Shown in pieces: positions 1 to 27,296 of a stretch of 27,296 bases of DNA. Location of the stretch: NCBI GenBank assembly GCA_036401415.1, contig DASWVA010000205.1, positions 1 through 27,296 of the forward strand, written 5' to 3'. Below the pieces are notes generated by a model that made no database searches, was not told the origin of the DNA, and saw nothing but the letters and a program-made list of their open reading frames with translations. The position numbers and the translations under genes are program-made. This DNA comes from Streptosporangiaceae bacterium. GTDB taxonomy: Bacteria; Actinomycetota; Actinomycetes; Streptosporangiales; Streptosporangiaceae. Positions within the stretch are counted from its first letter, which is position 1; every line of letters begins with the position of its first letter.

Positions 1-307
1 CGGTGATGGTGGTGGCGAAGTCACGCTGGTTGTTGGTGATGAACGATCGGCGCCGGTGCTGACGGCGGTGGCCAGGTGCGTGGCGTCCGAGGCTCTCAGC
101 CGGTACTTGGTGGCCAGGACGGCAGCGAGCTCGGCCGTAGCCCGGTCGACGGGTCGCAGGTCCAGGCGGCCCAGCAGTCCGGCGAGCGCCCGCACTCATC
201 GGCAGCACGGTCACGTAGTGGTTTGCTCAGAACCTCGGGCAGCAGTAGCACCGAACCCACGCCCACGCCCACGGCGTCGGCTGGGCCGGTGCGTCGAACG
301 CGTCCAT
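1..307 (-). pseudogene. vapC: VapC-like PIN-domain toxin, disrupted; runs off the window edge
   Basis: ATG at 307 overlaps the antitoxin TAA (TAATG). It reads MDAFDA (first PIN acidic motif), then PIN-like segments appear in three frames: GVGSVLLLPEVLSKPLRD / ALAGLLGRLDLRPVDRATAELAAVLATKYRLRASDATHLATAVSTGADR / FITNNQRDF. The ATG frame stops after 26 codons. Apparent deletion near 289 and 1-nt frameshifts near 195 and 43. Confidence 0.72.
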
Positions 308-681
308 TATCCCTGGTCCCGCCCGGCTCTTATCTGGCTGATCAGTTCTTCGGCGCGCTCTGTGGTCAGGCCGGTGTCCGGGGGCAGGGGACTGGCCGCG
401 GCTTCGGTGAGCAACTGGTGAACGCGCGCCGCGTCGTCCAGCGAATCCCCGGCCCGGCGGCTGCGCAGCGCGTCCGGCCGGACCAGGACCGCCACTGGCC
501 GCCCGTGCCTGGTGATCGTGACTTCCTCGCCACCCTCAATCCGGGACAGCAGTTCCGGGAGGCCCAGCAGGCCGGTGAGGATGCGGCCCAGGATGTCCCC
601 ATCGCGGTCGGCCGGCTCTACGGGGCCGGGGGCCGCCTGGTCAAGCAGGCCGGCCAGCCGCGGATTCTCCCCCGACGCCAC
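307..681 (-). CDS. Phd/YefM-family antitoxin (core about 307-561) with a non-native N-terminus
   Basis: LPELLSRIEGGEEVTITRHGRPVAVLVRP is a typical Phd/YefM core, directly upstream of and coupled to a PIN gene. The usual short N-terminal strand-helix is replaced by about 40 unrelated residues. No clear RBS at GTG 681. Confidence 0.7.
   Translation of the reverse strand: MASGENPRLAGLLDQAAPGPVEPADRDGDILGRILTGLLGLPELLSRIEGGEEVTITRHGRPVAVLVRPDALRSRRAGDSLDDAARVHQLLTEAAASPLPPDTGLTTERAEELISQIRAGRDQG
562..681 (-). pseudogene. Possible TetR-family C-terminal remnant fused to the antitoxin
   Basis: VASGENPRLAGLLDQAAPGPVEPADRDGDILGRILTGLLG resembles the last helices of actinobacterial TetR C-terminal domains (G.hP.LA.ll ... 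f..iL.riL.GLl). Pattern recall only. Confidence 0.35.
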
Positions 682-683
682 GG

Positions 684-800
684 GCCGGGTTCGTCGAGCA
701 ATGGCTGGCCCACCCCCGGACCTGGATGACCCGTACTGGGCGCCGCGGCGCGCACCACTGGCCGCGGGCCTGACCCCGCCGGCCAGTCTGCTCTCCGTTT
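684..800 (+). pseudogene. Possible internal fragment of a CocE/NonD (S15) hydrolase
   Basis: AGFVEQWLAHP, then a frameshift in the C-run at 713-717, then DLDDPYWAPRRAPLAAGLT. This resembles the W..HP..DDPYW segment of CocE/NonD hydrolases. No start or complete ORF. Confidence 0.35.
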
Positions 801-860
801 GGGTCCCCGGCTCACTGGTCCGGACCAGCTGACGGTGAGGACGGTCGCGCCGATCGCGGT

Positions 861-883
861 CCGGCTCCTGAGGTGCGAGCCGG
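861..883 (-). terminator. Possible hairpin just downstream of the SDR stop
   Basis: CCGGCTC (861-867) / GAGCCGG (877-883) is a perfect 7-bp inverted repeat with a 9-nt loop, about 10 nt past the TAG at 893. No U-tract. Confidence 0.25.
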
Positions 884-892
884 GGCTGCGGT

Positions 893-1870
893 CTAGGCTG
901 AGCCTTCCTGGCTGAACAGCTCGGCGTAATCGTAGGCGGCGTCGGGCTTGGCTCGGACCGCCGCGTCGATCATGGCGGCGTCCCGGCCGACCAGGATCCG
1001 CCAGGCGCCGGCCCGGATCCCGTCCAGGATGATGGTCGCCGCCCGTGCCGGGGTGAGCGGAGCCTTGTCCCGGAAGTCGTTGACCATCCGGGCCATCGTC
1101 TGGCGAAGCTCCTCCAGCGACGGGTTCTCGGGCAGCAGGCCGGCCTTGGCCAGCCCGGCCCGGGCCCCCGGCGGGAGCAGCTCCGCCAGCTGGGCCCCGG
1201 TCATCTGCCCTGGCCCGGGCAGGCCCCGAGCGCGGAGGCTGTTGGCCACGATGTCCGTGCCCACGTGACCCGGCAGCACGAGGGCCACCCGGACCTGTGG
1301 CGCGTGCGTGCGCAGGTCCTCGATCAGGCTTTCGGTGAAGCCGCGCACCGCGAACTTGGCCGTGGCGTAGGCGCTGTTGGTCATGCCCGGGCCCAACGAC
1401 GCCCACAGGCCGTTCACGCTGCTGGTGTTGACCAGGACCCCGTCGCCGCTGGCGATCAGCAGCGGCAGGAAGGCCCGGGCGCAGTAGTACACGCTCCACC
1501 AGTCGTTGGCGAAGACCCGCTCCCAGTCCTCCCGGGAGTCGTTGACGAAGCTGCTGCCACCCCCGATACCCGCGTTGGCGAACACCAGGTCGACGTGGTC
1601 GCGGCCATGCTGGGCCAGCAACTCGTCGCGGAACCGCAGCACCTGCTCCTCGTCGGAAACGTCGCCCCCGTGACCAGTGACCAGAACCTCCGCGGCGGCG
1701 TTAGCCTGCGCCCGCACCGCGGTCTCGGCGACCTCGTCCGCGTGCCAGTCGCAAGTGGCCACCGAGCATCCCGCCGCCGCCAGCTGGCAGGCCAGCTCGC
1801 GGCCCATCCCGGAGCCGCCCCCCGTCACCACCGCGAGCTTCCCCGCGAACCAGCGGTCTGGCTCTGCCAT
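893..1870 (-). CDS. Classical short-chain dehydrogenase/reductase (SDR), 325 aa
   Basis: TGGGSGMG (TGxxxGxG), FANAG, VNTSS and YATAK (YxxxK). Likely own ATG at 1870, preceded by the purine-rich GGAGTGGTGAG. Confidence 0.9.
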   Translation of the reverse strand: MAEPDRWFAGKLAVVTGGGSGMGRELACQLAAAGCSVATCDWHADEVAETAVRAQANAAAEVLVTGHGGDVSDEEQVLRFRDELLAQHGRDHVDLVFANAGIGGGSSFVNDSREDWERVFANDWWSVYYCARAFLPLLIASGDGVLVNTSSVNGLWASLGPGMTNSAYATAKFAVRGFTESLIEDLRTHAPQVRVALVLPGHVGTDIVANSLRARGLPGPGQMTGAQLAELLPPGARAGLAKAGLLPENPSLEELRQTMARMVNDFRDKAPLTPARAATIILDGIRAGAWRILVGRDAAMIDAAVRAKPDAAYDYAELFSQEGSA

Positions 1871-2596
1871 CTGACTCACCACTCCAACCGGAAGAAGCCC
1901 CGCCAGAAACCCGAGCCCAGCGTATAAGGAGCGGCGCCCCGTCTCCCGGCCACCGAACATGGTGACCGCGGCCAGGCCGGCCGCGAACACGGCAGCCGTG
2001 CACAAGGCCGCGCCGCGGTCACTCGGCGGCCGGGCGGCCCAGACCCAGGGGGTGGCCGGGTGCCCGGTCAGCGCGACCTCGGTGACGATCAGGTAGGCCA
2101 TGGGCCCGGTCCAGCCGAACGTCCCGCCCAGGGCCGCCGCCGACAGCAGGCCCAGGCCGGTGAAACCAGCCAGGTCACGCAGTTGCCCACCGGTCCCGCC
2201 GGGGAGGGTGCCGGCCGCCGCCCCCGCGGTCAGCGCGCCGAAGGCCACTGCGAACAGCACCAGGGCCGTTCCGAGCCGCAGGTACGGCAGCCACCGGCCG
2301 GTGGCCCGCTCCGCCTCCCCGAAGGGCCCGTAGCTGCTGACCGCGACCACGGCGGCCGCACCGGCCTGGACGGTCAGCGTGATCAGCTCCCGGGCGGCCG
2401 GGCCTCCGGCGATACTCCAGTGCCAGTGCAGTGCCGACCACAGCAGGGCGCCCAGAGCCAGCATCAGGGCCAGCGCGGCCGGTAGGCGGCGGCTGACCGC
2501 GTACAGCCAGGCCAGCCGGAGCAGGGCCCGGGCGGCTCCGGCGGCCGGTGCCGGGCCCGCATCGGCGGCCGGATCCCGGACTCCGGCGGTGGTCAC
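1871..2596 (-). CDS. Permease-like membrane protein (about 6 TM) with no stop; the frame continues into the SDR (ORF 893-2596)
   Basis: Several hydrophobic segments. GTG at 2596 overlaps the upstream TGA (GTGA). The hydrophobic domain ends near GLAAVTMFGGRE and is followed by a linker rich in AT-ending codons (TTA, TTT, CTT, GTT, AGT). Confidence 0.7.
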
Positions 2597-4140
2597 GGCA
2601 GCTGCGCCAGGGTGAGCTGACCGGATCGCAGGGCAGCCAGGTGCGCGGCCAGCCAGGCGTGCCGGGCCGCGGACGGCAGCGCCGCCAGCCGGCGGGCTGC
2701 GTCGTAGACCGGCCCCGTGGCCGGAGGCGGGCCGTCGGGGTGGTGCGGGTCGGGGACGGGGGGAGCCCAGGACGGCAGCCCGGTCGAGGACAGCAACGCA
2801 GGCTGCTGGGAGAAGGGAAGGCCTGTGCCCTGGAGCAGCGCCGCCTCGACCGCCTGCTGGGCCCGGGTGCCCCGGCTCTCACCGGCGCCGACGAAGGCGT
2901 GCTCGGCCAGCAGCTGCAACTCGCCGCCGACCTGGCCTCCTGTCGCGCCGAACGCTCCGCTGATGCCGAGCGCGCCCAGCGGGATGCCCAGCACCGCTGG
3001 CTGCCCGCTGATCGTCATGATTTGGCCGCTTCCGCCGTTCGCGGAGTCGTAGACGGCCGGGGTCTGTACAGCCCGGTCCGGTGCGCCGGGCAGACCGGAC
3101 CACTCGCGCACGACCGGCGTCAGGGCCGCGCTCAGGCCGGCCAGGCCGGACTCATACGCCGGGTTGACGCACACCGGCACGCCGGCCGCCCGGCTGCACA
3201 CGGGCGTGTAGCTGAGCGTCCGGTCGTTTGCGGCATCGTGCAGGGCGGGGATGACCACCCCGTGCGGGCCGAGATGGGCCGCGTCCACCAGCCCGATCGC
3301 GGTCCCGGCCAGGGCCAGCCCGGCCACCGTGACCACCGCGGCGGCCCGGCGCAGCGTCCGCCCGCCCGCCCGGGCCGGCAGGCCGGTCAGGCCGAGCAGG
3401 GCCAGTGTCAGGCCGGCCATCAGCATGATCCGGGCGAGCGGCAGGTCCGGCAGGTAGGGGTAGAGCATGCCCGAGTCCGGCTGGAAGTTGCCGTTGGAGT
3501 TGGTGGGCAGGATCCACGCCCAGCCGCTGGTGTCGTTGAACCCGGTCTGCGACGACATGATCAGGGCCAGGAATCCGCCGAACGCGGCCAGCGGCGCCGC
3601 GAACCGGCTGGGAACGAACGCGCCGGCCGCGAACCCGGCCGCGCTGAACGCGGCCACCGCGGCCGCGCCGGCCACTACCCACCACCAGGGCGGCTGGCCC
3701 TGCACGTGCTGGCCCGCGTACACCGCGAACATCGCGCCCACGAAAACCAGGTAGCCCCCGACCGCCCAGATCGCGGTGGCCGCCCAGGTGATGAGCTGCA
3801 CCGTCCAGCGGGGCCGCGCGGTGGTGGTGGCCAGGTCGGTGACGTTGCGCCGGCCGTCGCGGGATCCCATCCAGGCGGCCACGCCCGCCACGAACGGCCC
3901 GAAGTCGATGATCGTGTGCCCCTGGCCCAGGTTCCAGAACGTCTGCAGCACCCACAGCGCCGGCATGGTGGTACTGGGCCGGTAGGAGTCGAACCAGAAC
4001 AGTGCGGCGATCAGCGGCAGCAGCCACGGCATCGTGTTCCGGCGCAGCTCGATGCGCAGCAGCCGCGCCACGCCGACGGGAGCCGCGGTCCGGGTACGCG
4101 GCCGCCGGGCCCGGGCCGGTGCCGCGGCCGCGGTGGTCAT
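2593..4140 (-). CDS. ABC-2-like permease with a large C-terminal soluble (likely extracytoplasmic) domain, 515 aa
   Basis: About 7 hydrophobic helices in the N-terminal ~300 aa (e.g. LLRIELRRNTMPWLLPLIAALFW), then a soluble domain with a Cys pair (PVCSRAAGVPVCVNPAY). ATGA overlap with the ABC ATPase stop. Confidence 0.8.
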   Translation of the reverse strand: MTTAAAAPARARRPRTRTAAPVGVARLLRIELRRNTMPWLLPLIAALFWFDSYRPSTTMPALWVLQTFWNLGQGHTIIDFGPFVAGVAAWMGSRDGRRNVTDLATTTARPRWTVQLITWAATAIWAVGGYLVFVGAMFAVYAGQHVQGQPPWWWVVAGAAAVAAFSAAGFAAGAFVPSRFAAPLAAFGGFLALIMSSQTGFNDTSGWAWILPTNSNGNFQPDSGMLYPYLPDLPLARIMLMAGLTLALLGLTGLPARAGGRTLRRAAAVVTVAGLALAGTAIGLVDAAHLGPHGVVIPALHDAANDRTLSYTPVCSRAAGVPVCVNPAYESGLAGLSAALTPVVREWSGLPGAPDRAVQTPAVYDSANGGSGQIMTISGQPAVLGIPLGALGISGAFGATGGQVGGELQLLAEHAFVGAGESRGTRAQQAVEAALLQGTGLPFSQQPALLSSTGLPSWAPPVPDPHHPDGPPPATGPVYDAARRLAALPSAARHAWLAAHLAALRSGQLTLAQLP

Positions 4141-4922
4141 GACCGCACCGCCAGCCCGGAGCGGGCCGCGGCCAGGACCGCGCTGTAGCCCCGTTCCAGT
4201 GGGGCGTCCCCGGCCGCGCCGGTGCCCTCACCGCGGCCGGCCAATGCGGCCGGGGTGCCGTGGAAGACGATCTTCCCGGCCTCCATCAGCGCGACCTGCG
4301 CGCAGGCCGCGCCGACGTCCTCGACCAGGTGTGTGGAGACCACCACCGCGGCGTGCTGGCCCAGGTCGCGCAGCAGGGCCCGGAACGCGACCCGCTGCTC
4401 CGGGTCGAGGCCAGCCGTCGGCTCGTCCAGCAGCAGCAGGTCCGGGTCGTTGACCACCGCCTGGGCGATGCCGGCCCGCCGCAGCATGCCGCCGGACAGC
4501 GTGCGCAGCTTGGCCCGGGCCTGGTCGCCCAGCCCGACGTGGTCGATGGCGGTCGCCACCGCGCGCGGTACCCGGGCCGGTGGCATGTCCTTGAGCAGTG
4601 CGAAGTACTCCACGAACTCGGCCACTGTGAAGCCGGGGTAGTAGCCCAGGTTCTGCGGCAGGTAACCGAGCCGCCGCCGGATGTCCCTCCGCGGCCCGGC
4701 CGCGCCGGGATCCCGGCCGAGCAGCCGCAGCTGGCCCGAGGAGGGCGGCAGCACGGTCGCCATCATCCGCAGCAGCGAGGTCTTGCCCGCCCCGTTCGGC
4801 CCGAGCAGCCCGAACACCCCGGGCCCGGTGTCCAGGCTCACCCCGGCCACCGCCTGGGTCCGGCCGAACCGGCGGGTCACCCCGGACAGCTCTATGCTGA
4901 GCGGTTCCGTAGTCATGGTCAT
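4137..4922 (-). CDS. ABC transporter ATP-binding subunit (export/drug-resistance type), 261 aa
   Basis: Walker A GPNGAGKTS, Q-loop LPQN, signature LSGGM, Walker B LLLLDEPT, H-loop VSTH. ATG at 4922 overlaps the upstream TGA (ATGA). The longer ORF-track start at 5549 is a shadow extension. Confidence 0.95.
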   Translation of the reverse strand: MTMTTEPLSIELSGVTRRFGRTQAVAGVSLDTGPGVFGLLGPNGAGKTSLLRMMATVLPPSSGQLRLLGRDPGAAGPRRDIRRRLGYLPQNLGYYPGFTVAEFVEYFALLKDMPPARVPRAVATAIDHVGLGDQARAKLRTLSGGMLRRAGIAQAVVNDPDLLLLDEPTAGLDPEQRVAFRALLRDLGQHAAVVVSTHLVEDVGAACAQVALMEAGKIVFHGTPAALAGRGEGTGAAGDAPLERGYSAVLAAARSGLAVRS

Positions 4923-5632
4923 GGTCTGGTCCCTCCGGGAATCCGGGTGGTGTACAGCACCACCGCGATACAGGCGGCCGCGACGGCCAGGTAGGGCGCG
5001 ATCAGGCCGGTGCTGGTGATGGTGAGCGTGAGGCGCCCGGCCACCTGGCCGGACAGCAGCGTGATGGCCCAGGCGGCAAGGGCCGCCGCTACGCCCGTGA
5101 AGGGCGACCGGGACACGGTCGCCGTGGCCAGCGCCAGCGCGCTGACCGCGGTCATCGGCACCAGCCAGCCCAAGGTCACCTCGGCCGCCGCCCCAGAGGC
5201 GGCCGAGGCGGCCAGGCCGAGCACGGCGTTCAGCGCGAACACGGCCAGGGCCCGGACCAGCAGCACCATCCGGTCGCTGACCGCCATGCTCTGGGACAGT
5301 TCCCAGGCCGGGTCGATCCCTGGCCCGTACGCGAAGGCGATGCCGATGCCCGCGACCGCGGGGGCGACGCAGGCCACGTACGGCGTGCCGGTCCCCAGCG
5401 TGGCCGCCGCCCCGACGGCCAGCACGACGACACTGGCGATCACCCAGCCGAGCAGCAGCGACGGCGTGGTCACCAGCGCCCGGGCCAGCCCCGGCGACCG
5501 GAGCAGCCGCCCGGCCAGCCGCTCCGTCGGCCCCGGCTGCCGCCGCCATACCTCGGCCGCCACCCCGAGCCAGGCCCGGTCCAGGTCGACGTCAGCCGGT
5601 CCCGGGCCGTCATCCTCGAAGTCGCTGATCAC
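4919..5632 (-). CDS. Putative membrane-bound anti-sigma factor, 237 aa
   Basis: GTG at 5632 overlaps the sigma TGA. Short soluble N-terminus (DVDLDRAWLGVAAEVW) followed by about 6 TM helices, directly downstream of the ECF sigma. No HxxxCxxC motif. Confidence 0.72.
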   Translation of the reverse strand: MISDFEDDGPGPADVDLDRAWLGVAAEVWRRQPGPTERLAGRLLRSPGLARALVTTPSLLLGWVIASVVVLAVGAAATLGTGTPYVACVAPAVAGIGIAFAYGPGIDPAWELSQSMAVSDRMVLLVRALAVFALNAVLGLAASAASGAAAEVTLGWLVPMTAVSALALATATVSRSPFTGVAAALAAWAITLLSGQVAGRLTLTITSTGLIAPYLAVAAACIAVVLYTTRIPGGTRP

Positions 5633-6186
5633 AGGCCTTTCCCCTCCCGCGTCACCGGGTCCGGCCGCAGGGCCGCCCGCAGCAGCCGGCGGGCCCGGTG
5701 CGCCCGGCTCTTCACCGTGCCCTCCGGGAGCCCGGTCAGCTGCGCCACCTCCGCCACCGGCCGGTCTTCGACGTACACCAGCCGCCAGATCTCCCGGGCC
5801 GCGCTCCCGGCCGGCCCGAGCGCGTTGACCGCCCGCTCCAGATCGGCCCGGGACACGGCGGCCTGCGCCGGGTCCGCGGCCGTGCCTTCGTCCGCCGCCA
5901 CCAGCGCGGGCAGCGGCAGTGTGGCCGTGCCCCGCCGGCGCAGCAGCAGCGCGGCCTGCCGCCGGGCGATACCCCAGGTCCAGCCGCCCGCTGCCCCCTC
6001 GGGCCGGTAACTCTTCGCCCCCCGCCACACCGCGAGAAACGTCTCCTGCAGCACATCCTCGACGTCGGCGGCCGGCAGCACGCTCCGCAGGCGCGCGGCC
6101 AGCCACGGCGCGTGCCGGGCGAACAGTTCCCGCAGCGCCGCATCGTCGCCCGCTGCCACCGCCGCGAGCAGTCCGTCGTCGTCCAT
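5629..6186 (-). CDS. ECF (group 4) sigma-70 factor, 185 aa
   Basis: Region 2 (ALRELFARHAPWL...DVEDVLQETFLAVWR...WTWGIARR) and region 4 HTH (EDRPVAEVAQLTGLPEGTVKSRAHRARRLLR). Start is ATG 6186 (preferred) or GTG 6225. Confidence 0.93.
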   Translation of the reverse strand: MDDDGLLAAVAAGDDAALRELFARHAPWLAARLRSVLPAADVEDVLQETFLAVWRGAKSYRPEGAAGGWTWGIARRQAALLLRRRGTATLPLPALVAADEGTAADPAQAAVSRADLERAVNALGPAGSAAREIWRLVYVEDRPVAEVAQLTGLPEGTVKSRAHRARRLLRAALRPDPVTREGKGL

Positions 6187-6191
6187 CGCTT

Positions 6192-6291
6192 CTCTATTGC
6201 GCCCGAGCCCTCGCCGGTTCACCACCCCGGCGCAAATATTGCCCGCACCGGGGCCGGGGCGGCCAGCCGGTCCTGACCTCGGGGAATAGAG
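6192..6291. promoter_or_regulatory. Mirrored divergent promoter-like motifs A(A/G)CCGG-N6/7-CTCGGG-N3/1-AATAGAG
   Basis: Minus copy aaccgg-cgaggg-ctcggg-cgc-AATAGAG ends 5 nt before ATG 6186. Plus copy agccgg-tcctgac-ctcggg-g-AATAGAG (6265-6291) ends 7 nt before GTG 6299. Confidence 0.35.
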
Positions 6292-6298
6292 TTTGCCT

Positions 6299-6796
6299 GT
6301 GACAAACGTTGCTCTGCCGCCCAGCTCCGTGGGCCGGGCCTTTCACGAGGAACTCGGCCCGGGCCAGCAATCCGCCCTGGTCAGCTGGCTGGCGTTCACC
6401 GGGACGTTCGCCGGGCTGCGCGGGCTCACCTACGGCATCCGCACCGGCAAAGGGCCGTTCCGCAACATCAGCGTCGGCGGTGAGCACCTGCACCACTACC
6501 TGTGGGGCATCGGCCTGCTGTCCGGGGTCGGTGCGGTCGCGGTCCGCGGCGAGGAACGGCACCGCCGTCATCCGGCCGTCGGCGTCAGCTACGGCAGCGG
6601 CATGGCGCTCATCGTGGACGAGTTCGCCCTGCTGATCGACCTGCGGGACGTCTACTGGGCCAAGCAGGGCCGGATCTCGGTCGACGTCGGTGTCGGCGGT
6701 ATCGCCGCCGCCGGGTCGTACTTCGCGGCGTTGCCGGTGCTCCGCCGCCTGCGCCGGGAACGCCGGGAGCGCAGGCAGCAGCAACGTCAGGGGTAG
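6299..6796 (+). CDS. Conserved-type integral membrane protein with HLHH and DE/DVYW motifs
   Basis: About 4 hydrophobic segments, GEHLHHYLWG, IVDEFALL, DVYWAKQGRISVD and an Arg-rich C-terminal tail. Start is GTG 6299 or TTG 6293. Confidence 0.8.
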   Translation: MTNVALPPSSVGRAFHEELGPGQQSALVSWLAFTGTFAGLRGLTYGIRTGKGPFRNISVGGEHLHHYLWGIGLLSGVGAVAVRGEERHRRHPAVGVSYGSGMALIVDEFALLIDLRDVYWAKQGRISVDVGVGGIAAAGSYFAALPVLRRLRRERRERRQQQRQG

Positions 6797-6909
6797 GACG
6801 CGGGAAGTCCAGCCGGGTCACGCCCGCCGCCCGCGAACGTGACCACCGACCAGAGCAGGACCGCGCCGGGATAACCGCCCGGGAGCTGGCTGCCCGGTTG
6901 ATACCGGCC

Positions 6910-6980
6910 CGGCTCGGTGTGACCGCCCCGTTCTGGTTCGCCTTCGCCGGCCGGGCCATCATCCTGGTCCTGATCTGGCC
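6910..6980 (+). pseudogene. Possible C-terminal remnant of an MFS transporter
   Basis: ARLGVTAPFWFAFAGRAIILVLIW resembles the last TM helix of actinobacterial MFS exporters. It has no start codon and overlaps the phosphatase 3' end antisense. Pattern recall only. Confidence 0.3.
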
Positions 6981-7501
6981 TTCGCGGCCGCGGCCAGCCA
7001 CTGTTCGACGCTGCGCAGGTACGCCGGGACCAGTTCGGCCTGGGGGCGGTAGCGGAGCACCAGCGCGGCCGCCCCGGTACGGTCGTGCCCGCGCAGCCGC
7101 AGCACCGCGTAGCTGACCATGGCCGAACGGCGCCGGCCCATGGTGCAGTGGATCAGCACGCCCGCCTGCGGCTGGTCGTCCAGCACCTCCGCGGCGAAGC
7201 GCGCCGCCTGCGACCAGGTCGCAGGGCGCTGCCGCAGACCGTGGTCCTGCATCGGCGCGTGCGCCACCCGCCCGCGCCCGAACGCCGCCCGCTCGGCGGC
7301 CAGATCGCCGGACCACCACACGTCCGCCCGCGGCCGGCAGTTGACGACGTGGGTCACGCCCTGCTCGGCCAGGCCTGCCACCGCGGCGGGCGGCGGCACG
7401 GCGCTGATCGCGATGCGCTCGTCCCCGATCCAGCTCAGCGCCGGACGGCCCGCCTCGGGCCCGGTCAGGCCGCCCGCGCGCACGCTCCGCAGCACTTTCA
7501 T
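6959..7501 (-). CDS. Dual-specificity / protein-tyrosine phosphatase family protein, 180 aa
   Basis: Catalytic loop IHCTMGRRRS (HCxxGxxRS), general-acid loop PMQDHG, GVTHVVNC. GGAGG RBS upstream of ATG 7501. Confidence 0.87.
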   Translation of the reverse strand: MKVLRSVRAGGLTGPEAGRPALSWIGDERIAISAVPPPAAVAGLAEQGVTHVVNCRPRADVWWSGDLAAERAAFGRGRVAHAPMQDHGLRQRPATWSQAARFAAEVLDDQPQAGVLIHCTMGRRRSAMVSYAVLRLRGHDRTGAAALVLRYRPQAELVPAYLRSVEQWLAAAAKARSGPG

Positions 7502-7544
7502 GCCCGCCTCCGACCTCACCGTAATACAGCCGCCCGCTGCGGGC

Positions 7545-8063
7545 TCAGCCGCCGGGCGGGGCGGGTCGCGGCGGCTGCACGTAGTAGCGCAGCGTCGGCG
7601 TGAGCCCGGACGGCATCGACCACGGCGCGCGTTCGCGACCAGCGAGCCGCCACCCGGACTGCTCGTAGGCAGCGATCGCGGCCCGGGCGTCGTCGACGAC
7701 GTCGAGGACCGCGACCAGGCTGGCGGAGACGGCGCGAGCCGCGGCGGTCGCGAGTAGTTCGCGGGCCTGACCCGTCCGGCGTGCGGCCGGGTCGACGAAC
7801 AGGCGCACGACCCCGGCGAGCTCGTGTGCTTCCCGCCCGGTCGCCTGGAGCAGGCAGCCGGCCTGCGCTCCGCGGACCAGCCCGACATGACCAGCCACCG
7901 CACCGTCCTGCTCGGCCACCCACGCCGTGATCAGCCCCGGCGGGCACAGCCAGCCCGCCGGGTCGTCCGGCCAGCGAGCCGGGTAGCCGCTCCCATCATG
8001 GACACGCCGCAGCATCGCGACACAGGCGCCGAGGTCCTGCGCCCGGCGGGTCCGAATCGGCAC
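7545..8063 (-). CDS. GNAT-family N-acetyltransferase, 172 aa
   Basis: Motif A VVRLFVDPAARRTGQARELL and motif B AAIAAYEQSGW. TG-n-CAGACT -10 element (8071-8076) lies 7 nt before GTG, suggesting a leaderless start. Confidence 0.85.
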   Translation of the reverse strand: MPIRTRRAQDLGACVAMLRRVHDGSGYPARWPDDPAGWLCPPGLITAWVAEQDGAVAGHVGLVRGAQAGCLLQATGREAHELAGVVRLFVDPAARRTGQARELLATAAARAVSASLVAVLDVVDDARAAIAAYEQSGWRLAGRERAPWSMPSGLTPTLRYYVQPPRPAPPGG

Positions 8064-8173
8064 GCTGGGCAGTCTGCCACACTGCCGGGCACATGACCGA
8101 GCGCACGCGGGTCACGGGGTGTTCACCAGCGGGCTTGTGGTTGACTGGTCGTCCACTAGCACAGGGAGCATCG

Positions 8174-8455
8174 GTGACCCAGGAACCGGACGCGGTCGAT
8201 CCGCGTAACAACCGCGAATCGCAGGTGGCCGAGGAGTCGGCCAGCCAGACGGTGTCGCGCTCGAGTGCCGGAGGCCCCATCTTTTCGGGACTCCGCCCGG
8301 CGGACGCCGTCCCCGGCCAGTCCGATCTGGAGGACGGCGATCGCGGGGCCGGTACCGGCGGGGGAAACCCGCTGGATGGTGTGCTCATCGACCCGGCCGA
8401 TGCCGAGCAGGCCGTGCCGGGGGACGAGGGCCCGGAGCATCCCGGCCAGCGCTGA
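8174..8455 (+). CDS. Small acidic, low-complexity hypothetical protein, 93 aa
   Basis: AGGGAG RBS before GTG 8174; D/E/G/P-rich sequence; a hairpin follows the stop. No family recognised. Confidence 0.5.
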   Translation: MTQEPDAVDPRNNRESQVAEESASQTVSRSSAGGPIFSGLRPADAVPGQSDLEDGDRGAGTGGGNPLDGVLIDPADAEQAVPGDEGPEHPGQR

Positions 8456-8468
8456 CCGGCCTCAAGGT

Positions 8469-8491
8469 GGCGACGCCGAACAGGCGTCGCC
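8469..8491 (+). terminator. Hairpin, probable terminator of the small acidic gene
   Basis: GGCGACGCC-GAACA-GGCGTCGCC, a perfect 9-bp stem 13 nt after TGA 8455. Confidence 0.5.
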
Positions 8492-8496
8492 CCAGC

Positions 8497-8525
8497 TTGA
8501 CGAACACCCGGCGCTCAGGAAGAGT
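8497..8525 (+). promoter_or_regulatory. Putative housekeeping-sigma promoter for the leader and APH-like gene
   Basis: TTGACG (8497-8502), 17-nt spacer, AAGAGT (8520-8525; one mismatch to TANNNT). The predicted TSS near 8532 is just before the structured leader. Confidence 0.45.
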
Positions 8526-8533
8526 TTCCGTCA

Positions 8534-8663
8534 CGGTGCCGACCGGTCGCCGAGCTGTGGAACATCTGCCCCAGCCGGGGTTTCACTGGCGAAGGGGATT
8601 GCCCTCTCGGTCGTCACCGCCGCAAGCCGCTGAGGGACGAGGGTGTCAAGTGGAGGCTTGTCC
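8534..8663 (+). ncRNA. Candidate structured cis-regulatory 5' leader (family not recognised)
   Basis: Hand-derived pairings: P1 8534-8546/8607-8619 (12 of 13 positions pair, one C-U mismatch), P2 UCGCC 8547-8551/GGCGA 8588-8592, CCCC-AGCC-GGGG hairpin 8569-8580, AGGG/CCCU 8593-8605. CAAGCC 8623-8628 can pair with GGCUUG 8655-8660, overlapping the GGAGG RBS (8652-8656). Confidence 0.45.
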
Positions 8664-9640
8664 ATGACCAGGGACGCCAGCTTCAAGAAGGTGTTCCGCC
8701 GTCACGCGGAGGAGACTGGTCAGCGCTATACCGAAGCGCTGACCGATCTCGAAGGTCTCGGTGCGCGAATGCACCACGAGCCAGCTTCTTAACGGCTGCT
8801 CGATCATCTGCGGGATCGTTACGGCATCGACCCGGCCGCGGGCCGGTGTTGAGGGCGACGCCGCGATCCTGCGCTTCCCGGAGCGGCAGGACTATCCCGC
8901 GGAGCGCCTCGCGGCCGATGATGCCGTATCTGACTTCGGCGGCAGCGCGGTCCTGGTGACGCGGTTCGCCGAAGGCGGCGCGCTCCCTGACGGCGCAGAG
9001 AAGTTCACCATGATGGGTGTGCTGCTCGGGCGGCTGCACGCGCTGCCCTACGACGAAACCGCCGCCCGCCCGGGTGGATCAAGCGGTGAGGACCCGAGCC
9101 GTGAGGGCGCGCCCGTCAGGACCTGCTGGCGGCCCCGTCATTTCTCGACGCCGCCGACACCAAGGTGCCAGCCGCCGAGCGTGATCGATTCGAGCGGCTC
9201 AGGGACATGGTGCGCTCGGCTGACGGCGCTCACGGCCTCCCGGAAGGCCTGCTTCACGGAAACCTCCTGCACGCCCCCGATCACGCCGTCCTGACCGGAC
9301 GAGGGCCGGTCGCGATCAACTGGAAGGCGTCCGGGCGCGGGCCGCGCCTGGCCGACTTGGCCTACCTGATCTGGGGCACCGGTTCGTGGCACCCTCGCCA
9401 GCCGAACCCGGCGTGGATCGACGCTGCCGTCAGCACCTACCGCCGGCATGTCGAGCCGACCGACGACGAACTGGACCGGCTCGAAGCGGTCATGTACATC
9501 CGGCCGCTCTACCTCGCCTGTTTCAGTTACCGGCGTGCCATCACCAATGGCGTCAAGTTCCGTGAGTGGGACTTCACCGGTCCACCTGAATACTTCAGCT
9601 CTACCGCCGCGGCCACCCGGGCCGCGTTCCGCCGGCAGGC
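8664..9640 (+). pseudogene. Aminoglycoside-phosphotransferase (APH/choline kinase)-fold protein, disrupted
   Basis: GGAGG plus ATG 8664 (MTRDASFKKVFRRHAEETGQRYTEAL...). In-frame TAA at 8790-8792 inside HEPAS*RLLDHLRDRYGIDP; frame change near 8833; 1-nt frameshift near 9112. Kinase-fold motifs GVLLGRLHAL, LLHGNLLHAPDH, VAINWKASGRGPRLADLAYL. No stop at the expected end; the frame runs antisense into the next gene up to 9827. Confidence 0.8.
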
Positions 9641-9672
9641 CGTCATGCCGGGCGGGCCGGCCATCAACGCGG

Positions 9673-10521
9673 TCAGCGGTCGCGCAGGACCTCGATCAGC
9701 ACTGAGTCGTCCTGGCGCCCCAGCCCCCGGTCATGCCCGCGCTGGAACAGCTCGCGGGCCGCCGCGGCCAGCGGTACCTGTGCCCCCGCATCCCCGGCCG
9801 CCCCGGTCACCAGCCCCATGTCCTTGACGAAGATGTCCAGGGCGCTGCGCACCTGGCCGAACTGCCCGGCCACCATCCGCGTCCCGCGGTCGTCGAACAT
9901 GAACGACGCCGCCGCCCCGTCTCGCAGGACCTCCCAGCACTCACCCGGATCCAGGCCCAGCGACTCAGCGAACGACAGGGCCTCAGCGGCCGCGGCGATG
10001 TGAACTCCGCACAGGAGCTGGTTGACCAGCTTCATGCGCTGGCCGTCGCCGGGGGAGGGGCCGACCACCGGGGCGGTGCGCGCCAGTGCGCCGAGCAACG
10101 GCGCAATCCGCGTCACCGCATCGTCCGGGCCGCCCACCAGGATCAGCAGGTCGCCCTGGCCGGCCCGGGTGACCCCGCCGGAGACCGGCGCGTCGACCAC
10201 CGCGAGCCCGGCCGCCTCCAGCCGGGCCGCGGCCGTCACCACCGCGTCCGGCCCCACCGTCGACATGATCACCACGACCTGCCCGGGAGTCAGCGAGGCG
10301 GCCGCGCCGGACAGCACCTGGCCGAGCTGGTCCGGCGTGGCCACCATCACCACCACGGCGTCCGCGCCGGTCACCGCGGCCGCCACCGACCCGGCCGGTT
10401 CGGCACCCTCGGGAGCCCGGCCCGGCACCACGTCATAGGCCGCCACCGAATGTCCCGCCGCGACCAGGCGGCCCGCCATCGGCGCGCCCATGGCGCCCAG
10501 CCCCAGCCATCCGACCCGCAT
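9673..10521 (-). CDS. ltnD: NAD(P)-dependent 3-hydroxyisobutyrate-dehydrogenase-family enzyme, L-threonate dehydrogenase-like, 282 aa
   Basis: GLGAMG, DAPVSGG, catalytic Lys in MKLVNQLLCGVHIAAAAEA, SALDIFVKDMG. ATG immediately follows the kinase TAA, with a GGAGGAG RBS. Adjacent to a DUF1537 kinase. Confidence 0.8.
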   Translation of the reverse strand: MRVGWLGLGAMGAPMAGRLVAAGHSVAAYDVVPGRAPEGAEPAGSVAAAVTGADAVVVMVATPDQLGQVLSGAAASLTPGQVVVIMSTVGPDAVVTAAARLEAAGLAVVDAPVSGGVTRAGQGDLLILVGGPDDAVTRIAPLLGALARTAPVVGPSPGDGQRMKLVNQLLCGVHIAAAAEALSFAESLGLDPGECWEVLRDGAAASFMFDDRGTRMVAGQFGQVRSALDIFVKDMGLVTGAAGDAGAQVPLAAAARELFQRGHDRGLGRQDDSVLIEVLRDR

Positions 10522-12003
10522 TTACGTCTCCTCCCGGTCGCCGTTGAGGATCGCCACCACTTCGGCCAGTGTGCCGTCGTCACCGACGTTGCCGGCGAAC
10601 ACCACGTAGGGCCGGCCGGCCGCCCCGGGCGCGGCGTCCAGGGGACGGAAAACCGAGATCACGCCCGGGAACAGCTGCCCGGCGACTTCGGCGCGGCGGA
10701 TGCCCAGGCCGTGCACGGCCACGTCGTGCGAGGTGATCCCGCCCTTGGCCACCACCCAGGCCGGCCCGGCGGCCAGCGTGTCCCGGACCACCTGGGACAG
10801 CGCCGCCGACACCGTGCGGGCGATGGCCAGGCTGCCGTCACGATCCTGGCCCCGCACCAGCGTCCGGCTGGTGTACAGCACCACGTCCGAATGCGTCAGC
10901 GCCGCCGTTACCGTGGCCGCCGCCGCGCTCACCACCTCCGTTCCGGCCAGCAGCGCGGGCACGTCCAGTTCCACTTCGGTCACGCCACCGCCTGCCCGCA
11001 GCGCGTCCACCTGACGGCTGGTCTGCCCGACGTGCGACCCGACCACCACCAGCCCGTGCCCGGCCCGGCCCGCCGGGGTTGCGGCGCGGCCGCTCCCCAG
11101 CAGCTCGGCGCCCCGCAGCGGTGCCTTCGGCCCCATCCCGGCCAGCGACCGGACGAAAGAAGGGCCGGTCCGGAACAGGAACGAACGGCCCGTGCGCTCG
11201 GCCAGCAGCGCCCCGTAGGCCACCGTGTCCAGGTCGGAGTACCCGGTGGCGTTGACCACCACCCACCGGCCGTCCCGCACCCCGGACAGGATCGCGGCCA
11301 CCCGGTCCGGCCCGCCATCCCGGATGTCGGCCAGGCTCAGGCTGAGCACGTCGTCGCGGCGGACCGCCCCGCCGCTCTTCTCGGCGACGAAGTCCCGCAG
11401 GTCCGACGAGGCGTACCCGAACGTGGCGTCCCGCGCGAACTCGGTCTCGCCCACCGGCACCAGGTGGGTGGCCGGGCCACTTCCCGTCCGGGCCCAGTGG
11501 ATGTCACCGGCGGTCACCCGCCCGGCTTCCACGAACGCCGGGACCAGCAGCACCCCGTCATAACCCTGCCCGGCCGTCGAACGCCGTACCGCCTGCAACG
11601 CACCAACCTCGGTCATCACGTGGCCCCGGAGGGTCGAATCGCTGCGGCTGACGAACTGCACCCGTCCCGGCACGCGGCCGCCCGCCGCCAGCAGCCCCCG
11701 CGCGACCCGGTTGTTCAGCGCCACCGCGTCCGCCCCGGCCAGCGAGCGCGTGTTGGTCAGCACGAAACACGTTCCGGCCGGCCCGCTGAGCGCCGCCTGG
11801 TACGCGTCCTCGTCCTCCACCGTGACGACCTGGACGCCGTGCACGGCCTGGGAGCCGGTCGGGTCGTCGTCCAGCACGGCGAGCAGGAGCCGCCCATCAG
11901 TGCGCAGGGCCCGGATCGACGACCGGACCGCATCGTCGTCCGGGCGGGGCGGTGGCTGCGCGGCCAGCACCTCGGTGGCCGGTGGCAGGCTGTCCTGGCC
12001 CAA
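10522..12003 (-). CDS. Four-carbon acid sugar kinase (DUF1537 family), about 493 aa
   Basis: VLDDDPTGSQ, SRSDSTLRGH, PAFVEAGRVT, VVVGSHVGQTSRQV, VAKGGITSHDV, VVFAGNVGD. Best start is TTG 12003 with GGAGG 9 nt upstream. Confidence 0.9.
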   Translation of the reverse strand: MGQDSLPPATEVLAAQPPPRPDDDAVRSSIRALRTDGRLLLAVLDDDPTGSQAVHGVQVVTVEDEDAYQAALSGPAGTCFVLTNTRSLAGADAVALNNRVARGLLAAGGRVPGRVQFVSRSDSTLRGHVMTEVGALQAVRRSTAGQGYDGVLLVPAFVEAGRVTAGDIHWARTGSGPATHLVPVGETEFARDATFGYASSDLRDFVAEKSGGAVRRDDVLSLSLADIRDGGPDRVAAILSGVRDGRWVVVNATGYSDLDTVAYGALLAERTGRSFLFRTGPSFVRSLAGMGPKAPLRGAELLGSGRAATPAGRAGHGLVVVGSHVGQTSRQVDALRAGGGVTEVELDVPALLAGTEVVSAAAATVTAALTHSDVVLYTSRTLVRGQDRDGSLAIARTVSAALSQVVRDTLAAGPAWVVAKGGITSHDVAVHGLGIRRAEVAGQLFPGVISVFRPLDAAPGAAGRPYVVFAGNVGDDGTLAEVVAILNGDREET

Positions 12004-12045
12004 TTGGCCATCCCTCCGCGTCGGCCACGGCGGTGGTCCCGCCCG

Positions 12046-12051
12046 TAAGAT
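12046..12051 (+). promoter_or_regulatory. -10 element for leaderless denD
   Basis: TAAGAT 6 nt before ATG 12058, within a 54-bp divergent intergenic region with no SD. Confidence 0.5.
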
Positions 12052-12057
12052 CACCCT

Positions 12058-13056
12058 ATGGTGAACGTGCTCATCACCGGCGGCTCGGGTTTCCTCGGCG
12101 CCCGCCTGGCCCGCGAGCTGCTGGCCGCCGGGTCGATCGGGACCGACGGCCAGGCCGCCGAGCCCATCAGCCAGCTGACCCTGGTCGACCGGGTCCCGCT
12201 GCCGCCGGATCTGGCCGGCCGCCCCGCCGTGACCGGGATTGAAGGTGACCTGCTTGAGCTGGTCAGCCCGGGCGGGAGCGGCCTGGGCGCCGTGGCCGCC
12301 GCCGACGTGATCTTTCACCTGGCCGCGGCGGTCAGCGCGGAGTGCGAAGCCGACTTCGACCTTGGGATCCGGGCCAACCTGCGGTCGACCGAGGCGCTGC
12401 TGGCCGCGGCCCGGTCGGCCGGGACCCACCCGCTGCTGGTCTTCGCCAGCTCGGTGGCGGCGTTCGGCGACTCGCCCGATCATCCGCTGCCCGAGCCGGT
12501 GGACGATCAGACCGCGCCGTACCCGCAGACCAGCTACGGCGTGCAGAAGGTCATCTGCGAGCAGCTGGTGGCCGACTACACGCGCAAGGGCTACCTGCGC
12601 GGCCGGGCCGTGCGCCTGATGACCGTGTGCGTGCGTCCCGGCCGGCCGAACGCGGCCGCCTCGGGCTTCATGTCCAGCATCATCCGGGAGCCGCTGGCCG
12701 GCCAGCGGGCCGTCTGCCCGGTCACCCCGGACACCGGTGTGGTGCTGTCCTCACCCGCGAACACCATCCGCGGCCTGCTCCGGGCCGCGTCCGCCGACGC
12801 CGGGGCCTGGGGCGGCCGCAGCCCGGTCAACCTGCCCGCGCTCAACATCACCATCGGTGAGATGGTCCAGGCCCTGGAACAGGCGGCCGGGCCCCGGACG
12901 GCCGCGCTGATCGACTGGCGGCCCGATCGCGCCATCCAGCAGATCTGCGCCGCGTGGCCCGGGCGGCTCCGCGCTGACCGGGCCGGGCGCCTGGGCCTGG
13001 CCCCGGACCCGGACTTCCGATCGATCATCGACCAGCACCTCGCCGAGACCCGCTGA
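12058..13056 (+). CDS. denD: NAD-dependent epimerase/dehydratase-type extended SDR, D-erythronate dehydrogenase-like, 332 aa
   Basis: ITGGSGFLG, FHLAAAVSAECEADFDLG, FASSVAAFG, SYGVQK (YxxxK), RPGRPNAAASGFMSSIIREPLAG. Divergent from the DUF1537 kinase. Confidence 0.82.
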   Translation: MVNVLITGGSGFLGARLARELLAAGSIGTDGQAAEPISQLTLVDRVPLPPDLAGRPAVTGIEGDLLELVSPGGSGLGAVAAADVIFHLAAAVSAECEADFDLGIRANLRSTEALLAAARSAGTHPLLVFASSVAAFGDSPDHPLPEPVDDQTAPYPQTSYGVQKVICEQLVADYTRKGYLRGRAVRLMTVCVRPGRPNAAASGFMSSIIREPLAGQRAVCPVTPDTGVVLSSPANTIRGLLRAASADAGAWGGRSPVNLPALNITIGEMVQALEQAAGPRTAALIDWRPDRAIQQICAAWPGRLRADRAGRLGLAPDPDFRSIIDQHLAETR

Positions 13057-13075
13057 ATCCCGCCTGGTCCAGCCG

Positions 13076-13801
13076 ATGACCGTGCTGATCGGCACCTCGG
13101 GATGGAGTTACGCCCACTGGGAGCCCGAGCTGTATCCGCCGGGGCTGCCGGCCCGCGACCGGCTGGCCCGGTACGCAGGCGAGTTCCGCACCGCCGAGCT
13201 GAACAGCAGCTTCTACCGCTGGCCGCCGCCCGCGTCGTTCGCGTCCTGGCGCCGCCGGCTGCCTCCGGGGTTCCTGCTGTCAGTCAAGGCCCCGCGCGGC
13301 CTGACCCACGCGCGCAAGCTGTACGCCCCCGAGCCGTGGATCGAGCGGCTACGGGCCGGCTGGCACGAGCTGGGCGACCGGCGCGCCGTGCTCCTGGTCC
13401 AGCTGGCGCCGGCGCAGGCGCGCGACGACGCACGCCTGGAGTACTTCCTGCGCCTGGTTCCGCCCTGGATCCGGCTGGCCTTTGAGTTCCGCCACCCGAG
13501 CTGGCACCACGACGACGTGCTGGCCCGGCTCGAAGCACACGGCGCCGCCTACTGCGTGCTGAGCGGGGCCAGCCTGCCGTGCCTGCTCCGGGTCACGGCC
13601 GGGTTCGTCTATGTCCGGCTGCACGGCCCCGACCACCACCATCTGTACGCCGGTTCCTACAGCGACGCTGACCTGCGCTGGTGGGCGGACCGGTGCCGGG
13701 AATGGAGCAGCACCGGCCGGGACGTGTTTGTCTACTTGAACAACGACGGCGACGCCCACGCGGTGCGGAACGCCCGCACGCTGATCGCCCTCACGTCCTA
13801 A
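13076..13801 (+). CDS. DUF72 (YecE-like) protein, 241 aa
   Basis: IGTSGWSY, ELNSSFYRWP, SVKAPRGLTH, LLVQL, AFEFRHPSW, YVRLHG, VFVYLNND. Confidence 0.92.
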   Translation: MTVLIGTSGWSYAHWEPELYPPGLPARDRLARYAGEFRTAELNSSFYRWPPPASFASWRRRLPPGFLLSVKAPRGLTHARKLYAPEPWIERLRAGWHELGDRRAVLLVQLAPAQARDDARLEYFLRLVPPWIRLAFEFRHPSWHHDDVLARLEAHGAAYCVLSGASLPCLLRVTAGFVYVRLHGPDHHHLYAGSYSDADLRWWADRCREWSSTGRDVFVYLNNDGDAHAVRNARTLIALTS

Positions 13802-14691
13802 CCGGCCGCCGGGCCCGCTTCGGCCTGCTGGCTGGCCGGGACCGCGGTGGCCCGCTCGATGGCTCCCCAGCCGGTGTCCTGCTCGCGCTCGGCGTCCTCG
13901 GCGGGCCGGCCGCCGCGTACCCCGAACAGCCGCTTGGCCACCACCAGATAGACCGCGATGGCCAGGTTGAGGATGAACGTGATCAGCTTCAGCGCGGAAA
14001 TGCCCTTGGCCAGTTCGTCGAGCTCATACGGGATGAAGACGATGGTGGCGATGAACGTCAGGTACTCGGCCCACCGCTTGCCCAGCCACAGCCCGACCGT
14101 CTCGACCCCCTCCAGTGCCGCATAGGCCGCCACGCCCGCGCCCACCAGGTAGAGGTTGTTCGTGCTGACCGCGAACAGCCGCTGCAGGTCGTGCACGACG
14201 CCGTGGTGGCTGGGGTTGACCGGTCCGCCCAGGCCGCCCTGGAGGTCATTGAGGATCCTGGTGAAATCGGCGTTCAGCGTGACCTTGTTGTTGGCGAACA
14301 GGAAGATCGCCGCGGCCAGCGCGGACAGCACCAGGAAGTGGATGGCGCGCTCGACCGCGATGACGCGCAGGACGTACTTGTCCCGCAGCGGGCGGCCGCG
14401 CAGCGGCAGGGTCACCTCAGCCCGGTCCGGCGGGAACCGGGTCGCGGCGTCGCCGGGCGGGGCCAGCGCGATCCACGAGTCGCAGCGCAGGCAGCGGTAC
14501 CAGCGCAGGCCGCCGAACTCCCGGGCGAACAGGTCGTCCCCGGATCGCAGTCCGGCCGCGTCGGTGCCCAGCAGCTCGTGCCCGTGCAGCCCGCAGCCGA
14601 TCAGCTCGTACCGCAGTTTGGGGCGAAACCGCCGCGGCTGCTCTGCTCCCGGCGGAACGACCGCCGGCCCCGTGCTGTCCCCAGTGGCCAT
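13798..14691 (-). CDS. DUF2127-domain membrane protein with a Cys/His-rich N-terminal domain, 297 aa
   Basis: RVIAVER...YAALEGVETVGLWLGKRWAEYLTFIATIVFIPYEL...NLAIAVYLV. N-terminus has CGLHGH and RCLRCDSW. TAGCCT (14698-14703) lies 6 nt before ATG 14691. Its stop overlaps the DUF72 stop. Confidence 0.83.
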   Translation of the reverse strand: MATGDSTGPAVVPPGAEQPRRFRPKLRYELIGCGLHGHELLGTDAAGLRSGDDLFAREFGGLRWYRCLRCDSWIALAPPGDAATRFPPDRAEVTLPLRGRPLRDKYVLRVIAVERAIHFLVLSALAAAIFLFANNKVTLNADFTRILNDLQGGLGGPVNPSHHGVVHDLQRLFAVSTNNLYLVGAGVAAYAALEGVETVGLWLGKRWAEYLTFIATIVFIPYELDELAKGISALKLITFILNLAIAVYLVVAKRLFGVRGGRPAEDAEREQDTGWGAIERATAVPASQQAEAGPAAG

Positions 14692-14763
14692 CACCGCAGG
14701 CTACCCATTCGCCCACCGCCTTAACGGAGGGCCGAGGGGCCCGGTAAAGTCCGGGGTCCGGCT

Positions 14764-15684
14764 CTAGCGGACTGGCGGGGGGACCCCTTCCGCGCTGGCG
14801 GCGAGGGCCGGGTCCCAGGCGCACACGTCGCACGCGTGCTGGAACGCCGACCGCGCGAAGGTCAGGGCGGCCGCGTGCGGATCGTCGGCCGTGCGTACGT
14901 CGTCCCAGCCGAGGACGAACTCGCCCAGGTCTTTGTCCCAGTGGGCGCCGGCGGGGGACAGGGCCGCCTGGGAAAACCCCTCGACCGCCGGGTGCGCGTA
15001 CGCGTAGAACGCCGCCTGGCCGTACTTCGGGTCGCCCGGCCACCAGCCCACGGCCACCTCCTGGGCGTCCATGGCGTTGCGCATGATGAAGTCCTGCGAC
15101 GGTGGCTGCGCGGGCCGCCCCGAGAACAGGCTCACGGCCAGGTCGAACGAACCCCACCAGGCATTGACCGGCGTGGAGCGGCCGCGGAACGGCGCCCGGT
15201 AGGCGGCCAGCACCAGTGCGGCCTGCGTCGCGGCCTCGAAGTAGCTCCCGACCTGGGCCTCGTCGTAGCGTGCGTGCTCGTCGTCAGCATCCAGGGGCAC
15301 CGTCCACGGCACTTCCTGCGGGGTGGGGTCGAAGTCCACCCATCCGCCCAGCCCGCGCACCGCGGCCAGCACGTCCCGGGTGACGTCGCCGACCGGCCGG
15401 TGCGGTGTGAGCGGGACCTGCTCGGCACGCCCGTCGCTGTGCTCCACGACCGCCTGGTGGGTGCGCAGGTCCAGCCGGATGGACAGCGACCCGGACCGGT
15501 CCGGAGCGGGCAGCGGCAGCGTTTCCCAGCCGCGGGTGGTCAGCCGCAGCGCCGCGTGCTGCAACTGCGGCTCGGGGGGCGCCAGCTTGGCCGCCAGCTT
15601 GCCCAGCACCTGGGTGTGCGCGTGCAGCGTGTCGCAGGTGGCGTGCCACCGCTGGTAGGAGAGCTCGGGCCATGACAAGGACAT
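14764..15684 (-). CDS. DUF5996-family protein, 306 aa
   Basis: WPELSYQRWHATCDTLHAHTQVLGK, STPVNAWWGSFDLAVSLFSGR, VAVGWWPG, AAFYAYAHP. TAACTT (15691-15696) lies 6 nt before the ATG (leaderless). Confidence 0.83.
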   Translation of the reverse strand: MSLSWPELSYQRWHATCDTLHAHTQVLGKLAAKLAPPEPQLQHAALRLTTRGWETLPLPAPDRSGSLSIRLDLRTHQAVVEHSDGRAEQVPLTPHRPVGDVTRDVLAAVRGLGGWVDFDPTPQEVPWTVPLDADDEHARYDEAQVGSYFEAATQAALVLAAYRAPFRGRSTPVNAWWGSFDLAVSLFSGRPAQPPSQDFIMRNAMDAQEVAVGWWPGDPKYGQAAFYAYAHPAVEGFSQAALSPAGAHWDKDLGEFVLGWDDVRTADDPHAAALTFARSAFQHACDVCAWDPALAASAEGVPPPVR

Positions 15685-15742
15685 GAGCGCAAGTTACCAG
15701 CCTTCCGGTTGGCCGAACTTACCGCCCGGATGGGACACAGAA

Positions 15743-15777
15743 CGTCCCGGCCGGCCCACGCAGGGCCGGCCGGGACG
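15743..15777 (-). terminator. Intrinsic terminator of furA-katG
   Basis: Perfect 15-bp stem CGTCCCGGCCGGCCC/GGGCCGGCCGGGACG with a 5-nt loop, followed on the minus strand by TTCTGTGT, 31 nt past the katG stop. Confidence 0.85.
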
Positions 15778-15808
15778 CCAGATCACGCTGCCGCGCCAGC
15801 TGGGCCGG

Positions 15809-18519
<2,711 letters not shown>

Positions 18520-18525
18520 ACCACC

Positions 18526-18574
18526 AACCTACCCGCATAAACACGAATAGTTCAAGAGAACGAATAATACAAGA
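18526..18574 (-). promoter_or_regulatory. Leaderless furA promoter with two tandem FurA-box-like repeats
   Basis: -35 TTGAAC (18555-18550), N18, -10 TAGGTT (18531-18526), 6 nt, GTG. Direct repeats TCTTGtatTATTCGT (18574-18560) and TCTTGaacTATTCGT (18557-18543), 17-bp period, the proximal one covering -35. Confidence 0.7.
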
Positions 18575-18619
18575 CAATCTCAAAATGAGCCGTCCGCAGT
18601 TCCCTGAAGGTGCAGAGCG

Positions 18620-19192
18620 TCAGAGCGAGCTCTCGGCCTGGCGTACGGCGGTGGTGACCGACCCACCGTCCGGTTCGACGTCGGCTCCGTTGACCCGCAC
18701 GGCCGGGGTGCCCTGAACCTCAGCGCCGACCGCCTGGGCCGTCACGAAGGCGGGCCAGTCCAGATAGCGCCCTTCGCTCGCGCATGAGCTGAACGTGGCC
18801 GGGTCCAGTCCGGCCGCCCGTGCGATGTTGCCGATCTCCCCGTCGCTGAGCCCCGGGCCACCCTCCGGGGGCTGGTGCACGAACAGGGAGTGCACGAACT
18901 GAGTGAAACGCCCGCCATCGGCGGCGCAGGCCGAAGCCGCCGACGCCCGCGTCGAGTACGAAGTCGTGGACGCCTCGTCCAGGAAGTTCATCGGGTGGTA
19001 GACCAGCGTGGCCTGGCGCCCTTCGGTCAGCGCTTTCAGTGCGTCGGCCGAGTCCAGCTCGAACCGCTTGCAGAACGGGCACAGGAAGTCGATGTAGATG
19101 TCCACCCGGACCGGCCCGTCTCCCACGGCGATCCCGTCACCCTCGGGGGTCGCGCCCGCAGGAAGCCGGTCCGGCATGCTCAGCTCGGTCAT
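18620..19192 (-). CDS. DsbA-family thioredoxin-fold protein (Thioredoxin_4-like), 190 aa
   Basis: DFLCPFC active site, cis-Pro loop QGTPAV, and a second Cys pair (SACAAD / FSSCASE). GGAGG RBS. No N-terminal hydrophobic segment. Confidence 0.88.
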   Translation of the reverse strand: MTELSMPDRLPAGATPEGDGIAVGDGPVRVDIYIDFLCPFCKRFELDSADALKALTEGRQATLVYHPMNFLDEASTTSYSTRASAASACAADGGRFTQFVHSLFVHQPPEGGPGLSDGEIGNIARAAGLDPATFSSCASEGRYLDWPAFVTAQAVGAEVQGTPAVRVNGADVEPDGGSVTTAVRQAESSL

Positions 19193-19323
19193 GACCCCTC
19201 CGTAACTCCGGTCGCGGCCTCGGCCCGCCACCTGGCCCCGCCAGCTTCCCACCCTGCCGCCCGGGCCGCCCCGTCACCCCCGTCTCTTCACCCCAGGCCC
19301 GGCGGGCCCGCTCCGCGATTTGT

Positions 19324-19339
19324 TCGAACACATTATTGA
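19324..19339. promoter_or_regulatory. SOS (LexA) box overlapping the lexA -35
   Basis: TCGAAC-ACAT-TATTGA versus the actinobacterial consensus TCGAAC-N4-GTTCGA: perfect left half, degenerate right half. Confidence 0.62.
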
Positions 19340-19365
19340 ACGACGCATCCTTGGGCTGATAGTGT
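19336..19365 (+). promoter_or_regulatory. lexA promoter
   Basis: TTGAAC (19336-19341), N18, extended -10 TG-a-TAGTGT (19357-19365). Confidence 0.55.
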
Positions 19366-19397
19366 TCGTTCAAGTGGACGAACGGCAAGGGGGAATG

Positions 19398-20012
19398 ATG
19401 CTGACCAGCCGCGAGGAACAGGTACTGCGGTTTGTTCGCGCCGGGGTGGCCCGTCACGGCTACCCACCGTCGATCCGCGAGATCGGTGACGCGGTGGGCC
19501 TGCGCAGCACGTCCAGCGTGGCGTATCACCTGAAGGCGCTGCAGAAGAAGGGCCACCTTCACCGTGACCCCGGGCGCCCCCGGACGGTGGAGTTGCTGCC
19601 GCCCGACCCGTTCGGCCCGGAGACGGCCCATGTGCCGTGGGTCGGGCACATCGCGGCCGGCGGCCCGATCCTGGCCAAGCAGGTGATCGAGGACACTTTC
19701 CCGTTGCCTAGGCAGCTGGTCGGCGAGGGCGAGCACCTGATCCTCCAGGTCCGCGGTGATTCCATGATCGATGCCGCGATCACGGACGGGGACTGGGTGG
19801 TGGTCCGCCGCCAGCCCGACGCGCTGAACGGCGACATCGTCGCGGCCTCGTTCGAGGGGCAGGGGTCTGAGGAGGCCGAGGCCACGGTCAAGACGTTCAA
19901 GCAGGTTGACGGTCACGTCTGGCTCATCCCGCACAACCCCCGCTACACCCCCATCCCCGGCGATGACGCCAAGATCATCGGAAAGGTGGTCTCGGTCCTG
20001 CGCCGCATCTGA
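19398..20012 (+). CDS. lexA: LexA repressor, 204 aa
   Basis: w[28 protein letters not shown], Ala-Gly cleavage site IAAGGP, catalytic Ser VRGDSM and catalytic Lys ATVKTF. AAGGGGG RBS; start is ATG 19398 or 19395. Confidence 0.95.
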
Positions 20013-20043
20013 GGCGTCGGGCCGGGCGGGCGCAAACGGCGCA

Positions 20044-20562
20044 TCAGGGGTGGGCGATGACCGACCAGACAACTTTCTGGATGTTCTTGCGCTGGCCGTC
20101 GTCTTCGTCGGCGGGGAAGTAGTAACCCCACTGCTCGCTGATCGTCTCCACCAGGAGCAGCCCCCGGCCGCCTTCGACGTCGTGCTCGGTCCCGGCCGGC
20201 ACCGGCGTGCGCGGACTGCTGTCACCGACCTCGATCATGACCTGGTGGCCGTCGGACGTGAGCCACATCCATACGCACGGCAGGCCCGTATTCTCATCCT
20301 CATAGCCGGGCAGCTGGCTGCTCAGCCCGGCCGAAGCCTGCACCGCGTTGGTGACCAGCTCTGAGACGATCAGCTCGACGGACTCGTCGAGGCCGGACAG
20401 CTGCCACTCCCAGAGCACGTGCCGTGCGTGCAGGCGTGCGCACGGTACGGCGCCGCGCAAGGCGCCGAGCTCCAGGTGTGTCCGCCGCCCCCACGTGCCC
20501 GTCATCGGCCGCTGCTGCGGACGGCGATGAAACAGGGGACTGGCGGCAGCCATCTCGCTCAT
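20044..20562 (-). CDS. RsbW-like HATPase_c ATP-binding protein (anti-sigma/AbaA-type)
   Basis: LELGALRGAVPCARLHARHVLWEW, N-box SELVTNA, EVGD, GGRGLLLVE, WG. Start uncertain (20565, 20562 or 20553). Confidence 0.85.
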   Translation of the reverse strand: MSEMAAASPLFHRRPQQRPMTGTWGRRTHLELGALRGAVPCARLHARHVLWEWQLSGLDESVELIVSELVTNAVQASAGLSSQLPGYEDENTGLPCVWMWLTSDGHQVMIEVGDSSPRTPVPAGTEHDVEGGRGLLLVETISEQWGYYFPADEDDGQRKNIQKVVWSVIAHP

Positions 20563-20600
20563 CACCTTGAAGTTTGCCCCATGCGGTCCGGCTGAAGCGC

Positions 20601-20684
20601 TCGATCATGCATTTTCGTAGATGCGAAAGGGCGGAGTGCTCTTATGCAGTTTGCGAAATGCAGTTGCAAGGGGTCGATCCATGC
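20601..20684. promoter_or_regulatory. AT-enriched repeat-rich control region upstream of the HATPase gene
   Basis: TGCA four times (20608, 20645, 20659, 20665); ATGCAGTT twice (20644, 20658); TGCGAAA twice (20622, 20652); imperfect inverted repeat TGCATTTTCG/CGAAATGCA; TCGATC(C)ATGC at both ends. Confidence 0.4.
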
Positions 20685-20735
20685 TTAATCCCCGCGAACC
20701 GGACCCGGCGACCTCAATGGCCCGCGGGTGGCCGG
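20681..20735 (+). pseudogene. Possible N-terminal stub of an XRE/WhiJ-like regulator
   Basis: AAGGGG RBS 7 nt before ATG 20681. MLNPREPDPATSMA resembles the 'kELDP..S' start of actinobacterial XRE regulators; the frame then runs into the antisense of the peptidase 3' end. Pattern recall only. Confidence 0.3.
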
Positions 20736-22595
20736 CTAATCCTCGAACCGCCCGCCGAGGTAGCGGGCCAGGAAACGTTCGGCGGCGGCGTAGAACCTCA
20801 GCCGGTTCTCCGGCTTGGCGAAGCCGTGGCCCTCGTCCGGGAACAGCATGTACTCGTGGTCGATTCCCGCCTCCTCCAGTGCCGCGACGATCTGCTCTGA
20901 CTCCGCCTGCTTGACCCGCGGGTCATTGGCGCCCTGGGCGATCAGCAGCGGAATGCGGATGTCCCGCGCCCGGGACAGCGGCGACCGGGACCACAGAAAG
21001 TCCGCCTCGGTTTCCGGGTTGCCCACCCGCTTGTACAGCTGGGCGATCATCGGTGCCCAGTACGGCGGGACGGTCTCCAGCAGCGTCTTCAGGTTCGACG
21101 GCCCGACGATGTCGACCGCGCAGCGGAACACGTCCGGGGTGAACGCCGCCCCGACCAGCGCCGCGTAGCCGCCGTACGAACCGCCGTAGATCGCGACCTT
21201 GTCCCGGTCGGCCCAGCCCTGGCCGGCGATGTGATCCACCGCGTCGATCAGGTCGTCGTGCATCCGGGCGCCCCACTCGCGGTCACCGGCGTTGACGAAG
21301 TCCTTGCCGTAGCCGGTCGAGCCGCGGTAGTTGACCTGGACGCACAGGTAGCCGCGGTTGGCCATCCACTGTGCTTCGGGGTTCCAGCCCCACCCGTCCC
21401 GGACCTGCGGGCCGCCGTGCACGTTGATGATGGCGGGCAGGTCCCGCCGGTCGGCGCCGGGCGGGAAGGTGGCGTACCCGTGGATGGTCAGCCCGTCCCG
21501 CGAGGTGAAGCTGAACGGCTCCATGGCCGCCAGTTCGTAGCGGTTCAGCTCCGGGCGGGCGTCGAACAGGAACCGCCCGGCGTGCGCGGCCGGGTCGTAG
21601 ACGTAGTAAGCCACCGACCCGGCGTCGTTGGTGAACGCGACCAGCCACGGTGAGTTCGCATGCTCCCCGCCGCTGATCGACGGGTCACCGGGGTGCAGGG
21701 CCCGCACCGCCTTGAGGTCCTCGCCGATCGCGGGGTCCAGCACGATGAACTCTTTCCGGTCCTTCTCCACGGTGACGATCTGCGGCTCGAGAGTGTCCGG
21801 GTGCAGCATTACCCCGTTCACGTCGGCAGCCGGGTCCTCGGCCAGCACCTCGATGGCCCCGGTGGCTACGTCGACCCGGAGCAGCCGGTCGGTGTTGGCG
21901 CCGACCGGTGTGACCACCAGCAGGCTCCGGCCGTCCTCGCTGAACGACACCACGTTGCTGGTGGTCGCGTCGTCGGCCGGGAACGACATGAGCTGGCGCC
22001 AGTCCGCGCCGGGGCGGTCGCGGACCAGCAGGTTCATGCTGCCGTCCGGCTCCGGCGCGTACGCGCCCCGGATGACCAGGTCCTCGTCGGCCTCCCAGCC
22101 TGCGAAGCCGGGGTTCTTCTCGACCAGGGTCAGGTCGCCGCTGAGCAGATCGAGCCGGTAAACGTCGTGCAGCTGCGGGTTGTCCCGGTTGAGACCGATC
22201 AGGAGCTCGGTCGGGAACTTCTTGTTCCCGGCGATCAGCTGGACCTGCACGTCTTTGAACGGCGTCAGGTCCCGGTGCCGCATGGTTTCCAGGTTGACGT
22301 CGTGCAGCCGCCAGTTCTCGTCCCCGCCGGTGTCCTGGATGTAGAGCAGGTGCCGGGCGTCGTGGGCCCAGGTGAACATGCGGATGCCCCGGTCCCGGTC
22401 GTCGGTCACAACCCGCGCCGCCGCCCAGTCCACCGTGTCGTTCTGGCCCGGGTCCACGCGCAGCGGGGCGACCCAGACGTTCAGTACGCCGTGCTCGGGG
22501 GCGATCCAGGCCAGCCGGGTCCCGTCCGGGGACAGCCGGGGGGACGTGCGCTCCGGGTTGCCGAACAGGACGGTACGGGGGATGAGGTCGGTCAT
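20736..22595 (-). CDS. S9 prolyl-oligopeptidase-family peptidase (dipeptidyl aminopeptidase/acylaminoacyl peptidase type), 619 aa
   Basis: N-terminal beta-propeller repeats ([15 protein letters not shown]), [14 protein letters not shown], nucleophile GGSYGG, Asp in QGANDPRV, His in DEGHGF. No signal peptide seen. Confidence 0.95.
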
Positions 22596-22641
22596 GGTCT
22601 CTGCCTACCACACGGGGCAGCGCCTGAGGTTCAGCCGCCGC

Positions 22642-23118
22642 TCAGCGCGGGGCGGCCGCACCGGAGGAGCCGAGCTTCCTGCGCATCACCACCCGGGCCT
22701 GGCCGGCCCCGCCGTAGTCCTCGACCGGGGTAAGCGTGAAGCCGAGCGCCTGGTGAAAAGTCAGCGACTCCGCGTTCCCCGGGCTGGTGATGGCCTTGAG
22801 GGCTCGCGCGCCCCGGCCCACGGCCGCCTCGGCGAACGTGGCGTACAGCCGCCGGGCCATGCCCTGGCCGCGGGCGTCGTCGCGGACGGCGACAAGGTGG
22901 ATGTAGGCGTCACCGGTGGGGGCGATGAAGCCCAGCAGGTAGGCGAGGATCTGGCCATCGGGACGGCGGGCGACGAAGGCCGTGTCGCCGAACTCGGTGA
23001 TGAACATGGGATGGTGCAGGAACCGCGGCTGCTCCCGGGCACCCCAGAATCGCGGGTAGTCCGCCAGGATCGCGGCCAGATCGGTGCCGCGGGCCCGGCT
23101 GATCGCGACCTCGGTCAT
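22642..23118 (-). CDS. GNAT-family N-acetyltransferase, 158 aa
   Basis: AYIHLVAVRDDARGQGMARRLY (motif A) and ITSPGNAESLTFHQALGF (motif B). CAGGGT lies 7 nt before ATG 23118. Confidence 0.85.
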   Translation of the reverse strand: MTEVAISRARGTDLAAILADYPRFWGAREQPRFLHHPMFITEFGDTAFVARRPDGQILAYLLGFIAPTGDAYIHLVAVRDDARGQGMARRLYATFAEAAVGRGARALKAITSPGNAESLTFHQALGFTLTPVEDYGGAGQARVVMRRKLGSSGAAAPR

Positions 23119-23221
23119 GGCGTCCACCCTGACCGCTGCGCGCGGGCCCGGCAAGGTCTTTCACCGGCCACCGGCCCGGGGGTTCTCGTGGACGGCGGGT
23201 CATCCGTAATACGGTCAACCC

Positions 23222-26200
23222 GTGGGCACAGTGGGCACCTCGTTGAGCGGGACGCGGCGGACGACGCTGGCCGCCCGGCTGGTCCGGATGGGTTTCGCCG
23301 ACGCGACCCGGGCCGAGCAGCTGGTCACGTCCGAGCTCGGGCTGGACCTGGACCCGGGCGCACTGACCGCGGGCCCGGGCTCTCCGGCTCAGGGGACCCA
23401 GCGCGGGCCGGGCCGGGACGAGACCGTGCTGGCTGCCCTTGCGGCCGCCGCCGACCCCGACCTGGCCGTGAGCGGGCTGGCCCGGGTGGCCGGCACCGAC
23501 CGGGGCGACGACGCGGCCGACCTGCGCGCCACGCTGCGCTCCGAGCCGGGGTTCCGGCGGCGGCTGGTCGCCGTGCTCGGGTCCAGCGTGGGTTTGGCCG
23601 ACCACCTGGTCCGGCATCCGGAGGACGCGCTGCTGCTGCGCGGCGCCGACGGCGTCCGGCGGCCGACCCCGGACGAGCTGCGTGCCTCGCTGGTGTACGC
23701 GGTGGCCGGCAACCCGCTGGATGAGTACCCGGTCTCCGACCTGACCGCGCTGAACGGCACCGATCCGTCGGCCGCGCTGACCGCCGCCTACAAACGGCAC
23801 GTACTGCACCTGGCCGCCCGCGACCTGACCGGTGTGGTCACCGTGGACGAGGCGGCCGCCGAGCTCGCCGACATCGCGTCGGCCGCACTGTGCGCCGCCC
23901 TGTCGGTGGCCCGCGCCCAGCTGCCCGCGGGCACGCCCCCGGCTCAGCTGGCCGTGATCGCCATGGGCAAGACCGGCGGCGGCGAGCTCAACTACGCCAG
24001 CGACGTCGATGTGATCTTCGTGGGCGGCCCGCCGGCCCTCCCCGGCCGCCCCGGCGGCGACAGCACCCCGGAGGAGACCGAGGCCGCCCTGCGCACCGCC
24101 ACCCGGCTGGCCAGCAGCATGATCAAGATCTGCTCCCGGACCACGGCTGAGGGCATGATGTTCCCGGTCGACCCGAACCTGCGGCCCGAAGGCCGCAACG
24201 GCCCGCTGGTGCGCACGCTGGCCAGCCACCTGGCCTACTACGACCGCTGGGCCAAGACGTGGGAGTTCCAGGCGCTGCTCAAAGCCCAGCCCGCCGCCGG
24301 CGACGTGGAGCTGGGCCAGCAGTACCTGGACGCGGTCACCCCGCTGATCTGGCAGGCCGCCCAGCGGGAGAACTTCGTCGAGGACGTCCAGGCCATGCGC
24401 CGCCGGGTGGAGAAGACCCTGCCGCCGGACCGGGCCGGCCGCGAGATCAAGCTCGGCCCGGGCGGCCTGCGCGACATTGAGTTCGCGGTCCAGCTGCTGC
24501 AGCTGGTGCACGGCCGCACCGACGAGGCGTTGCGCAGCCCATCCACCCTGCCCGCCCTGGCCGCCCTGGCCGCGGGCGGGTACGTCGGGCTGGCCGACGC
24601 CCAGGACCTGGCCGACGCCTACCGGTTCCTGCGCCAGGTCGAGCACCTGCTTCAGCTCTACCAGCTCAACCGGACCCACATCCTGCCCGAGGATCCCGCT
24701 GTACTGCGCCGCCTGGGCCGGGCCACGCGGGCCATCGCGGCCATCACCGGCCCGCCCCGCGAGCCCGCCGCGGCCGGCACCGACCCGGCGGACGAGTTCA
24801 CCGAGCAGTGGCGGCGGCATGCACGCCAGGTACGGCGGCTGCACGAGAAGCTGTTCTACCGCCCGCTGCTCAGTGCGGTCGCCCGGCTCCCGGGCGAGGT
24901 GGCCCGGCTGACCCCGTCCGCCGCCCGGGCCCGGCTGGAGGCGCTCGGTTACGCCGACCCGGCCGGTGCGCTGCGGCACATCGACGCGCTGACCGCCGGG
25001 GTGTCGCGCCGGGCCGCCATCCAGCGCACCCTGCTGCCGGTGCTGCTCAGCTGGTTCGCCGACGCCGCCGAACCGGACGCCGGGCTGCTGGCCTTCCGCC
25101 AGGTCAGCGACGAGCTGGGCGACTCGCCCTGGTACCTGAGGCTGCTACGGGACGAGACCAAGGCGGCCGAGCGGATGGCCCGGGTCCTGGCCTCCAGCCG
25201 GTACGCGGCCGGCCTGCTGCTGCGGGCCCCGGAAGCGGTCGCGATCCTCGGCGACGACGCCGAGCTGACCCCCCGGTCGCTGGACGCCCTGCGGGCCGAG
25301 GCCGTAGCGGCCGTGCGCCGGCACGACGACGCGCGCAGCGCGGTGGGCGCGGTCCGCTCGCTGCTGCGCCGGGAGCTGCTCCGGATCGCCGCCGCCGACC
25401 TGCTCGGCCTGATCCGGCCCGCCGGGACCGCGGACGCGCTGACCGCGGTGGCCGCGGCTAGCGTCGGCGCGTCCCTGGATGCCGCGGTCCAGAAGTTCGA
25501 AGCCGAGTCCGGCCAGCCGCTGCCGACCCGCATCGCGGTGATCGGCATGGGCCGGTTCGGCGGTCACGAGATGGGCTACGGCAGCGACGCCGACGCGCTG
25601 TTCGTCCACGATCCGCGGCCCGGGGCCGACGAGGCCGCCGCCGCGCGGGCCGCGCACACCGTGGTCCAGGAGCTGCGCCGTCTGCTCACCCTGCCCGGCC
25701 CGGACCCGGCCCTGGTCGTCGACGCCAATCTGCGCCCGGAGGGGCGTCAGGGGCCGCTGGTGCGCACGCTGGCCTCCTACCTGGCCTACTACCGCCGCTG
25801 GTCGCTGCCGTGGGAGGCCCAGGCCCTGCTGCGGGCCGAGCCCGTCGCCGGTGACGAAAGCCTCGGGACCGAGTTCACCGCCCTGGCTGGTGAGTTCCGC
25901 TACCCGGACGGCGGCATCGCCGAAAGCGGCGTCCGGGAGGTGCGGCGGCTGAAGGCCCGGATCGAGAGCGAGCGCATACCGCGCGGGGTGGACCGGGCGC
26001 TGCACGTCAAACTGGGCCCCGGCGGCCTGTCCGACGTCGAGTGGACCGTCCAGCTGCTCCAGCTCCGGCACGCGTTCGCCCTCCCTGGCCTGCGCACCAC
26101 CCGCACCCTGCCCGCGCTGGCCGCCGCCCGCGAAGCCGGCCTGATCCCGGCTGGCGACGCCGCCACCCTGGCCGAGTCCTGGCTGCTGGCGGCCCGCATC

Positions 26201-26383
26201 CGGAACGCGGTGATGCTGGTCCGGGGCACTGCCGGCGACACCATCCCTACCACGTACCTAGAGCTCGGCGCCGTGGCCCGCATCCTCGGTTACGGCCCGG
26301 GCGACGGCCAGGCCCTGGTCGAGGACTACCGCCGGGCCGCCCGCCGCGCCCGCGCCGTCATGGACCGCCTCTTCTACGGCTGA
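23222..26383 (+). CDS. glnE: Bifunctional glutamine-synthetase adenylyltransferase / adenylyl-removing enzyme, 1053 aa
   Basis: Two nucleotidyltransferase motifs, AMGKTGGGELNYASDVDVIF and GMGRFGGHEMGYGSDADALF; D.NLRPEGR twice; KLGPGGLRDIEF and KLGPGGLSDVEW. TACGGT (23210-23215) lies 6 nt before GTG (leaderless). Confidence 0.97.
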   Translation: MGTVGTSLSGTRRTTLAARLVRMGFADATRAEQLVTSELGLDLDPGALTAGPGSPAQGTQRGPGRDETVLAALAAAADPDLAVSGLARVAGTDRGDDAADLRATLRSEPGFRRRLVAVLGSSVGLADHLVRHPEDALLLRGADGVRRPTPDELRASLVYAVAGNPLDEYPVSDLTALNGTDPSAALTAAYKRHVLHLAARDLTGVVTVDEAAAELADIASAALCAALSVARAQLPAGTPPAQLAVIAMGKTGGGELNYASDVDVIFVGGPPALPGRPGGDSTPEETEAALRTATRLASSMIKICSRTTAEGMMFPVDPNLRPEGRNGPLVRTLASHLAYYDRWAKTWEFQALLKAQPAAGDVELGQQYLDAVTPLIWQAAQRENFVEDVQAMRRRVEKTLPPDRAGREIKLGPGGLRDIEFAVQLLQLVHGRTDEALRSPSTLPALAALAAGGYVGLADAQDLADAYRFLRQVEHLLQLYQLNRTHILPEDPAVLRRLGRATRAIAAITGPPREPAAAGTDPADEFTEQWRRHARQVRRLHEKLFYRPLLSAVARLPGEVARLTPSAARARLEALGYADPAGALRHIDALTAGVSRRAAIQRTLLPVLLSWFADAAEPDAGLLAFRQVSDELGDSPWYLRLLRDETKAAERMARVLASSRYAAGLLLRAPEAVAILGDDAELTPRSLDALRAEAVAAVRRHDDARSAVGAVRSLLRRELLRIAAADLLGLIRPAGTADALTAVAAASVGASLDAAVQKFEAESGQPLPTRIAVIGMGRFGGHEMGYGSDADALFVHDPRPGADEAAAARAAHTVVQELRRLLTLPGPDPALVVDANLRPEGRQGPLVRTLASYLAYYRRWSLPWEAQALLRAEPVAGDESLGTEFTALAGEFRYPDGGIAESGVREVRRLKARIESERIPRGVDRALHVKLGPGGLSDVEWTVQLLQLRHAFALPGLRTTRTLPALAAAREAGLIPAGDAATLAESWLLAARIRNAVMLVRGTAGDTIPTTYLELGAVARILGYGPGDGQALVEDYRRAARRARAVMDRLFYG

Positions 26384-26466
26384 CCCCGCCGGCGTCAGCG
26401 CCCGCCGTCTTGAACGAAACGACGCCCGCCGCGGCGAGCCACCCGATCACCGGGCATCCTGGGGGC

Positions 26467-27252
26467 ATGCCGATCGCGGCCGGATACCGGGAGTGGGCGC
26501 CACCGCCCGCCCTGCGCCCGGCCCTGGCCTGCCTGTGGTCCAGCCGCCCGCCGGACCAGCCAGACTCGGCGGCTGTTCCCCGCGGCCAGGCCACGCTGGT
26601 GCTCCCGGACGGCTGCGCCGACCTGATCTGGACGCAGGGCGGCCGCGCGTTCGTGGCCGGCCCGGACACCGGCCCCGTGCCCGCCCTGCTGTCTCCCGGC
26701 GCGGTCCTGGTCGGGCTGCGATTCCGGCCCGGCGCCGGCGGTGACCTGCTCGGCGTCCCGCTCAGCGAACTGCGTGACCGGCGTGTGGACCTGGCCGAGC
26801 TGCGGCCCGAGCTGGCCGGGTCACTGTCTCCGGACCTGGCGGCCGGTCAGGTGGCGGCCCGGCTCGCCGCCCTGGCCGGGCAGTTGATCACCGACCGGCC
26901 CCCCGACCCGGCCGCACTGGCCGCTTGCCGCCTGCTGGCCCGGCCCGGGTCCCGGGCCGAAGACGTGGCCGAAGCCGTCGGGCTGAGTACCCGCCAGCTG
27001 CGCCGCCGTTGCCAGGCCGCGGTCGGTTACGGCCCGAAGATGCTGCAGCGCGTGCTGCGTTTTCGCCGGTTCGTCTCGATCATCGACGCGTCCGCGGGCA
27101 CCGCGGACCTGGCCGGGGCCGCCACCGCCAGTGGCTACGCCGACCAGCCGCACCTGACCCGGGACACCGTTGAGCTGGCCGGACTGCCCCCGGCCGCCCT
27201 GATCCGCGCCCGCCACCCGGGTGTCCGCCTTCCCGGCGCCCGCGTCGGCTGA
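26467..27252 (+). CDS. AraC-family transcriptional regulator, 261 aa
   Basis: N-terminal YREWAPPP...LVLPDGCADLIW...GLRFRPG domain and C-terminal HTH VAEAVGLSTRQLRRRC...GYGPK...GYADQPHLTRD. CATCCT lies 6 nt before the ATG. Confidence 0.9.
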   Translation: MPIAAGYREWAPPPALRPALACLWSSRPPDQPDSAAVPRGQATLVLPDGCADLIWTQGGRAFVAGPDTGPVPALLSPGAVLVGLRFRPGAGGDLLGVPLSELRDRRVDLAELRPELAGSLSPDLAAGQVAARLAALAGQLITDRPPDPAALAACRLLARPGSRAEDVAEAVGLSTRQLRRRCQAAVGYGPKMLQRVLRFRRFVSIIDASAGTADLAGAATASGYADQPHLTRDTVELAGLPPAALIRARHPGVRLPGARVG

Positions 27253-27269
27253 GCCCGCATGACCGCGTC

Positions 27270-27296
27270 TCAGCCGTGGTCGGGTTCGGCGATCAT
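27270..27296 (-). CDS. Probable 3' end of a convergent gene that starts outside the window (...MIAEPDHG*)
   Basis: Open frame with GC3-rich codons ending at TGA 27270-27272. Too short to assign. Confidence 0.3.
   Translation of the reverse strand: MIAEPDHG

Follow-up and report, generated by a model that had tools for sequence, protein, structure and literature searches.

A previously undescribed structured 5′ leader of Actinomycetota, a candidate translational control element, seen as a degenerate copy before a kinase-fold pseudogene

We found that positions 8497–8663 of a 27,296-nucleotide stretch of DNA from a Streptosporangiaceae bacterium (contig DASWVA010000205.1; the whole stretch is referred to as the window) probably comprise a promoter and the degenerate remains of a structured 5′ UTR, about 165 nt long and conserved among relatives, which represents an undescribed Actinomycetota family of cis-regulatory RNAs that would act on translation. 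A first-pass annotation had proposed an undescribed riboswitch-like leader at this place; its observation is partly confirmed and its interpretation partly supported. An undescribed structured leader does exist as a family, in which homologous leaders are conserved, helices carry compensatory changes and a match to Rfam is absent. The proposed layout, a structured 5′ domain followed by a platform that sequesters the Shine-Dalgarno (SD) sequence, holds for this family, but the window copy is a decayed relic before a pseudogene. In searches of Rfam 15, the window gave no match at the gathering score, the region 8300–8850 none at E ≤ 10, and three divergent members (L103, L105 and L106) none at E ≤ 1; an intact copy from the same genus (L007) gave only a 10-bit chance match on the opposite strand. 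Literature searches returned no description of the leader. The family is previously undescribed and absent from Rfam 15.

To place the element, we compared the window with related genomes and metagenomes. Within the same genus (probably Trebonia), 9 of 20 genomes contain DNA homologous to 8495–9644, with a homology that starts exactly at the −35 box. Among metagenome loci found through the linked protein, 80 of 357 were kept, and the leader lies at the same place in all 80. A pattern scan of species genomes together with a covariance-model search added at least about 60 further full-length copies, with carriers that include Kribbella, Actinopolymorpha, Glycomyces, Actinoplanes and many MAGs; among the carriers of intact copies are Kribbella antiqua VKM Ac-2541, Actinoplanes sp. 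CA-142083 and Glycomyces luteolus NEAU-A15. Each of the five isolate genomes searched holds one copy. Every copy precedes the same APH-fold gene, whose product starts MT(K/R)xxSFKKVVRRHA; the several associated gene families looked for in a riboswitch were not found, and the flanking genes are not conserved. Flanks differ between genomes, with a transposase gene nearby in one of them. A LuxR/STAND regulator lies upstream in two loci and is not conserved elsewhere. A narrow model (R1) gave no matches outside the genus among 150 genomes of the order, partly because it was built from near-identical sequences, and a broader model (R2) matched 1 of 150 other class-level genomes. Horizontal transfer seems to carry the cassette between genomes, and its patchy spread across several actinomycete orders has apparently come about in this way. 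A sizeable share of the leader-linked genes is truncated, and selection on the cassette as a whole may therefore often be relaxed.

The promoter proposed in the first-pass annotation could be footprinted across taxa. Its two boxes, separated by a 17-nt spacer, are present in the window, and nearly all of the 78 homologous loci keep TTGAC at the same offset, with upstream sequence that is unrelated between loci. Diversity is about 0 at the −35 box versus about 0.5 upstream of it, and the spacer is variable (π 0.26). Relatives carry an xAxxxT hexamer (GAAGAGT, GAAAAAT, GATGAT, ACAAT or TAGACT) that ends 5–6 nt before a conserved CACGGCG, and transcription is predicted to start at about 8531–8533. 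A consensus promoter scan of the window did not call the site 8497–8525. The features of the window copy are listed in Table 1.

Table 1 Features of the degenerate leader and its pseudogene, in window coordinates.
Feature	Position	Strand	Details or basis
−35 box TTGACG	8497..8502	+	homology to all relatives begins here
−10-like hexamer AAGAGT	8520..8525	+	17 nt after the −35 box
5′-terminal hairpin P1′	8534..8552	+	8534–8540 with 8546–8552
P2 arm	8554..8590	+	P2′ 8554–8557/8587–8590; P2a GGAA 8559–8562 with UUUC 8581–8584
P3 hairpin	8593..8605	+	AGGG 8593–8596 with CCCU 8602–8605, inside invariant GGCGAAGGGGA...CCCUC
PK1 3′ strand CGGUC	8608..8612	+	pairs with loop 8541–8545
P4a 5′ strand GCAAGCC, base of the SD-sequestering hairpin	8622..8628	+	pairs with 8655–8661
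Inner-hairpin remnant	8629..8645	+	loop GCUGAGG 8629–8635; P4d 3′ strand GACG 8636–8639; P4c 3′ strand GGUG 8642–8645
SD region GUGG AGG and start codon	8650..8666	+	GGAGG 8652–8656; P4a 3′ strand 8655–8661; ATG 8664–8666
Pseudogene of APH-fold (Pfam PF01636) protein	8664..9644	+	compared with the intact L007 gene by tblastn and pairwise alignment

We next examined the window copy on its own. The three-way junction that had been drawn by hand is also the minimum free energy fold of 8532–8670 (RNAfold), followed by a hairpin (8622–8628/8655–8661) adjoining GGAGG. Its inner helix (8547–8551/8588–8592), its CCCC/GGGG hairpin (8569–8572/8577–8580) and its third hairpin (8593–8605) are all present, and its closing helix (8534–8546/8607–8619) pairs at 12 of 13 positions. 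The fold did not stand out from shuffled sequence: its energy is −58.9 kcal/mol, dinucleotide shuffles give −57.1 ± 4.0 (z = −0.45), with 66 of 200 folding equally well, and a second set of shuffles gave a z of about 0. The helices of the window copy alone are no better than chance. Neither a terminator-like U tract nor a call by the terminator scan was found in the window.

A fold no better than shuffles is what would be expected if the segment had no function as RNA and had spread recently by horizontal transfer or served as a DNA operator (for example the palindrome GGCGACCGGTCGCC), its helices being chance products of GC-rich DNA. The differing flanks, the single nearby transposase gene, the patchy spread and a 14-bp palindrome that overlaps the predicted start fit this explanation as well. 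The homologous leaders largely refute it through their diversity, covariation, G·U bias and matched indels, and we consider it very improbable. Leader diversity is 0.073 versus 0.21 at third codon positions of the same sequences (Mann-Whitney p = 1.6e-24), so that synonymous sites, like the promoter spacer, are three-fold more diverse than the leader. Even between loci whose proteins share 40–43% identity, the leaders can still be aligned and retain invariant blocks. The halves of the palindrome vary with pairing kept (columns 14/23 and 15/22).

Pairing was assessed in an alignment of 78 sequences, in which 96.5% of cells are paired. Twenty-one pairs are changed on both sides, compared with 11.3 ± 1.8 in 500 shuffles, none of which had as many, and with 7–15 in slid controls, in an alignment that was fitted to the nested helices and so favours them. 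The covariation score is 0.161, as opposed to 0.045–0.065 when the strands are slid. Many of the sequences counted as independent are not, because most are close relatives and the cassette is apparently mobile. Within the genus alone (11 and 91 sequences), variation was too low for covariation and slid controls did equally well. The compensatory changes support the 5′ hairpin, the pseudoknots GACCG:CGGUC (PK1) and CCCCAGC:GCUGGGG (PK2), and the long anti-SD:SD hairpin; both pseudoknots were absent from the model that built the alignment. In a structure-blind G-test (APC), whose ranking is dominated by clade signal at unpaired columns, the PK2 pair 54/146 ranks 8th of 13,695 column pairs, and five proposed pairs fall in the top 40 versus 0.15 expected. 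G·U cells outnumber A·C cells by 457 to 47, about 10:1, a bias expected of sense RNA and not of DNA sites, and the pairing therefore takes place on the sense RNA. These data describe a conserved, structured, aptamer-like domain with covariation, which the promoter footprint places in the 5′ UTR. Thermodynamic support for the fold is modest: 14 intact leaders have folding z values from −3.4 to +0.2 (mean −1.6), and some intact members show none (z +0.16 and −0.55).

The alignment also revises the fold of the 5′ domain. P1′ (alignment A4, columns 9–15/22–28) is 94% paired, with GU 37, AU 5, UA 5 and GC 4 at columns 14/23 and CG 69, UG 6 and UA 2 at columns 15/22. Its loop GACCG (8541–8545) is the 5′ strand of PK1 and also the core of the closing helix of the first-pass annotation; this GACCG/CGGUC core is conserved, and the outer 4 bp of that helix proved specific to the window, as columns 13–15/102–104 and 22/96 are unpaired in 10–30 of the 78 sequences. 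PK1 (columns 17–21/97–101) is 97% paired, with matched insertions or changes that give GAACC/GGUUC in one locus (L199) and GGACC/GGUCC in another (L105). In the P2 arm, all four pairs of P2a covary, from GGAA/UUCC to GAGG/CCUC, GGGA/UCCC and GGAG/CUUC. The loop of this arm holds CCCCAGC (8569–8575), the 5′ strand of PK2, for which the local CCCC/GGGG hairpin is an alternative. PK2 is 99.2% paired versus 94.8% for the local hairpin, which has no double changes. Column 54/146 within PK2 reads CG 53, UG 12 and UA 9, and in four loci (L207, L163, L153 and L084) one-base deletions of the C-run are matched by deletions of the G-run, on strands 95 nt apart. The P3 stem is 99.7% paired around a loop of 3–6 nt that varies in length and sequence; P3 is a conserved rather than a proven pairing, because it has no double changes. 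The CCCC strand of the hand-drawn model thus pairs better with the distant GCUGGGG, and a hairpin with a pseudoknot is at least as well supported as the three-way junction. As judged from the alignment, these two forms of the 5′ domain appear inseparable, both using the same invariant GGCG/CGCC strands.

The 3′ part of the leader forms the putative expression platform. The pairing of CAAGCC near the ribosome-binding site, noted in the window by hand, is conserved in relatives as CAAGCC:GGCUUG; it belongs to the base helix P4a (columns 114–120/183–189), which is 96% paired with four covarying pairs. In relatives, an SD of GGGG or GAGG (columns 177–180) pairs with an anti-SD of UCUU or UCUC (columns 124–127). 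This helix (P4b) is 94% paired, mostly through G·U, and two of its pairs show double changes, so that the anti-SD:SD helix and the base helix both covary. The start codon is conserved as ATG or GTG. Two competitor pairings that had been suggested, GAGGG:CCCUC and GACGA:UCGUC, gain no backing from covariation in relatives. UCGUC itself varies in relatives, with column 103 left unpaired in 30 of the 78 sequences. Where the third G of GAGGG is changed, it is the hairpin partner that compensates (GUGUC/GACAC, AUGUC/GACAU), not CCCUC.

A weak SD helix of this kind could also belong to a constitutive structural 5′ UTR that stabilises the mRNA, or to an RNA thermometer that melts at the SD helix, with no specific effector in either case. 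The stable hairpin at the beginning of the predicted transcript and the UCUU:GGGG helix, with three G·U pairs and internal loops on its flanks, agree with such a role. About 100 nt of near-invariant sequence and two long-range pseudoknots far exceed what it would need, however, and invariant unpaired blocks such as GGCGAAGGGGA are kept across protein divergence to 40% identity. Since the linked gene is also neither a heat-shock nor a virulence gene, we regard this explanation as improbable. Thermometers of the fourU and ROSE types are short hairpins before heat-shock or virulence genes and have no large invariant pseudoknotted domain. The leader resembles them in that a U-rich anti-SD pairs with the SD through weak G·U pairs, and differs in that its weak UCUU:GGGG helix is attached to a conserved pseudoknotted 5′ domain of about 100 nt.

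We then determined how far the window copy departs from its relatives. An 18-nt deletion directly after 8628, specific to the window, took out the anti-SD AUCUUCC together with the 5′ strands of P4c and P4d. About 18 additional nt stand at this site in each of the 10 genus relatives and in every other full-length member. The family consensus of the loop at 8629–8635 is GCUGGGG, the 3′ strand of PK2, and the window has a G-to-A change at 8633. The window scores 112–114 bits with the covariance model, compared with 150–205 bits for intact genus copies, and makes 14 departures from the consensus at columns with at least 95% conservation, against a median of 1 for the other members. The downstream gene is interrupted by an in-frame TAA (8790–8792) and by two frameshifting deletions, one of 98 bp (at about 8832) and one of 1 bp (at about 9113); its Pfam APH match is weak, and its intact relative encodes 357 aa. 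Judged by the features that define intact members (anti-SD, P4c/P4d, GCUGGGG loop and downstream ORF), the window copy is not one of them. Having lost the anti-SD and one half of the inner hairpin, carrying a mutated pseudoknot loop and standing before a pseudogene, this leader is in our judgement a degenerate copy that no longer functions. Annotation of the window should assign a function neither to the 42-codon ORF nor to the leader.

No reading frame is conserved in the leader, because one- and two-base indels are scattered along it. This bears on attenuation by a leader peptide, in which a short ORF would sense ribosome stalling and so control a kinase gene of the antibiotic-resistance type. 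Several genus members do have an ATG or GTG near window position 8617 that opens about 22 codons, with a TGA overlapping the main ATG, and the structural neighbours of the protein include antibiotic kinases. The putative start is nevertheless ATG, GTG, CTG or ACG among genus members and has no SD, frame-breaking indels of one or two bases occur in many members, and the frame is lost in distant ones. A conserved short ORF with a start and an SD was not found, and we hold this explanation to be extremely improbable. In-frame open reading through the leader, considered as a uORF or as an N-terminal extension of the protein, was rejected as a GC-rich artefact that indels break.

Taken together, the conserved parts suggest how an intact cassette could work. 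The cassette would be self-contained, consisting of a sigma-70-type promoter, the leader and one APH-fold gene with a basic N-terminal module. The transcript would begin at the terminal hairpin and fold into a compact domain tied by two pseudoknots, in which loop GACCG pairs with CGGUC, and loop CCCCAGC with GCUGGGG, the terminal loop of the 3′ hairpin. This 3′ hairpin would pair the anti-SD AUCUUCC and its flank with the SD immediately before the start codon. PK2 may thereby couple the anti-SD:SD platform to the tertiary fold, and translation initiation would be set by how firmly that fold locks the weak, G·U-rich SD helix. Expression would then depend on a factor that strengthens the fold or breaks it. 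Most likely this factor would be a small molecule, which would make the leader a riboswitch, with the encoded protein as the alternative. As a tentative extension, the leader may be a new riboswitch class with a double-pseudoknot aptamer, in which a small molecule, plausibly a natural product or antibiotic-like, switches a mobile APH-fold pseudokinase that binds or sequesters the compound. Metabolite riboswitches are seldom tied to one gene family only, which counts against our preferred explanation.

To relate the leader to its gene, we characterized the linked protein. The leader-linked clade has HGN and INW in place of HPD and (V/I)DW, and the protein thus appears to lack the canonical catalytic Asp residues. 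It has no NCBIfam match and no PDB match by sequence. An AlphaFold model searched with Foldseek showed a generic APH fold whose neighbours are homoserine kinase II, YihE, AmiN, LicA and MphH, giving no hint of a substrate; antibiotic kinases are represented by AmiN, MphH and corramycin phosphotransferase. AlphaFold predicts the conserved basic N-terminal module as three short helices that precede the kinase fold. This module matches no Pfam family and no atlas cluster, and a protein search of 300 class-level genomes found no further relatives that carry it.

These features bear on autoregulation, in which the APH-fold protein, possibly via its basic N-terminal module, would bind the leader and repress its own translation. 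The RNA anatomy would be the same as in our preferred explanation, and only the trigger differs. The motif is restricted to one gene family and occurs once per genome, the basic three-helix module is conserved, and the missing catalytic Asp residues would fit a binding rather than an enzymatic role. However, the module is also present in canonical relatives (P0204, P0206, P0219 and P0262), and the one locus of that canonical group with DNA (L107) has no match to the leader model in the 119 nt available upstream. RNA binding by a module that has neither a Pfam family nor an atlas cluster is pure conjecture, and we consider autoregulation unlikely. Among autoregulatory ribosomal-protein leaders, the rpsF leader is bound by S6:S18. 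Like these, the leader described here is a structured element found only before the gene of its candidate binder and overlaps the translation start region; unlike these, the product is a kinase fold with no known RNA-binding fold.

The preferred explanation, a leader under small-molecule control, can be set beside other translational elements. SAM-II and preQ1 are translational riboswitch classes in which SD sequestration is tied to a pseudoknotted aptamer. The leader would likewise couple a paired SD region to a pseudoknotted fold directly upstream of the start codon, but it has no sequence or model similarity to them and serves a single gene family, not a metabolic regulon. An aminoglycoside-responsive leader of the integron aac/aad resistance genes was reportedly found by Jia et al. 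in 2013 and is disputed in the field. It too is structured, lies before a gene of an antibiotic-modifying-enzyme family and has been proposed to control translation; we regard it as a different element, with a different host range and gene family. The dauA motif of Streptomyces is an orphan riboswitch candidate whose multi-stem junction contains the SD (Narunsky et al. 2024, PMC11109978). Both are conserved multi-stem 5′ UTR motifs from comparative analysis that include the SD and precede one gene family, and for both a protein factor is possible; the leader differs from dauA in its unrelated sequence and fold, its larger size (about 165 nt), its two long-range pseudoknots, its APH-fold gene and its patchy spread over several orders.

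The window itself is more ordinary, holding what we judge to be a dead leader copy before a dead gene. If our reading of the family is correct, it would add to Actinomycetota a class of structured cis-regulatory RNA that is absent from Rfam 15. Its architecture would be unusually intricate, with two pseudoknots that link the 5′ domain with the apex of the SD hairpin, and its sole partner is an uncharacterised kinase-fold protein that apparently lacks the catalytic aspartates. The leader would offer a handle on the function of this protein family, since the agent that switches the RNA is probably either the ligand of the protein or the protein itself.

The first-pass annotation had proposed an undescribed riboswitch-like leader, and homologous leaders are indeed conserved in sequence and pairing, sharing invariant blocks even where protein-family representatives that keep the N-terminal module are 40-43% identical. 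DNA ~80% identical to 8495-9644 occurs in 9 of 20 same-genus genomes; homology among these copies begins exactly at the -35 box, and the flanks are unrelated between genomes. The leader also sits at the same place in all 80 metagenome loci retrieved via the protein (80 of 357 loci). In distant members the stems are altered and still pair (for example GGAA/UUCC to GAGG/CCUC and CGUC/GACG to CGCC/GGCG).

We counted structure in a 78-sequence alignment. It supports a 5'-terminal hairpin (P1'), whose loop GACCG forms a pseudoknot (PK1) with CGGUC ~65 nt downstream, with matched insertions or changes in loci L199 and L105. P2'/P2a follows, in which all four P2a pairs covary, then P3, with a conserved stem and variable loop, and a long hairpin (P4a-d) in which P4b is the pairing of anti-Shine-Dalgarno (anti-SD) and SD. 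A second pseudoknot (PK2) joins CCCCAGC of the P2 loop to GCUGGGG in the apical loop of P4. Paired cells amount to 96.5%, double changes occur at 21 pairs (11.3 ± 1.8 in shuffles, 0 of 500 reaching 21; 7-15 in slid controls) and the covariation score is 0.161 (0.045-0.065 when slid); the model behind the alignment included the nested helices but neither pseudoknot, and many sequences are close kin. Clade signal dominates a structure-blind covariation ranking, and the proposed pairs are still ~30-fold enriched in its top 40.

PK2 is paired at 99.2%; one of its pairs is CG in 53 sequences, UG in 12 and UA in 9, and in four sequences a one-base deletion in the C run is matched by one in the G run. 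The local CCCC/GGGG hairpin drawn in the first-pass annotation is kept less well (94.8% paired, no double changes). The strands of the three-way junction proposed there are invariant and shared with the hairpin-plus-pseudoknot fold. The outer pairs of the junction hold more unpaired cells, and the two may be alternative conformers. Since G.U cells far exceed A.C cells (457 versus 47), the structure is placed on the sense RNA. Fold z-scores are -3.25 for one intact genus copy and +0.2 to -3.4 (mean -1.6) across 14 intact copies.

Nucleotide diversity over 70 full cassettes is about 0.5 upstream of the -35 box, about 0 in the box, 0.26 in the promoter spacer and 0.073 in the leader, compared to 0.065, 0.058 and 0.21 at codon positions 1, 2 and 3. 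Since leader diversity lies far below that of third codon positions (p = 1.6e-24), the leader is under purifying selection equal in strength to that on amino-acid-changing sites; conservation of the leader without function is a less likely reading. Indels of one or two bases in the leader are incompatible with a coding frame. Across a diverse set of loci, the offset of TTGAC is constant, and 5-6 nt lie between the end of an xAxxxT hexamer and a conserved CACGGCG 3' of it, which together point to a transcript probably starting at P1' (~8531-8533 in the window).

Coordinates of features in the window and of two leaders from other loci
Feature	Position	Strand	Remark
GNAT acetyltransferase gene	7545-8063	-	upstream of promoter gap
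ORF without Pfam match	8093-8455	+	between GNAT gene and promoter
ORF without Pfam match	8156-8440	-	between GNAT gene and promoter
GC-rich hairpin	8470-8494		arms GGCGACGCC / GGCGTCGCC, loop GAACA; perfect 9 bp
-35 box TTGACG	8497-8502	+	read in sequence
-10-like AAGAGT	8520-8525	+	17 nt past -35 box
SD GGAGG	8652-8656	+	precedes ATG
ATG start codon	8664	+	read in sequence
TAA stop	8790-8792		lesion, APH-fold pseudogene
98-bp deletion	near 8832		lesion, APH-fold pseudogene
1-bp deletion	near 9113		lesion, APH-fold pseudogene
HGN/INW stretch	9255-9323		motifs of leader-linked proteins (P0001 and relatives)
Leader, locus L140	7697-7861		looks intact; ORF 31 codons
Leader, locus L153	7678-7840		looks intact; ORF 16 codons

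The window, which is a contig from a MAG of 68% completeness, carries a damaged copy. Its promoter, RBS and start codon lie where first annotated. A simple promoter scan did not call the promoter site. The ORF behind the leader stops after 42 codons, and comparison with relatives identifies it as the first part of a disrupted APH-fold gene (8664-9644; intact homologue 357 aa), whose C-terminal part is back in the original frame because the two deletions total 99 nt. All 10 genus copies carry, after 8628, 18 nt that are absent here; with them the window has lost the anti-SD AUCUUCC and the P4c and P4d 5' strands. The PK2 loop is mutated as well (G-to-A at 8633). The covariance model scores this leader at 112-114 bits versus 150-205 for intact genus copies, and it departs at 14 columns that are ≥95% conserved (median 1 in other members). 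In the closing helix first proposed (8534-8546/8607-8619), the outer 4 bp owe their pairing to substitutions specific to the window. RNAfold of 8532-8670 returns the proposed three-way junction, then a hairpin pairing 8622-8628 with 8655-8661. Its energy, for the window alone, is no better than chance (-58.9 kcal/mol versus -57.1 ± 4.0 in dinucleotide shuffles, z = -0.45; repeat test, z about 0), and the window's reverse strand likewise folds no better. For the window by itself, this is an outcome that the first-pass annotation had named as refuting its proposal. With the leader degraded and the gene broken too, the locus is a relic and its leader a non-functional remnant.

The hairpin at 8470-8494, directly 5' of the -35 box, lacks a T tract, and relatives do not share it; it may serve as the terminator for an upstream unit. 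Between the GNAT gene and the promoter (8064-8496, ~430 nt) lie only ORFs without Pfam match.

Scanning one genome per species for a pattern, and then searching with a broader covariance model, added at least ~60 full-length copies, including those of Kribbella antiqua, Kribbella capetownensis, one more Kribbella sp., Actinopolymorpha rutila, Glycomyces luteolus and Actinoplanes sp. CA-142083. Each of five isolates searched has one copy, and among the matches listed the same APH-fold gene always lies directly behind. The leader is rare overall: a sample of 150 other genomes of the class gave a single carrier with the broader model, and 150 genomes of the order gave none with the narrow one. 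Together with flanks that are unrelated between genomes and a transposase gene close by in one of them, this rarity suggests that the cassette (promoter, leader and gene) moved horizontally. In Actinoplanes sp. CA-142083, a Mu-transposase C-terminal domain gene (locus L175, 6010-7509) lies ~330 nt 3' of the cassette and a LuxR/STAND regulator gene 5' of it; a LuxR-type gene is likewise 5' in L007, an intact same-genus copy. Neither neighbour is conserved at other loci.

Leader-linked proteins carry HGN and INW where canonical relatives (P0204, P0206, P0219, P0262), which share the N-terminal module, have HPD and (V/I)DW. The HxD loop is also missing from a deeper branch of leader-linked proteins (P0140, P0144, P0150, P0154). 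The leader-linked proteins are a possible pseudokinase clade; the fold gives no substrate hint. The gene is truncated in some way in ~16 of 70 leader-linked loci, some of which may be long-read indel errors. Two loci, L140 and L153, keep the leader and have lost almost the whole ORF, leaving in-frame fusions of the protein's first few and last few residues. In some genomes no stop codon interrupts the leader in the frame of the gene (L175 4510-5682; P0027, P0059, P0109), so ORF callers and some database entries give N-terminally extended proteins of 368-399 aa, with part of the RNA element translated. A hairpin UGCC-GCUGAGG-GGCA lies 5' of the GTG start of P0206 (locus L107, 60-100); its loop matches the family GCUGGGG loop, with the variant that the window also shows. 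The covariance model found no match in L107, where 119 nt upstream are available, and the hairpin may be a variant leader.

Rfam holds no match to the family or, in line with the first-pass annotation, to the window, and we found no description in the searchable literature. The family is best described as a candidate riboswitch-like cis-regulatory leader, which would sequester the SD for translational control, coupled to the tertiary fold. What sets that fold could, as the second choice, be the encoded protein: such autoregulation would fit the single gene association, the basic N-terminal module and a protein that may be a pseudokinase. An RNA thermometer or stabiliser, or a uORF attenuator, is less likely. 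We favour a small-molecule riboswitch as most likely, given the complexity, invariance and pseudoknots of the domain, and since conservation is higher in the RNA than in the protein.
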